NCBI GenBank assembly: GCA_963665095.1
Contig: OY762069.1
Location: 6,528,001 to 6,592,000 of the forward strand
DNA from: an uncultured Desulfobacter sp.
GTDB taxonomy: Bacteria > Desulfobacterota > Desulfobacteria > Desulfobacterales > Desulfobacteraceae
Length of the DNA: 64,000 bases
Reading direction: 5' to 3'
The translations under genes were made by a program, and so were the position numbers. Below are positions 1 through 64,000 of the stretch, piece after piece (positions within the stretch are counted from its first letter, which is position 1; each line of letters opens with the position of its first letter). A model generated the notes under the pieces. That model ran no database searches, was not told where the DNA came from, and worked only from the letters and a program-made list of their open reading frames with translations.

Positions 1-207
1 GGGATGGTGTTCCGGAAGCCTGTCTATATCTGCTAAAGGCGCCTGTGTCCCCTGCAGAATATCTATGCAGCCCGTGGAGACCCTGCATACGGGATCTCCT
101 TTTGAAACCACAGCCACACGCCGCTGGTTCCGGGTCAGGGCAATGGCTGCCATCAGGCCTGAGATGCCGCCGCCAATGATTACTGCATCATATTGTCCTG
201 TTTTCAT
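1..207 (-). CDS. glpB: Anaerobic glycerol-3-phosphate dehydrogenase subunit B, N-terminal part (runs off window)
   Basis: Manual translation gives MKTGQYDAVIIGGGISGLMAAIAL...STGCIDILQG (FAD-binding GxGxxG). ATGA overlap with the glpA stop. Confidence 0.85.
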   Translation of the reverse strand, partial: MKTGQYDAVIIGGGISGLMAAIALTRNQRRVAVVSKGDPVCRVSTGCIDILQGTQAPLADIDRLPEHHP

Positions 208-1715
208 TTTTGCTCCATATTCATAATACTCAGATAGATGCCTTCAACCAGTTGTTCCTCCCTGAGCTGATCTCCCCAGAGTGCCGGCCGGATGCCGCGA
301 AACCGCCTTTGCAGGAATTCCCTTAACGCATCCATGGATGCTTCTGTGGTCATATGTCCGTTTTCCTGGATGAGCCCCAGGGCACGGTAAGTGCAGAAAC
401 CTCCCTGACAGGGCCCCATGCCCAGCCGGGTCCGGTGCTGAATATCGCCGATGGATTTTGTGCCGGTGCGTTCAACAACGCTTTTAACCGCCTCTTTGGT
501 AACAAGTTCACATCCGCAGATGATGTTTTTCATGTTCTTGAGACGTTTTGACAGCGGATAGCCGCTTAAGTGCTCCTGCCCCTCCAGGGGGAGTTCCATG
601 GTCCGGCAGGGGATACGTTTCTGGAAAATATCTTTCAGGACCCTGTCCACCAGTTTTTCAGCCATCAGCCGGTAGGTGGTCAGTTTTCCGCCCAGAATGG
701 AGTACATGCCGTCCTTGTGGTCAATGATTCTAAATCCCCTGGAGATGGAACGGTCATCCCCGCCACCGCCTGAAAGCAACGGTCTGACCCCTGTGTAGGC
801 GCGTATCAGGCGTGTGTTCTCGAATTCCGGTAAAAGTTGTGTTGCTTCACTGGTGACAATATCCACTTCATCCGCTCCCACCACCAGATTTTCCGGGCTC
901 TCCACTGAGATGGAGGTGGTGCCGGCAAGGCAGACCGCTTCGTTGGGAACAATGATATCTCCATTGGCAGGGGGCCGCAACCGGTTGATCACCAGGTTGG
1001 TCAGGCGGTGATTCGTGATCACAAGGCTTCCTTTGGACAGGCTCATGGGTACATCGTTTCCTGCAAGATTGGCGATCTTCTTTCCCCATGCCCCGCCGGC
1101 GTTGATGATCACCTTTCCGTAAATTTCTTTGACCTCCTGAGTGAAGCGATCTTTAGCTCTGACGCCTTTCAGGCGGCCTTTTTCCCGAATAAATTCAAAC
1201 ACCTCGTGGTGTCTGTGAAATATGCCGCCCCGGTTTTGTGAAGAGATGGCGTTGAGCATGCACAGTCTGAAGGGGTCAATGGAACAGTCCGGTACATGGA
1301 TAGCTTCTTCCAGTGCGGGATTCAGTTTTGGCACAAGCGCCAGTGCCTTTTCCGCCGACAATGCCTGCGTCTCAATGCCTGCCTTGTCACAGCTCTGGAT
1401 GAATGTGTCTCTGTATCTTTTTGAATCCCCCGGCAGTCGTACAAAAAGGCCCCCGGTCTGCTCCACGCATTTGGCCCCGATTTTTCTTAAGATCATATTT
1501 TCCTGGATGCACTCTTCTGCGGCCTCCGCATCTGAAACAGCATACCTGCCGCCGCTGTGAAGCAGGCCATGACAGGCCCCGGTGGCGCCGGCAGCGAAAT
1601 CACCCTTTTCGATCAGGTGATGGGCAATCCCGCGCAGGGCAAGGTCTCTGGCAATGCCGCATCCAGTGGCTCCTCCCCCAATAATGATGACATCGGTTTT
1701 AATCATATCAGACAT
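204..1715 (-). CDS. glpA: Anaerobic glycerol-3-phosphate dehydrogenase subunit A
   Basis: IIGGGATG, HGLLHSGGRYAVSD, GGKLTTYRLMAE and C-terminal BFD-like CGCE...RTRLGMGPCQG motifs. Confidence 0.95.
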   Translation of the reverse strand: MSDMIKTDVIIIGGGATGCGIARDLALRGIAHHLIEKGDFAAGATGACHGLLHSGGRYAVSDAEAAEECIQENMILRKIGAKCVEQTGGLFVRLPGDSKRYRDTFIQSCDKAGIETQALSAEKALALVPKLNPALEEAIHVPDCSIDPFRLCMLNAISSQNRGGIFHRHHEVFEFIREKGRLKGVRAKDRFTQEVKEIYGKVIINAGGAWGKKIANLAGNDVPMSLSKGSLVITNHRLTNLVINRLRPPANGDIIVPNEAVCLAGTTSISVESPENLVVGADEVDIVTSEATQLLPEFENTRLIRAYTGVRPLLSGGGGDDRSISRGFRIIDHKDGMYSILGGKLTTYRLMAEKLVDRVLKDIFQKRIPCRTMELPLEGQEHLSGYPLSKRLKNMKNIICGCELVTKEAVKSVVERTGTKSIGDIQHRTRLGMGPCQGGFCTYRALGLIQENGHMTTEASMDALREFLQRRFRGIRPALWGDQLREEQLVEGIYLSIMNMEQK

Positions 1716-1907
1716 CCTCAGGTATTGTTGTTAAGGCTGTAATTTTTATAGAACATGAACGGGATTTCATTGCTGCAACCTTTCCTTTCTAAACATAGTT
1801 TGGTGGTTGACTCAAAACCGGTTCCAAGCAGGGGGTGATACATGTGACTTTGAATAATTCCAGCTGTGCGCTGCTTTAACCGAATCCTTTAAAATAACGC
1901 TATCATA

Positions 1908-1927
1908 ATTGTTCGTTAATGAAAATT
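1908..1927. promoter_or_regulatory. Candidate GlpR-type operator upstream of glpA
   Basis: ATTGTTCGTTAATGAAAATT resembles the E. coli GlpR palindrome WATGTTCGWTAWCGAACATW (3 mismatches by eye) and lies upstream of the glp operon. Confidence 0.45.
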
Positions 1928-2273
1928 AAAATGTTAAAACCGGATGAAAATTTTTCATTTAAATGAGTCTGTTTTCAGAAACATCAATGGGGGTTTTAAA
2001 GGTGGATAGTCTGTATAGCCAGTGTAGATGATGATAACAAGTATAATGCGCAATTTTAAAAAGAGATTGAAAACCAGGTGTTCTGTTTTTCTTATGTGGT
2101 ATCAGGCAGATTGTTAAAAATATAAAAATGATCATTTTTGAACATCTTTCCAAAACACTGTCTGGCATGAAAGCGCAGGTACTCCCGACAACAGTAATAT
2201 CAATATTTTGATCATGTCGATGGGTGAAAATATGGTGGCGCCCCTGCCCCTTTTACCTTTTGGGGAGTTAAAC

Positions 2274-2611
2274 ATGGTACAAAAGAAAGACCCTGAAAAC
2301 AAACAGGTCCCGGTTTCGGTAACATCCGACTTTATCCTCTGCACATCCGGTTCAGGGGATGTGAGGGTAGAGGTTGTTTTCACGATGAATCGGTCTGGAT
2401 GACCCAGAAAAAAATGGGAGAAATCTTTGAAAAAGAGATAAGCGTTATTACCAAACATTTAAGAAATATTTTTAATACCGGTGAACTGGAAGAGGAATCA
2501 GTATGTGCAAATTTTGCACACACTGCGGCAGCCGGGAAAACATACCAGACCAAATACTACAACCTGGACGCCATCATCTCCGTAGGCTACCGTGTATACT
2601 CCTATAATTAG
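2274..2611 (+). pseudogene. RhuM-family (virulence RhuM/DNA-binding) N-terminal fragment, frameshifted and truncated
   Basis: Two frames join near 2380: ...DVRVEVVF / HDESVWMTQKKMGEIF...ITKHLRNIFNTGEL...YYNLDAIISVGYRV, then an early stop. Confidence 0.8.
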
Positions 2612-2622
2612 TGTCTGCTCGA

Positions 2623-4455
2623 TCAATCAGATTTGGCCATACATCTTCGACATTCATGGCAGGGCTTCATGGGGCAGGATGGGCTGGTCCGGATCTCTTT
2701 TCCCCGCAGGTACTCTTTGAAAAGAAAGGCATCAGACACCGGATGGGCAAGGATATTCCATGGCAGAGAGCTGGAGCGCTCCCCGACAATATCCATGGAT
2801 TTTTCAGTATGAATTACCTGCTGGCAGTATGTTTTGTTCAGTCTGAATGTTTTTGTCCAGCCGTGGTCCAGGGCCTGCTCAATCAGGTCGGCGGTTCTGC
2901 GGTCCCCTAAGGAGAGCAGGGCATCAATCCTTGACTGGCGCAGGGATTCAAAGTTCAGTGCGATATTGGCGGTTTTTTTAAGACCCTGGCGGATGATCTC
3001 CATGCGTTTTTCAAGCAGGTTCTGCTGTGTCATGCCTGACCATTGAAAAGGGGTGGAAGGTTTGGGGATAAAGGGATTGATGCTCAGGGTAATGGTACCC
3101 ATGCGTTTGTTTTTTCTGGATGCATCAAGAAACACCGTTTTAATGTCAAGGGCAAGGTCTACGATGGCCTGGACATCCCTTCCGGTTTCAAACGGCAGCC
3201 CGATCATGAAATAGAGCCGCAGGTTGATGATGCCCTGGGCCACCAGATTTTGGGCCGCCTGAAGGATCTGGTCCCTGGAGAGCTTTTTATTGATGATATC
3301 GCGCATACGCTGAGATCCTGCTTCCGGGGCAATGGTGGCGGTTTTTACATTGGATTCAGCAATGGATGCAATGATATCCCGGTCAAGTTTGTCTGCCCGA
3401 AGGGAGGAAAAGGAGATCCGCATCCCTTTATCCCGGCCATATTGGCAGATTTGGTCAATATCCGGATGATCCAGAATGGCGGAACTGACCAGGCCTATGC
3501 GGTCTGTTTTTTCTCTTGCCTGATCAATGGCCGTCAGGATGGTGGCGGTCGGATATACCCTGGGGGGGCGGTAAATAAAACCGGCGGTGCAGAACCTGCA
3601 GCCATGGGGGCATCCCTTGAGAATTTCCACCAGAAAGGTGTCCTTAAAGGCGGTGTCTTCCGTCATTACTGCTGTAGTGGTAACTGTATCATCTAAATGG
3701 TCAAGGTACTGTACCTGAATCTGTTGGTCAGGAAGGGCAGGACTGGGAGGATTCGGTGGGATTTGATAATTCGGGGGTACTGGTGAGGCAGAGGAGGGAC
3801 CGGCTTTGGAAGCATCCGGCAACACGTTGGCAGGTGGCAGACCCGGCGCTACATTTTCATCAAGGGGGTATAAAATAGGTGTGTGGGCACCGGGAACATA
3901 GGCACCGGGTACGCTGGTTTCAATTCCGGAAATAAGGGCTTTTTTGCTGCCTGCCTGATGAAAGGCGTCAAAGAATGGCGTAAGCAGACACTCCGCTTCC
4001 CCTAAAAGGAAGAGATCCATAAAAGGGGCAATGGGTTCCGGATTCAGGGTGCAGGCGACCCCCCCCGCAGCCACCAGGGGGTGGATGTGGTGTCGGTTGG
4101 ATGACCGCAGGGGAAGGCCTGCTGCCCGCAACATACGGGCGAGATTCAAAAAGTCGTTCTCAAAGGAGATTGAGAACAGGATCATGTCAAACTGATCCAG
4201 ATGCAAGCCTGTCTCAAGGCTGAAAATGCCGTTGGTTTTCCGCCGGGTGTCGGGCAGAAACACCCGTTCACAGGCAACCGCCTCATTCTGGTTGGCAAGG
4301 CGGTAAACCGTCTGAAATCCCAGACAGGACATGCCTGCCCGATAGGTGTTGGGGTAGACCAGTGCGACTCTGGTCAGGCCCCGTCCACGTTTTACAATGG
4401 CCCCCTGCTCTTCATGAAAGCCGGAGGTCCGGGCCGGCTGGCGCCGCTTCTTCAT
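2623..4455 (-). CDS. Radical SAM protein with B12-binding-like N-terminal domain
   Basis: CPHGCRFC motif, VYPNTYRAGMSCLG N-terminus, APEAGSQRMR, YFMIGLPFET, C-terminal CxxCxxC. Confidence 0.9.
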   Translation of the reverse strand: MKKRRQPARTSGFHEEQGAIVKRGRGLTRVALVYPNTYRAGMSCLGFQTVYRLANQNEAVACERVFLPDTRRKTNGIFSLETGLHLDQFDMILFSISFENDFLNLARMLRAAGLPLRSSNRHHIHPLVAAGGVACTLNPEPIAPFMDLFLLGEAECLLTPFFDAFHQAGSKKALISGIETSVPGAYVPGAHTPILYPLDENVAPGLPPANVLPDASKAGPSSASPVPPNYQIPPNPPSPALPDQQIQVQYLDHLDDTVTTTAVMTEDTAFKDTFLVEILKGCPHGCRFCTAGFIYRPPRVYPTATILTAIDQAREKTDRIGLVSSAILDHPDIDQICQYGRDKGMRISFSSLRADKLDRDIIASIAESNVKTATIAPEAGSQRMRDIINKKLSRDQILQAAQNLVAQGIINLRLYFMIGLPFETGRDVQAIVDLALDIKTVFLDASRKNKRMGTITLSINPFIPKPSTPFQWSGMTQQNLLEKRMEIIRQGLKKTANIALNFESLRQSRIDALLSLGDRRTADLIEQALDHGWTKTFRLNKTYCQQVIHTEKSMDIVGERSSSLPWNILAHPVSDAFLFKEYLRGKEIRTSPSCPMKPCHECRRCMAKSD

Positions 4456-4458
4456 TGC

Positions 4459-5778
4459 CTAATCGGCTTTGCGTCTCAGAAAAGTCGGGATTTCAAGATC
4501 ATCGTTGTCAAAATTGGCAGTATAATCCTGGATGAGATGGTCATCACCCACTGCCCGTTTATGACGGACAACGCGCACCGCATCCTCACCCCAGTCAGCC
4601 AGTTCCGCCTGCGTTGCATCCCTGATTACACCTCTGGCAATGGGTTCCTGCCGGCTGCTGCCGGACATGGATGCATTCATTTGCGTCGGGCCGGCACTGT
4701 AGGGCTGAGCACTGTATGCCCCGTAGGAACCATTGGCTGCCTGCTGGACCTGCTGCGGCTGTGCATAGGCTTGCGCCTGCCTGGGGTCAAATTTGTGCAT
4801 GTTTTCTGCCAGGGCCGGCTCTTCCATGCCAATGCCGGTGGCGATGACAGTAATGCGGATTTCATCCCCAAGTTCTTCATCAAAGGTCTGGCCCCAGATG
4901 ATTTCCGCATCATCTCCCACTTCCTGGTAGATGCGGTCGCAGGCTTCGGTCATTTCGTCCAGGGTAAGGTCAGAGCTTGAGGTGATGTTCATCAAAACGC
5001 CCTTGGCCCCTGAAATGGAAATATCTTCAAGCAACGGATGGGAAATGGCCCGTTCAGCCGCTTCGGTGGCGCGGTTTTCACCCGAGGCAATGCCAATACC
5101 CATTAATGCCTTGCCAGCTTTCTGCATGGTGGTTTTAACATCGGCAAAGTCCAGGTTAACATGGCCGGGCATCATGATCAGATCGGTGATGCCTTTGACA
5201 GAGTGGTGCAGGATTTCATCGGCTTTGATGAACATGTCCACCATGCGGGCACCTTTTGCGGCAATGCCCCGCAGCCGGTCATTGGGGATTGTGATGACCG
5301 TGTCAGTAATGCCCTGCAGTTTATCCAGTCCGGCCAGAGCTGCTTTTTCTCGTTTTTTGCCTTCAAAGGAAAAGGGCTTGGATGCCACGGCTACGGTTAG
5401 AATACCAAGATCTTTGCAGATCTCAGCAATCACAGGTGCGGCTCCTGTGCCGGTGCCCCCGCCAAAGCCTGCTGTAATAAATACCATGTGGCTGTCTGCA
5501 AGGGCATCCCGCAGTTCATCCATGCTTTCAAGGGCTGCTTCCCGGCCAATATTGGGATCGGCCCCGGCGCCCAGTCCTTCAGTAAGCTGGGAGCCCATCT
5601 GGATTTTTATCTCTGCCCTGGAGTGCTCCAGGGCCTGGGCATCGGTGTTGGCCACTATGAACTTGACGCCCTGCAGTTTTGCGTCAATCATGTTGTTCAC
5701 AGCATTTCCGCCGGCGCCACCCACACCAATGACCTTGATTTTCGCCGTGCTGTTGTTTTCCACATAAGAAAAAGTCAT
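4459..5778 (-). CDS. ftsZ: Cell division protein FtsZ
   Basis: GVGGAGGNAVN, GGGTGTG, NLDFAD, C-terminal LEIPTFLR. GGAGG RBS precedes the ATG at 5778. Confidence 0.99.
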   Translation of the reverse strand: MTFSYVENNSTAKIKVIGVGGAGGNAVNNMIDAKLQGVKFIVANTDAQALEHSRAEIKIQMGSQLTEGLGAGADPNIGREAALESMDELRDALADSHMVFITAGFGGGTGTGAAPVIAEICKDLGILTVAVASKPFSFEGKKREKAALAGLDKLQGITDTVITIPNDRLRGIAAKGARMVDMFIKADEILHHSVKGITDLIMMPGHVNLDFADVKTTMQKAGKALMGIGIASGENRATEAAERAISHPLLEDISISGAKGVLMNITSSSDLTLDEMTEACDRIYQEVGDDAEIIWGQTFDEELGDEIRITVIATGIGMEEPALAENMHKFDPRQAQAYAQPQQVQQAANGSYGAYSAQPYSAGPTQMNASMSGSSRQEPIARGVIRDATQAELADWGEDAVRVVRHKRAVGDDHLIQDYTANFDNDDLEIPTFLRRKAD

Positions 5779-5795
5779 ATCCACCTCCTTTGGAA

Positions 5796-7022
5796 TTAAA
5801 TAATATTCTTAAACCATTGTTTCATTTTATTTAATATGTTTGATATCCCCTGGGATTCAGACCGGGTCACCCGGATATTGCAGGTGGCCTTGGATCCGAA
5901 AATTACCAGCCCTACGCCAGTGGCATAGGCGGGATTCTTAACAATATCTTTCAGTCCGCCAATGCGGTCTGGTTCGCCAATGCGTACCGGCACATTGAAT
6001 ACGGATTCGGCAATGTCGGTGATGCCGTTCATGACCACACTGCCGCCGGTAAGGATAAAGCCGGCGGGAAAGGCGTTTTCAAGGCCATTGGCAAACAGCT
6101 CTTTTTTTAACAGTGTAAAGATCTCTTCCACCCTGGGTTCCAGGATTTCAGCCAGTATGCCCTTGGCCAGCCGTTTGGGCGCTCTGCCGCCCACGGCCGG
6201 CACCTCAATGACATCACCTGATCTGACGTTTTCGGGCATGCAGGTGCCATGGGCGATTTTAATTTTTTCCGCTTCAGGCAAAGGGGTGCGAAGCCCTACG
6301 GAAATATCATTGGTCAGGTTATGGCCGCCCACGGTGAGTTCATAAATAAATTTCAGGTTGTTGTCCTTGAAGAGCGCAAGGTCTGTGGTACCGCCGCCCA
6401 TATCTGCTAATATGCAGCCCAGTTCCTTTTCCTCATCCGTAAGCACGGCCTGGCCTGAAGCCAGGGACTCCAGTGCAATGTCGCATACTTCAAGACCGGC
6501 CTTGTGACAGCACTTGACGATATTGCGCGCGGATGACACAGCGCCTGTAATGATATGGATTTTTGCCTCCAGGCGCACGGCTGTCATGCCCACGGGGTTC
6601 TGGATGGATTCCATGTCATCCACGATGAACTCCTGGGAGATAACATGCAGGATTTCCCGGTCCGGCGGAATGGCCACGGCCTTGGCGGCATCAATCACCC
6701 GTTCCACATCATTTTCCGTGATCTCCCGGCCCTTGATGGCAATAATGCCATGGCTGTTAAACCCTTTGATATGGTTGCCGGCAATGCCCACATAGACAGA
6801 AGAGATATCGCAGCCGGCCATCAGTTCGGCCTCCTCCACGGCTTTTTTAATGGAATCCACCGTGGATTCAATATTGACCACTGAGCCTTTGCGCAGACCC
6901 GTTGACGGATGGGAGCCCACACCAATGATGTTGATCTCATCCTCAATCATCTCGCCGACCACAGCACAGATTTTAGTGGTGCCGATATCAAGACCCACCA
7001 GTATTTTTTCGTGTCCCTGCAA
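5796..7022 (-). CDS. ftsA: Cell division protein FtsA
   Basis: VGLDIGTTKI and DMGGGTTD motifs. TTG start inferred after AAGGGGG. Confidence 0.97.
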   Translation of the reverse strand: MQGHEKILVGLDIGTTKICAVVGEMIEDEINIIGVGSHPSTGLRKGSVVNIESTVDSIKKAVEEAELMAGCDISSVYVGIAGNHIKGFNSHGIIAIKGREITENDVERVIDAAKAVAIPPDREILHVISQEFIVDDMESIQNPVGMTAVRLEAKIHIITGAVSSARNIVKCCHKAGLEVCDIALESLASGQAVLTDEEKELGCILADMGGGTTDLALFKDNNLKFIYELTVGGHNLTNDISVGLRTPLPEAEKIKIAHGTCMPENVRSGDVIEVPAVGGRAPKRLAKGILAEILEPRVEEIFTLLKKELFANGLENAFPAGFILTGGSVVMNGITDIAESVFNVPVRIGEPDRIGGLKDIVKNPAYATGVGLVIFGSKATCNIRVTRSESQGISNILNKMKQWFKNII

Positions 7023-7023
7023 G

Positions 7024-7923
7024 TTAAACCCCCTTTTTTGTAATGTTGTGGGCAGCATTTTTTGTTTTTACAAATACTTTTTCCAGGTCAAAAAGGTCCA
7101 TGGCGCAAATGGTTTTGTCCGGATGGTTTTCTGTCATGTACCGCTGGATCTGACCGGCCCTTGCAAGTTTTTCTTTAAATCTGTCAAATCCCAGCTTAAC
7201 TGGAATATATGTGTCTGTCATGTGTGTCTCTTTATCCGGGTTGCTAATCAAACCTGCATCAGGCGCAGTGTTTAAAATATTAATGAGAAGTCCTGTATTT
7301 TCGTCTCCAAAAATGCCGTGTATCTGCCCGATACTTTTAATCTTTAAAAGATCGAGGACCGCATTGAACAGATCCCCCTCAAACAGGTACGTGTTGTTGG
7401 AAAGGCTTAAATCCACTCCCGAGATGACAGGAAGTGTGTCTAACTGATCCTTGGCTGGTTCATATTCCTTGAAAGGCGCGCCCTGGGTATTGATGACAAT
7501 ATCGGTCAGGTTTTCAATGGAGACAATGGCCAACGGTTTTTGCTCCTGTATGGAGATGGCGACAGTGGACAAAAGGCGCCGTTTTACCATGGCCGTCTGT
7601 ACCCAGGGGTGGGCATTGAGCTGTTTTTCCAGTATGTCCGGGCGCAGCTCAAAAATATTGGCAGGCTGGTCAAGACCGGTGAGGGCCAGTACTTCGTTTC
7701 TGTTAACCCGGTCAAGGCCGTCAATCATAATGGTTTTAACATCAAACAGAGGACATTGAAGCACGGCATCATGCATATATATGCAGGAGACACTCATGAC
7801 ACTGACAAAGAGGATTAAAAAAAATTTTCCGAACAGCGCCTTTCTTTTTATGCGCATGAGGGCTTTATCCTGCTTTGTCTCCTCCACTTTATACCTGTTG
7901 GGCGTGATTTTTTTAGTTGCCAA
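7024..7923 (-). CDS. ftsQ: Cell division protein FtsQ/DivIB
   Basis: Single TM segment then a POTRA-like region (HPWVQTAMVKRR); canonical position before ftsA. Confidence 0.85.
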   Translation of the reverse strand: MATKKITPNRYKVEETKQDKALMRIKRKALFGKFFLILFVSVMSVSCIYMHDAVLQCPLFDVKTIMIDGLDRVNRNEVLALTGLDQPANIFELRPDILEKQLNAHPWVQTAMVKRRLLSTVAISIQEQKPLAIVSIENLTDIVINTQGAPFKEYEPAKDQLDTLPVISGVDLSLSNNTYLFEGDLFNAVLDLLKIKSIGQIHGIFGDENTGLLINILNTAPDAGLISNPDKETHMTDTYIPVKLGFDRFKEKLARAGQIQRYMTENHPDKTICAMDLFDLEKVFVKTKNAAHNITKKGV

Positions 7924-8851
7924 TGGTTTTCACCTCATCTTGAAGGTTAATGCCAAATTTTTTATGAACGCCCTGCCTGACCTGCTCTGCCAGGCTGACG
8001 ATATCGCTTGCACAGGCCCTGTCCTGGTTGACAATGAAGTTGGCGTGCAGATCAGATACCATGGCCCCGTTGCACCGAATTCCCTTGAGCCCGGCCTGCT
8101 CAATGAGCCAGCCAGCGGATTTGAATCCCGGCGGGTTTTTGAAAAAACAGCCGGCTGAAGCCTGGGACACCGGCTGGGTGGTCTGTTTTGTTTTAAGATT
8201 GCTGAAATATGCTGTTTTCACCATGTCTGGATCTGCCTGCACAAGCTCAAGGATCGCCTTGAGAATGATGCACTTGTCAAGTTTCAACGCCCTGTATGAA
8301 AACGCCAGATCTTCCCTTTTAAGGCGCGCTGTTTTAAGGCTGGTCAGATCCAGGATCTCAATCTCTTTGACAATGCTGCCCATATCGCTGCCATGGGCCC
8401 CTGCGTTCATAATTACGGCGCCTCCTAAGGTGCCGGGGATACCGGCGGCCCACTCCAGTCCGGAAAGGCCCTGGTCTGCGGCATTGCGGCAAAGGGTGGA
8501 AAGACGGGCTCCGGCCAAGGCTGTCAGCCTGATCCGGGTTTTACCCTCTTCAGGAGTATCCGTGGGCAGGATATTCTGCTCAGTTTCCTGCTTCAGCCGG
8601 GTCAGAATGATCACCAGTCCCCGGATGCCTTTGTCCGTCACCAGAACATTGGTGCCTCCCCCAAGGATGGTAACCGGAAGACGGGCTGTGTGAGCAGTTT
8701 TTACCAGCATGATCACCTCTTCCACGGTCTGGGGCAATGCCAGGTAATCTGCAGGGCCCCCCACCCTGAAACTGGTATACCGGTCCATGGCCTTTTGCGC
8801 CTCCAGAGCAAAGGGTAAAAACATCTGCAGAATGTCTGGTTTCCGGGCCAT
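7913..8851 (-). CDS. murB: UDP-N-acetylmuramate dehydrogenase
   Basis: TSFRVGGPA, GGGTNVL, GIPGTLGGAVIMNAGA, SAGCFFKNP, HANF motifs. Confidence 0.97.
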   Translation of the reverse strand: MARKPDILQMFLPFALEAQKAMDRYTSFRVGGPADYLALPQTVEEVIMLVKTAHTARLPVTILGGGTNVLVTDKGIRGLVIILTRLKQETEQNILPTDTPEEGKTRIRLTALAGARLSTLCRNAADQGLSGLEWAAGIPGTLGGAVIMNAGAHGSDMGSIVKEIEILDLTSLKTARLKREDLAFSYRALKLDKCIILKAILELVQADPDMVKTAYFSNLKTKQTTQPVSQASAGCFFKNPPGFKSAGWLIEQAGLKGIRCNGAMVSDLHANFIVNQDRACASDIVSLAEQVRQGVHKKFGINLQDEVKTIGN

Positions 8852-8854
8852 GAC

Positions 8855-10222
8855 CTATAGGATCTCCACCAGTTTTTCTCCAAGGGTATATACATCGCCG
8901 GCACCTAAGGTCAGCACCATGTCTCCGGGTCTGGCCTTGTGGGTAACCATGGACAGGGCTTGCGTGAAATCAGGAGCAAAGCTTGCCTCTTTGTGCCCGT
9001 GGGCCTTAATCCCTTCAAGCAGCTGTTCCGAGTCCACACCCGGGATGGGGGCTTCGGATGCCGGATAAATGGGCAGGACCACCAGAATGTCGGACTGGTA
9101 AAATGCCCGGGTAAATTCCTGGAACAACCCCTGGGTGCGCGTGTATCTATGGGGCTGAAACACCACAAGCAGCCGTTTGTCCGGATAGCTCTCCTTGACT
9201 GCCGTCAGGGTTGCCATGATCTCTGTGGGGTGGTGACCGTAATCATCCATCACTGTGATGCCTTTGGCTTCCCCTTTGATTTCCAGACGCCGTTTCACCC
9301 CTTTGATCTCCTCCAGGGCTTTTTTAATGATGTTAAAGGGAATATTCAACTCCAGCCCCGTGGCAATGCCGGCCATGGCATTGAGGATGTTATGCTGGCC
9401 TCCGATGTTCAACAGGATGGAGCCAAGATTCTGCTCCCCTTTGAAAACAGAAAAAAGGGACTTTCCGTTTTCAAACCGGATATCCCGGGCCTGGAGTCCG
9501 GACTGGGCCGTCAGCCCGTAGGTCATGGTCCGCACCGTGATCCTGGGCAGGATATCCTGGATATGGGGATTATCCAGGCAGAGGATGGCCAGCCCGTAAA
9601 AGGGCACGGAATTGATAAAGGCAACGAATTTATCTTTTATGTCATCAATGTCTTTGTAGAAATCCAGATGTTCCAGGTCAATATTGGTGACTGCGGCAAT
9701 GGCCGGGGCATATTTGAGGAATGATCCGTCACTTTCGTCGGCCTCAGCAACGATGAACTCCCCGGAGCCGTGCAGGGCATTGGTATCCAGTCCCTGGAGC
9801 AGTCCGCCAATGATCACAGTGGGGTCCAGGCCGGCGGTGTTGAGAATCTGGGAGATCATGGCTGTGGTGGAGGTTTTGCCATGGGCACCTGCCACAGCAA
9901 TGGCGTATTTGATGCGCATCAGCTCTGCCAGCATCTCGGCTCTGGGGATAATGGGGCAGCCAAGTTCCCTTGCCTTTACCACTTCAGGGTTCTGGGGAGC
10001 AATGGCAGAGGAGGTGACCACCACATTGACATCCTTGATGTTTTCCTTGGCATGGCCTTTGTAAATCACCGCCCCCTTGGTTTTCAGCCGGTCCGTGATA
10101 TGGGACAGCTTCAGGTCTGATCCGGACACGGTATAGCCAAGGGTTAAAAGCAGTTCGGCAATACCGCTCATGCCGATGCCGCCGATGCCTACAAAGTGGA
10201 TGTGATAATCATGCTGGTACAT
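8855..10222 (-). CDS. murC: UDP-N-acetylmuramate--L-alanine ligase
   Basis: HFVGIGGIGMSGIA, GAHGKTSTT, EADESDGSF, DDYGHHPTE. Confidence 0.98.
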   Translation of the reverse strand: MYQHDYHIHFVGIGGIGMSGIAELLLTLGYTVSGSDLKLSHITDRLKTKGAVIYKGHAKENIKDVNVVVTSSAIAPQNPEVVKARELGCPIIPRAEMLAELMRIKYAIAVAGAHGKTSTTAMISQILNTAGLDPTVIIGGLLQGLDTNALHGSGEFIVAEADESDGSFLKYAPAIAAVTNIDLEHLDFYKDIDDIKDKFVAFINSVPFYGLAILCLDNPHIQDILPRITVRTMTYGLTAQSGLQARDIRFENGKSLFSVFKGEQNLGSILLNIGGQHNILNAMAGIATGLELNIPFNIIKKALEEIKGVKRRLEIKGEAKGITVMDDYGHHPTEIMATLTAVKESYPDKRLLVVFQPHRYTRTQGLFQEFTRAFYQSDILVVLPIYPASEAPIPGVDSEQLLEGIKAHGHKEASFAPDFTQALSMVTHKARPGDMVLTLGAGDVYTLGEKLVEIL

Positions 10223-11348
10223 GGTCTTCCTTTTCGAATGGTTTTTCCCCAAGAATGCAGCCGGCAATGAGATCTGCGCCGCGGGGCAGGGCAAGACGCC
10301 TCAAAACCTCTGCCATGGCTGAACATTTATCAGGATTGTTTCTTAGATCCTGGATGGTTTTGTACAAACCGGATCCGGTCAGCTCCCTGTCATGGATCAA
10401 AACAGCCCCCCCCTGTTCGGAAAGATGTCTGGCATTGGCGGTCTGGTGGTCATCAGCCGCATGGGGAAAGGGAATCAGGATGCAGGGTTTGGCCTTGATG
10501 CACAGTTCCGAAACCGTTCCCGCACCTGCCCGGCTGATCACCAGATCTGCCCGGTCCTGGATATCAGGCATGTCATAGAAAAAGGCGGCGGCTTTATGGC
10601 GGATGCCTGACCTGGCGTAAAATTGTGCTGTTTCTGCTTCATCGGCTTTACCAGTCTGATGGACGACAAATAAACGGTCTGTATCTGTTAATAGATCCAT
10701 GGCTTCAGTGAATGCTTTATTAATGGATGCCGCCCCCTGGCTGCCGCCAGTGACCAGAATCAGGAAATCATCGTCCTTGACCTGGTCCAGAACTGATTCC
10801 GTATTGTTCTGTGCCTGATTCACATTTTTGCCCAAAGGCCTGCGTGCAGGATTTCCAACAAGATAGGTAGCGGCGCCTTCCGGCATGCCTTTTGTCTTGG
10901 CAAAGGTAATAAACCGGGTATGGGCAATTTTTGACAGCATGCGGTTGGTCATGCCGGGAACCGCATTTTGTTCATGGATGGCGGTTTCCCTGAAAAGAAT
11001 CCGGCCTGCCAGCACCAGGGCAAAGGAGGAAAATCCGCCGACACCCAGAATAAAGTTGGCCCTGAAAACAATGATGATCCCCAATGCCTGGAGCAGGCTG
11101 ATGCCGACAAGGGCTGCGGACCAGGCCTTTGCAAGAATATTTTTTCCCTTGATCGGCTTTGAGACAATAGTCTTGTGGTTGAATCCGTATCTACAAAGGG
11201 TTTCCGTCTCAAAGGGGGCATCAGTGCCCACAAACAGGATTTGGGTGGAGGGATCTTTTTCCATCAAAGCCTGGGCCACGGCAATGCCGGGGAACAGATG
11301 TCCCCCTGTTTTTCCGCCGGCAATAATGACGCGCTTATTTTTCCGCAT
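10209..11348 (-). CDS. murG: Undecaprenyl-PP-MurNAc-pentapeptide GlcNAc transferase
   Basis: GGKTGGHLFPG, HEQN, GGSQGA, SRAGA, DHQTANA. Confidence 0.97.
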   Translation of the reverse strand: MRKNKRVIIAGGKTGGHLFPGIAVAQALMEKDPSTQILFVGTDAPFETETLCRYGFNHKTIVSKPIKGKNILAKAWSAALVGISLLQALGIIIVFRANFILGVGGFSSFALVLAGRILFRETAIHEQNAVPGMTNRMLSKIAHTRFITFAKTKGMPEGAATYLVGNPARRPLGKNVNQAQNNTESVLDQVKDDDFLILVTGGSQGAASINKAFTEAMDLLTDTDRLFVVHQTGKADEAETAQFYARSGIRHKAAAFFYDMPDIQDRADLVISRAGAGTVSELCIKAKPCILIPFPHAADDHQTANARHLSEQGGAVLIHDRELTGSGLYKTIQDLRNNPDKCSAMAEVLRRLALPRGADLIAGCILGEKPFEKEDHVPA

Positions 11349-12483
11349 GGTGTGCCGACGCTCCTATATTCATTAAAATGCCCATGGCTGCCATATTGAT
11401 GATCAAAGAGGTGCCGCCGTATGAGATAAAGGGCAGGGTGAGCCCTTTGGTGGGAAGCACCCCTAAGGTAACCCCTGTGTTGATGATTACCTGAAATCCT
11501 AAGTACAGGGTCAGCCCGGACGCTGCCACGGCCCCGAAAAAGGTGTCTGCCTGCCGGGCAATGCGGGTGCCGGTGTAAAGGATGACGCCGTACAGCGCAA
11601 GGATGACAAAAACGCCGATCAGGCCAAGCTCCTCTCCGATGATGGAGAAGATGAAATCTGTGTGGGGTTCGGGCAAAAAGTGCATTTTCTGCATGGAGAG
11701 CCCGATACCCCTGCCGAACAGTCCGCCGGACCCAAAGGCCTTCAGTGAGTTGGTCAGCTGGAACCCTTTGCCCAGAGGATCATCCCAGGGGTGCAGAAAT
11801 CCGATGATGCGCTCAAGGCGGTAATTCACCTTGAACACCAGAAAGTAGGCCACAACGGGAATAATAACCGGTAACGGACTGATCAGATACAGCAGGGGAA
11901 CGCCTGCGGTAAACATCATGCCCCAGCACAGCATGCCTAAGACCACAAGCGTGCCAAAGTCCGGCTGCATAAGAATGAGCACGCCCATGAGTCCATATAC
12001 CATCACATGGGGAATAAACCCGATGGAGAAATCCCGGATATGTCCCAGCTCCTCTTTTTTGGAAAGGGAATAGGCCATGAACAGAATCATGGCCAGCTTG
12101 GCAAATTCCGCCGGCTGGAAGGCAAACAGGCCGAAGTCAAGCCAGCGCCGGGCATTGTTGGCCTTCACCCCCAGGGCCGGGAAGAGAACGGCAATCAAAA
12201 GGCCAAAGGCGGCAAACAGGATGATATAGGCCACGCTCTTGTAAAGCTTGTAAGGGAAAGAGGCGGTGACATACATAATGCAAAGGCTGAGGCAGAAAAA
12301 TATAGCCTGACGTTTAAAGTAGTAGAACAGGCTGTTGTGTTCGTCCAGACTGATGGCACAGGAGGAGGAGTAAACCATGACAAGGCCGATGCCGGCAAGG
12401 ATCAGCACTGGAAACAGGATTGATTTTTCCCTGAAAAAGGGGTGAAGGGCGCCTGGCCTGTATTCCCGGACAGAATCAGCCAT
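11335..12483 (-). CDS. ftsW: SEDS peptidoglycan polymerase FtsW
   Basis: RRW, FQPAEFAK, QPDFGT, LPEPHTDFIF, LPFISYGG. Start placed at MADSVREY. Confidence 0.96.
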   Translation of the reverse strand: MADSVREYRPGALHPFFREKSILFPVLILAGIGLVMVYSSSCAISLDEHNSLFYYFKRQAIFFCLSLCIMYVTASFPYKLYKSVAYIILFAAFGLLIAVLFPALGVKANNARRWLDFGLFAFQPAEFAKLAMILFMAYSLSKKEELGHIRDFSIGFIPHVMVYGLMGVLILMQPDFGTLVVLGMLCWGMMFTAGVPLLYLISPLPVIIPVVAYFLVFKVNYRLERIIGFLHPWDDPLGKGFQLTNSLKAFGSGGLFGRGIGLSMQKMHFLPEPHTDFIFSIIGEELGLIGVFVILALYGVILYTGTRIARQADTFFGAVAASGLTLYLGFQVIINTGVTLGVLPTKGLTLPFISYGGTSLIINMAAMGILMNIGASAHHAEK

Positions 12484-13870
12484 GGCAGACCTCCTGTCCG
12501 GGTATGACCGGTTCCCTTTGTCCGGATTCCAGGGCATTGACAATGCGGGCAAAATCTTTTCCCCGTTCCCCGTAACTGGCATAGAGATCAAAGCTGGCAC
12601 AGGCCGGAGAGAGCAGCACCACATCTTTATCCCTGGCCAGCGCCCGGGCCGTGGCAACGGCACAGGCCATGTCCGGGCAGGAATGGCAGGGGCAGAGGCG
12701 GTCAAAGGTTGCCATGATATGATCGCAGGCCTCTCCCATGGCAATGACGGCTTTGACCCGGGTTTTGACAAGGGGGATCAGAGGCGCGAAATCAAGGCCC
12801 TTTTCCCGGCCGCCCAGAATAAGGATAATACCGGATTTAAAGGATTCCAGGGCGCGAAGTACTGCATCCACATTGGTGGCCTTTGAATCATTGTAAAACC
12901 GGATGCCGTCAAGTTCCCTGACAAAGGCCATACGGTGGTCGGACAGGGAAAACCGGGCCAGTGCATCTTGAATGCCTGCCATATTGGCACCGGCACCTAG
13001 TGCAGCCAGGGCCGCGGCGGCCATGTTTTCACGGTTATGGGCGCCGGGCAGACGGGTCAGTCCTGTCGTTTCAATGGTCCCGCTGGTTTCTTCGGTGTGA
13101 ATGGTGATACGGGCTTCCTCCACCCCGGCGCCCAGGGGTACCGGCCCGGCCGATGAAAAAAACAGAACCGTGGCTGCCAGGTCTTTAGTCCGGGCTTGGA
13201 AATCAGGTATCCGGGTGTTGACTATGGCGGTATCCTGCCGGGTTATCCGGCTGAACAAAGACCATTTTGAATCGGTATAGGCGTTGAAATCCGGGTACCG
13301 GTCCAGGTGATCTTCGGCCACGTTGAGCAGCACCCCGACATCGGGCCGGAAGGTGCGCGCAAGATCCAGCTGAAAGGATGAAATTTCCGCCACCACCACA
13401 TCCTTTTGGGCTTCCTGCATCAGATACTCCACCAGCGGCGTGCCGATGTTGCCACCCACAAAACAGGAAAGCCCGCAGGATTCAAGCATGGCTGCAGTCA
13501 GTTCCGTGGTCGTGGTTTTCCCGTTTGTCCCGGTGATGGCCACCACGGGTGTGGTATTGTACTGGGAGAAGATATCCAGCTCTCCCACAACGGGCACCCC
13601 TTTTTCCATGGCATTTCTGATATACGGCATGGTCAGAGGAATGCCCGGGCTTGGGATAATGGCTGCGGCACGATCAAACATCTGCTGGTCATGGCGGCCG
13701 ATGACAACAGGGATGCCAAGGGCCTCAAGGGCTCTTGCTTCATCCGTTCTGGCAGGATCAATATCGGTGGCTGCCACGGCGCGGCCGCAGGACTTAAGGA
13801 ACCGGGCCATGGAGACCCCGCAGGCCCCTAAGCCGACAACCAGTTCATATGTTGAAGAAATTTCTGCCAT
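12476..13870 (-). CDS. murD: UDP-N-acetylmuramoyl-L-alanine--D-glutamate ligase
   Basis: ITGTNGKTTTT, EISSFQL, DHLDRY, NDSKATN, LSPACASFD. Confidence 0.98.
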   Translation of the reverse strand: MAEISSTYELVVGLGACGVSMARFLKSCGRAVAATDIDPARTDEARALEALGIPVVIGRHDQQMFDRAAAIIPSPGIPLTMPYIRNAMEKGVPVVGELDIFSQYNTTPVVAITGTNGKTTTTELTAAMLESCGLSCFVGGNIGTPLVEYLMQEAQKDVVVAEISSFQLDLARTFRPDVGVLLNVAEDHLDRYPDFNAYTDSKWSLFSRITRQDTAIVNTRIPDFQARTKDLAATVLFFSSAGPVPLGAGVEEARITIHTEETSGTIETTGLTRLPGAHNRENMAAAALAALGAGANMAGIQDALARFSLSDHRMAFVRELDGIRFYNDSKATNVDAVLRALESFKSGIILILGGREKGLDFAPLIPLVKTRVKAVIAMGEACDHIMATFDRLCPCHSCPDMACAVATARALARDKDVVLLSPACASFDLYASYGERGKDFARIVNALESGQREPVIPGQEVCHG

Positions 13871-13871
13871 A

Positions 13872-14951
13872 TTACCTTATCTTGAGCGTACTTAAAGCCA
13901 GTGCCGCAAGGGTCACTGAGATAATCCAGAACCGGACAATAACCTTGGATTCCGGCCAGCCTTTTAATTCAAAATGGTGGTGTAAAGGAGCCATGCGGAA
14001 AATTCGTTTCCCATGGGTGAGTTTAAAATATGAGACCTGCAGGATGACGGATACCGCTTCCATGACAAAAAGTCCGCCCACCAGCACCAGCATCACCTCC
14101 TGTTTGGTTGCCACGGCAATGGTGCCTAAAATGGCGCCCAGGGGAATTGATCCGGTATCTCCCATGAAAATCTGGGCCGGGTGTGCATTGAACCATAAAA
14201 AGCCCATGCCGGCACCTGCCAGTATCCCGCAGATGACGCAGACCTCACCGGCAGCCTGAATGTGGCGGACATGCAGGTACTGGGCAAACTGGGTGTGGCC
14301 GGCCACATAGGCAAACAGCATATAGGTGACCGACGCCACGATATAGGGGCCAATGGCCAGACCATCCAGTCCGTCAGTGAGATTGACCGCATTGGAGGTG
14401 CCCACAATAACCAGGCAGGCAAAGGGGATGTATAGCCATCCCAGGTTCAGGGTAAAATTTTTAAAAAACGGAAAGGTGAGTACCGCATTGAAATCCGGGC
14501 TCCGGTATATCAGGTAGGAGACAATCAGACCGGCAAGTATCTGGCACAGGAACTTGGCCCGGGCTGTGAATCCCATGTTCCTTTTTTTCAGCAGAGACAT
14601 ATAGTCGTCAACAAAACCAATGGCGCCGAAGAGCAGGGTGACCAGCAGCAGAATGCCCACATAGTGGTTGGACAGATTGCCCCACAAAAGCGCGGAAAGA
14701 AAAAAGGCAAACAGAATGAGCACACCACCCATGGTGGGGGTTCCCTGTTTGCTTAAATGGCTCTTCGGGCCGTCGGTCTGGATGATCTGGCCAAAATGCA
14801 TGAGCTGCAGTTTCCGGATAACAAACGGACCTAAAATAAAGCAGACGGCAAAGGCGGTGAGTCCTCCGTAAATGGTGCGGAAGGTGATATACCGGAAAAT
14901 ATTGAACAGGGTAAAATGTTCATGTAACGGGTATAAAAAGTGATAAAACAT
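13872..14951 (-). CDS. mraY: Phospho-N-acetylmuramoyl-pentapeptide transferase
   Basis: KQGTPTMGG, NAVNLTDGLDGL, FMGDTGS, MAPLHHHFE. Confidence 0.98.
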   Translation of the reverse strand: MFYHFLYPLHEHFTLFNIFRYITFRTIYGGLTAFAVCFILGPFVIRKLQLMHFGQIIQTDGPKSHLSKQGTPTMGGVLILFAFFLSALLWGNLSNHYVGILLLVTLLFGAIGFVDDYMSLLKKRNMGFTARAKFLCQILAGLIVSYLIYRSPDFNAVLTFPFFKNFTLNLGWLYIPFACLVIVGTSNAVNLTDGLDGLAIGPYIVASVTYMLFAYVAGHTQFAQYLHVRHIQAAGEVCVICGILAGAGMGFLWFNAHPAQIFMGDTGSIPLGAILGTIAVATKQEVMLVLVGGLFVMEAVSVILQVSYFKLTHGKRIFRMAPLHHHFELKGWPESKVIVRFWIISVTLAALALSTLKIR

Positions 14952-14956
14952 GTGCG

Positions 14957-17900
14957 CTAATCCGCTTTCTTTACAGGTATTTGTTCAATTGTCGGGATCA
15001 GGGTTTCCATGGACATGCCGCGGGACCCTTTGAGTAAAATCCAGTCCTCTTTTTCTGCCATGCCGGCAATGGCAAGGCTTAGCTCTTCTTTGGTGCCCAT
15101 GGTGATCAACGCGTCCGGATACCCCTTTTCCACCGCACCCTGTCTGAGATGGGCCACCCGGGTACCGAACAGCAGCAACCGGGCCGGTGACAGCTCAGCC
15201 ACCAGATGCCCTGTTTCCCGGTGGAATCGCGCCTCTTCCTGTCCAAGTTCCAGCATGTCCCCAAGTATTGCGATACCGCAGCCAGGGCCGGCCAGATGGT
15301 GCAGGACGGTCAGTGCCTGGGCCATGGAGGCGGGGTTGGCATTATAGGTGTCATCAATGAGATGGATGCCATTGGCAAGGTGTTTTAAGTTCATCCTGCC
15401 TTTGACCGGCGTAAAATCAAGAAGGCCCTGTGCAATGCTGCTTCCATTAATGCCGGCGGCCCTGGCCAGGCTTGCCGCGGCTGCCGCATTATATGCCATG
15501 AAGGCGGCCGGGCTGGGCAGGCCGTATGTTGCGGTCTTCCCGTCCATGGTCAGACAGAATTCAAGGCCCTGGTCTGTGGGCACAATATCTGAAAGCGCAA
15601 CATCTGAGTTTTTATCTGTCCCGAAGAATGCGATTTTAGCGGTGTCGGCACTCTTCCTGGCCGCCTCTTCCAGGATGGCACACCGTGGATCATCCCTGAA
15701 AATAATGGCGGTACCGCCCGGTTTAAGGCCCTGGAATATTTCTGCCTTGGCCCGGGCCACGTTTGAAAGAGAACCTAAGCCCTCTATGTGGGACCCCAGT
15801 GTATTGGTGACAATGGCAATATCCGGGCAGGCAATGGCAGTGAGTCGTGCAATCTCTTTCGGCCGGTTCATTCCCATTTCAACCACTGCCCATTCATGGA
15901 CCGGCGCCAGCCTCAGCAGGGTTAAGGGCAGGCCGATTTCGTTGTTGAGATTTCCCCGGGTGGCCAGGGTATCAAACCGGCGGGAGAATATATTTTCCGC
16001 CATCTGCCGGGTGGTGGTCTTTCCGTTAGACCCGGTGATGGCTGCCACATGGACCCTGGTGCGCATGCGATGATAGCGGGCCAGGGCACCTAAGGCGAAC
16101 AGGGTATCCGGCGTTTCAAAAAAGCAGATTCCCTCTTTGTTAATCCCTGTTTTTCTGTCTGCATCAAGGCCAGCCAGAAAGCCCTTTTTGACCACAAAGG
16201 CTTTAATCCCTTTTTCAGCCAGATCGGATATGAAATTATGGCCGTCAAACCGTTCCCCCTCCAGGGCCACAAATACCTGGTTCGAAGAGATGGTTCTTGA
16301 ATCCGTGCTGATCCCTGCAAACAGGGTTGTCTTGCCTGAAGCTTCAGATAGAGATTCCAAAGAGATTTTCCGGCCCGATGCATTCACCGGGTTTGTTTCC
16401 AGGGCCTTTGACAGATCACTCGTCTGCCAGGGCAAAGGCGTTGCCAACTTATCGCAGGCCAGGGCCAGATGCTCTTTATCATCGAAATGAATGGTGCCCT
16501 GGTTGGTGATCTGGTAAGTTTCATGGCCTTTACCGGCTGCAACGATAATATCCCGGGGTTTTGAAATATTTACGGCCAGGCTAAGGGCTTTGGCGCGGTC
16601 CGTCATCCGGATATAGCCCTTATCTCCAGGTTTTATGGCGGCGGGGTCAAGGGGCTTGAACGCCTGGGCCCTGATCCCGGCAATAATGTCGTCCACAATG
16701 GCGTCCGGATTTTCGGAGCGGGGATTATCCGAGGTGACTATGGCGATATCCGAATATTTGCAAGCGATTATCCCCATGGGACCCCGCTTGGTTTTATCCC
16801 TGTCACCGCCGCAGCCGAACACCGTGATCACCCGGGCCGGGGCCCGGCTGGAAAGGGTTTCAAGGATGGATTCAAGGGCATCCGGGGTGTGGGCATAATC
16901 CACAAAAATATGGCGGTTCAGCGGGGTGGCAAGTTTTTCCAGCCTGCCTGGCACCCGCTCAAGTGCGGCAATGCCTTTGACAATATCGGAAGGCGAGATG
17001 CCTGTACTCAGAGCGGCTCCTGCGGCACACAGAATATTTTCCAGGTTAAACCGCCCGGTGAGAACGGAGGTCATGGCAACCTGCTCTTTGCCAAAGTCCA
17101 GAACGGCACGCAGCCCATGAATGTCATCTTTAATATCCAGGGCGGCAATCTCGGCGGGCTGGCCTGCACTGACCCGAATGGCAGGTATATCAAGGCTGTC
17201 ACACAGTCGTTTGCCGAATTCATTATCAATATTGACCACGGCTTTTTTCGCAGGCTGGTCGTCGGAAGAGGCCAGATGCCGGGTAAACAGGGTCATCTTG
17301 CAGGCAAAGTACGCCTCAAGGTCCTGGTGGTAATCCAGGTGGTCCTGGGTGAGATTGGTAAACACAGCGGTGTTAAATTCGCATTCATCCACCCGGTGCT
17401 GGTCCAGACTGTGGGAGGAGACTTCCATAATCACGTGGGTGACGCCGGCCTGTTTCATGTCGTGCATGGTTTTCTGCAGGCATACGGCGTCCGGGGTGGT
17501 AATGGGATTGTCCAGGGTGGTGCCGGGGTACCGGATATTCACGGTGCCGATCACCCCGCAGGTGATCCCGCAGGATGTAAATATCTGTTCCAGGAGCCAG
17601 GTGATGCTGGTTTTGCCGTTGGTACCGGTTACACCAATGAGCATCAGATCCCGGGACGGATGTCCGAAGAAATTGGCGGCTGTAACAGCCGTGTCTTTCC
17701 GGGTGTCCCCGGAAAGAATCACTTTCTGTTTCTGGGCCGGTGTGATGCCCTGTGGCAGTTTCCGGGCCAGGACGGCTGCCGCCCCTTTGTCAAAAGCCTG
17801 GGCAATGAAATTATGGCCGTCGGCGGCATGGCCGTCCACAGCAATGAACAGGGCATCTTTGGTCACCTGCCTTGAGTCGCAGGTGACATCTGAAATTTCA

Positions 17901-17977
17901 GTGTGACCAAATCCTTTTGCCGCCTGATCCGGTGTGAGTATGGCGCGGGTGCCCGCCAGAACGTCAGTCAGCCACAT
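14957..17977 (-). CDS. murE: Bifunctional MurE-MurF fusion ligase (1006 aa)
   Basis: N-half is MurE (GTNGKTS, VDYAHTPDA, DNPR, GKGHE); C-half is MurF (DSR, GSNGKTTT, NNEIGLP, DDTYNANP, KGSRG). One uninterrupted frame. Confidence 0.93.
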   Translation of the reverse strand: MWLTDVLAGTRAILTPDQAAKGFGHTEISDVTCDSRQVTKDALFIAVDGHAADGHNFIAQAFDKGAAAVLARKLPQGITPAQKQKVILSGDTRKDTAVTAANFFGHPSRDLMLIGVTGTNGKTSITWLLEQIFTSCGITCGVIGTVNIRYPGTTLDNPITTPDAVCLQKTMHDMKQAGVTHVIMEVSSHSLDQHRVDECEFNTAVFTNLTQDHLDYHQDLEAYFACKMTLFTRHLASSDDQPAKKAVVNIDNEFGKRLCDSLDIPAIRVSAGQPAEIAALDIKDDIHGLRAVLDFGKEQVAMTSVLTGRFNLENILCAAGAALSTGISPSDIVKGIAALERVPGRLEKLATPLNRHIFVDYAHTPDALESILETLSSRAPARVITVFGCGGDRDKTKRGPMGIIACKYSDIAIVTSDNPRSENPDAIVDDIIAGIRAQAFKPLDPAAIKPGDKGYIRMTDRAKALSLAVNISKPRDIIVAAGKGHETYQITNQGTIHFDDKEHLALACDKLATPLPWQTSDLSKALETNPVNASGRKISLESLSEASGKTTLFAGISTDSRTISSNQVFVALEGERFDGHNFISDLAEKGIKAFVVKKGFLAGLDADRKTGINKEGICFFETPDTLFALGALARYHRMRTRVHVAAITGSNGKTTTRQMAENIFSRRFDTLATRGNLNNEIGLPLTLLRLAPVHEWAVVEMGMNRPKEIARLTAIACPDIAIVTNTLGSHIEGLGSLSNVARAKAEIFQGLKPGGTAIIFRDDPRCAILEEAARKSADTAKIAFFGTDKNSDVALSDIVPTDQGLEFCLTMDGKTATYGLPSPAAFMAYNAAAAASLARAAGINGSSIAQGLLDFTPVKGRMNLKHLANGIHLIDDTYNANPASMAQALTVLHHLAGPGCGIAILGDMLELGQEEARFHRETGHLVAELSPARLLLFGTRVAHLRQGAVEKGYPDALITMGTKEELSLAIAGMAEKEDWILLKGSRGMSMETLIPTIEQIPVKKAD

Positions 17978-19721
17978 GGTGTACCTCCTGGGGTGCTGCC
18001 GCCACCATATCTGTTTCCGGTGGAATATTGAGATAGTTAAAGGCCCGGGTCATGATGTTTTTAAATGCCGGGGCTGCCACAATCCCCCCGTAGTGGTTTG
18101 GTTTGGGTTCATCCACCACCACCAGGATGGCAAGGGCGGGGTTGTCAAAGGGTGCAAATCCAGCAAAGGCAGAGGTGAACCGGCTGCGGGAGTATCCTTT
18201 TTTGTCCCTGGCCGCTTTCTGGGCGGTGCTGGTTTTTCCGCACACCTGGTATCCCGGCATGGCAGCCAGAACGCCTGTGCCTTCTTTCTGGACAACCCGG
18301 GCCATCATCTTTTTAACAATCCGGGCCGTGTCAGGGGATATTACCTGGCGGACGGGGCAGGGGGTATTTTCTTTAATGATGTCTCCGCTGCAGGACTGAA
18401 TTTTTTTAATGAGCAAAGGTTTCATCAGCTTGCCGTCATTGGCAATGGCGGATATGGCACTGATCAGCTGTACGGCGGTGACTGAAATGCCCTGGCCAAA
18501 TGACATGGCCACGGCATCAATTTTGCTCCATCGGTCCAGGGGTAAAAGCTGCCCCGGGCTCTCTCCGGGGCAGCCAAGATCGGTTCTGGTCCCAAATCCG
18601 AACGCCTCAAGGTAAAAGTGCAGGGCCCTGGGGCCAAGATCCAGGGCAATTTTTGCCGCCCCGATATTGGAGGAAAATTTCACCACCTGGCTTGGGGTGA
18701 GGTAATCATGGGGGTGGGTGTCGTGGATGGCATATCTGCCGACCTTGAACGTGCCGTTTTCACAATTGACAATGGTGGTGGGGGACATGCCCCCTTCAAT
18801 GGCCGCCGCCACTGTGATCACCTTCATGATGGAGCCGGGCTCAAAGGGGTCGGTGACGGCCCGGTTGATGTAGTTGGTTCGGCTGTATTCACTGAAGCTG
18901 TTGGGGTTGAACTCCGGGTAGTGTGCCATGGCCAAAAGTTCGCCTGTGGATGGTTTCATGACCAGGGCCATGCCGGATTTTCCCTTGTGGTCTTTCACCG
19001 CCTGAGCCAGTGCCTGTTCACTGAAAAACTGGATTTTTTTGTCCAGGGTCAGGACAATGGTGTTGCCCTTCAGGTCCCCGCGCAGATTTTTGCCTGTGGA
19101 TAAGATGTTCCGGTTGCCGTCTCTTCGTTCCTGTGTTTTAAGGGTACGGCCTTCAAGCGTGGTGTTGTATTCATATTCCAGTCCTTCAAGCCCGTGGTCG
19201 TCTTTCCCTGTAAAGCCGATGACCTGGGCCGCCAGGCAGCGGTTGGGATAAAACCGTTTGGAGTCATCCAGAATATAGATGCCGGCGATATTCAGGGCCT
19301 TTATCTCATTGGCCCTGGCAGGGGGGACCCGGCGGGCCAAAAGAGCAAACCGGCCCTTTCGGCATAGCTGGGCCTTTAGTTCGGATTTGCCGGTATCCAG
19401 AATTTTGGCAAGGGCGGCAGCTGTCTTTTCAGGATCTGTTATCTGCATGGGGTCGGCAGTGATGTTGCACGCTTCGATGCTGGCCCCTAACCTGTTTAAA
19501 TGGCGGTCCAGGATCAGGCCCCGGTCTCCCTGGATGGTAATGGTTTTTACGTAGGTGTCTTCGGCAATCTGCCGAAGATTTTCCCCCTGGAGAATCTGAA
19601 TATCAAAGGAACGGGCTCCCATCAGGATCAGGCATAACAGCAGTGAAAAACGGATAAACAGAATCCGTGCGCCGATTCGGTTTTTGCGGCCTGCTGCTAT
19701 TTTACGGGAATCTTTTGCCAT
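17964..19721 (-). CDS. ftsI: Penicillin-binding protein 3 (FtsI)
   Basis: RGLILDR, EPGSIMK (SxxK), SSN (SxN), KTS motif. Start placed at MAKDSRK. Confidence 0.95.
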   Translation of the reverse strand: MAKDSRKIAAGRKNRIGARILFIRFSLLLCLILMGARSFDIQILQGENLRQIAEDTYVKTITIQGDRGLILDRHLNRLGASIEACNITADPMQITDPEKTAAALAKILDTGKSELKAQLCRKGRFALLARRVPPARANEIKALNIAGIYILDDSKRFYPNRCLAAQVIGFTGKDDHGLEGLEYEYNTTLEGRTLKTQERRDGNRNILSTGKNLRGDLKGNTIVLTLDKKIQFFSEQALAQAVKDHKGKSGMALVMKPSTGELLAMAHYPEFNPNSFSEYSRTNYINRAVTDPFEPGSIMKVITVAAAIEGGMSPTTIVNCENGTFKVGRYAIHDTHPHDYLTPSQVVKFSSNIGAAKIALDLGPRALHFYLEAFGFGTRTDLGCPGESPGQLLPLDRWSKIDAVAMSFGQGISVTAVQLISAISAIANDGKLMKPLLIKKIQSCSGDIIKENTPCPVRQVISPDTARIVKKMMARVVQKEGTGVLAAMPGYQVCGKTSTAQKAARDKKGYSRSRFTSAFAGFAPFDNPALAILVVVDEPKPNHYGGIVAAPAFKNIMTRAFNYLNIPPETDMVAAAPQEVHHVAD

Positions 19722-19722
19722 G

Positions 19723-20028
19723 CTAATTGCTGTCTCCTGGCAGATAAATGGGCTGGTTAAGCGTATCCGGCACCATCCCCAGCCGGGAATGGGCAATGTA
19801 CATAATCCTGCCTTCGGATTTGAGCCGTTCAATTTCAACGCCCAGGGCCTGGCGGTACTCTGCCAGGTCACGAAGCTGGGTTCGGGTTTTGGATATCTGC
19901 TGCATGGCCTGGCTGGATTCGCTGCGGATCCAGGCATTAAGGATCAGCTGAGCCACCAGCAGCATGATAAGGAAAAACCAGCGCAACCCCTTGCGATCCT
20001 GGGCCGGGGCTGTTTGTTTTTTCGCCAT
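19723..20028 (-). CDS. ftsL: Cell division protein FtsL
   Basis: Short basic N-terminus, one TM helix, coiled coil; lies between rsmH and ftsI. Confidence 0.8.
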   Translation of the reverse strand: MAKKQTAPAQDRKGLRWFFLIMLLVAQLILNAWIRSESSQAMQQISKTRTQLRDLAEYRQALGVEIERLKSEGRIMYIAHSRLGMVPDTLNQPIYLPGDSN

Positions 20029-20052
20029 GATCAATGTTTGGAATCCTTATCT

Positions 20053-20991
20053 TTATATTTTCTGTGCCACCCGCAGTTTGGCACTCCTTGCCATGGGGTT
20101 TTGCTGCGTTTCAGACAAGTCTGCCGTCACAGGCTTTCTTGTGATGGATTTCATTTGCTGCACAAATCCACAGACACACCGGGGCAGCTGGCTCGGACAG
20201 GTACAGCCGTTTTCAAAGGCACGCAGGCGCTGCTTGACGATGCGGTCCTCCAGGGAGTGAAAGGAGATAACACAGATACGCCCGCCCTTGGCCAGCATGT
20301 CAGGCACAGCCTGCATGAAAGCATTCAGGCGTTCAAGCTCCTGGTTTACTTCAATGCGCAATGCCTGAAATACCCGGGTGGCCGGGTGGATCTTCTGCCT
20401 GGCGGCAGCGCCGGCCGGAACAGCCTGTGCCACGGTTTCGGCCAGGGTTCGGCTGCTGTCAATGGGGCCTGTCAACCGTTTTTCAACAATTGATCTGGCA
20501 ATTCTTCTTGAGAATTTCTCTTCCCCGTATGTAAAAAAAATATCTGCCAACTGTTTTTCCGTATAGGTATTTACCACGTGCTCTGCAGTTAACGGATTGC
20601 GGACATCCATTCGCATATCCAGGGGTTCATCCTTTTTAAAGCTGAATCCCCGTTTACTTTGTGTCAGTTGGTTAAGTGAAAAGCCTAAGTCAAGAAGAAT
20701 GCTGTTAACTCCACTGATGCCGGCATCTTTGAGAATACCGGGCAGATCGCTGAAGTTATTATGGTACAGCCGGACATTGTCCTTGAAAGGATGAAGCACG
20801 GTTTTCGCGTTGGCAATGGCATCCATATCCTGATCGATGCCGATGAGTAACCCGTCGGGTCCAATGGACTTGAGGCTGGAAAGTGCATGACCGCATCCGC
20901 CTAAGGTGCAGTCCACACAGATGTCACCCGGTTGAAGATTTTGGTACGCATGCACCTGGGACGGCATAACAGAGGTATGTTCAAACCCCAT
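20053..20991 (-). CDS. rsmH: 16S rRNA m4C1402 methyltransferase
   Basis: HTSVM, DCTLGGCGH, PLDMRMD, HPATRVFQALRI, SFHSLEDR, RSAKLR. Confidence 0.98.
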   Translation of the reverse strand: MGFEHTSVMPSQVHAYQNLQPGDICVDCTLGGCGHALSSLKSIGPDGLLIGIDQDMDAIANAKTVLHPFKDNVRLYHNNFSDLPGILKDAGISGVNSILLDLGFSLNQLTQSKRGFSFKKDEPLDMRMDVRNPLTAEHVVNTYTEKQLADIFFTYGEEKFSRRIARSIVEKRLTGPIDSSRTLAETVAQAVPAGAAARQKIHPATRVFQALRIEVNQELERLNAFMQAVPDMLAKGGRICVISFHSLEDRIVKQRLRAFENGCTCPSQLPRCVCGFVQQMKSITRKPVTADLSETQQNPMARSAKLRVAQKI

Positions 20992-20992
20992 G

Positions 20993-21439
20993 TTATAGTC
21001 CTATGGCAGCAACTTCTTCCCTGACATCCTCTTGCTCAAGCTCCTGCTCCATTGTCTGCTGCTCCTGTTCCCATTTTTCCCTGGCCCAGATCTCAAAACG
21101 ATCCAGAACCCCCACAAGGACGATTTCTTTGTCTATACCGGCATAGGTTCTAAGGTTCTGGGGAATCAGCACCCTGTCCTGCTTGTCGCATTTCAGCTGA
21201 CAGGCATTGCCCAGAAACCACCGTTTGAACCTCTGCATCGCAGCGCTGGTGGCCGTCTTGAAACGGTCTACAATATTTTTCCATTCGCTGACGGTAAAGG
21301 CATAAATACATCCGTCCTTGATGGATACCACAATCCCGTACTCATCCTCGGCCTGAAGCACCTTCCGGAACCGCGCCGGGATGATGAACCTGCCTTTTGG
21401 ATCTATGGTATGAAAGGAACTGGATTGAAACACTTGCAA
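20993..21439 (-). CDS. mraZ: Division/cell wall cluster transcriptional repressor MraZ
   Basis: Two DxxxR repeats (DPKGR, DKQDR), FEIW; first gene of the dcw cluster. Confidence 0.95.
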   Translation of the reverse strand: MQVFQSSSFHTIDPKGRFIIPARFRKVLQAEDEYGIVVSIKDGCIYAFTVSEWKNIVDRFKTATSAAMQRFKRWFLGNACQLKCDKQDRVLIPQNLRTYAGIDKEIVLVGVLDRFEIWAREKWEQEQQTMEQELEQEDVREEVAAIGL

Positions 21440-21460
21440 ACGCCTTTTTTAAAACTACAT

Positions 21461-21513
21461 CCACTTTACACCCACCTTGCTGCCACTTTTACGAAAAATA
21501 TAAGAGAAGTCAA
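21461..21513 (-). promoter_or_regulatory. dcw promoter (TTGACT -35) with three GTGG MraZ-type boxes
   Basis: Minus strand reads TTGACT-N16-TAAAA GTGG cagcaag GTGG gtgtaaa GTGG, directly upstream of mraZ. Confidence 0.7.
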
Positions 21514-21748
21514 GCGAAATTTTGGAAACTTTGAAAAAAAAGTTCTTGAATTACCTGTTAATAAAACAAATTTTACGATAAGGCAAGGGGGGGGAGGCGG
21601 GTGGAGGATTATGGAAGAGGAGGGGTGTTATCAGGGGTATTGTTTAAAAATATGATTTTAAATCAGATAATTAGCTGGTTCCACCACTGTCTCTATGGCA
21701 TGGTGGTAGGATTGTGGAGGAGAGGTGGATAGAATATGGCAACTTCTG

Positions 21749-23302
21749 TCATGAGGCCAGCAGTTGTCTGACGGCACCGGTAAGTTCCTCAAACCCATAG
21801 GGCCTGGTTATAACACCTGTCAGACCGAGATCCTTGTACCCAGACAGGGCCAGTGCGCCGGCATCCCCTGTGGTGGCAGCAATCCGGGCTGACGGATCAA
21901 TATCCAGAATGGTTTTTACCGTCTTAAGTTTCTCCGTGTCCCCGGGTGTTTTTAAGTCCATAATCATCAGGTCAAAGGAGACCTTCTCTTTCATGGCCTC
22001 CCGGTACAAGGCCACTGCTTCCTGCCCGTCCCGGGCCAAACTGACTTTGTACCCCGAGTTTTCCAGAATTTTTTGGGTAATGGCACGAACCGGGGTTTCA
22101 TCATCCACCACCAGGATACTGGCCCGGCCATCAGCCTGTCGGCTGTTGTCTGCTGCTGTTCTCCGGTTCGGTCGCGTCTTTATCCGGGCCGGCAGATACA
22201 CAGTGGCAACCGTACCCTCCCCGAGCTGGGAGGCAACGGTTAGATGGCCTTTATGCCGGTTGACGATGGAGTAGCAGATGGACAGCCCCATGCCGCAGGC
22301 ATCCTGCCGGGTGGTGAAGTAGGGGTCAAATATCCTGTTCAGGTATTTTTCCGAGATGCCTTCCCCCTGGTCCCGGAAGACCAGTTTAATATATGCCCCT
22401 TTGGCAATGGTCAGAAGATTGTCCTTTAACAGGTGTGAATTTGAAATTTCAATACAAAGTGTGCCTTGTTCGTTCATGGCCTGGCGGGCATTCACCACTA
22501 TATTGCCCACCACCTGCTCCAGTTGTTTTTTGTCTGCGTGGATCAGCCACAAATCTTCGGGGGCGGTCAGTTCTATACGGACATCGGAACCGGCAAGGTT
22601 CAAACCCGCGATGTCCCGGATCATGGGTACAGGGTTGAAATACTCTTTAAGAGGAGAGCCACCTTTGGCAAAGGTTAACAGCTGACGGGTCAGCCGGACC
22701 GCCTCTTCCATGGAGGATTCCGCCTTTTGAAGGTGGGCCAGAACCTTGGGCTTTTCTCTGGCCTCCAGTTTGGCCAGGGTAATGTTTCCATAGAGCCCGG
22801 TCATAATATTATTGAAATTATGGGCAATTCCGCCGGCAAGCGCGCCGATGGATTTCAGTCGTTCGGCATTCAGGCGGGTCTGCGAGGACTTGTCTTCTCC
22901 ATTCGGCTCTGGTCTTTTTTTTACCAGAACCTGGTATGTGCAGGCATCCTGGCCGGTATCGGGGGCCTGGCAGATAAACAGATCAACAGACTGAGGCTCA
23001 CCGGTTTTCAGATGTATCCGGGTGCTTACACTGATCAGGGGGCGGTCAGACAGTTTGACATGCAGCGGCAGGACAAGACCATTCTGGATAAGTTCGGGAA
23101 ACAGTGCATCAAGAGGGCTGTTACCAAGCTCTTCAGGCTCATACAAACACAGCCGGGTAACGCTGTTATTGGCTTTAAGAATGGTGCCGCGGTCAGATAA
23201 AAGCAGCAGCGCATCCTCTGAATTTTCAAAGTATGACTGAAAAGCAGCGTTAATCTCACTCTGAGCCGCCTCTTCAAACATGGTCTGCTGGATAGGGCTC
23301 AT
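21749..23302 (-). CDS. Hybrid sensor histidine kinase (PAS-HisKA-HATPase-REC)
   Basis: GGIAHNFNN H-box, NARQAM, DQGEGI, FDPYFTT, GMGL, C-terminal receiver (LVVDDE...MD). Confidence 0.93.
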   Translation of the reverse strand: MSPIQQTMFEEAAQSEINAAFQSYFENSEDALLLLSDRGTILKANNSVTRLCLYEPEELGNSPLDALFPELIQNGLVLPLHVKLSDRPLISVSTRIHLKTGEPQSVDLFICQAPDTGQDACTYQVLVKKRPEPNGEDKSSQTRLNAERLKSIGALAGGIAHNFNNIMTGLYGNITLAKLEAREKPKVLAHLQKAESSMEEAVRLTRQLLTFAKGGSPLKEYFNPVPMIRDIAGLNLAGSDVRIELTAPEDLWLIHADKKQLEQVVGNIVVNARQAMNEQGTLCIEISNSHLLKDNLLTIAKGAYIKLVFRDQGEGISEKYLNRIFDPYFTTRQDACGMGLSICYSIVNRHKGHLTVASQLGEGTVATVYLPARIKTRPNRRTAADNSRQADGRASILVVDDETPVRAITQKILENSGYKVSLARDGQEAVALYREAMKEKVSFDLMIMDLKTPGDTEKLKTVKTILDIDPSARIAATTGDAGALALSGYKDLGLTGVITRPYGFEELTGAVRQLLAS

Positions 23303-23412
23303 TTTTCCCTGCTGTCTTTGTTAAGGTAAATGCTTTAGCCGTTCAAACAAAGGTTCCCGTTCAGACATGATATATCAGGCTGACATCCTGATCCTCAATA
23401 TTTAAAGTGTGC

Positions 23413-24135
23413 TTAAAGTTCCCTTGCAACGGTCTGGCGAACCTGGTCGACTTTTTCATTCAGTTCTGCCTTGCTGCAGTTCGGGATGTACACAGGCGGG
23501 TGAATGACAAGATCCACAGTGCCCGGCACAAGGTCCAGCGTGTCAGAGGGTAGAATTTTTACTGAATTTTTAATGGTCACCGGCAACACAGGCAGGCCGG
23601 TGGTCATGGCAAAAATAAATGCCCCTTTTTTAAAAGGCAGAAGTTTAACGCCTCTGGATCTTGTTCCTTCTGCAAAAAAAAGAACACTGGCTTTGTCTGA
23701 CAAAGTTTTCTTTGCTGCTTCTATGGATCTTATGGCTGCATCCGGATGCGAGCGGTCAACATAAATGCAGCCTAAATATGAGCAGGCTTTACTGAAAACA
23801 GGAATGTTTTTAAGTTCCTGTTTCATCACCCATTTGATGTTAAGTCCTGTAAAACCGTGCAGCACAGGAATATCCACCATGCTTTGGTGGTTGGAGACCA
23901 CCACGTAGGGAGATCCGGGATTATAGTTCTCTCTTCCCAGGATTCTGACCCGTAACGGCACCGTGGCACAAAATATCCTGGCCCAGGTCACGGCCAGCAT
24001 ATCAGCTCTGTCGGGGCCAAAAATTGCCCCGACAAAGATACAGATGATACCCATGACCAGGGTGTTTAACACCATGGCTGGGATGACGATCAGCCATTTG
24101 TATGGCTGGTAGGCTATTTTAAATAGGGCCTTCAC
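23413..24135 (-). CDS. plsC: 1-acyl-sn-glycerol-3-phosphate acyltransferase
   Basis: NHQSMVD, FAEGTRS, FKKGAF. Confidence 0.9.
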   Translation of the reverse strand: MKALFKIAYQPYKWLIVIPAMVLNTLVMGIICIFVGAIFGPDRADMLAVTWARIFCATVPLRVRILGRENYNPGSPYVVVSNHQSMVDIPVLHGFTGLNIKWVMKQELKNIPVFSKACSYLGCIYVDRSHPDAAIRSIEAAKKTLSDKASVLFFAEGTRSRGVKLLPFKKGAFIFAMTTGLPVLPVTIKNSVKILPSDTLDLVPGTVDLVIHPPVYIPNCSKAELNEKVDQVRQTVAREL

Positions 24136-25157
24136 TTAGTGCTGGATTCAGCGCTGTCCTGTTTTTCAATGCCAAGCAGTTTGTCAGTATACGAATTGAT
24201 GTCTTCAGCTTTAAACCCTTTCAGGGTAAACGCATAGGGAATAGATGAGCAGATCGCCTCCACGTCTTTTTCAGCATCTTTCTGATCAAATAAATTTAGA
24301 ACAAAATTCCGGTCATTTTCAAGTAAAATTTTGCAGGCCGGCATTTCCTTCGTAAGTACAGTTGCCCTCTCCTCGTCCACAAAAGAGTCACATGCCAGTT
24401 TGGACAGGGATGACAGAAGGTCGGACACACTGTCTTTATCCACAGGTGTGCCATCCTGGTTCTGCCAGACAAATTTTACTTTGCCGGCTGCGGCTTTGGT
24501 ATCAGCAGGTTCTTCTGTATTCTGATCCGTGCTGTCGGTTTGTTTGGGGTCTGTCTTCTCTTCGGGCAGTGCCACTTTGACCAGGGTCACGGTGTTGCCC
24601 TGTTTATCCACTGTGATTTTTTTAATGCTGTCCGCTTCAAATTCCAGAACCTTTTTGTCCCTGAAATCCTGCACGGTTTTGTCAAACTGGTCTTTGAAAT
24701 TTCCATTGGCCTGATATACCATCTTGTTTTGTTCATCCAGGCAGATAAAGGTGTGGTTATGGGAGGGGGCAGTTTTTCCCACGAAAAAGGAGTGAAGCAC
24801 ATCCTTGTCTGCAAAGGCGGTGACCCTTACAGCATTGGCATCATCAAGTTCATACCGGGACAGATCCTTTGCCTCGGACACGAGAGCCGACAGACGCAGC
24901 GCCTTTAAGGTGGCAAGCATCTGGGTGACCTGGGCCTGGTCTGCCGGGTATTTTTTGTCGGTCAGGGTCCAGCCTTTTTCATCCTTGTTCAGGACCACTT
25001 TGCGGTCTGCCTTTACAATTTCCATATGGTTGACACGATCTGTGTCCACCTGGGGCAGGGTCGGCAGTTCGTAATGGACCTGGTTGTCCTTTTTCAGATA
25101 AAGATAGGCGCTCAAACCGATAATCAAGACAATAAGGATAATATATTCTTTTTTCAT
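24132..25157 (-). CDS. DUF4340-type membrane-anchored periplasmic protein
   Basis: N-terminal TM, W...YPAD and FRDK motifs; usual partner downstream of GldG-like genes. Confidence 0.75.
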   Translation of the reverse strand: MKKEYIILIVLIIGLSAYLYLKKDNQVHYELPTLPQVDTDRVNHMEIVKADRKVVLNKDEKGWTLTDKKYPADQAQVTQMLATLKALRLSALVSEAKDLSRYELDDANAVRVTAFADKDVLHSFFVGKTAPSHNHTFICLDEQNKMVYQANGNFKDQFDKTVQDFRDKKVLEFEADSIKKITVDKQGNTVTLVKVALPEEKTDPKQTDSTDQNTEEPADTKAAAGKVKFVWQNQDGTPVDKDSVSDLLSSLSKLACDSFVDEERATVLTKEMPACKILLENDRNFVLNLFDQKDAEKDVEAICSSIPYAFTLKGFKAEDINSYTDKLLGIEKQDSAESSTK

Positions 25158-25179
25158 GGTTTTTCCTTGGCTAGGTTAT

Positions 25180-27375
25180 TTAACTGAACATCCGTGCAAT
25201 TTTTTTCTTCTTCATGCTCCTGAAAAACCAGACGCCTATGCCGAACAGGAACACCAGCACACAAAGCCCTGCGGTGTTGAATGCCTTGATGATATTTTTG
25301 GTTAAAGGTCCGGTTTCGGCAATGGGATTCAGGGTCTGCTGCTTACTTCTGAGCTCAGCTGTGCTGTCATCTGCGTTGAGATGGTCAACGGCATTGAGCA
25401 GGAAGGTGGCGTTGGTGGTACGGCCCTGTTCATCCAGCATGTTGTCATACAGAACCTGACTGCACCCTAACACAAAGACCTTTGCCGGTGCGCTGCTTTC
25501 AATGATACGGTTGCTGGCCTCAAGCCCTTCAAGGGTTTTGGCTGGCTCATCTGCTGCTGGTTTGTCAACAGCTGTGTCGTTGTTTTCTGTATCTGCATCG
25601 GGCGTGTCAGTGTCGCCTACCTCTTTTTCAGGCACCTGCTTGCCTTTAAAGTATGAGGTAAACTCTCCCTCCAGAATATAGGCCAGGTCATGGGAGGAGA
25701 GATCTTTGTCTGTTGATGGCGGGCTTAGGAACATGGGATTCAGGTTAATATTATCCTCCATGAGCCACGCCTGGTCAGAGGAGGCCAGAAGCCTGATTGC
25801 TGTTACCTTTGCCTCATCCTGACCGCCCTTGACAGGGGTGACAGGGGAGCTTTGCATGACCACAAGGCCCTTGATGCTCTTCATGAAGGCGGGATCATTG
25901 TTGATGCCTTCCTCCTTGAGCACCGGTGCAAAGTAAATGGCCTGCTCGCCACCGCCCCGGGACTGGGGCAGCTGTTGTTTATAGCAGTTTTTATCCAGGA
26001 CATATGCCTTTTCAATGTCCACCCCGTAGTGCTTCAGCAGCTTCTCCAGGCCTGTGTCAATGGGGCCAAAGGAGGGCATACCCATCATGCCGCCCTGGCC
26101 CTGTTCTTCAAAGGCGTCTGCGAAAATGGCCAGATTGGTGCCTTTCATCAGGGCCTGGTCGATCTGGAACAGTTCATAATCTGAAAAATGTTTGGTGGGT
26201 TTGGCAATGATCAGGCAGTTGAGGCCTTCGGGGATGTCGTCCTTTTCCAGGGCAATCTGTCTGACATTGTATCTGGCACTTAAAAGGTTGTTGAATATGG
26301 AAAGCCCATTTCCTGCCCGGCCCTGCATCATGGCCATGCGATCCGGGCCCAGGATCGGGGTCCCGTGGTCGGACAGATACCCGATATCCTTGTTGATACC
26401 GATCATTTTTTCCATAATGGCAATAATCTCGTCGCCAAGCCCCTGGGGATCGGCCATCTGGTAGGTGGTGCCGATGATGGGAATCTCTACTGCCGTAATC
26501 AGTGGAAGGGTCTGGGTTTTGTCTTTGTATTCCACCACAAGACCGGCTGTGCCCGCACCCGCCCGGATGCTTTTTTCCGGGACATCCGGCCAGCGCATGG
26601 CCATCAGATCATACTTTCTGGCAACTTTATCAAGTTCATCAGGGTCACTGACATCTTTTCGTTCAAATTCAAAAATGCCAAGATTCTTATGGTTGAGCTT
26701 ATCCACGGCATCTGCCACAGCATCGCCAAGCCGGGGCAGGTCCGGAAGCCCGATCAGGGGTGCAATGGGGTAGAGCCCGGGGCTTAAGTACATTGTGATT
26801 TTTATTTTATCTGTCTGGCGCAGCAATGCAGAGACTTTGTTGTTCAGTTTGCGGATGGCGCAGGTGAGCTGGTATTCAAGCCCGTCCGTGGTGGTGATGG
26901 CAGGAATTTTTTCAATCAGATCGCCGTGGAGGATGACAAGCCCCATATAGGCATTTTTAAACTTGAGTTCATCATTTTCCATGACCCGGATCTGAACCGG
27001 AGATATACCGTAATCCCGGGCCATCTCCCGGTTTTTATCGGCCTTGTCCGCGATATCGGTCTCCTGGGATACATTATAGAAGGTAAAATTAAAGTACTTT
27101 CCGGCCCGGGCCGCGTATTCGGTGAGCAGGTCCCTGAGGTACCGTTCTGTGTTGTTGTGCGGTGCCGGCAGGTTTTTAGAGAAAAACACCTTGATATTGA
27201 GGGGCTCGGACAGGGTGGATACCGCCTCTTTACTGGCATCGGACAGAGAATAAATTTTGTTGTCTGTGAGATCTGCCCTGAAAAAAAGTGTCAGGCCTGC
27301 CACATTGACAAGGACAATCACCACCATATAGAGGATGAATTTCAGATAGTGTTCTTTAAGGAAACGCTTTGGCAT
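25180..27375 (-). CDS. GldG-family ABC transporter auxiliary component
   Basis: RADLTDNKIYSLS, LEYQLT, IDQALMKG, N- and C-terminal TM helices. Confidence 0.85.
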   Translation of the reverse strand: MPKRFLKEHYLKFILYMVVIVLVNVAGLTLFFRADLTDNKIYSLSDASKEAVSTLSEPLNIKVFFSKNLPAPHNNTERYLRDLLTEYAARAGKYFNFTFYNVSQETDIADKADKNREMARDYGISPVQIRVMENDELKFKNAYMGLVILHGDLIEKIPAITTTDGLEYQLTCAIRKLNNKVSALLRQTDKIKITMYLSPGLYPIAPLIGLPDLPRLGDAVADAVDKLNHKNLGIFEFERKDVSDPDELDKVARKYDLMAMRWPDVPEKSIRAGAGTAGLVVEYKDKTQTLPLITAVEIPIIGTTYQMADPQGLGDEIIAIMEKMIGINKDIGYLSDHGTPILGPDRMAMMQGRAGNGLSIFNNLLSARYNVRQIALEKDDIPEGLNCLIIAKPTKHFSDYELFQIDQALMKGTNLAIFADAFEEQGQGGMMGMPSFGPIDTGLEKLLKHYGVDIEKAYVLDKNCYKQQLPQSRGGGEQAIYFAPVLKEEGINNDPAFMKSIKGLVVMQSSPVTPVKGGQDEAKVTAIRLLASSDQAWLMEDNINLNPMFLSPPSTDKDLSSHDLAYILEGEFTSYFKGKQVPEKEVGDTDTPDADTENNDTAVDKPAADEPAKTLEGLEASNRIIESSAPAKVFVLGCSQVLYDNMLDEQGRTTNATFLLNAVDHLNADDSTAELRSKQQTLNPIAETGPLTKNIIKAFNTAGLCVLVFLFGIGVWFFRSMKKKKIARMFS

Positions 27376-27384
27376 GATCACTCC

Positions 27385-28089
27385 TTAATTTTTTTCTTTC
27401 ATGGCAATATCGGTTGAGAAGATGAAGATAAAGATAACGGATGCAAAGTAAACAAGATCCCGTGAATCAATCACACCCTTGGAGATGTTGGAAAAATGGG
27501 CATTGGCACCGAGGTACTGGGCAATGGGGACCACTTTTTCAGGAATGAAAAAAAGCATCCGGTCAAGAATGGTTAAGGCAAAGCACATGGCACATCCAAT
27601 GATAAAGGCAATGATCTGATTCCGGGTCAGGGCAGAGGCAAAAAGCCCGATACTGCAGTAGGCTCCCCCGAGAAGTATTGCGCCGAGATACCCCCCTAAA
27701 ACAGGACCTGGGTCCACATCCCCTATGGAGGAGATAAATATCGGATAGGAGAGGGTCGGCAGCAGCATGGCCGCTGTAAAAGCGCTGGCCGCAAGGAATT
27801 TGCCAATGGCAATATGGGAAAAGGAGACCGGCATGGTCAAAAGGCTTTCATAGGAGCCCACGTTTTTCTCTTCGGCAAACAGGCGCATGGTAACCGCCGG
27901 GATGAAGAAAGAAAAGGTCATGGGCAGCAGCGCGAAAAAATCCCTGAGATCTGCCCGGCCGTAAATAAAAAAGGTGGAAAAGAAAAACCAGCCGGAGACA
28001 ATGAGGAAAAGGGAAATTACAATATAGGCTATGGGTGAAATAAAATAGTCCTTAAATTCCTTCAGGGCTATTGTTTTGATTGGTGTCAT
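27385..28089 (-). CDS. GldF-like ABC-2 permease
   Basis: KEFKDYFISPIAY, TMRLFAEEK..G..ESLLT, SALTRNQIIA. Confidence 0.9.
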   Translation of the reverse strand: MTPIKTIALKEFKDYFISPIAYIVISLFLIVSGWFFFSTFFIYGRADLRDFFALLPMTFSFFIPAVTMRLFAEEKNVGSYESLLTMPVSFSHIAIGKFLAASAFTAAMLLPTLSYPIFISSIGDVDPGPVLGGYLGAILLGGAYCSIGLFASALTRNQIIAFIIGCAMCFALTILDRMLFFIPEKVVPIAQYLGANAHFSNISKGVIDSRDLVYFASVIFIFIFSTDIAMKEKN

Positions 28090-29036
28090 GCGGATGCGCC
28101 CTCCCGTGTCAGTTCCTGGAAAATCTGTTCAAGGGCCTGGGACTGTCTTGACAGTTCTGTGATGATCCAGTCGGTTTGTTTGATGGACAGATAAAGATCC
28201 CGGCGAATGTCTCTGTCTTCGCTGCAGCAGATGTCAAAGCTGATACCTTCGTTTTCCGGGGTGTCCGCCACTGTGATGCTCAGATCATTGTCCAAAGCAC
28301 CAAGGCGGGCCAGGGCTGCCGGCGTGTCTGCGTTCATCAGGGTCAGCCGGACCACGGATTTGTGGCGGGCATGGGCTTTGAGATGGTCTGTGCTGTCGTC
28401 CGCCACTTTTTTGCCCTTGTTGATAATGGCGATGCGGTCACAGGTGGCTTCAGCCTCGGAAAGAATATGGGTGGAAAAGATAATGGTCTTTTCTTTACCA
28501 ATACTTTTGATAATATCCCGGATTTCTGCAATCTGGTTGGGATCCAGGCCCGAGGTGGGTTCGTCCAGGATCAGGATGTCCGGATCGGAGATCATGGCAT
28601 GGGCAAGGCCCACCCGCTGGCGAAGCCCCTTGGAGAGGTTGCCGATGGGCTTGGCCATGATGCCGGTCAGACCGCACAGCCTGGCAAGTTCCCTGAACCG
28701 GGTCTGTCTGGCATCCGGGTCATTGATCCCCTTGAGCCTGGCCACATAGTCCAGATAATCAAAGACCAGCATATTGTGGTACAAGGGGGCTGACTCCGGC
28801 AGATATCCCATCATGGATTTTATTTTCAGGGTGTCCCTGGGCATTTCAAGGTCATTGACCTTAATGGTGCCGGATGTGGGGGCAAAAAAGCCTGTGAGCA
28901 TTCGCAGGGTAGTTGTTTTTCCTGCGCCGTTGGGGCCGAGAAGGCCAAGTATCTGGCCGGGTTCAATGGTGAGGCTGATGCCGTCAACCGCACAAAAGTC
29001 ACCGTAATACTTGGTCAGGTTCTGAACATCAATCAA
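28086..29036 (-). CDS. GldA-like ABC transporter ATP-binding protein
   Basis: GPNGAGKT, LSKGLRQRVG, LDEPTSGLDP, STHIL. Confidence 0.95.
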   Translation of the reverse strand: MIDVQNLTKYYGDFCAVDGISLTIEPGQILGLLGPNGAGKTTTLRMLTGFFAPTSGTIKVNDLEMPRDTLKIKSMMGYLPESAPLYHNMLVFDYLDYVARLKGINDPDARQTRFRELARLCGLTGIMAKPIGNLSKGLRQRVGLAHAMISDPDILILDEPTSGLDPNQIAEIRDIIKSIGKEKTIIFSTHILSEAEATCDRIAIINKGKKVADDSTDHLKAHARHKSVVRLTLMNADTPAALARLGALDNDLSITVADTPENEGISFDICCSEDRDIRRDLYLSIKQTDWIITELSRQSQALEQIFQELTREGASA

Positions 29037-29045
29037 TGTCTTCTC

Positions 29046-29621
29046 CTAAAAGTCTTCAAGTACTTTGCTTTTATCAAGGAACGCATCCACGTCCCCTGCA
29101 GTTTTTTTCATTGTTTCCAACAGTTTTTCAAGATGCCGGCAAAAAGGATCGTCCGCTCCCAGTGTTTGAACCGATGTGCGGTACAGCGACAGAATGCTGC
29201 CGAACCGCTTCTTCATTTCAATGGCCAGCTTTTTGCGTTCTTCATGCCTGATTTTTTCGGACTGGATAACGGATTCCAGTTTTTTGATAGAGTACTCAAC
29301 CAGCGCATCCCGGGGCATGTTATAGGTTTCCGAGATGGCCGTCAATGCCTCAATGGTCCTGCGGCTCAGAACAAAGGTTTTCTGTTTTCTGGGCAGCTGC
29401 TTGAACTGGCGTATCCGGATGGACTGGGCCAGCTGGTCCAGGGCGGAATGGTCCTCAATAATGTGGTCAAACAAAGATTTCTGTTTGATCCCCATGTGGA
29501 CCGCCACAAGGCCGATGGCATCAATGGCCTTCTGGGAGAGTTTAAATGTTGCTCTGACCGATTGCTTCCCCCTTAGATCGAACATGGAAAGCCCGTCAAG
29601 GGGATCATTGGGTTCCGACAT
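29046..29621 (-). CDS. Hypothetical protein with two tandem ribbon-helix-helix-like repeats
   Basis: SVRATFKLSQKAIDAI...KQKSLFDHII and RKQKTFVLSRRTIEAL...PRDALVEYSI share the RHH pattern; 9 bp upstream of the ABC operon. Confidence 0.65.
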   Translation of the reverse strand: MSEPNDPLDGLSMFDLRGKQSVRATFKLSQKAIDAIGLVAVHMGIKQKSLFDHIIEDHSALDQLAQSIRIRQFKQLPRKQKTFVLSRRTIEALTAISETYNMPRDALVEYSIKKLESVIQSEKIRHEERKKLAIEMKKRFGSILSLYRTSVQTLGADDPFCRHLEKLLETMKKTAGDVDAFLDKSKVLEDF

Positions 29622-29800
29622 GCTTTCTGCCTTTCAGATCGCGGTATTATTGCTGTGCTGCGATCCGGAAAAGTAATGTATATTTATTGTGACCGGGTAT
29701 GTTAGCCCAAATATTTGGGGGGATCAATATTAAATAAAAGGATGATCAAAATGTAATTTAGTGTCTGATGATGCATATGATTTCAGGGGATTGACAGCTC

Positions 29801-30073
29801 CTAACGTTGCCCTGTTACAATCGTTCCCCACTGAGCGTCCTGAAGTTCTTCCACTAATTCGAAACCGGATTTTTTATAAAGGTGTCTTGCCGCCTCCAAC
29901 CCCTTAAATGTCCACAGGTACACTCTTTCAAAGGCCATTTCATTACAAAAATCAATAGCACAGCTCATCAGGTTGTTACCGGCTCCGCCGCCTATGGCTT
30001 TGTCAGAAACAATAAACCAGCGAAGATGGGCTGTGTTTAATTCTTCTGAAGAACCGTCAATGGCGATTGACCC
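29801..30073 (-). pseudogene. C-terminal fragment of a GNAT acetyltransferase (MarR-GNAT type)
   Basis: Manual translation GSIAIDG...AHLRWFIVS...GGGAG...VYLWTFKGLEAARHLYKKSGF...QWG; the N-terminal half is missing and an in-frame stop precedes it. Confidence 0.75.
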
Positions 30074-30247
30074 TTATTGCCAATTTGTTTGATCTGTCAT
30101 ACCCCTAATCCGGCATGATATTAGGGTGTCTGATCAGCTTTGTTCGGACAAAAACTGAGACACTTCACAGGTGGCAACAAAGGACCGATAATCGTAATTA
30201 TTTATAAAACCGTTTCAAACGGATGTGGGGTCGTGACCCGCAATAAC

Positions 30248-31546
30248 CTAATAGCGTGTTGGTTCGGACGGGAGTCGGAGAGTTATAAAATCTCGAAACT
30301 CTCCAGAGATCCGGTCATCTTCTGATAAGTTGGTCCAAAAGACTCGCCCCATGTCAGAAACCTCTTCAGAAAAATTTTCCACCGATTGAGTCACTTCAAA
30401 CGGTAGAACCTCACCATTTTTCGGAGCGAACTGCATAGAACACATATCATAGACAGGCAACAGGGAAAAATTTTCGTTTCCCATGGAAAAACTTAAATTT
30501 CCTAGGTGCATGTCGCTGTTATGAATAACTTCTCCGAATTGCTGTAACATCTTAACATTGTTTAATGCCTGTTCATCAGCAAGGCCCAAACGGAATAATT
30601 CAGCGACGACGCTTGTCCAATTGTTGCCATATCCGACAAACTCGCGGTCTAAAACTTCCAATGAGAACATAGAACTGCGGCCGAATTCTCCAACTCTGTC
30701 AAAACGTTCGAATTCAAGAAACAAACGTCCTTCCAAATCATAAATATTCGGCACAACCGCAGGGTACCCATGCTCAACTAAAACCCGTGATGCATGATAC
30801 TCTGTATACAGGATATCACGCCATCGAACTGCAACTTCATTCTCTCCCTTAGGCGAGAATTTAACGATAACATGGGCATTAAGGTCTTTGTTGAAGGCCG
30901 TAAATTTAGCTTGTTCTCCACCGGCAGATGATCCCGGGGGATTTCCTTTTAACACAGACAACGCAAGATCCGGGTAATCGGATTTTGAGACGGGAAAGGC
31001 CTTTTGATGAATTCGCATCAAACTGGGCTCCCCGAAAACTAAGTTCCCGGGTAAATCATCTCCTTTGGAAATTAAATATCTACCTATATGATCGGTATTC
31101 CACGCTTTTGGATTGGCAGGAAAGTCTTTAAGCTGTTCTGCTATCTTTTTGGCTATTTGCCTCCCGATAAACCCTTGAGGCCTCATATCGTATAGGAAAT
31201 ATGGAAGATCTTCAAATAACCCGGTGCCATCATATCCAAACAAAACAGGGGGAAAGTCATCTGTTTCAGGCTCTATGAAAAAACCCTCACAATTTAATGG
31301 GCGAACATCTGCAATTTTAGAACATGCTCCGGCAGAATCTGTAATTCCCAAAGGGATTCGATCTCCCATACCAAAGGCATTGCAGGTCGCAGCGTATCGA
31401 ACTGTCCGGCCATCTCGAACCTGTACTATTGTATCCCCGGCTTCTTTAATCTGCCTGGATACAGTGCTTTGACTTTGCCCCGTTGCGGCCTGAATTTCTT
31501 TTGATGTTGAAGGACCACGTCTCAAATAATCAACAATCGATAACAT
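30248..31546 (-). CDS. yjjJ: HipA-family Ser/Thr kinase toxin, YjjJ type, with N-terminal HTH
   Basis: HTH (SQSTVSR), DMRPQGFIGR, SSAGGEQAKF, VKFS, RFDR, NSDMHLGN, PVYDM. Confidence 0.88.
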   Translation of the reverse strand: MLSIVDYLRRGPSTSKEIQAATGQSQSTVSRQIKEAGDTIVQVRDGRTVRYAATCNAFGMGDRIPLGITDSAGACSKIADVRPLNCEGFFIEPETDDFPPVLFGYDGTGLFEDLPYFLYDMRPQGFIGRQIAKKIAEQLKDFPANPKAWNTDHIGRYLISKGDDLPGNLVFGEPSLMRIHQKAFPVSKSDYPDLALSVLKGNPPGSSAGGEQAKFTAFNKDLNAHVIVKFSPKGENEVAVRWRDILYTEYHASRVLVEHGYPAVVPNIYDLEGRLFLEFERFDRVGEFGRSSMFSLEVLDREFVGYGNNWTSVVAELFRLGLADEQALNNVKMLQQFGEVIHNSDMHLGNLSFSMGNENFSLLPVYDMCSMQFAPKNGEVLPFEVTQSVENFSEEVSDMGRVFWTNLSEDDRISGEFRDFITLRLPSEPTRY

Positions 31547-31660
31547 AACGCACCTTATTGGTGTAAATAACGACTTATTTAATGAATAATATTATATTAT
31601 TAAATTCCGATTAATTTTAAATATATTATGTCACTAAATAACATGTATGAAAATAAAATT

Positions 31661-31801
31661 ATGAATTACTACGGTCACTACTATAAGTCAGCTTTATATC
31701 CGACCCTGAGATGCCTGGACCGTCGCCTTGTAATGTGCGGCAACGCACGCAAAAAGTACTGGCACATGAGCAAAATGAAGTGGGTGGCCATTGCCATGCC
31801 T
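31661..31801 (+). mobile_element. Group II intron-encoded protein (domain X / C-terminal) remnant
   Basis: NYYGHYYKSALYPTLRCLDRRLV resembles maturase domain X (GWxNYY...); NARKKYWHMSK resembles the RKxYW IEP C-terminal motif. Confidence 0.55.
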
Positions 31802-31856
31802 ATAGAATGTAATACCAATATAGTATTATTTTGAATCCGTGCAACGATTTTTTTGA

Positions 31857-31985
31857 AGTGAACGGGGAGTTGAGGGGCCAGGCTTTTTAAACCCGAGAAG
31901 CTCCAATAAAAGTTTAAATTTTCCTGAACCAGGGACTCCCGAAAAGCCGCTATCCCCCGGGTCGGCCTGCAGCGGATTGTTTTTG
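31857..31985 (-). mobile_element. Integron attC recombination site
   Basis: Directly after the yoeB stop: R'' CAAAAAC, 5-bp spacer, L'' GCTGCAGG ... L' CCTCAAC, 5-bp spacer, R' GTTCACT. L boxes pair with one extrahelical base; 129 bp. Confidence 0.75.
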
Positions 31986-32249
31986 TCATTCATAATGTGT
32001 CCACATACGAAGGATTTTCACAATTTTATCAGCATCTATAATTTGATATACGATTCTATGTTGAATATTTAATCTTCTTGAATATGCACCAGATAGATCC
32101 CCTATGAGTTTTTCATAAGGCGGTGGAGTTTGATATGGGTTTTTCTTAAAAATCTCTATGAGTCCTATTGCTTTTAACTTCAACCCTGATGAAGAAAGCT
32201 TCTTCGCATCCTTCTGCGCTTGTTTTGTGTAAACAACCTTCCAAATCAC
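31986..32249 (-). CDS. yoeB: Txe/YoeB family mRNA interferase toxin
   Basis: PPYEKLIGDLSGAYSRRLNIQHRIVY...RMWTHYE. Confidence 0.95.
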   Translation of the reverse strand: MIWKVVYTKQAQKDAKKLSSSGLKLKAIGLIEIFKKNPYQTPPPYEKLIGDLSGAYSRRLNIQHRIVYQIIDADKIVKILRMWTHYE

Positions 32250-32488
32250 CAGTCAAGATCCTCGCTGCATTCTTCTACTGGTGTTAACAGGCCTTCCTGT
32301 ATGGATTCTCGCATTCCCGGAATATTTAATAAAAACATTGTTTCTTGAATTGATTTCCAGTCTTCTTCAGAAAGAAGAACAGCATTCCCTCTTTTTCCTG
32401 TGATAATAATTGGTTCATGAGAAGATGATGTCTGATCGATAAGCCTATAAAGATTGGAACGGGCCTCTGTGGCAGATAATATTGTCAT
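32246..32488 (-). CDS. yefM: Phd/YefM family antitoxin
   Basis: SATEARSNLYRLID, PIIITGKRGNAVLLSEEDW..IQET; 4-bp overlap with the toxin. Confidence 0.95.
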   Translation of the reverse strand: MTILSATEARSNLYRLIDQTSSSHEPIIITGKRGNAVLLSEEDWKSIQETMFLLNIPGMRESIQEGLLTPVEECSEDLDW

Positions 32489-32517
32489 ATGTCCTCCTTG
32501 AATTTTAATTTACATAA

Positions 32518-32546
32518 ATGGTACGCCATGACGTACGCATTGTCAA
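32518..32546 (-). promoter_or_regulatory. Sigma70 promoter of yefM-yoeB with overlapping GTAC palindromic operator
   Basis: TTGACA-17 bp-TACCAT on the minus strand; inverted repeat GTACG-N6-CGTAC spans the spacer and -10. Confidence 0.8.
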
Positions 32547-32821
32547 GGTGGTGTTTTGAGACAAAAATGAAATAGGCAGAATGGGCCAATATTGTCCATG
32601 AAGGAGCGCATTGGAGATAAACACTCCCCCTCCCCTCGAAAAATTCAACTGTAAATTTTATCCATTTGAAATTGATATCAGTTTGCAGGCGAGTTGCTTA
32701 AGGATTCCTTCTTGAATCTTTACCCCCGGTAATTTATAACCGCAGCTATGAACGGCGGGTATCTGGTTCTTGAATAAAATCGGGCACCCAAAGCCGTTTG
32801 CTTTGAAAACTATTTTAAAAT

Positions 32822-33379
32822 ATGGATAGAGCAGCAATGATGTCGGACTGTATCAGAAAAGTATTGCCCAATGTAAAGGATTTTAAACGCTTCTGGAAAG
32901 ACCGGGGACCGTTTAAATATGCGTTGACAAGTAAGGAATATCCCCCCGTTCTGCTGGAACCGGAAGAGTGGATATTCGGCAATGACAGCGTTGAGGTTTT
33001 AAAGGAGCTGATGCAGTTTTCCCGTGATAAACTCTGCTTTGCCAAAGCCCCGTTCAACCCGGATAATAAGACGATTCTGCGCCCGGATGACATCTGTGCC
33101 TGGAAGATTGTTCATTTTCCGGAATCATGGAATGCCATGGTGTGTGATGCGTTTCTGCCCGAGGGACAGCTCACCCGGGCTGTGGCGGATGAATGCCGGG
33201 CACTGGGGCTTGATGAGGATAAAGCCGGCATTGAACAGGCTTTCTTCAGCCTGCTGGAAAGGGAGCTTGACCGCATGGGATATGTGTGGCTGTTTCCCAG
33301 GAAGGGTGCGAAATCGGCTGCCATTGCCCCGTATCTGGCTGAGTGGACAAAGGACGAGGAAGAAGCCGGCCTTATTTAG
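32822..33379 (+). CDS. Hypothetical protein
   Basis: 185-aa ORF with protein-like composition and an upstream TTGAAT-17-TATAAC promoter (32712-32740); no family recognised. Confidence 0.7.
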   Translation: MDRAAMMSDCIRKVLPNVKDFKRFWKDRGPFKYALTSKEYPPVLLEPEEWIFGNDSVEVLKELMQFSRDKLCFAKAPFNPDNKTILRPDDICAWKIVHFPESWNAMVCDAFLPEGQLTRAVADECRALGLDEDKAGIEQAFFSLLERELDRMGYVWLFPRKGAKSAAIAPYLAEWTKDEEEAGLI

Positions 33380-33544
33380 TGTTTGGACGAAAAGTTACCC
33401 ACCTGCGGCGTTGCTGCACAAACCTTAAATCCTCACGTACTGAAGTACGCTCCGGTTTAAGCTTTGCTTGCGCCTTGCATCTGGGCAACTTTTCGCCCAA
33501 ACACCGTTACAGAGCCCAAGTTTGGGTTTTTTATTCAGGCACTA
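33377..33544. repeat. Long palindromic MITE/REP-like element
   Basis: GTGTTTGGACGAAAAGTTACCC (33379) pairs with GGGCAACTTTTCGCCCAAACAC (ends 33504), apex CGTAC-TGAA-GTACG; imperfect outer TIR TAGTGTTTGGA / TTCAGGCACTA. Confidence 0.7.
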
Positions 33545-33549
33545 TTTAA

Positions 33550-35259
33550 CTATTTAGTAGTTAGGAGTGATTTTATCTGGCTGGGTTTTGCCGGGAATTC
33601 CCAGAATCCGTTGATGCCTGATTTTTCAAACAGCGCGCTTAGTTGTATGCGGTCCATGTGTCGCTGCAAAGAGGACACAATGATGGGCACCTCCTGGGCG
33701 GAATAAAGTTCTCTTATCTCCTGGGCCAGAGTCATCACTGTCATCTGTTCAACGACAAAATCTGTGATAATGGCGGCAGGTTTTTTTTCTGAAATGAACT
33801 CAAACGCCTCCTGGGGACTGGTAAATGTCCGGGCTGTGGAACCGCAGTTATGAATCAGCCTGGCATTGACATCCAGAAAGGTGGTGGACGGGTGAATTAC
33901 CACTATGACAGGTCTGTGTTCCTTGTCTCTTTCCTCTTTGAGCCGGATGAATTTTTTTGCTGTGGCGGTGCGGTTCCTTTTTTCAAGAAGACGGATCCAG
34001 GTGTCAATAACGCTGACCGGGGCTGAGTTATGCAGGTAGTTTGAGCAGATATATGTAAATGTGTCCGAGGTCATCAGCGCTTCAATCAGATGGGTTGCAC
34101 CGGCATCCAGGATGGTGGTGGCCAGCGCTTCGCCGGATTTGGTGCCGGATTCGATTCTTTTTTTGATTTCTGCCACAATATAGTCTGAGCAGTGCCTGTC
34201 CAGGGCTTTAATGGCGCCCATGCCAACATATATCACCGGATCTGTGGCTGCTTTTACAATGGGGGCGGTGGATTCAAATTCAGGATAATGGGACAAGGCG
34301 GTGTACAGGGAAAATCGTACCAGATTGTCAAGATTTGTCTGCTCGGCAAGGGTGAGAAGATCGCCTATGGAATCGTGGGGGATGGTGCATGCCGTAAGGC
34401 GCAAAAGGTTTACCAGAAGGTCAGGCTCATCGTTGTCCAGGTTGTCGTGAAGGGCTGATGCCACTTCGTCGCCTCTGGTCCTGAAGTAGGCCAGGGCCTG
34501 AAATCGCTCTTCCATGCTGGGAGATGCCAGACGCCAGGTATTGGCCTCCAGCGGCGTCATGTCTGCCAGGGACGGTCTGGTTTTGGTCTCTGGTTTTGCC
34601 TTGGGTGCAGGCGCGGCCTTGGGTTTGGCTGCGGGTCTTGGTTTTGGAGGTGCCTTTGGTGCTTTGGGCACAGGTTGCGTCTTTTTTTTCCCTTGAAGAA
34701 ATGCCAGGGAATCCAGAATGTCCTGGCCGCACTTATCTGTCTGGGCGATCTGTTCCAGCCGCTGAACGGCTTTATCTGTGCCAATGCGCTCCAGTGCAGT
34801 GACAGCGGCCTTGCGAAGTTCCGGATCACCATAAAAAACAAATTCTGCCAGATCATCAATGAGAAATTCGGTACCAAGGCGGCCGGCAGCCCTGAAAATG
34901 TCTTCAATCAGATCCCGGTGGGTTTCCTTGCCCAGTATGTGTCTGATTAGCGGGGCAATCGGTCCGGGATGGTCCGGGTCGGTGTGATTCAGCAGGATCA
35001 GGGCAAATTTGAAATTAATATGGGCTCTGTCCATTGCCAGCTGATACAGGCGCGGCTGCAGCGGATGGGCAGGCCCCATGGTGTTCATCAGAAAGGAGAG
35101 AATATCATAGGCAGTATCATCCGGTGACAGGGCCAATCGTTCGATCACCGCCTGCTGGTCTGTTTCATTAAGGCTTAAAATTTTAATCAGGGTATCACGT
35201 GCCCCCTCAATGTCGCCGGTTTTAATGATTTTTTCAAATTCCGGAATAAATTCCGCCAT
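33550..35259 (-). CDS. HEAT-repeat protein with C-terminal atypical receiver domain
   Basis: HEAT-like LRKAAVTALERIG, P/K/A-rich linker, REC-like C-terminus (KPAAIITD...VPIIVSS). Confidence 0.75.
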   Translation of the reverse strand: MAEFIPEFEKIIKTGDIEGARDTLIKILSLNETDQQAVIERLALSPDDTAYDILSFLMNTMGPAHPLQPRLYQLAMDRAHINFKFALILLNHTDPDHPGPIAPLIRHILGKETHRDLIEDIFRAAGRLGTEFLIDDLAEFVFYGDPELRKAAVTALERIGTDKAVQRLEQIAQTDKCGQDILDSLAFLQGKKKTQPVPKAPKAPPKPRPAAKPKAAPAPKAKPETKTRPSLADMTPLEANTWRLASPSMEERFQALAYFRTRGDEVASALHDNLDNDEPDLLVNLLRLTACTIPHDSIGDLLTLAEQTNLDNLVRFSLYTALSHYPEFESTAPIVKAATDPVIYVGMGAIKALDRHCSDYIVAEIKKRIESGTKSGEALATTILDAGATHLIEALMTSDTFTYICSNYLHNSAPVSVIDTWIRLLEKRNRTATAKKFIRLKEERDKEHRPVIVVIHPSTTFLDVNARLIHNCGSTARTFTSPQEAFEFISEKKPAAIITDFVVEQMTVMTLAQEIRELYSAQEVPIIVSSLQRHMDRIQLSALFEKSGINGFWEFPAKPSQIKSLLTTK

Positions 35260-35276
35260 ATGGTCTCTCCTTAAAA

Positions 35277-36293
35277 TTAAGAATCATATCCTTTGGGGTT
35301 TTTCTGCTGCCAGTGCCAGGCGTCTTTGCACATATCGTCAATATCCAGGTCTGCCTTCCATCCGAGTTCCGCCCGTGCTTTGGACGGGTCTGCCCAGCAT
35401 GCGGCAATGTCTCCGGGCCGGCGCGGGGCGATTTTGAATGGGACGTCATGACCGCATGCCTTTTGAAAGCCTTTTATCATCTCGAGCACTGAATAGCCCC
35501 GGCCGGTGCCAAGATTGTAGATGTTGACACCTGCCTTTTCCATGAGTTTTGGCAGACAGCAGATATGTCCTCTGGCAAGATCGGTGACATGGATATAGTC
35601 CCTGACCCCTGTGCCGTCCGGCGTGTCGTAGTCGTTGCCGAACACATTGACACATGGCAACTGGCCAATGGCCACCCGGGCCACATAGGGCATCAGGTTA
35701 TTGGGGATATCCCTGGGGTCTTCGCCGATATCCCCGCAGGGATGTGCACCCACCGGGTTGAAATACCGCAGCAGGGTAATGTGCCATTTGGGATCGGAAA
35801 CATGCAGGTCGGACAGGATCTCTTCAATCATCAGCTTGGTCCGGCCGTAGGGGTTGGTTACGGACAGGGGGAAATCTTCTGTAATGGGAAGCTTGGCGGG
35901 GTTGCCGTACACCGTGGCTGATGAGGAGAACACAATGGCCGTGACACCGGCTGCGTCCATGGCCTCTATCAGGTTCAGGGTACCGGTAATATTGTTGTGG
36001 TAGTAGCGTAGCGGCTGGGATACGGATTCTCCCACTGCCTTAAGCCCTGCAAAGTGAATCACCGCGTCAATATCTTTGTGTTCTTTGAATATCGTTGCGA
36101 TGCCGGATTTATCCAGAAGATCTGTTTCATAAAAATCAAGGTCCTTTCCCGTGATCTGTTTCACCCGGTCAAGGGCCTTGGATGAAGAGTTTGAAAGATT
36201 GTCCAGAACCACGACCTCATGGTCCCTTTCGAGCAGTTCAACGCATGTATGGCTGCCGATATAGCCGGCGCCACCGGTGACAAGAATTTTCAT
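35277..36293 (-). CDS. galE: UDP-glucose 4-epimerase
   Basis: GGAGYIGSH, HFAGLKAVGES, FSSSATVYG, YGRTK, LRYFNPVGAH. Confidence 0.97.
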   Translation of the reverse strand: MKILVTGGAGYIGSHTCVELLERDHEVVVLDNLSNSSSKALDRVKQITGKDLDFYETDLLDKSGIATIFKEHKDIDAVIHFAGLKAVGESVSQPLRYYHNNITGTLNLIEAMDAAGVTAIVFSSSATVYGNPAKLPITEDFPLSVTNPYGRTKLMIEEILSDLHVSDPKWHITLLRYFNPVGAHPCGDIGEDPRDIPNNLMPYVARVAIGQLPCVNVFGNDYDTPDGTGVRDYIHVTDLARGHICCLPKLMEKAGVNIYNLGTGRGYSVLEMIKGFQKACGHDVPFKIAPRRPGDIAACWADPSKARAELGWKADLDIDDMCKDAWHWQQKNPKGYDS

Positions 36294-37378
36294 TGGAATT
36301 CCTTGTATGATGTCAGAAGTTTTTCTTTTTTCCAGGTTGTCTGGCTGAATAGATCAAAACATATATTACATGTTTTGCAGGCTTTTGTACAGGAGGTAAG
36401 TGTGGTGAAAAAATCGGGTCCGAGACGGGCATTGTCAATATGGTATCTTTGGGCCAGCATCTGGGGGGCATCCATGAGATCCAGAAGGTTTCCCTCAAAG
36501 CGTTTATGGATGTATGCGGTGATGCATTGTTTTAAAAAATTTACCCCCCGGGTCCGGCCGCACAGCTTAATGCCGTCGGAAAGTCCGTTGTAGCGGTCTG
36601 TATCCTCAGGCCGGATAAAAGGTGATTTTAGAAATGCATGGGGTGTCTGGGTGAAATATGCCTGGCAGCCGATCTCCTGGTTCAGCTGCCATGTGTTTTC
36701 CCTGACCAGCCCGGTATTGGATAACGAGATCTGGGCGTCATGACTGAGTTTGAACGGACAGTGGTAAATGCAGCCTTCGTTGGCCAAAAGTTCAATGCGG
36801 ATGCCTGGATACCGGGCTTTGACCACATCACAAAAAAATGAAAGGCTCTGGATGTCTCTGTTCAGGCTCCGGTCCGTGACAATGCGTGATGGGAGGTTGA
36901 ACCGGGTTTGGGAGATCAGATCTAAAAAAGCAATACATTTTTCAGGACTGTCCGGCATGGCATTGATCCCCGGCACTGCCTCAAGCCGGGGGATGATGTC
37001 ATGTCCGGTGCGGTCAAGGGCATTGAGAAGGTAGGCATCTGTTATCACAATACCTTTAAGCCCGACCGCTTTGTCAAGCCGGGCAACGGCATCAAGCATG
37101 GCGGTCAGCCGGGCAGTATCCCTGTAGACATCCGGCTCGGTGAACCGGGTGTTCATCAGAATATATTTATCAACCGCCGTGAGAGGTGACAGGGTGTCTG
37201 CAAGCTTGCAGGTGGCGGTTCCAGGATCCTGGCAGAGACGAATTCTTGAATCCAGTACAGGGCCTGATGTTAGGGGGAAATATAAGGAGGAGAGGCAGTC
37301 GGCGTGTTCTGAAAGAAAATCTGCATATCCTGCATCCGGGATAAAAGGGACTGATAATTTTATGGGAATCGTATTCAT
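36290..37378 (-). CDS. U32 peptidase-like Fe-S protein
   Basis: ELLANEGCIYHCPF, FIRPED, KLCGR, GNLLDL, C-terminal CxxxCxxCxxC; start uncertain (37378 or 37402). Confidence 0.6.
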   Translation of the reverse strand: MNTIPIKLSVPFIPDAGYADFLSEHADCLSSLYFPLTSGPVLDSRIRLCQDPGTATCKLADTLSPLTAVDKYILMNTRFTEPDVYRDTARLTAMLDAVARLDKAVGLKGIVITDAYLLNALDRTGHDIIPRLEAVPGINAMPDSPEKCIAFLDLISQTRFNLPSRIVTDRSLNRDIQSLSFFCDVVKARYPGIRIELLANEGCIYHCPFKLSHDAQISLSNTGLVRENTWQLNQEIGCQAYFTQTPHAFLKSPFIRPEDTDRYNGLSDGIKLCGRTRGVNFLKQCITAYIHKRFEGNLLDLMDAPQMLAQRYHIDNARLGPDFFTTLTSCTKACKTCNICFDLFSQTTWKKEKLLTSYKEFQ

Positions 37379-37544
37379 GGGTATGGGTACATCCAAAAGC
37401 AAGAGGTTGAAAAATAAAGTAAATATGTTACATGCCGCTTAAAAATGCAAGCCTTGAACATTGACACGCCATAATGCATGGTTAACGTTAAATTTAATAC
37501 AGGTAAGTGCCTGGCAACTCGAATACAACTTAAGGAGTATGGCA

Positions 37545-37865
37545 ATGATTGAACTTTCAGATGCTGCTAAAACGCAGATCGAAAACTATTTTCAGGGGCA
37601 GGAACCAACCCCCATCAGGATTTTTTTAAATTCCGGCGGCTGAGGTGGCCCTTCGCTTGCAATGGCTCTGGATGAGCCAAGAGATACAGATGACACATTT
37701 GACGTTAAAGGGCTTAAATTCCTGGTTGACAAGGATTTTATGACAAAAGCGGAAAACATTAAGATTGATTTTAACGGTATGGGGTTTCAGCTTGATTCCA
37801 ATATTGACTTAGGCGTCGGCAGCGGTTGCGGCGGCTGCAGCTCTTCCGGATCATGCGGCAGCTAA
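37545..37865 (+). CDS. HesB/IscA-like selenoprotein (Sec at UGA 37641-37643)
   Basis: AAGGAG RBS; MIELSDAAK...IRIFLNSGG-UGA-GGPSLAMALDEP... reads through in frame; hairpin TGGCTC-TGGAT-GAGCCA at 37663-37679; selB is in the window. Confidence 0.9.
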
Positions 37866-37883
37866 AGCGGTTTTAAGTCTTTT

Positions 37884-37931
37884 AATAAAGAGGCGTCCTT
37901 GTCTGAAAAATGGCAAAGACGCCTTTTTATT
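37884..37931. terminator. Bidirectional rho-independent terminator
   Basis: AATAAAGAGGCGTCCTTGTC...GGCAAAGACGCCTTTTTATT between convergent genes. Confidence 0.75.
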
Positions 37932-37950
37932 TAGTGTTTAAACTTGATGG

Positions 37951-38454
37951 TTAGTCTGTATTATTTTGTTGAATGGGACCGGTGACCAGGATGGGTGAGG
38001 CCTCAATTTTATCGGCGGCCATAAGACTGACCACACGTTCAAATGCACTCATGATCATCATCTGCTCCCAGTCTTCAAGACTGGAAAAGTGATCGGTGAA
38101 TTTTTTCTGGAGTAACGGAGGCAGGTTTCTGATGATTTCCTGCCCCTTCTCAGTGAGAAAAAGGCTGACAGCCCGCCTGTCATCCTCTCTTTTTTTTCTG
38201 GCAATATAGCCCCGGGCCTCAAGCCGCTTGGTAATATCTGTCACGGTGGCCTGACTCAGGCTGGTGGCACGGGACAACGGCGTGATGGATATCTGACCGT
38301 GAAAGGAAATTTCCTGAAGCACAATAAGTTGAGGCCCTGTGAGCCCGAATTCCTTATTCAGCTTTCTGGAATGAATATCAACGGCCTGAATGATTTTCCG
38401 TATGGATATCAACAGGTTCTGGCATCTTTGGGTTGTAAGTTCTGTTTCTGCCAT
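37951..38454 (-). CDS. MarR-family transcriptional regulator (EctR-like)
   Basis: LLISIRKIIQAVDIHSRKL, GLTGPQL, LSQATVT, DDRRAV..LTEKG. Confidence 0.9.
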   Translation of the reverse strand: MAETELTTQRCQNLLISIRKIIQAVDIHSRKLNKEFGLTGPQLIVLQEISFHGQISITPLSRATSLSQATVTDITKRLEARGYIARKKREDDRRAVSLFLTEKGQEIIRNLPPLLQKKFTDHFSSLEDWEQMMIMSAFERVVSLMAADKIEASPILVTGPIQQNNTD

Positions 38455-38622
38455 ATTTAATCTTTAAAATGGGGTCGAAGTATTTTTAAGGCGCTATTGT
38501 ATACTATTGTACGGGTTGATAGCAAGCAGAATGGTTTTGTCCTGCTTGACCCGTAACACAGCCCGTGGTAGCTTGTAATCTCAAATGCATGAGCAATTCA
38601 GTGTCAGTTTTTCAATAACCCA

Positions 38623-39510
38623 ATGGTTCAGCAGGTGGATAAAATGGTTTGGAACAGATTTGCTGTTATCTGTGTTATCTTGCTGGTAGCCCTGGGCGCA
38701 GGGTGTGGTGGCGACGATAAAAAGAAAAGTGACAAAGACATCATTCCGGGCAACTGGGTCAATCACAAAAACCGGGCTTATATTCTTGTGGCCATGGATA
38801 TCAAGGGCACCTGGACCTCCTCAGTCAGGATTGCGGATGTGACGTCAAAAATTGTCAATTCCAGGGGAACGGCCAGCGGTACCTGGCACATGGAAGAAGG
38901 GCAGCTGATTCTTACGGTAATGGCATCTGACATTGAAGATATCTGGGCCAAAAACGATACCTGCTTTTACAAAGTGCTTGAAATCGAGCCCAACCGTATG
39001 CTGCTTGAAGATGAAAAAGGCCGGCAGGGGGAGTGGACAAAAGCCGTGCACGCTCAGAAAACCGGGGCTGCAGAAATTAATCCTGTTATTTCCATGGCGC
39101 CCTATGCCGTTAATCTGGAAAAACACTCTTCCAATACAGATGACCGATACCTGTGCATAAATATACACCTGGAGCTGATGGAACTGATGCCGGATCAGCC
39201 TGTACCCCAGTTTCACCCCAGGGCCAGGGATGCTGTTATCACGTATCTGAGTTCTTTAACTTATGATGATGTCTCTGATTATGAACGGGTCAAGATCCAG
39301 AAGGAAAAGCTTAAAGATGTGGTCAATCCTTATATGGACGGGTTGGTTAAAGAGCTTGTCATAGACCATGTGGTGATCGTCTCCACTGCGGCCCAGGTGG
39401 AAGCCTTTATCATTGAGCACACCGGAGCCAGTGATGAAAAACCCGCTGAAAATGAAGGGGAAGAGGGTGATCAGGAAGAGGGCAAAGAGGCAGACAAGGA
39501 TAAATCCTGA
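38623..39510 (+). CDS. Lipoprotein with C-terminal FliL-like domain
   Basis: Lipobox LGAGC; C-terminal VNL...RYL.I.I.LE...RARDAVITYLSS pattern typical of FliL; acidic tail. Confidence 0.65.
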   Translation: MVQQVDKMVWNRFAVICVILLVALGAGCGGDDKKKSDKDIIPGNWVNHKNRAYILVAMDIKGTWTSSVRIADVTSKIVNSRGTASGTWHMEEGQLILTVMASDIEDIWAKNDTCFYKVLEIEPNRMLLEDEKGRQGEWTKAVHAQKTGAAEINPVISMAPYAVNLEKHSSNTDDRYLCINIHLELMELMPDQPVPQFHPRARDAVITYLSSLTYDDVSDYERVKIQKEKLKDVVNPYMDGLVKELVIDHVVIVSTAAQVEAFIIEHTGASDEKPAENEGEEGDQEEGKEADKDKS

Positions 39511-39536
39511 CATACAACTGACATACAAAGTGATGA

Positions 39537-40172
39537 TTAGTCCATAGGACGGATTACCAGAACAGCGCCTGACTGAATAGCGACCCGGGCGCGGTTTTCC
39601 CTGAATACATTGCTGATGCCAAGAGAGGAACCCATAAAAAGTGTTTTATCAGTTAAGGGGTATTCCAGTCCTTCCAGGGTCAGACCGGTGACCCTGTCCG
39701 ATGCCGGGATGACCGACAGCAGGTCCCCGGGGTGGCCGTCAAGGTCCAGACTGCCGGTCACCAGATGGATGTCGTTTCTGTTATCTGAAATGGTGGCGGT
39801 CATGTTGTGTGCTTCAATTTTTCGTAAAAGGAAAATATTGGCAAGGGTATGGTCAAGACGGCTGCTGGTGGCGCCAAGGATATGAAGATCGGTACATCTG
39901 TGTGCGGCGGCGTATTCAATACACAGCTCCATATCTGTCTGGTCTTTTCGTGTTGGGTGCTTTAATATTTGCACCTGTTTGTTTTTGAATAACGAAAGGA
40001 TCTTTGGGGGAACGGAGTCCAGATCCCCGATAATAATGCCGGGTATAAGTTTCATCCGGTAAAGATGAACTGCCCCGCCGTCCGCAGCAATGACCATGTC
40101 CGCCTGGTGAATCAGGGATAAAATCCGGTCTGTCTGAACCAGATCCCCGTTTGCTATAATAACCATTTTCAT
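39537..40172 (-). CDS. thiN: Thiamine diphosphokinase
   Basis: AADGGA, IGDLDS, KDQTDMEL, RLDHTLAN, GLEYPL, GISN. Confidence 0.93.
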   Translation of the reverse strand: MKMVIIANGDLVQTDRILSLIHQADMVIAADGGAVHLYRMKLIPGIIIGDLDSVPPKILSLFKNKQVQILKHPTRKDQTDMELCIEYAAAHRCTDLHILGATSSRLDHTLANIFLLRKIEAHNMTATISDNRNDIHLVTGSLDLDGHPGDLLSVIPASDRVTGLTLEGLEYPLTDKTLFMGSSLGISNVFRENRARVAIQSGAVLVIRPMD

Positions 40173-40280
40173 AATCGGTTTTTTTACCAGAAACAGAAAA
40201 GAATGGAAACAGAACTATTTATAGGTCTGGCCTGTGATTTGTATTGACACCGGATAAACGAAAACATATTTTCCCATCCA

Positions 40281-41471
40281 ATGAAGGTTTTCAAACGCAT
40301 ACATACCTACCTGTTTTTTGAGCTTGTGCCCCCATTTGTCATCAGCGTCTTTTTTCTGACCTCGGTGTTTCTGATGACGCGGATTCCTAAAATTACCAGC
40401 ATGGTGGTCAACTTCAACACCAGTGTGCTGGATGTGGTTTTTCTGATCTCATGTACCCTGCCGCGGTTCATGGAGTTTACCATTCCCATGTCTGCCATGA
40501 TTTCCGTGCTCTTAACCACCATGCGCATGTCCGGAGAAAATGAGATCATAGCCCTTAAAGGGGCCGGGATGTCTTTGTATAAACTGCTGCCGCCGATACT
40601 TATCTTCAGTATAATTACCCTGATGATAACCATGTGGATGACGGTCTATGGAAATCCTGAAAGTAAAATTGCGCTAAGGAAGAAAACGGTGGAGCTGGCA
40701 CGATCCAGCATTAATGCCGCCCTGCAGGAGCGCCAGTTTAACACCGAGCTTGACAGGGTCATGATCTATATGGCCCATGTGGACATGAAAACCAAGGATA
40801 TGACAGACGTGTTTATTGAAGACCGCAGAACAGCAGGCATGGTATCCATATCCACAGCCCCGAAGGGCCGGATGGTCACCCTGGAAAATGACGATGTCTT
40901 CACCATCCGTCTCTATGACGGCATGATCAATCAGGTCAATGTCCGTGACCATTCCGTGACCAACATAAATTTCAAACATTATGATATTAATATTGACCTT
41001 GCCACCATGCAGAAAAGCGGAAGGGCGAAATTAGGGGGGGATCTGGATGAAATGGGTCCGCGTGAACTGATTCAACGCATCCGGTCAGGGTTTAAATCCA
41101 GGGAGATGGAAAATGAGGCACGCCTCATCCTCCATGAAAAGTTCTCCATTCCCTTTGCCTGCCTGTTTTTAGGGGTTCTGGCATTTCCCCTGGGCATTCA
41201 GTCCATGTCTCTGCGCAAATCTTCCGGATTCAGTATGGGGATCGGCTTTTTTCTGCTCTATTACCTGCTGCTGGCACTGGGCTGGTCCGGTGGAGAGGCC
41301 GGCCATTATCCGCCATTTATCGCCATGTGGCTGCCCAATGTGGTTATGGGCGGGGCCGGTATTTTTCTTCTGGTCAGAAATGCCAAAGAACGGCCTGTCC
41401 ATCTGCCTGTGTGGCTGCAGCGGTTGCCTTTGGCTGTAACAGATTGCCTTAAAAGAAGGGTAGGTTCGTGA
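40281..41471 (+). CDS. lptF: LPS export ABC permease LptF
   Basis: YjgP/YjgQ pattern: RMSGENEIIALKGAG, KFSIPFAC, WLPN. Confidence 0.88.
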   Translation: MKVFKRIHTYLFFELVPPFVISVFFLTSVFLMTRIPKITSMVVNFNTSVLDVVFLISCTLPRFMEFTIPMSAMISVLLTTMRMSGENEIIALKGAGMSLYKLLPPILIFSIITLMITMWMTVYGNPESKIALRKKTVELARSSINAALQERQFNTELDRVMIYMAHVDMKTKDMTDVFIEDRRTAGMVSISTAPKGRMVTLENDDVFTIRLYDGMINQVNVRDHSVTNINFKHYDINIDLATMQKSGRAKLGGDLDEMGPRELIQRIRSGFKSREMENEARLILHEKFSIPFACLFLGVLAFPLGIQSMSLRKSSGFSMGIGFFLLYYLLLALGWSGGEAGHYPPFIAMWLPNVVMGGAGIFLLVRNAKERPVHLPVWLQRLPLAVTDCLKRRVGS

Positions 41472-42547
41472 TCAAATGTCTGCATAAGTACTGGGGCAGG
41501 GAATTTATCCGGATGTTTTCCATTATCCAGGCTGTTGTGATGGTCCTTTTTATTTTTATCGACTATCTGTCCAATATGGATAAAATGCTGGAATACGAGG
41601 TCTCATTTTGCCGGGGGTTGTGGTATGTGCTGCTCAAGCTGCCCTATATGTTTGTCCAGCTCACCCCGGCCGGGCTGCTTTTAGCCGTTATCGCCGTATT
41701 TGGTATCATGAGCCGGAATGGTGAACTCACGGCCCTTAAGTCATCGGGTATATCGGTGTATTTTCTGGTGGTTCCGGCACTCCTGGCCGGCTGTGTGCTG
41801 GCCTTTGTCATGCTGCTGCTTGGTGAAACCCTGATCCCTGTTTCCATGGCCCGTTCCAATTACATCCGAAACCATGATATGACCAGGAGCAAAGGTATTG
41901 TCCGCAACCAGAGAGATATCTGGATCCGTTCGGAGAACACCCTGGTGCATATTGATTTTTTTGATCCTGAACAAAAGACAGTGGCCGGCACCACCTTAAC
42001 CACCATGGGAAAGGGATTCAAGATAAAGTCCCGCATTGATGCCGTTAAAGGCCACTATGAAAACGGGGTATGGCGCCTGGAGGATGTGACCGAACAGGTA
42101 TATGAGCCGGCACAGGAGGATTATCAGGTGTTTATTTTGCCCCATAAGGATGTGGCCATTGATATCGAGCCCGAGGACCTTGGCCGCATGACGCCGAAAA
42201 CTAATGAAATGAGCTATTTTCAATTAAAGGACTATGTAAAAAAGGTGACGGACGAAGGGTATGATGCCACCACCTATCGGGTGGATATGCATGGAAAGCT
42301 ATCGTTTCCCTTTATCTGCGTGATCATGGCACTGGTCGGGGCCGCCACCGGCATGCGCAATTTTGTCAAAACCAATCTGCCCGCAGGTATTGCCGTGGGA
42401 GTGGGTTTTTGTTTTCTGTACTGGTTTGTATTTGGATTTACCGCATCCCTTGGCTATGCCCGGATTCTACCGCCGGTGATGGCGGCCTGGGCCGGTAATG
42501 TGGTGTTTCTGTGTCTGGGATCCATTTATCTGATTCAGACCGAATAA
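41468..42547 (+). CDS. lptG: LPS export ABC permease LptG
   Basis: SRNGELTALKSSGIS, KLSFPF, LPPVMAAW; paired with lptF. Confidence 0.88.
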   Translation: MIKCLHKYWGREFIRMFSIIQAVVMVLFIFIDYLSNMDKMLEYEVSFCRGLWYVLLKLPYMFVQLTPAGLLLAVIAVFGIMSRNGELTALKSSGISVYFLVVPALLAGCVLAFVMLLLGETLIPVSMARSNYIRNHDMTRSKGIVRNQRDIWIRSENTLVHIDFFDPEQKTVAGTTLTTMGKGFKIKSRIDAVKGHYENGVWRLEDVTEQVYEPAQEDYQVFILPHKDVAIDIEPEDLGRMTPKTNEMSYFQLKDYVKKVTDEGYDATTYRVDMHGKLSFPFICVIMALVGAATGMRNFVKTNLPAGIAVGVGFCFLYWFVFGFTASLGYARILPPVMAAWAGNVVFLCLGSIYLIQTE

Positions 42548-42676
42548 CAGTACCGGTCTGGCCGGGTCTTAGTTCCCCGGATCAACCCGCAGCAGGAAAT
42601 GCTATGGATTTAATAAGTTATTGGGACTTTTAATTCAATTAAGGATAGACAATCCTGGTGTACATGGAGGTATTTT

Positions 42677-43828
42677 TTGTCTGAGTCCTGGCTGAACAGG
42701 CTTGAAAAGAGGGTGATGCAGGCCATGGAAAATCCTGACCCTCCGGCCCCCTTTTCATGTGAACAGTTTCTGGCCGGCTGTGCAAAGGGCTATGAAGCAG
42801 GGGTCAGACTGCGTTTTGCATTGTATGACACAGGTGTTCTCAAGCCCGTACGTCTGGGTATCCCGGTAATTTCCATTGGCAACCTGGCCGTGGGCGGCTC
42901 GGGTAAAACCCCCATGGCCGTCTATCTGTCCAGAATGCTGGTTGAAAAGGGGCTTAATCCCGTGGTGGTCTCCCGGGGCTACAGGGGATCTCTTGGAAAG
43001 GCGTGCTGCGTGGTTGGGGATGGCCGGGATGTGTATACAGATGCCAGTGTGAGCGGGGACGAGCCTTTTATGATGGCCATGGAAAAGGCATTTCCAGTGG
43101 TTGCCGGCAGAGATCGGGAAAAAGCCGGACAGCTGGCCATTGATACCTTTCATCCGGATGTAATTATTCTGGATGACGGGTTCCAGCGGCTTGCTCTGGC
43201 CCGGAGCCTCAACCTGGTGCTTATGGACTGTGATAATCCCCTTGGAAACCGGCGTCTGCTGCCGGCCGGCCGCCTGCGTGAGACCCTGTCCATGGCCCGG
43301 GACCGGATTGACGGCGTGGTGTTCACACGCTGTCCTCTGCCGGGAGCCCAACCATTTGCTAAAACCGGCCAGGTACAGGAAATTATAAATGAGCTGGGTG
43401 CTGTGCCTGTGTTTTATTGCCGGAATGAGCCCTTTATAGCCGGTTTTTTTCCGGGAGTAGACAAGGATAATACCGCTTTGGACCCTAGGGGGCTGAAAGG
43501 AAAAACAGCCCTGCTTTATTCCGGGCTTGCAAGAAATCTTTCATTTAGGCGAACCGTTCAGGATCTGGGTGTAAACATCGCCGGTCACCTTGAATTTCAG
43601 GACCATTACAGGTATAAGAAGGCCGATTTTTCTTTGATTCAGGCCCGGGCAAAGGCCCTGAACGCAGACCTTGTTCTGACAACCCAGAAAGACTGGGTAA
43701 AGGCGGAGCCTGCCGATTTTTCCGATGTGGATCTTGCCGTCATTGGTATACGGCCGGCATTTAACGAACCCGGGGCCTTTGAGCGGTTTGTTCTGGATAA
43801 AGCGTTTGATAAGGAATATCCATCCTGA
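42677..43828 (+). CDS. lpxK: Tetraacyldisaccharide 4'-kinase
   Basis: ISIGNLAVGGSGKTP, SRGY, GDEP, LDDGFQ, LPAGRLRE, TTQKD. Confidence 0.95.
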   Translation: MSESWLNRLEKRVMQAMENPDPPAPFSCEQFLAGCAKGYEAGVRLRFALYDTGVLKPVRLGIPVISIGNLAVGGSGKTPMAVYLSRMLVEKGLNPVVVSRGYRGSLGKACCVVGDGRDVYTDASVSGDEPFMMAMEKAFPVVAGRDREKAGQLAIDTFHPDVIILDDGFQRLALARSLNLVLMDCDNPLGNRRLLPAGRLRETLSMARDRIDGVVFTRCPLPGAQPFAKTGQVQEIINELGAVPVFYCRNEPFIAGFFPGVDKDNTALDPRGLKGKTALLYSGLARNLSFRRTVQDLGVNIAGHLEFQDHYRYKKADFSLIQARAKALNADLVLTTQKDWVKAEPADFSDVDLAVIGIRPAFNEPGAFERFVLDKAFDKEYPS

Positions 43829-44589
43829 TGCAGCTGTCGGTGACTATCATTACAAAGAACGAAGAGGCAAATATCAGGCGCTGTCTTGATTCTGTCAGGT
43901 TTGCCCATGAGATTGTGGTCCTTGATTCCGGATCCGGGGATGACACTGTCAGAATCTGTGAAGATTTCGGGTGTCGGGTATTCTCTGTGCCCTGGCAGGG
44001 CTTCGGACTGACCAAACAGGCCGCTGTGGATGCAGCCTCCTGTGACTGGGTGCTTTCTGTGGATGCGGATGAAGAACTGTCTTCCGACCTTCAGAACCGC
44101 CTTAAAACCATGGATGCCCCCAAAGCCGTTCACGGGTTTACCATACAGAGAAAAACCTTTTATCTCGGGCGTCCCATCCGGTTTTCCGGCTGGGGCAGCG
44201 ATGCGCCCCTGCGCCTTTTTAGAAAGAGCAAAGGCGGATTTACCCGGGATATCGTTCATGAAAAAGTTGTGGTTACAGGAAAAACTGGCATCATGAAGGA
44301 ATGCATGTATCATTACTCATATCCAACTGTAAGCTCCCATCTGAAAAAAATTGATCACTATACCACCCTTGGCGCGGAAAAACTGGCGGAAAAAGGGAAA
44401 AACGCCGGCCCGGTCACTGCCGTTTTTCGTGGCCTTTTCAAATCGTTTCAGATGTATATCCTGAAGCTGGGACTCCTTGACGGGAAAGAGGGGTTTACAC
44501 TGGCAATGATTTCAGGTTTCGGGGTTTATATTAAATACATCAAGCTGTGGGAATATCTGCGTGCAGGCAGCCCCGGAGGTACTGAATGA
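43828..44589 (+). CDS. GT2 glycosyltransferase (KdtX/WaaE-like LPS core)
   Basis: ITKNEE, DSGSGD, VDADE, VHE, GLLDGKEG. Confidence 0.88.
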   Translation: MQLSVTIITKNEEANIRRCLDSVRFAHEIVVLDSGSGDDTVRICEDFGCRVFSVPWQGFGLTKQAAVDAASCDWVLSVDADEELSSDLQNRLKTMDAPKAVHGFTIQRKTFYLGRPIRFSGWGSDAPLRLFRKSKGGFTRDIVHEKVVVTGKTGIMKECMYHYSYPTVSSHLKKIDHYTTLGAEKLAEKGKNAGPVTAVFRGLFKSFQMYILKLGLLDGKEGFTLAMISGFGVYIKYIKLWEYLRAGSPGGTE

Positions 44590-45623
44590 GGATATTGGTC
44601 GTCAAGCTCGGGGCGTTGGGCGATGTGATCAATACACTTCCCCTGGCCGCTGTACTGAAGCAGATGCCTGGCTGCACCATAGACTGGCTGGTGGAGCCTT
44701 TATCTATGCCCCTGGTGTCATCCCACAGGGCTGTTGACAGGGTTATCGTATTTCATCATACTGCGGCGTCGGCCTTTTCAGTCATCCGGACCATACGGAA
44801 AACCCGGTATGATCTGGTTCTTGATCTCCAGCGCATTTTAAAATCCGGGCTTTTTACCCTGCTGGCACGCACCAGCAGACGCATCGGCTTTGACCGGAAA
44901 CGATGCAAGGAGATGACATGGTTTCTGCCCTTTGACCGCATACGGCCAAAGAATCCCCGTGCCCACATGCTGGATCAGTACCTGGAATTTGCAAAACACC
45001 TGGGGCTTAAACCCGGTTTCCCTGTCTGGGATATTCCAAGAACAGGCAGCCTGCCGGTCCCCCTCCCCAATACCTATGTTGTTTTAAATATCGGGGCCAC
45101 AAAACCGGCAAATCTCTGGGATCCTGAGCGGTTTGCGGAGCTTGCCCAGAAAATATGGGAGGGTTTGGGATTTCCCTGCGTTATCACAGGCGGCCCTGCA
45201 GACACGTCAAGGGCTGCCCGGATACTTGCCTGCTACGCTTCTCATGTATCGAATCTCACCGGCCAGACCACACTGCCTGAGCTTGTGGAAGTCATTGGAC
45301 ATGCCCGGGCTGTCATCAGCTGTGATACAGGCCCCATGCACCTGGCATCTGCTTTGAATATCCCTCTGGTCGCCCTGTTCGGCCCGTCAGATCCCCGTCG
45401 TACCGGTCCTTACCGGGGAAGGGTGATCCGGGGAACCGCACCCTGTGTCCCCTGCAACAGGAAGCGCTGCAGCACCACAGAGTGCATGCGGTCCATCACC
45501 CCGGACATGGTGGTAAGTGAACTTGCAAAGGAGATAGCCGTAGAAAATGTCATCAGGACAGTTCAGGTCGGAAAAAAATTACCTGGAAAGGGTACTTGGC
45601 GGCCGGGAAAAAAGCCGGCTTAA
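44586..45623 (+). CDS. GT9 heptosyltransferase (WaaC-like)
   Basis: VKLGALGDV, DLQ, DTGPMHLA, LFGPSDP. Confidence 0.88.
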   Translation: MRILVVKLGALGDVINTLPLAAVLKQMPGCTIDWLVEPLSMPLVSSHRAVDRVIVFHHTAASAFSVIRTIRKTRYDLVLDLQRILKSGLFTLLARTSRRIGFDRKRCKEMTWFLPFDRIRPKNPRAHMLDQYLEFAKHLGLKPGFPVWDIPRTGSLPVPLPNTYVVLNIGATKPANLWDPERFAELAQKIWEGLGFPCVITGGPADTSRAARILACYASHVSNLTGQTTLPELVEVIGHARAVISCDTGPMHLASALNIPLVALFGPSDPRRTGPYRGRVIRGTAPCVPCNRKRCSTTECMRSITPDMVVSELAKEIAVENVIRTVQVGKKLPGKGTWRPGKKPA

Positions 45624-46367
45624 CAGTTCCGGCAGCCTGTGTTTGACAACGGCTCTGTTCCAGCGTTTCCTGTATTGTCTGAAAAGAAGTTCCGGCTGTA
45701 TGTTTTGGGGGCAGGCCTTGTCAAAATCAATGAGCCACACCCCTGTATCCCCTTCGTCTTCATGATTCTGCCCGTTCTCACTACCCTGCCTGATGAGTAC
45801 GTTTCCGGGGTGCAGATCGGCATGCACCATGCCATTTTGGATCAGAATCTCAATCTGGGCCATGACACGGGGCATGATCGCTTCGGCCTTTTCTGCATCC
45901 CGTAAAGAGAGGGCTGCAAGGGTCTCTGCCGATGGGACCAGTCTTGTCACAAGCCAGCATCGGTACCAGAAGTGTCCCTGCTCCACAAATCCAAGGGGCT
46001 CAGGTGCGTTTATCCCCATCTTCCTGGCAAGATTTAGCATGGTAAATTCCAATTGAGCCCGGCTTTCCCCGGAGATCCGGAAATACCTGTCCCGGACAAG
46101 AAAACGGAACAGGCCGCCCCGCCGGAATGGCTTTACCACCATTCGCTCTTCTCCCGGGATCTGGAAAATTTTCACTGAAGACCGTCCCCCAAGCGCCGGC
46201 CTGTCAGCCAGCTGACCGCTTTTATCCGTTCTTTTTTTCTTTACCAGGTTTAATAAAATCTGCCTGTAACCGTCCGCTCCTGACTGACCGGACCATCCGA
46301 TCCTGAACCCGGGATAGGCATCATCAGATATGATTTTAATTTCTTGACCTTTATTCATGGCGGCCAT
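45579..46367 (-). CDS. Kdo kinase-like LPS kinase (KdkA family)
   Basis: RRGG...DRY, RAQLEF, HADLHPGNVL, WLIDFDK. Confidence 0.8.
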   Translation of the reverse strand: MAAMNKGQEIKIISDDAYPGFRIGWSGQSGADGYRQILLNLVKKKRTDKSGQLADRPALGGRSSVKIFQIPGEERMVVKPFRRGGLFRFLVRDRYFRISGESRAQLEFTMLNLARKMGINAPEPLGFVEQGHFWYRCWLVTRLVPSAETLAALSLRDAEKAEAIMPRVMAQIEILIQNGMVHADLHPGNVLIRQGSENGQNHEDEGDTGVWLIDFDKACPQNIQPELLFRQYRKRWNRAVVKHRLPELLSRLFSRPPSTLSR

Positions 46368-47379
46368 CCCACATCGTTAGAACCTGCCTGCAGCCATCAA
46401 GCACCTTTTCCGGGTCAGTTCGCATACAGGCCTCAGTGCCATTGGGGCAGGCCCGGTGTCCATGGTCACCGCAGGGTCTGCAGTCAAGCCCCCTTTGTTC
46501 CACAATGATTGAAAAGGGGTTCTGCCAGGGTCCGAATCCGAATTCAGGCACTGTGGAGCAGAAAACGGCAACCGTGGGGCGTTTTGCAGCCGAAGCCATG
46601 TGCATGGCCATGCTGTCATTGGTTACAATTAGTTGTGACCGGCTCATAAGGAAAAAAGTTTCAGGCAGGGAGAGCCGGCCTGAAAAATCCACGGCACTGC
46701 CTTTGTCAGCAATTTCCCGGCATGTATCGGTTTCATCCGGTCCCCCAATCAGTAATACCCGTACCCCCATGGTGTCAAGCAGGGTGGAGAGACGGGCAAA
46801 CCCCTGCCAGTACCATTTTTTGGTTTCCCATGCACTGCCGGGTGCCAGGACAGCATAGGGTCCGGGCTTTGACGTCTCAGCCAAAACCGGGGATGACACC
46901 TTGGTTTTATCAGGGGCAAAAAGTGTCATTTCAGGACCTGCTGCATGGGGGTCTGAAAGGGTTTTTACCAGGGAGAGGTTTCTTAAGACCGCATGATGTC
47001 CCTTGCCCAGACGTTTTATTCGTTGGGAATAAAGAAACGACAAGCTGGCATCTGAAAATCCTATGCGTTTTGAAATTGCCGCAAGGAATAACACCAGAGA
47101 GGTCCTGTAAGACCTGTGCAGGGAATAGACCATGTCAAATTGCTTTTGCCTCAGTTCTGCCGCCTTTTTAAGGATGCCTGAAACGCCTTTTTCCCGACCC
47201 CGCTTGTCAAACACGATTATATCGGAAATATCAGGATCCGATGCCATGAGCGGTGCTGCAAGGGGAGTGGTCATCAAGGTCAGCAATGCATCGGGGTATT
47301 GTTCGCGGATGGCCCGTATTACCGGTGTTGAAAGAATCATGTCCCCGAGAAAACTGCATTGCACAATTAAGATTTTCAT
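46351..47379 (-). CDS. GT9 heptosyltransferase (WaaF-like)
   Basis: FLGDMILSTP, APGSAWETKKW, NDSMAMHMA, CRPC. Confidence 0.88.
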   Translation of the reverse strand: MKILIVQCSFLGDMILSTPVIRAIREQYPDALLTLMTTPLAAPLMASDPDISDIIVFDKRGREKGVSGILKKAAELRQKQFDMVYSLHRSYRTSLVLFLAAISKRIGFSDASLSFLYSQRIKRLGKGHHAVLRNLSLVKTLSDPHAAGPEMTLFAPDKTKVSSPVLAETSKPGPYAVLAPGSAWETKKWYWQGFARLSTLLDTMGVRVLLIGGPDETDTCREIADKGSAVDFSGRLSLPETFFLMSRSQLIVTNDSMAMHMASAAKRPTVAVFCSTVPEFGFGPWQNPFSIIVEQRGLDCRPCGDHGHRACPNGTEACMRTDPEKVLDGCRQVLTMWDGRHE

Positions 47380-48419
47380 TTTACAGAAGCCCTGTAAATG
47401 TCAAGGTACCGATCCTTGGTATGGTTGATATCAAACCGGGCCAGGGATGCCCTGCCTGCTTCAGCCAGTCGTCTGGCCAAGTCCCTGTCACTGTATAGCC
47501 TTAATATGGCGTTTTCAAGCTGTTCTTCATTTCCCGGTTCCACCAACAGGCCTGTCTTTTTATCCCTGATAAGGTCCGGGATACCGCCTGCCGTGGAACC
47601 AATGACAGGAAGACCGAAATAAAAGGCATCAAGGATGGAAGAGCCTAAACCCTCATCTAAAGAGGGCAAAAGAAACAGGTCAAAACTGGCGTAATAGTCT
47701 CCCACATTGGTTCTGAAGCCGGTAAACTCTATATTGGGACTGTTGGCGGCAAGGGTTTGGAACCATTCTTTGTCCGATCCGTCACCCACAAAGACAAAAT
47801 AAAGGTCGCTGACCTTTTTTGTGAGCTTCAACGCTGTGTTGATAATATGAACCTGCCCTTTGTCTTTGTTTTCCAGTGCCCCCACATGGCCAATAATAAA
47901 TTTTCCACAGTAGCGCTGCTTTAGATTTGCCGCCTGGTTATTGTCCACCTCCAGCCTTGAAAATGAGCTGGGTATCACCGTACAGTTGATATCCGGGGCA
48001 AGTGTGGCGATCACCGAGCGGACATTGCCTGAGATGGCCACTACTTGGGCTGCCGCATGGTAGACACATTGCGAGATCAGCCACTGCTTTGGCTTTTTGG
48101 CAACCCTTCGGGTGAGCACGTAGGGAATTGAAAACAAAAGGTGTGCAGCAAAGGCAAGATGTCCGGCTTTTGCTTCGTGGGCATGAATGAGATCAAATGT
48201 TCGAAGCTGCCATATATTCAGCAGAAACGGTTTGTCTATTTCAATGATGCGGATATCAGGTATCTCCTTCAACGCCTTTGCAAGGCCTGAATTTTTCCTG
48301 ACCATAACTGTCTGGTTGAGATAAGGGGTTAGAGACTGTACCAGAAGAAATGTCTGTCTTTCCCCGCCCCGAAACCCCTTTTGCAAATTGATATGGCAGA
48401 GGCGAATGGGGTTATTCAC
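47376..48419 (-). CDS. GT4 glycosyltransferase
   Basis: GGERQ, KGQ, PSLDEGLGSSILDA; GTG start inferred. Confidence 0.88.
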   Translation of the reverse strand: MNNPIRLCHINLQKGFRGGERQTFLLVQSLTPYLNQTVMVRKNSGLAKALKEIPDIRIIEIDKPFLLNIWQLRTFDLIHAHEAKAGHLAFAAHLLFSIPYVLTRRVAKKPKQWLISQCVYHAAAQVVAISGNVRSVIATLAPDINCTVIPSSFSRLEVDNNQAANLKQRYCGKFIIGHVGALENKDKGQVHIINTALKLTKKVSDLYFVFVGDGSDKEWFQTLAANSPNIEFTGFRTNVGDYYASFDLFLLPSLDEGLGSSILDAFYFGLPVIGSTAGGIPDLIRDKKTGLLVEPGNEEQLENAILRLYSDRDLARRLAEAGRASLARFDINHTKDRYLDIYRASVK

Positions 48420-49563
48420 AGGGCGTTTCCTTTTCGGCTGTTGCAACAGGGCTCTGCACCAACTCCCGGTAAACAGCCATGGTTTTTTCAACGGTTTTTT
48501 CGCATTTAAATTCAGCGGCAATCCTCTCCCGGGCCTTTTGGCCCATTTGCACTCTTTCGGCTGCGTTGTTCTTCAGCCGCAGCACAGCCGTGCTGATGGC
48601 TTGCGGGTCACCGGAAGGGATGATAATGCCACTTTCCTGGTCAACCACAAGTTCCGGACTGCCGCCGGCCCTTGTCACCACTGGCGGTACCCCCTGTACC
48701 ATGGCTTCAATCACTGTTTTAGGAAGGCCTTCTTTGTTTTTCACCGAGGGCAGAACATAGACGTCCACCCCGGCCATCAGGGCTGCGGCATCTTTTCTTA
48801 AGCCGGTAAAATGAACTTTTGCCCGGACAGGTTCCGGCAGGTCTTTGTATGTATCAAGAAGTTCCTGCTGCATATTGCCAACGACCAGAAAGTGGATATC
48901 CGGGTCCTGAATCAGTGATGCTGTCTTTAAAAGCTCCGGAATTCCCTTGGTGTTCCCCTTTCTCATGTTGGCAATGGTCCCTGCCACAAAGGCGTTTTCA
49001 GGGATGCCGAATTGGGTGAGATCTGCCGGCCCTGTTTCATACCATTCCAGGCGATGCCCCTTGTACACGGTGACAAACCGGTCACTGGAAAACCGTACTC
49101 CGGAAAAGCCCAGGGTCAGATAGCTTTGGCGAATGGCTTCAGCCACACAGATGACCCTGTGGATCATGGGATTGAGATAGGTTGCCCAGGAGTAGGGACT
49201 GTAAATCTTTTCCCGGCCGGCAACACCGCGATAGGCCACTCTTTTTACCGGAAGCCCGAAAGAGGCAATCAGTCCGTTGGTGACGGCCCGGTTGTTAAAC
49301 ATGTGGATGATGCCGGCCCGGGTCCGGCACAGGGTTTTTCTTATCTGTCTTATGCCGGATAAATCAGCCTTGCCCCTAAGTTTCAGTGGTGACAGCCTGA
49401 CGCCGTTTTTTTTCATAAGATTAAAATGGGGTGCGTCCTCGGGACACATGACAAGCAGGTCACACCCTTTTCGGGTAAGTCCGATAAATTGATGCGCTTC
49501 TGCAATATCAGAATAATTTGTTACCACCACTACTTTAACGGGTATTTTTTTTTCAGCCATCAT
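48412..49563 (-). CDS. GT4 glycosyltransferase
   Basis: KG, EGLPKTVIEAM, GGSPELV. Confidence 0.88.
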   Translation of the reverse strand: MMAEKKIPVKVVVVTNYSDIAEAHQFIGLTRKGCDLLVMCPEDAPHFNLMKKNGVRLSPLKLRGKADLSGIRQIRKTLCRTRAGIIHMFNNRAVTNGLIASFGLPVKRVAYRGVAGREKIYSPYSWATYLNPMIHRVICVAEAIRQSYLTLGFSGVRFSSDRFVTVYKGHRLEWYETGPADLTQFGIPENAFVAGTIANMRKGNTKGIPELLKTASLIQDPDIHFLVVGNMQQELLDTYKDLPEPVRAKVHFTGLRKDAAALMAGVDVYVLPSVKNKEGLPKTVIEAMVQGVPPVVTRAGGSPELVVDQESGIIIPSGDPQAISTAVLRLKNNAAERVQMGQKARERIAAEFKCEKTVEKTMAVYRELVQSPVATAEKETPCE

Positions 49564-50800
49564 GATCGTCATAGTTTCCAAATACAGGGGAGGAAAGTTC
49601 TGGGGACCTGTACGACGTTTCAATAAAACAAGCTGTATACAGGATGATCAGGGCCACAAGTCCGCCATACCGGAAGAGCTCCTCATGGAACATTTGCGAT
49701 GTAAAGGATCCGCAGGTAACGGATATCGCCGTCCATACAACAAGACTGTCTTCAGGTGTCATCATGGGTCGTGCTTTAAATAACCTGAAAAGGAGAAAGA
49801 AGGCAGCACCAAGAAAAAGAGCTGGGAAGATCAAACCACCCTCTACTGCCATTTGAAGAAAACTGCTGTGAAAATTATCGGGAAAATGTTCTAAAATATA
49901 ATTGTAATTTTCCTGGTACGCTTCAGGTTGCTGGGCAATGTATTCCCTGACAAATTTATCGCTGGCCTTTGCGCCGGTTCCCCGAAACCATAACCCTTTA
50001 TCAATGATGAGTTCTGGGGCAAGTGTATACAGTTTCATGCGGATATGGGTTGAATGCTGGCCTATGAGACGTTCCTGAGGACCCTGGGGCAGATTCAGTA
50101 ATAGTAGGGGGAACAGAATTGCCAGGACAATCAAAATCTTACGGCTATATGCCAGAAGGTAGACAATGAGCCCGGCCAGCAGGCCAAGCCAGGCACCTCT
50201 TTCACCTAAAAGGGCGACACTGGCCACAAGGATTATGGTATGGATGGCCAAAAGAAAATATATACCCGTGCGGTCCCTGAAAAAACTCAGCTTTCTGCCG
50301 CCAATGAGAATCCCTGTGTTAAACAGGCACAGGCAGAAAAGCATATCTGAGTTACGTCCGAATTTGTGAAGTCCGTAAAAATTGTAGAAAAGGGAATCTG
50401 ACCCGGCGGATGTGTAGTAACAATAGCCCACATCAAACAGTGCAGCGGCATTCATAAGAATAAAAAGCCGGATCAGGGTTTTACGGTCTGTGACAAAAAG
50501 AAAAAACGGTAAGGGGAGTAACAGAAATCGATACCGGCTCATAAATGCAATACTTGCCTTAGGGCCTGTAAGTGAAAAAAAACTGGCAATAAAACCGACC
50601 GCTACGGGTAAAACCAGGATCAGTACCCAGGCGTTCTGGGAAAAAAGGTTTTTTCTATAAAAAAAAACGAGATAGACCAGGGTTATTAAGCATAAAATCC
50701 CCCAGGAGATGTTGATCGGGGGCTTTGCAATATATATGGCGGCACCGAAAAAAAGAAAAATAAGGGTACCAAAGGTTTTTAGCTTCTCTTCTGAGAACAT
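49553..50800 (-). CDS. O-antigen ligase (WaaL/Wzy_C family)
   Basis: Multi-TM protein with RGAWLG and FHSSFLQMAVEGG motifs inside the LPS cluster. Confidence 0.8.
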   Translation of the reverse strand: MFSEEKLKTFGTLIFLFFGAAIYIAKPPINISWGILCLITLVYLVFFYRKNLFSQNAWVLILVLPVAVGFIASFFSLTGPKASIAFMSRYRFLLLPLPFFLFVTDRKTLIRLFILMNAAALFDVGYCYYTSAGSDSLFYNFYGLHKFGRNSDMLFCLCLFNTGILIGGRKLSFFRDRTGIYFLLAIHTIILVASVALLGERGAWLGLLAGLIVYLLAYSRKILIVLAILFPLLLLNLPQGPQERLIGQHSTHIRMKLYTLAPELIIDKGLWFRGTGAKASDKFVREYIAQQPEAYQENYNYILEHFPDNFHSSFLQMAVEGGLIFPALFLGAAFFLLFRLFKARPMMTPEDSLVVWTAISVTCGSFTSQMFHEELFRYGGLVALIILYTACFIETSYRSPELSSPVFGNYDDHDG

Positions 50801-50842
50801 TTAGAGATAGTCTCCTGTGTGTTTGAGCTTACAGCTTAAGAT

Positions 50843-51760
50843 CTATATGTCACCAACAGGTCGTGTTTTCCAACGTCGGTGCAGCCAGAACCACTGTTCC
50901 GGATATTGCCTTATAACAGCTTCGATGGCTGATGTATAAATTTGTGTGTTGTATCTGATATCAGCCTCTTCGTTTCCAGTATTCATTACTGGAAGCTCCG
51001 GGTGAATTTCAAGTACAAATTTGGTTTTTCCCCGGTGGAGAAAAATAGGAATCATCGGGGCTCCGGTACTCATGGCCAGCTTTGCCGGTCCTTTGCCTGT
51101 ACACGCTTTTTCTCCGAAAAAATCGACAAAGATCCCCCTTCGATGCCCGCTGTTCTGGTCTGCCAACAACCCGATTACATGACCCTGGGCCAGCGCCTCC
51201 TGTACTGCATCCAGGGCATCGTGCAAGGGAAAGAATGCGACCCCTGTGCTGTTTCTGTTTTCGATTATAAAACGGTTAATGGCTCTGGATTTAAGGGGAC
51301 GGTAAACAACTGTGCCCTGCATGCCGGTCATGGGCGCAAAAGCGGTCAGAAGCTCCCAGTTTCCCAGGTGTGCCAGTATGGCAATTACCCCGTTTCCTTT
51401 TTGCATGGCTTTTTTTAGGTGTTCCGTCCCTGTAAGGCTGAAATGTGACTCATAATTGATTGGCTGCCGGGTGTAATACCAGGCATATTCAAAAAACATC
51501 CGGATGGTGTTGGGAAAAACCGCTCGTGCAATTTTTTGTATTTCGCGTTTTGTTTTTTCCTGGCCGAATGCAATTCTAAGATTGCTATAGATTATCTTTC
51601 TATGTTTATTGTCCACAAGGAACCAAACGGCTCCAAAGTATTTTGAAATCAGGTCCACAATTCGGGAAGAAAGGCTGCCTGCTACCCGGGTTAATCTCTT
51701 AATGCCTCGGTAAATCAATTGATTTTTCCGATCCATGGGATCAGTGGAATACTTGCCCAT
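50843..51760 (-). CDS. Lipid A late acyltransferase (LpxL/HtrB family)
   Basis: HLGNWE, LADQ, PEQWFWLHRRWK. Confidence 0.92.
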   Translation of the reverse strand: MGKYSTDPMDRKNQLIYRGIKRLTRVAGSLSSRIVDLISKYFGAVWFLVDNKHRKIIYSNLRIAFGQEKTKREIQKIARAVFPNTIRMFFEYAWYYTRQPINYESHFSLTGTEHLKKAMQKGNGVIAILAHLGNWELLTAFAPMTGMQGTVVYRPLKSRAINRFIIENRNSTGVAFFPLHDALDAVQEALAQGHVIGLLADQNSGHRRGIFVDFFGEKACTGKGPAKLAMSTGAPMIPIFLHRGKTKFVLEIHPELPVMNTGNEEADIRYNTQIYTSAIEAVIRQYPEQWFWLHRRWKTRPVGDI

Positions 51761-51959
51761 AATATTTTTTTAATAATGTTTGAAATATAAAAAAATATGC
51801 AAATTTTTTTGTTTGCCACCTTACCGGATGCCAGGCCTGGCACTAAATTAAAGCCCGGCAACCCGTATTAAATCCGGGTCATTTATATCAGTAATGTCGG
51901 GGAAACTCAATGCATCCTGCATGATGCCCACAAGTTAAGGCACACAACGCGTTATGTTT

Positions 51960-53111
51960 TTAGGAAACGCCTAAAAATTTTCGTTCAATTTTTACCTGGT
52001 GCAGGCGGTAGATCCGGATGACATCACGGCCCATGGCATCCATGGAGTAATGCTTTTCTACGAGATGCCTTGCTGACTGGGTCCTGGCCTGTGTCTCTTC
52101 CGGCTGGTTAAGGGTACAAGAAATTGCATCCAATAAAGATTCGGGCTTGTCCGGATCTATGAGCAGGCCGGTTTTTCTGTCTTCAACCACGTCCCGGAAG
52201 CCTGGCATGTCCTGACTGATGACAGGGCACCCCCACGCCATGGCAGTTGTTATTTCAACAGGAACGCCCTGGTAAAATGTCATGTCAGTCGGGAAGAAAA
52301 TGCCGCAGTCCAGACCCGGGTAATGCTCTGTGGTGTTTTCCTCAGTCTGTGGCAGCACATGTATCCGGTTCAGGATTTCTTTTTTTTGCAGGCATGCCTT
52401 TTCCTGGTCATAAAGCTCATCAGTGATCACTATATAGTGATTGGGAAACTGTTGATCGAGGTTTTCGGCAGCATTAAAAAGGTATTCACATGTATTGGCA
52501 TCCATTTTACCAAACACGCCGATAAACCGGAGGCCCGGTGCCGGTTCAAGCCCAAGGGTCCGGGCCAGCATCCGACGGCTGTCCGATCTGTCCGGAAGCG
52601 CAGCAGGCGGGCAGATGCCGTCGGGAATAGAAAATACATGCATGTCCGACAGGGCAAAGGTCTGCTTAAGATGTCCGGCACTGTCCTTTGAGGTAGTAAA
52701 GACGTAATGGCAGTGGGTTTTGTATATTTTTTTATTGGGCCAGGTGTGCTTGATCCGTTCTCCATTATGTCTGGACATGATTCTCAATGGTACCCCGGCC
52801 GTCTGGGCCGCCTTTAAGGCAATTTTTGCATCCCTGCGGCCATGGGCATTGACCACAAAGGGCTGTTCGCTGATAAAAATTTCCTTTAACCGGCCATATT
52901 CCCCGATGCGGGCCAGGGGTTTGAAGGATATGGGGTAAACCATTAATCCGTTTTGTCTGGCCTTCTCAAATAACGGGGTGCCGGCCGGAGTAATGACAGC
53001 TATCTGGTGGCCGTTTTCTTTCATCCACAGGGATTCGGAAAGAATTCGTTTTTCCCGGTTTCCCCATGAGGCCCGGCTTGAGGTATGAATGATTTTATAA
53101 AATGTTCTCAT
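51960..53111 (-). CDS. GT4-like glycosyltransferase (degenerate catalytic motif)
   Basis: WGNRE N-terminus, AMAWGCPVI...TGLLI; the E-x7-E motif reads QGVPVEITT. Confidence 0.75.
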   Translation of the reverse strand: MRTFYKIIHTSSRASWGNREKRILSESLWMKENGHQIAVITPAGTPLFEKARQNGLMVYPISFKPLARIGEYGRLKEIFISEQPFVVNAHGRRDAKIALKAAQTAGVPLRIMSRHNGERIKHTWPNKKIYKTHCHYVFTTSKDSAGHLKQTFALSDMHVFSIPDGICPPAALPDRSDSRRMLARTLGLEPAPGLRFIGVFGKMDANTCEYLFNAAENLDQQFPNHYIVITDELYDQEKACLQKKEILNRIHVLPQTEENTTEHYPGLDCGIFFPTDMTFYQGVPVEITTAMAWGCPVISQDMPGFRDVVEDRKTGLLIDPDKPESLLDAISCTLNQPEETQARTQSARHLVEKHYSMDAMGRDVIRIYRLHQVKIERKFLGVS

Positions 53112-53123
53112 GAATAATCAGCG

Positions 53124-53852
53124 TTACTTAAGGCCTGCTTCAATCCGTTCAATGTCTTCGGGCAGATCAATGGCAGGAGAATCATACCGGGTTATTGCCA
53201 CTTTAATGGGATATCCAAATTCAAGAACCCGCAACTGTTCTAATTTTTCCACCTGCTCATAGGTGCCGCTGTCAAGGGTGGCAATTTTGTCCAGAAATGC
53301 TTTGGTATAGGCATAAAAGCCAAGATGCTTGTAGTACTCTACATCTGTCTGGCCATCCCTGGGAAAAGGGATCTGAGCCCTGGAAAAATACATGGCAAAG
53401 CCCTTACGGTTGAAGACCACCTTGACATCCTTTGGGTCGGTGATTTCCCGCAGGTTGCTGATTTTATAGGCCAGGGTGGACATAACAAGGCCCGGGTCCT
53501 CATCAAAGGGGGCAATCAGCTCTTCAATGCACCCGGGATCAAATACCGGCTGATCTCCCTGGATGTTAATAATGATCTCATTTGGGCCGGCATCAAGATT
53601 TTTTGCAATTTCAGCCACCCTGTCGGTACCGCAGCGGTAATTTCCCGGGGTGATCATGGCCTCACCGCCGCAGGCTGTCACAGCATCTGCAATACGCTGG
53701 TCATCCGTGGCCACAATGGCTCTTGTCACAACCGGTGATCTCTTTGCCTGTTCCACCACCCGCTGGATCATGGGTTTGCCGGCGATCATGGCAAGGGGTT
53801 TTCCTTTAAGCCGGCTGGAACCGAAACGGGCCGGGATCACTGCAATGGGCAT
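53124..53852 (-). CDS. kdsB: 3-deoxy-manno-octulosonate cytidylyltransferase
   Basis: IPARFGSSRLKGKPL, GTDR, NIQGD, YFSR, EKLEQLR. Confidence 0.96.
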   Translation of the reverse strand: MPIAVIPARFGSSRLKGKPLAMIAGKPMIQRVVEQAKRSPVVTRAIVATDDQRIADAVTACGGEAMITPGNYRCGTDRVAEIAKNLDAGPNEIIINIQGDQPVFDPGCIEELIAPFDEDPGLVMSTLAYKISNLREITDPKDVKVVFNRKGFAMYFSRAQIPFPRDGQTDVEYYKHLGFYAYTKAFLDKIATLDSGTYEQVEKLEQLRVLEFGYPIKVAITRYDSPAIDLPEDIERIEAGLK

Positions 53853-54113
53853 TTTTGACCTCTTTTTAAACAGGCTGTGGCCCTGTTGGGGGCTGATTTT
53901 GGTTCTTTTTGTCCATCCGTTGGCGGATAAACCGTGTAATTGACTATAAAAATTGCGAATTAATAGCAAATTCACCATGGGTTTTCAAGGAAGATCCATC
54001 ATTGACTTTCATTTTACTAACGCTTATAAACCTTTTATCTAAGGGTGCAAAAAACGCCAATTACAGCAGGGTCCCCCTTGGAATTTGAAGCTAAGGGCAG
54101 GGGATTTTTTGTC

Positions 54114-55277
54114 ATGGAAGACAGAAAAAATCAGGATGAACATAAAGGGTATGAACAAGGTCCTATCCGGCCGGCCAATGAGTCCTACAGCCTTTTGGTT
54201 CGTTTGACCCGGAACTGTCCGTGGAACCGCTGCACCTTTTGTCCGGTGCACAAGAAGGGCAAATTTTCCTTTCGATCTGTAGAGAATATCATTAAAGATA
54301 TTGATCTGATCCACACCTATATTGAGGCGGTTAAAAAGGAAAATGCCCTGCCCATTGCCATGGATCAGGAGCGGATTCACTCGTTGTACTGCAGTTTTGA
54401 TATCCGGGACCGGGTGGCATTTAATTCTGCCGTTCAATGGTATGCAACAGGCATGACATCCATCTTTCTGCAGGATGCCGACTCTTTGATCATGAATCCG
54501 GATGATCTGTTTTTTATCCTTGGACATATTCGTTCCTGTTTTCCGGAAGTCGAGGCCATAACCTCCTATGCCAGGAGCAGCACAATTCTGAAAATTCCTT
54601 TGGCAAAGCTTGAACAGATGTGCAAACTGGGGTTGAACCGGCTTCATGTGGGGATGGAAAGCGGTTCCGATCTTGTATTAAACCGCATCCGTAAAGGTAT
54701 TGACAGGGCCGGCCACATTGCTGCCGGCCAAAGGGTCAAAGCTGCCGGTATTGAGCTGTCCGAATATGTCATGCCCGGACTCGGCGGGATTGATCTCTCC
54801 ATTGAGCATGCCCTTGAAACGGCAGAGGCCCTGAACGCAGTCAATCCGGATGTGATCAAAATACGCACCCTGGTAATGGCACCGGGCACGGAGCTGGCCC
54901 GCTGGCAGGCAAAAGGGATGTATGAAAAACCCAGTGATGCTATGATCGCAACTGAGCTGCGGCTTTTGCTGGAAGGACTGGACAATATCCAGTCCCGGAT
55001 AAAAAGCGATCACATTGTTAATCTTTTTGAAAATATCTGCGGCCAGATGCCAGAGGACAAAGCCAAACTGATCGCTGTTATTGATAAATTTTTTGACCTG
55101 CCCCAAAAGGACCGGATTCTTTACCAGGTGGGACGCCGCATGGGTTTCTTTAAAGGCCCTCAGGATATGGATGCAGCGCCCCAGATGGACCAGGTCCGGC
55201 TGGCCTGTGAGAATTACGGGATCACCCCCCAAAACGTTGATCAGATCCTTGACCGGCTGATGATGCGGTTTGTCTGA
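54114..55277 (+). CDS. Radical SAM protein (uncharacterised)
   Basis: EQGPIRP, CPWNRCTFC, FLQDAD, GMESGSD. Confidence 0.9.
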   Translation: MEDRKNQDEHKGYEQGPIRPANESYSLLVRLTRNCPWNRCTFCPVHKKGKFSFRSVENIIKDIDLIHTYIEAVKKENALPIAMDQERIHSLYCSFDIRDRVAFNSAVQWYATGMTSIFLQDADSLIMNPDDLFFILGHIRSCFPEVEAITSYARSSTILKIPLAKLEQMCKLGLNRLHVGMESGSDLVLNRIRKGIDRAGHIAAGQRVKAAGIELSEYVMPGLGGIDLSIEHALETAEALNAVNPDVIKIRTLVMAPGTELARWQAKGMYEKPSDAMIATELRLLLEGLDNIQSRIKSDHIVNLFENICGQMPEDKAKLIAVIDKFFDLPQKDRILYQVGRRMGFFKGPQDMDAAPQMDQVRLACENYGITPQNVDQILDRLMMRFV

Positions 55278-56451
55278 ACATATCTACATCCACGTCCCTT
55301 TCTGTTTAAAAAAGTGCAGATACTGCGATTTTTATTCCCTGACAGATTTGACTTTGATTGCTGATTATGTTTCTGCCCTGATCCGCGAGATAGGGTTGCA
55401 CGCACAAACGCTGTCATCCGGTTCCGTGCGGGAAGTCTCAACCGTCTACTTTGGGGGCGGCACCCCTTCTTTGCTTTCTTTTCAATCTGTCGAAACTGTG
55501 CTCCAGGCCGTGGATCAATTTTACGGTCTTGGTGCAGACGCAGAAATTACCTTTGAAGCCAATCCCGGCACTCTGGACCATGGCATGCTGAAACAGCTGT
55601 GCCGTATGGGGGTTAACCGCCTGAGTTTCGGGGTTCAGTCCTTTGATCCGGGTATGCTCGCCATGCTGGGCCGCATTCACCGCCCGGAAGATGCCGTGTA
55701 TGTCGTTGAGAAGGCCAGGGCGGCCGGTTTTGAAAATATCAGCCTGGATTTGATAATTGCACTGCCCGGCCAGGATGAATCGGCTCTGTACAGCCAGCTT
55801 GACCGGGCATTGGCCCTGAATCCCACCCATCTGTCATGCTATATGCTCACCCTGGAACCGGGCACCCCCCTGCATGCCATGTATAAAACCGGTGGATTTA
55901 CTCCCATGACCGGGCCTGACCAGGTGGATCTGTTTAAAAAGACCTCCGGGTATCTGACTGCCAGGGGATGGGATCACTATGAAATTTCCAATTATGCAGA
56001 AAAGAAAAGTCTTCGCTCCCGGCACAACAGTGCTTACTGGCAGATGGTGCACTACAAAGGGTTTGGCCCGGCCGCCCACTCCTATTCAGTTTTGCCCGAT
56101 GCCCGCGGGATTGAAAAGCATATCCGGACCTGGAACCTGCCGGATGTAAAGGCGTACATCAATGCACTGCATGACAACAGGGTGCCCCCGGCAAACAAAG
56201 AGGCCCTGACCCTGGAACAGCGGCAGATGGAGTGGATCATGGTGGGGCTGAGGACCTCTGACGGCCTTGACATCTCTGCTGGCAACGCACTCTTTCAGAA
56301 CGGTTTTCTATCAGAATTTGAAGAACTGATTGAAGACCTGCAAGCAAAAAAAATGGCCCGGATAACTGAATCCGGCCGGCAATTCTCCCTGACTCTGGCA
56401 GGATGGATGCACCTGGATAGTATTGTGGAATCCTTTGTTCAAAGGATTTAA
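55270..56451 (+). CDS. hemW: Radical SAM heme chaperone HemW
   Basis: YIHVPFCLKKCRYCDF, YFGGGTPS, EANP, YEISNYA, HNSAYW. Confidence 0.92.
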   Translation: MSEHIYIHVPFCLKKCRYCDFYSLTDLTLIADYVSALIREIGLHAQTLSSGSVREVSTVYFGGGTPSLLSFQSVETVLQAVDQFYGLGADAEITFEANPGTLDHGMLKQLCRMGVNRLSFGVQSFDPGMLAMLGRIHRPEDAVYVVEKARAAGFENISLDLIIALPGQDESALYSQLDRALALNPTHLSCYMLTLEPGTPLHAMYKTGGFTPMTGPDQVDLFKKTSGYLTARGWDHYEISNYAEKKSLRSRHNSAYWQMVHYKGFGPAAHSYSVLPDARGIEKHIRTWNLPDVKAYINALHDNRVPPANKEALTLEQRQMEWIMVGLRTSDGLDISAGNALFQNGFLSEFEELIEDLQAKKMARITESGRQFSLTLAGWMHLDSIVESFVQRI

Positions 56452-56453
56452 CA

Positions 56454-58367
56454 CTATATCTTTTTTCTTAACTGCCTGTGATCTTCCACCCGTATGGTCA
56501 AATGAATCCCATCAAAATATTCAATCAGAGGAATGATAAATTTTCTGGAGATTCCGGTCATGTCCTTGAATTCCGGGGTGGTGATTTTTTCATTGGCTTT
56601 CAGAAAGGAAATGAGCTGATCCTGAAGATCATTAATGGCCGTGGCATCAAAAAACAGATCATCCTTTGTTTTGACCATCTGTTTTTCATCAATGAGCATC
56701 TGCATAACGTCTCTGGCTGTTTTCTGATCCAGGTCAAGATCCTGGCAGATAGTCCTGAAAAAGGGCGGTGTCAGACCTGATTTTTTATAAATCTCCAGAA
56801 TTTTTTCTTTGATTTCATGCTGGTCCACCTGCAGAGCCACTTTGAATCCGGCCAGTTTTACCAGATTTTTGTCCTGGACAATGAGCGCTTCTTTTTCCAT
56901 GCGGTTGAACAGGAGATTAAAAAAGCGGGGATCTTCCACATATTTAAATTTAGATTTCAGCTCCTGGGCCGGCATGCCTTCCTTGAGTGGATTCTGTTCA
57001 TGATAGGCGGTCAGTCGTTTCAGGGCCTTTCCCTTGTATTCCTCAAATGTGCCGCCATGGACATAGCTTTGTTTTTCCTTGTCCGTGAGAACTGCTTCCT
57101 GTTTGGCAAGCATTTTCTGCAAGGTGGCGGCAAGCTTTTTGTCCGGGATATTGGTCATCACCCGCAATTCATTCAGACTAAGGCCTGAAAATCCTCTGGT
57201 GGACAGAAAATAGGAAACAATCTTTTCCTCATCCTCTCCCAGCAGGTCGGAAAGACCCTCAATCATTGCCTTGTCTTTAAGTTTGTATTTCTGGGAAACC
57301 GGGTTCAGGATGGCGCCACCACCAATGGTTTTGACGGGAGAGTAGGAGCGGATGACATACCTGTCATCCTTAATACAGCACACCGGTGCTTCCAGGCGGA
57401 ACTGGACCGGGGCATTGTCTCCGGGCAGAAGCTCTTCTCGGTCCAGAAGCACCATATAGCCTAAAATTTCACTGGTGCCTGAGTGAAACCGCACCCGGGT
57501 CCGGGCTTTTGCGGGCCTGGCGTTGCTTTTCAGATAGTGGAAATCCGCGTCCACCATATAGCTTTCAATCAGGGCGCCCGGAGTGGAGAGCACATCCCCC
57601 CGAAGTACGGCTTCCCTGTCAAGGCCCTGGAAGTTGATAGCGGTACGGGTGCCGGCCTCGGCCGTCTCCACAGCACTGGAGTGGACCTGGATCCCCCTGA
57701 CCCTGGAGGTGATCTTTCTGGGAAAAACCATGATATCCTGGCCCACACTGATCTGGCCTGAGATCAGAGTGCCGGTGATCACCGTGCCAAACCCTTTCAT
57801 GGAAAATACCCGGTCCACGGGCAGGCGGAAAATGCTGGAATATTTGCGGGGCGGGATCTCTTTGCAGATTTTATCAAGGGTATCCACGAACTCGTCCAGG
57901 CCCTGGCCCGTGGCTGACGATACCGGAACAACGGGTTTATCTTCAAGAAAGGTGTCCTGGATAAAGTCGTGGATATCCTCCATGGCCAGCTCAAGCAGGT
58001 CCTCATCCACGAGATCGGTTTTGGTCAGGGCGATCATGCCGTGGCGGATGCCCATGAGATTGCAGATTTCCATGTGTTCCCGGGTCTGGGGCATCACGCC
58101 TTCATCCGCTGCAATGACCATCACCACCACATCAATCCCGGAAGAGCCTGCCACCATGTTTTTTACAAACTTTTCATGGCCCGGCATATCCACGATGCCG
58201 ATGTGCCGGCCCGAGGCCAGGTCCAGGGATGCAAAGCCCAGTTCAATGGTGATGCCGCGCTCCTTTTCCTCTTTGAGGCGGTCCGTTTCAATACCTGTCA
58301 GCGCCTTTACCAGGCTGGTCTTTCCATGATCTATATGTCCGGCTGTACCCAGAATTATATTGTCCAC
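56454..58367 (-). CDS. selB: Selenocysteine-specific elongation factor
   Basis: [29 protein letters not shown]-terminal winged helices with [13 protein letters not shown]. Confidence 0.97.
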
Positions 58368-58380
58368 AACGACTGTTCCG

Positions 58381-58551
58381 TTATCCTTTGGATTTTCTGT
58401 AATAGCTCATGCCGTAAGCCAGGGCCACAAGGATGATCCCTGTTACAACACCGTGGTAGATGCCCCAGTCCGGCCTGAACAGCCGGGTCAGCATGATCCC
58501 GAAAGCAAGGCCTAAGATCAGGCGCACCGTAAAAATAATCAACGCGTTCAT
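58381..58551 (-). CDS. Small two-TM membrane protein upstream of selB
   Basis: MNALIIFTVRLILGLAFGIMLTRLF...ILVALAYGMSYYRKSKG; 13 bp upstream of selB. Confidence 0.6.
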   Translation of the reverse strand: MNALIIFTVRLILGLAFGIMLTRLFRPDWGIYHGVVTGIILVALAYGMSYYRKSKG

Positions 58552-58708
58552 ATCATCCGCCTCAAATTTGTTTATTGGTAAATACCCCAAGGATAATAGT
58601 CAAAGGGGCAGGGCAGGTCAATTGAAATCTATACCTTGAATTTAACCGGTTTGAGAAAAAACTCTTGAAAAAGAAAACCGGTTCTGATAATTAAGGTGAG
58701 TTTTTTTG

Positions 58709-58786
<78 letters not shown>

Positions 58787-58796
58787 CTTAAGAGAT

Positions 58797-58823
58797 AAAA
58801 GCAGCATAATTGCTGCTTTTTTT
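58797..58823 (+). terminator. Rho-independent terminator after tRNA-His
   Basis: AAAAGCAGCA-TAAT-TGCTGCTTTTTTT. Confidence 0.85.
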
Positions 58824-59082
58824 GTTTCCGCGATACCACCCCCATTGAAAACGCCCAACCCTGCTTTTGTATCTGGCCGCAGGAAGTGTCTGTTTTTAAT
58901 TCTTTCGCTTCTGATTGAAATCTGAAAAACCTTTAGGTATGTTGTAGCCCGATTCCAAGTAAGGCCGTTGCTCTCATCACCGGCAACCTGCGGTGAAACG
59001 GCTATAAACGAAATGCATTATCAGGGGCAAAGGGCAGGCTCATTATGGATTTCAGTCTTTGTTTTTAAATTGTCGATAATAT

Positions 59083-59187
59083 CAAACAACTGAGAATGAA
59101 CGGTTCAGAGGCGTCCGGCCGGAAGAGATATTGGCGGAAATTGTCGCAGATATCCCTGTTCCGGGAACAGATGCTGACAGGTCATGA
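59083..59187 (+). pseudogene. C-terminal remnant of a MoxR AAA+ ATPase
   Basis: ERFRGVRPEEILAEIVADIPVP* resembles MoxR C-termini; ATGA overlap with the DUF58 gene. Confidence 0.6.
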
Positions 59188-60377
59188 TGCGCTATTTTTC
59201 TGGACAACCCGTTTCAGGGCATCTGATCAGTGTGTATACGTCTCCCCTGCTGATTTGTATTACTTTGCTGTTTCTGTTCATATCTTTTTTGAGCGCCCAG
59301 ATCGAACTGACGCTCCTGCTGTCGTTTATACTGGGAATTGTTTTTCTGGCAAAGTTGTGGAGCCTTCTGGTATTCCGGCATCTGAAACTGTCAGTGAAGC
59401 TGGGGCAGAACCGTATTTTTCAGGGAGAAGAACTGACGGTTGAGATAACAGCCGGCAATCATAAAGTGCTGCCGGTCTGGCTGCAAATCAGCACTTTTAC
59501 AGGTAAGTCCCGTTTTGTTTCAGATGCCCCGGCAGTGGAGAGCGCCTTTCTGTTATGGTATCAGACCGTGAGTTTCGTCTGGACCCTGACGTCACTTACG
59601 CGGGGATGTCACCAGATGGGTTTTCGCCAGATCACTGTTTCCGACCTTTTAGGCTATTATCCGCACCGGCTGGATGAACGCCGCACAGAGGAGGTGATTG
59701 TTTGCCCGAGAATCAGTCCGGTCAGGCCCTTTACCCCACCAAAGCAGATTTTTTTCGGCACCCCCGGGTCCAGAAGCCCGGTCCATGATCCGGTTTACAT
59801 CTTAGGAACAAGAACATATCAAAACGCCATCCCCGTAAAATTCATTCACTGGAACGCCAGTGCCAGATTGAATCAACTCCAGGATAAGGTGTGCGAACCC
59901 TCTGTGCATGAAAAAATAATGCTTTTAATTGATGTGGACCAGTATCATCATTTGGGTACGGAAACCGCATTTGAAGAGATGATAGCGGCTGCTGCCTCCC
60001 TGGCCGTTTTTTTGCCGGCAGGGGAAACAGTCTGGGTCTGGTGACCAATGCCAGGATAGATGGGCAGAAATCCCCCTATGTTCCAATCAGCCGGAGCGTT
60101 GAAACATTGCCCGCATTGCTGGAGACACTTGCCCGTATCACCATGACACCACAACAAAATTTTACACAGACCTGCCGGCAATATAGTCACTGCCCTGCAG
60201 GGCGCCAACTGCATGGTGTGTGCCTGGTCCATCGATGAAAACAAACCATATATCAGGGAGCTTGCAGCCAGTAAAAATAAACATGTCCAATATTTTGTAT
60301 CAGAAATGGACGAAGACGGGACATTGGACCCCCGGCTGTTTGACGCGGTTGAATTGATTGAGGCGGTCTGTGTATGA
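59184..60377 (+). pseudogene. DUF58 protein, frameshifted
   Basis: SDLLG, GTRTYQ...IHWNASAR, FEEMIAAAASLA. Frameshift in the T7 run at 60007-60013 restores GLVTN; a second shift lies near 60200. Confidence 0.8.
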
Positions 60378-61134
60378 ATCAGAAACTGTTTCCGCAGGCA
60401 CCGGATACGTTTTATCCCGGTAACCTTTTACCAGGAGCATGTCTGTTAATGGAACTTTCCTGGCTGTGCGCGCTGGCCAGTTTTTTAAGTGTGGCCACCA
60501 CAAACATCACATATCCGTTCATAATTTCTTTATGTGCGTATTTTATGGGGCTTTTTTCAGCACCGCTGTCACACTGATTTTTATTTCTGCAGGCGTTGTC
60601 CTGGGGGCTACCCGCTGATGACAGCGGCTGCTGAATCTGGATACACGGCATTGAGGCCGGCGGCCGCACCTTTTGGCCCCTATTTCATTGCTTTTTTGAG
60701 ATTTATTTTTGGTGCCAAGGCCCCTGCGGCGCCGCCGGCTCCGGCAGCCCAAAACAATGATCTGGCAATGGCAGCCGCCATTGCGTCTCCAAAAGGGGGC
60801 CTGGAATTTTTTTTGGAAACTGTTGCAACGCTGGCACCCGGGCATCCCCACTGCCCGGGAAGGTTTTGCCAACCTGTCCCGGTGGGGCCGAAAAAGCGGA
60901 TTGCCGCGTCAAAGGTCTGAAACTGCCAGTGAATACCAAAAACGACTTGCATCCCGGTTTTATCCCCTGAAAAATGAGATCTCTTGTGTTGTTAACGCCT
61001 TTAATGATGAAATATACGGCGAACAGCCACTCACCCGGGAGACGCTGCAACGCGTTAAAAAATCTTTAAAAAAGATGCGCCACCCGGGTTTCTGGCCATT
61101 ACGGGTGAAATCAATTTTCATGGGAGGCAACTGA
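60374..61134 (+). pseudogene. DUF4129-containing membrane protein, fragmented
   Basis: TM fragments in different frames, ending with WGRKSGLPRQRSETASEY..RL...YG (DUF4129 pattern). Confidence 0.7.
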
Positions 61135-61142
61135 CGCCTCTC

Positions 61143-62390
61143 TTACCTTGCCAAATGTCCCCAGTGCAGGGTGTGGCCAACAATCTGCTGCCTGATTCCT
61201 GTCACATCCATCCTCCCCTGGATAATATGGCGATACAGGCCGGCATTGGAGATGTCTCCCACCAGGACCATTCCCATGAGCCGGGAACCATCCGGGCTGA
61301 ACACCAGTTTCCTGTAGGCAGCCTTTTCTTCTTTACTATACACTTCGCACGCCAGATCCCCAGTGTGAACCGTACCCATGGAGACAAAGGGCAGATCTGC
61401 CACCTGGGTGGCGTTTAAGATTCCGAAGGTGCCGGTGTAGGCGGTTTTTATGCCTGCCATATTCAGTCCGGCGCACCGGCCCATTTCAACGGCATTGGTC
61501 CAAAGGGCTGTCATGACCGGATTCCCTGTAACAGGGTCATGGGTGACAGCCACATCTCCGGCTGCATAGGCATGGGCACAACTGCAGGCCGTATACCGAT
61601 CCGCCAGAATGCCCTTATCCAGCTGAATGCCGCTGTTTTCAAGGAATTCAATATTGGGCCGGACCCCTTTGCCCAGACAGACCATCTCGCAGGCGATCTG
61701 TGTGCCATCGTCCAGGCATACGCCGGTGACGCCATCTGCGTTTGAAAGAATGGCTTTTGCCGCCGCACCGGTCTTAATCTTCAGTCCGGCATGATCCAGG
61801 GCTGTTCGGATAAGGCGTGCATCTTCCGGGTCCATGAGCTGGGACAGCACTTCAGGAGAATAGACAACCAGAGTGACCCTGATGCCGCGTTCCAGCAGGG
61901 CAAATGCCGCCTTCAGGTTGAGCAGTCCACCGCCGAGCAGCACGGCATGCCGGGTTTTTTCCGCCCGTTCTGCCATATCCCGTGCATCCTTAAGGGTTCT
62001 CAGGGCAAACACCCCGTCAGTCCCCGTGCCTTCTATTTCAGGTGGAATATAGGGACGGCTTCCCGTGGCAAACAGGATGGTATTGTATCCAAGGGCTGTT
62101 TTGTCCTTCAGGGTTACCGCTCTTTGATCCGGGTCAACCGACGTCACCCGGCAGCCTGTTCTGACTTCAATATCCGGCCTGGTATAGGGCCCGAAGCCTG
62201 ACATGCCCATGTCTGCCGGACTCTTTTTCCCTGATACCAGGTAGGGAATCAAGGGCCTGAAATAGGGCGGGTCCGGTTCTTCCGTGACCAGGGTGACCCT
62301 GCCATCCGGGTCATGGGCCCGGATGGTATGGGCCGCAGCCATTCCTGCCGCACTGGCCCCGATAATTAAATATTTGGTCTTTTCGTCCAC
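61143..62390 (-). CDS. FAD/NAD(P)-dependent oxidoreductase associated with CODH
   Basis: IIGASAAG, ATGS, LGGGL, GVRPN, YAAGDVA; GTG start inferred. Confidence 0.9.
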   Translation of the reverse strand: MDEKTKYLIIGASAAGMAAAHTIRAHDPDGRVTLVTEEPDPPYFRPLIPYLVSGKKSPADMGMSGFGPYTRPDIEVRTGCRVTSVDPDQRAVTLKDKTALGYNTILFATGSRPYIPPEIEGTGTDGVFALRTLKDARDMAERAEKTRHAVLLGGGLLNLKAAFALLERGIRVTLVVYSPEVLSQLMDPEDARLIRTALDHAGLKIKTGAAAKAILSNADGVTGVCLDDGTQIACEMVCLGKGVRPNIEFLENSGIQLDKGILADRYTACSCAHAYAAGDVAVTHDPVTGNPVMTALWTNAVEMGRCAGLNMAGIKTAYTGTFGILNATQVADLPFVSMGTVHTGDLACEVYSKEEKAAYRKLVFSPDGSRLMGMVLVGDISNAGLYRHIIQGRMDVTGIRQQIVGHTLHWGHLAR

Positions 62391-62391
62391 A

Positions 62392-62898
62392 TTACTCCCC
62401 TTCCGCCTTGAGGATCTCTTTGCAGGCCTGCTGACGGACAGATCTGGAATAGTCCGGTACTGTGTCAAACACCAGCGCCCCGGTGGGGCAGGCAGATACG
62501 CAGGCAGGGACATCCCGGTCCGGGCACCGGTCACACCGGTAGGCCTTTGCCGCCCCCACATGGCGGCCGATCACCCCGTAGGGACAGACCATAACGCAGG
62601 TCCAGCATCCAATGCACTTGTCCGGATCCGTGACCACCACCCCATCCTGATTCCGGGTGATGGCCCCGCTGATACAGGCATACATGCAGGGGGCATCCTC
62701 GCACTGGCGACAGACAATGGGAATTTTTTTATCCGGGGCAACCCACTCCACATATACCCTGGATTTCGGGCTTATGGATTCAGATACCGCCCCGAAAAGG
62801 GTTTTGCTCTCGGAGTGCTCAACCGCACAGGCTGTCTGGCAGGAGAGGCACCCCACACACCGGTCCACTTTGACGAATATTTCTTTTGGCTGGTTCAT
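62392..62898 (-). CDS. cooF: 4Fe-4S ferredoxin-like CODH electron transfer subunit
   Basis: CVGCLSCQTAC, CRQCEDAPC, CIGCWTCVMVCP, CDRC...ACVSACP; directly after cooS. Confidence 0.88.
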   Translation of the reverse strand: MNQPKEIFVKVDRCVGCLSCQTACAVEHSESKTLFGAVSESISPKSRVYVEWVAPDKKIPIVCRQCEDAPCMYACISGAITRNQDGVVVTDPDKCIGCWTCVMVCPYGVIGRHVGAAKAYRCDRCPDRDVPACVSACPTGALVFDTVPDYSRSVRQQACKEILKAEGE

Positions 62899-62908
62899 GG
62901 CTCTTCCT

Positions 62909-64000
62909 TTAAATTCCAAGGTTTTTACGTTTGGCATCCATGTGGTCAATCATAAGTTTTGCCCCTTTAACCGGATCGGTTTCCACGGCAAAGGTCGCGC
63001 CCACCACATCATTGGCTGCCTGGGTTAAAACGTTGGTAACCAGGGGGCTGCCCAAAACCTGGGGAACCGTGCCAAGCACCGTAAAAATGCCGGATGCCAC
63101 CACATATGAACCAATACTGACCGCCTTTTCACTCATCCACTCCGGGGCCGCGCCTGCCACGGGCAGATCACTGATATCCACGCCAAGGGCATTGGCAACC
63201 GCCGCACACACCGTCAGAATCCGGCTGATATCCACACAGGACCCCATGTGCAGGACCGGTGGAATACCCAAAGATTGACAGACCGCCTTAAGACCGTCGC
63301 CGGCCTGGGCAGCCGCTTCAGGCAGCATCAGCCCTGCCTTGGCACAGGCAATGGCGTTGCAGCCCGTGGTGGCAATAAGCACATTGTTTTTAATCAGCTC
63401 CTTAACCAGTTCCAGGTGTCCTTCATCATGCCTGATTTTGGGATTATTGCATCCCACCACCCCGGCAATACCCTTGACCGCCCCTGATTTAATGGCGTCC
63501 AGCAGCGGGTCCAGGGTGCCGCCCAACGCCTTGACAATGGCTTCAGTGCTGAAACCCACCATGCATTCGGTCAGGTCATCCGGGATAAACACCTTGTCGG
63601 GGTTCCGGTGTGAATAGTTTTCCACGGCCACGCCCACGATTTCTTTGGCAATGTCCATGGCCTGTTTTTCGTTGAACTCCATATGCTCTGCGCCTGGAAA
63701 TTTGGCCTTGGGAGAGGTGGAGATAAACCGGGTGTGGAAACATTCGCAAAGATCGCCCAGCGCCGGCATGATACACTGGACGTCAACGATCATGGCCTCT
63801 ACGGCACCGGTGATCACAGCCAGTTCCTGCTGGAGGAAATTGCCGGCAATGGGGATGCCGTGGCGCATGATGATCTCATTGCCCGTACAGCACATCCCGA
63901 CCACGTTGATCCCTTTGGCCCCGGCTGCCTTTGCCCGGGCCACAAGCTCCGGGTCCTGGGCGGCCGCAACGATCATTTCGGACAGGACCGGTTCATGCCC
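62909..64000 (-). CDS. cooS: Anaerobic Ni-CO dehydrogenase catalytic subunit (5' end outside window)
   Basis: GHEP, GMCCTGNE, DVQC, VVGCNN, TGC, HMGSCVD, EWMSEKA. Confidence 0.96.
   Translation of the reverse strand, partial: GHEPVLSEMIVAAAQDPELVARAKAAGAKGINVVGMCCTGNEIIMRHGIPIAGNFLQQELAVITGAVEAMIVDVQCIMPALGDLCECFHTRFISTSPKAKFPGAEHMEFNEKQAMDIAKEIVGVAVENYSHRNPDKVFIPDDLTECMVGFSTEAIVKALGGTLDPLLDAIKSGAVKGIAGVVGCNNPKIRHDEGHLELVKELIKNNVLIATTGCNAIACAKAGLMLPEAAAQAGDGLKAVCQSLGIPPVLHMGSCVDISRILTVCAAVANALGVDISDLPVAGAAPEWMSEKAVSIGSYVVASGIFTVLGTVPQVLGSPLVTNVLTQAANDVVGATFAVETDPVKGAKLMIDHMDAKRKNLGI

Follow-up and report, generated by a model that had tools for sequence, protein, structure and literature searches.

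Integron cassettes without a neighboring integrase gene have been described in several forms, and CALINs, SALINs, insertions at attG sites and toxin-antitoxin (TA) cassettes are all known already. The locus described here resembles SALINs and CALINs, as far as the accessible text of their descriptions goes, in that one attC with its cassette lies away from intI and IntI is encoded elsewhere (PMC4889954; bioRxiv 10.1101/2022.09.11.507474). In the available portions of Cury et al. (PMC4889954), 95% of CALINs are away from a recognisable intI pseudogene, half are in IntI-encoding genomes, and attI is said to be unidentified for most integrons and so not searchable. The locus also resembles the truncated-attI class 1 heads of Tn1331 and Tn1404, in which a cassette lies behind a cut attI without an adjacent intI; according to the same excerpt, the structures of this class also include genes between two attI copies (PMC12901181). 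Two further relatives are the TA cassettes in Vibrio cholerae's sedentary chromosomal integron, each a type II pair that has its own promoter and is lethal if lost (PMC13108822, in part), and the CALINs of Xanthomonas at conserved non-ilvD loci, which are integrase-less and keep fixed loci across species, intI lying at a single different locus (bioRxiv 10.1101/2025.06.18.660453, in part).

The window analyzed here is a stretch of 64,000 nucleotides from the genome of an uncultured Desulfobacter sp. (G000:6528001-6592000). It carries a yefM-yoeB cassette at 31857..32567, and we consider it likely, with good confidence, that a distant IntI loaded this cassette into a satellite attI lacking an integrase gene, and that deletions then eroded the site. 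The locus is read as an eroded, probably locked array because it has an attI half-site, a chimeric attC and scraps of cassettes and introns, and because no empty site was found. The features are listed in Table 1.

Table 1. Features of the yefM-yoeB locus, in window coordinates.
Feature	Position	Strand	Remarks
GNAT acetyltransferase remnant, 5' end missing	29804..30073	-	PF00583 over cut-off; in-frame stop just upstream
Intron fragment forming the last ~11 codons of yjjJ	30282-30220		Differs from the intron piece at 31734..31801; matches G000:337669-337731
yjjJ, HipA-family gene	30248..31546	-	NF007297 over cut-off
Group II intron maturase 3' end, 68-bp piece	31734..31801	+	97% to G000:3915832 and to many array copies
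5' stub of a second TA cassette, abrB/mazE-vapC (PIN)	31803..31862	-	Promoter and operator only
Chimeric attC	31857..31985	-	Left arm ~31985-31942 subtype A; remainder ~31950-31857 subtype B
R' box	31863-31857	-	GTTCACT
L' box	31875-31869	-	
L'' box	31973-31966	-	
R'' box	31985-31979	-	CAAAAAC
yoeB toxin gene	31986..32249	-	87 aa; intact; overlaps yefM stop; TIGR02116 92.4 bits; Pfam
yefM antitoxin gene	32246..32488	-	80 aa; intact; TIGR01552 and PF02604 over cut-off
Predicted TA promoter	32518..32546	-	TTGACA-17-TACCAT; 10/12 consensus match
Cassette 5' end, TTTTTGTC	32560..32567	-	Complementary to own R'', 8/8 bases in G000
Right half of genus attI	32568..32595	-	28 of ~55 bp; 26/28 to the genome's two other attI arms
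L-box-like motif in attI half	32577-32571	-	GCCTATT
Promoter-like module, candidate Pc	32610..32667	-	Weak match, E 0.041, best in the 64-kb window
Palindromic repeat, ~125 bp	33377-33505		Many genome copies; REP- or MITE-like

The yefM-yoeB cassette and its attC site

The two genes have the layout of a type II TA system, in which the gene for a Phd/YefM antitoxin precedes the gene for a YoeB/Txe toxin and overlaps it, and YoeB chains in the PDB match the yoeB product (E 1.4e-14). Compared with G017, yefM shows 19 synonymous and 2 non-synonymous codon changes and yoeB shows 10 synonymous and 7 non-synonymous changes; the comparison with relatives leaves out the yoeB row of L016, which is at a contig end. 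Judged from these codons, the pair is apparently under purifying selection. The predicted promoter is overlapped by a predicted YefM operator, which consists of two GTAC-core palindromes 12 bp apart with hexamers that differ from TGTACA at 2 of 6 positions. The E. coli yefM-yoeB operator is described, in the text available, as paired palindromes at 12 bp (PMC1802561). The reading of the locus as a TA cassette from an integron, equipped with its own promoter, is supported. A 102-aa ORF (31681-31989) crosses attC, the cassette stub and the intron piece, and was treated as spurious.

An integron cassette consists of one or more genes followed by an attC with R''-L''-L'-R' boxes and AAC/GTT cores, and this order is found here. 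R'' comes right after the yoeB stop, a 5-nt spacer separates the R and L boxes on each side, attC measures 129 bp in all, and 705 bp lie between the cassette ends. The box architecture, spacers and coordinates are all present in the sequence as the sequence-only reading gave them. The resemblance goes beyond chance, with 25 related sites in 8 clusters retrieved from G000 by iterative nhmmer seeded with the window attC, including 9 from the intI-adjacent array. A search of 29000-34000 of the window against Rfam gave no match, the Rfam set being one without an attC model. At the other end of the cassette, the chance expectation of an 8-mer complement like that of the 5' end is 0.006 per 100 bp. 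The two ends co-vary in relatives' copies of the cassette, which start with G/TTCTGTC in three of eight and end with GACAGAA(C) in three of eight, so the boundary drawn from the sequence alone is about right. It is not exact, as had been claimed. At 32567 an A, not a G, precedes the T-run, and the run is six in three of the four other studies (six in X6, X7 and X11; five in G000 and run X3). Since the length of the T-run differs between strains, the exact junction cannot be fixed.

Alignments place a switch from subtype A to subtype B of attC inside a shared 9-bp motif (31950-31942). A set of 54 attC sites was parsed from G000 and relatives' loci, with matches of unparsable boxes left out. Both arms are of subtype B in 34 of them and of subtype A in 12, seven have other arm types, and the window attC is the sole site with an A left arm and a B right arm. 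Its arm duplex (-7.4 kcal/mol) is the weakest of the 54 (mean -17.8, sd 2.8; weakest other -9.6). The L boxes form six Watson-Crick pairs and one G-T pair, and the stem inside them is missing. The L-box pairing probability is 0.18, the second lowest, compared to a median of 0.995 in the 53 others. An intact subtype-A attC in G015 (G015:1343090-1343220) shares 40/43 identity with the window left arm and has a duplex of -17.7. Folding of the bottom strand, a check suggested along with the sequence-only reading, gave no attC hairpin (z +0.60), and the cassette can no longer be called complete. Whole-site MFE z is a poor discriminator, with several sister attC sites also near 0, and the arm-pairing measures were therefore used. 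The simplest reading of the aligned arms is that the chimera would represent a deletion between two attC repeats. In run X7, a further 3 nt are missing in the R' box (window 31858-31860), indicating further attC decay in that strain.

Close copies of the TA cassette in relatives also lack attC, with no match to the family HMM at five of five wider loci. At L010 (G017:C1:3677479-3678065), the same TA cassette has perfect GTTCTGTC and GACAGAAC ends and no attC body. No attC was found upstream of it, and it adjoins a reverse-transcriptase-like ORF. As a candidate for genuine off-target insertion, L010 may be the better one.

Flanks of the cassette

The DNA directly upstream of the cassette is the right half of an attI that is found across the genus and that measures ~55 bp in full, with a long inverted repeat. 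Homology and the L-box-like motif are present at the window site. The left half of the inverted repeat and the CTG before TT, with the core G, are absent, and the sequence reads CA followed by the T-run, marking a remnant and not a full site. The other two matches to the 28 bp in G000 are located at 911656-911683, upstream of intI, and at 3892404-3892431, where a second array begins and the orphan attI (G000:3892434) is full. Across both strands of the 6.9 Mb, the next best score was 21/28, and the maximum in three shuffles was also 21. An attI HMM built without the window recovered the half-site with an E value of 7.5e-07 genome-wide. The site at 911686 is a true attI, because 126 bp separate its CTG/TT end from the start of intI and because the bases after its GTT show a 9-bp complement to the R'' of the first cassette's attC.

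The candidate Pc further upstream was identified using a promoter-module HMM trained on the DNA upstream of 14 orphan attI sites, with the attI core itself left out. Promoter-like modules without attI were also observed in G000:C1 at 374682, 570395, 733153, 5206242, 632232 and 5234124, and either are additional decayed platforms or belong to a widespread promoter type. In each of the four runs, the summed depth of the palindromic repeat at 33377-33505 was very high.

Downstream of attC, the stub of the abrB-vapC cassette is 93% identical over 68 nt to a cassette start located directly after attC in the intI array of G022, and 92% identical to G000:3914031. The stub and the intron piece are joined at a common TACATT. 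The ORF of the parent intron contains RVT_1 and GIIM, and the intron has group II domains from Rfam; by position and orientation, it is of the IIC-attC type, lying antisense to the cassettes in arrays. Group II introns of this type sit antisense in attC sites according to the accessible part of PMC7923331. The 3.9-Mb array of G000 has the same cassette and intron types 1.8 kb apart.

The yjjJ gene was considered as a cassette and rejected, with no attC behind it and with homologues in G016 and G022 located by an MFS-like gene without attC. A second, broken yjjJ 3' piece (277-bp, 88%) was observed at G000:C1:5997053-5997329.

One alternative origin is the insertion by IntI of a single circular TA cassette into a chance chromosomal site, that is, an attG-type SALIN. 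Such an insertion would fit the presence of only one full-length attC and the complementary cassette ends, and there are documented cases of both SALINs and attG insertions (bioRxiv 10.1101/2022.09.11.507474, in part). However, with an attI copy on the left and the start of another cassette on the right, the flanks do not make up a single host sequence. The G expected in a GWT attG core is absent from the junction, and the attC is chimeric. We consider this origin highly improbable, and the ectopic landing put forward in the sequence-only reading finds no support. The same flanks contradict the description of the cassette as solitary and agree with the other proposal of that reading, namely that the cassette is the last survivor of an eroded array. 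The suggestion that the TA pair may stabilise an adjacent island has little in its favor; the low-GC patch extends only ~2.9 kb and is itself decayed, containing two intron scraps, the GNAT remnant and yjjJ with a replaced C-terminus.

The same layout is present in contigs of all four runs, from four independent studies, with 0 to ~1% difference and with the attI junction bridged. An empty site joining about 32568 to 31862, as expected from a simple insertion, was found at none of 22 relative loci, and none of the four runs had a 31863/32568 joint. Likewise, no joint skipping the TA was found in the four contig sets, in which rare variants are dropped. In relatives, the interval between the conserved flanking genes, encoding 191 aa and 185 aa, ranges from 1.9 kb to >100 kb and holds unrelated genes in G017 and others. 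No attI was found within 1.5 kb upstream of the conserved 185-aa gene at the 22 loci (0/22), and since an intact ancestral state of the locus was unseen there, the block may have arrived already assembled.

Integrase and attI copies across the genus

As the sequence-only reading noted, the window has no integrase. Neither IntI-like sequence nor an intI remnant was detected in it by tblastn (best E 0.37) or blastn, and no intI adjoins attI at the locus as it does in a complete integron. The sole full intI of G000 is located at 910169-911113, and a broken intI-type gene lies at 3348-3355 kb. The IntI encoded at G000:C1:910169-911560 (L001:1501-2892, - strand) has 464 aa, of which ~150 N-terminal residues have no Pfam match; this extension is also aligned in many relatives. 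The closest IntI relatives are Desulfobacter and Desulfospira records (76-82%).

G000 contains three attI copies, with intI beside only one. A search with a 28-nt attI pattern retrieved 51 places, spread over 16 of the 25 genomes of the genus with 2 to 7 in each, and the reversed control retrieved none. Among the matches listed, and judged by score and position, no attI-bearing genome has more than one IntI of the cognate long type. Of the 50 distinct attI sites (one duplicate dropped), 6 have intI beside them. Two of 17 further sites lie by a full-length intI and one (G389) by a 5' half. Overall, 59 of 68 attI sites have no IntI match in the fetched flank. In G016, three attI copies and no full intI were found. 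G019 has seven attI copies, and an intI without its first 96 codons was observed there with no attI nearby (L101, G019:C1:4267142-4268245). The attI sequence is nearly genus-limited, as its patterns rarely match beyond the genus: a 34-nt pattern was found in 4 of 301 order-level genomes, the sole one outside the genus being beside intI, and a 22-nt pattern in 19 of 130 family genomes (3 of 17 genera). Not every attC cluster is a satellite: for five of the eight in G000, a search within 15 kb turned up no attI head (best E 0.74).

The GTT is in place at 37 of the 50 attI sites. Within 1.5 kb, an R''-type complement of at least 8 bp was found at 11 of these 37, compared to 0.8 expected by permutation. 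Seven of the 11 are among the 32 intI-less sites; chance may account for two of these seven, which are AT-rich. The lack of a complement at the other 26 sites is expected, because cassettes can be long or R'' broken. The 15 attC matches in 21 wider orphan loci are without exception downstream of attI and on its strand. At four orthologous intI-less loci (10 sites), identity is 0.82-1.0 in the core and 0.73-0.95 upstream, and similarity stops at GTT, with unrelated DNA beyond it in 8/8 pairs. The sole orthologous pair without GTT keeps the same downstream gene. At an ABC-permease locus, readable in 15 genomes, a full attI lies directly behind the gene in three genomes and behind an insertion in one, the left half of attI remains in one, and only the upstream module is present in four.

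These orphan sites bear on a second alternative, in which the window locus was a complete integron (intI, attI and array) that lost its integrase gene, and is an ordinary CALIN. Loss of intI is listed as an origin of CALINs in the portions of Cury et al. (PMC4889954) at hand, deletions clearly struck the window attI, and G000 has its broken intI-type gene at 3348-3355 kb. The G389 attI adjoins the truncated 5' half of an intI, so the ordinary route of intI loss does occur in this attI family. At the window, however, the IntI searches were negative, and the promoter region of the 185-aa gene reaches to ~110 bp from the attI half. In addition, the DNA before the attI half resembles the orphan-type module (E 0.041) and not an intI leader. 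Three genomes carry different cassettes at the ABC-permease locus, yet their gap from host gene to attI is the same, 250-260 bp, and leaves no room for intI. This alternative is judged unlikely for the window.

In a third alternative, homologous or illegitimate recombination brought in an attI-cassette block that had been built elsewhere, at a different locus or in a different genome; the orphan attI sites would be passive copies, and their content would change without IntI. A 409-bp promoter-attI-cassette block is 98% identical between the non-orthologous loci L088 (G018:C1:2354940) and L078 (G019:C1:6044099), and may, as a sequence match, be a hint of how attI copies spread. In G017, a 181-aa gene lies between two attI copies 801 bp apart (L086, G017:C1:2612543 and 2613344), the second without the core G, and the interval between the conserved genes flanking the window locus is highly variable. 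On the other hand, the end of similarity at GTT in all eight pairs from four orthologous loci is directly explained by site-specific capture. We regard movement of a block as quite improbable as the origin of the window locus. This alternative is partly compatible with the satellite-attI explanation and may account for attI spread.

Proposed history and comparison with described integrons

The preferred reading, loading of a satellite attI followed by erosion, can be laid out in several steps. IntI acting in trans would have loaded at least three cassettes: the TA cassette, one or more now lost, and the abrB-vapC cassette with its attC intron. Recombination between two attC sites in the shared 9-bp motif, where the junction is seen, probably removed the middle cassette or cassettes and left the chimera. 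A second deletion, whose junction lies at the 6-bp microhomology TACATT, may then have removed abrB-vapC, and further deletions presumably took the left half of attI with the core G. Erosion may have been helped by an excision-prone orientation, with the bottom strand on the predicted lagging-strand template; this placement is described as excision-prone in the available part of PMC8946536. Survival of the TA pair would be expected, as its loss leaves toxin without antitoxin, and its own promoter was kept too. Excision of TA cassettes kills cells (PMC13108822, in part).

The cassette is predicted to be near non-excisable, and the site is predicted to take no further cassettes, because upstream there is no core G and in attC there is no stem. 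These predictions use the recombination rules of IntI1, borrowed for the Desulfobacter integrase, and predicted folding. In the text available, recombination of attC with attI1 by IntI1 needs an identical first base in the partners (PMC2811028), and cassettes behind an upstream truncated attI are not excisable by IntI1 (PMC12901181).

In these bacteria, a distant IntI likely serves many integrase-less satellite arrays, its use in trans being what we infer from their distribution. More broadly, we lean toward a distributed integron, in which one IntI type would serve up to seven or more promoter-backed attI per chromosome at fixed, trans-loaded loci, with modules that spread without intI and die by loss of the core G or of a half-site. 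The window locus would be a dead one. The shared block of G018 and G019, the truncated intI of G389 and the five of eight G000 clusters without attI count against a model based purely on action in trans.

If the distributed integron is true, many CALINs and SALINs called relics of integrase loss or off-target insertions would be satellite capture platforms for which attI was never sought. The genus-specific attI makes such platforms countable; most copies are without intI, and some occupy one locus in several species, where the cassettes differ. Intact and decayed attI states can be aligned, and the view of one integrase with many attI platforms becomes directly testable. The cassette alone is ordinary, and its context illustrates a TA cassette turning into a fixed chromosomal gene pair.

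The window locus differs from each of its closest described relatives. A SALIN is defined, in the descriptions at hand, as having no other att site nearby (PMC4889954; bioRxiv 10.1101/2022.09.11.507474), whereas the window locus has an attI and a hybrid attC. The locus does not qualify as a CALIN either; one attC was detected, though it is built from two. In contrast to both, its attI head is found again at many places in the genomes of the genus. Class 1 truncated-attI heads belong to clinical transposons or plasmids and involve attI1 or attI2 (PMC12901181, in part), while the window site is chromosomal and genus-specific, and most of its sister copies are full length. The TA cassettes of Vibrio cholerae guard a large array by intI (PMC13108822, in part); at the window locus the TA pair is what is left of a lost array. 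In the part of the Xanthomonas CALIN study available, no attI is named (bioRxiv 10.1101/2025.06.18.660453), whereas in the present genus attI was found and compared. An attI without intI is not described in the available text of PMC9892861 and PMC9668308, and no report of many intI-less attI copies per chromosome was found in the literature, mostly papers accessible without subscription. The cassette flagged at the outset is thus a decayed case of a known kind, and what is new here is the proposed genus-wide satellite attI system.
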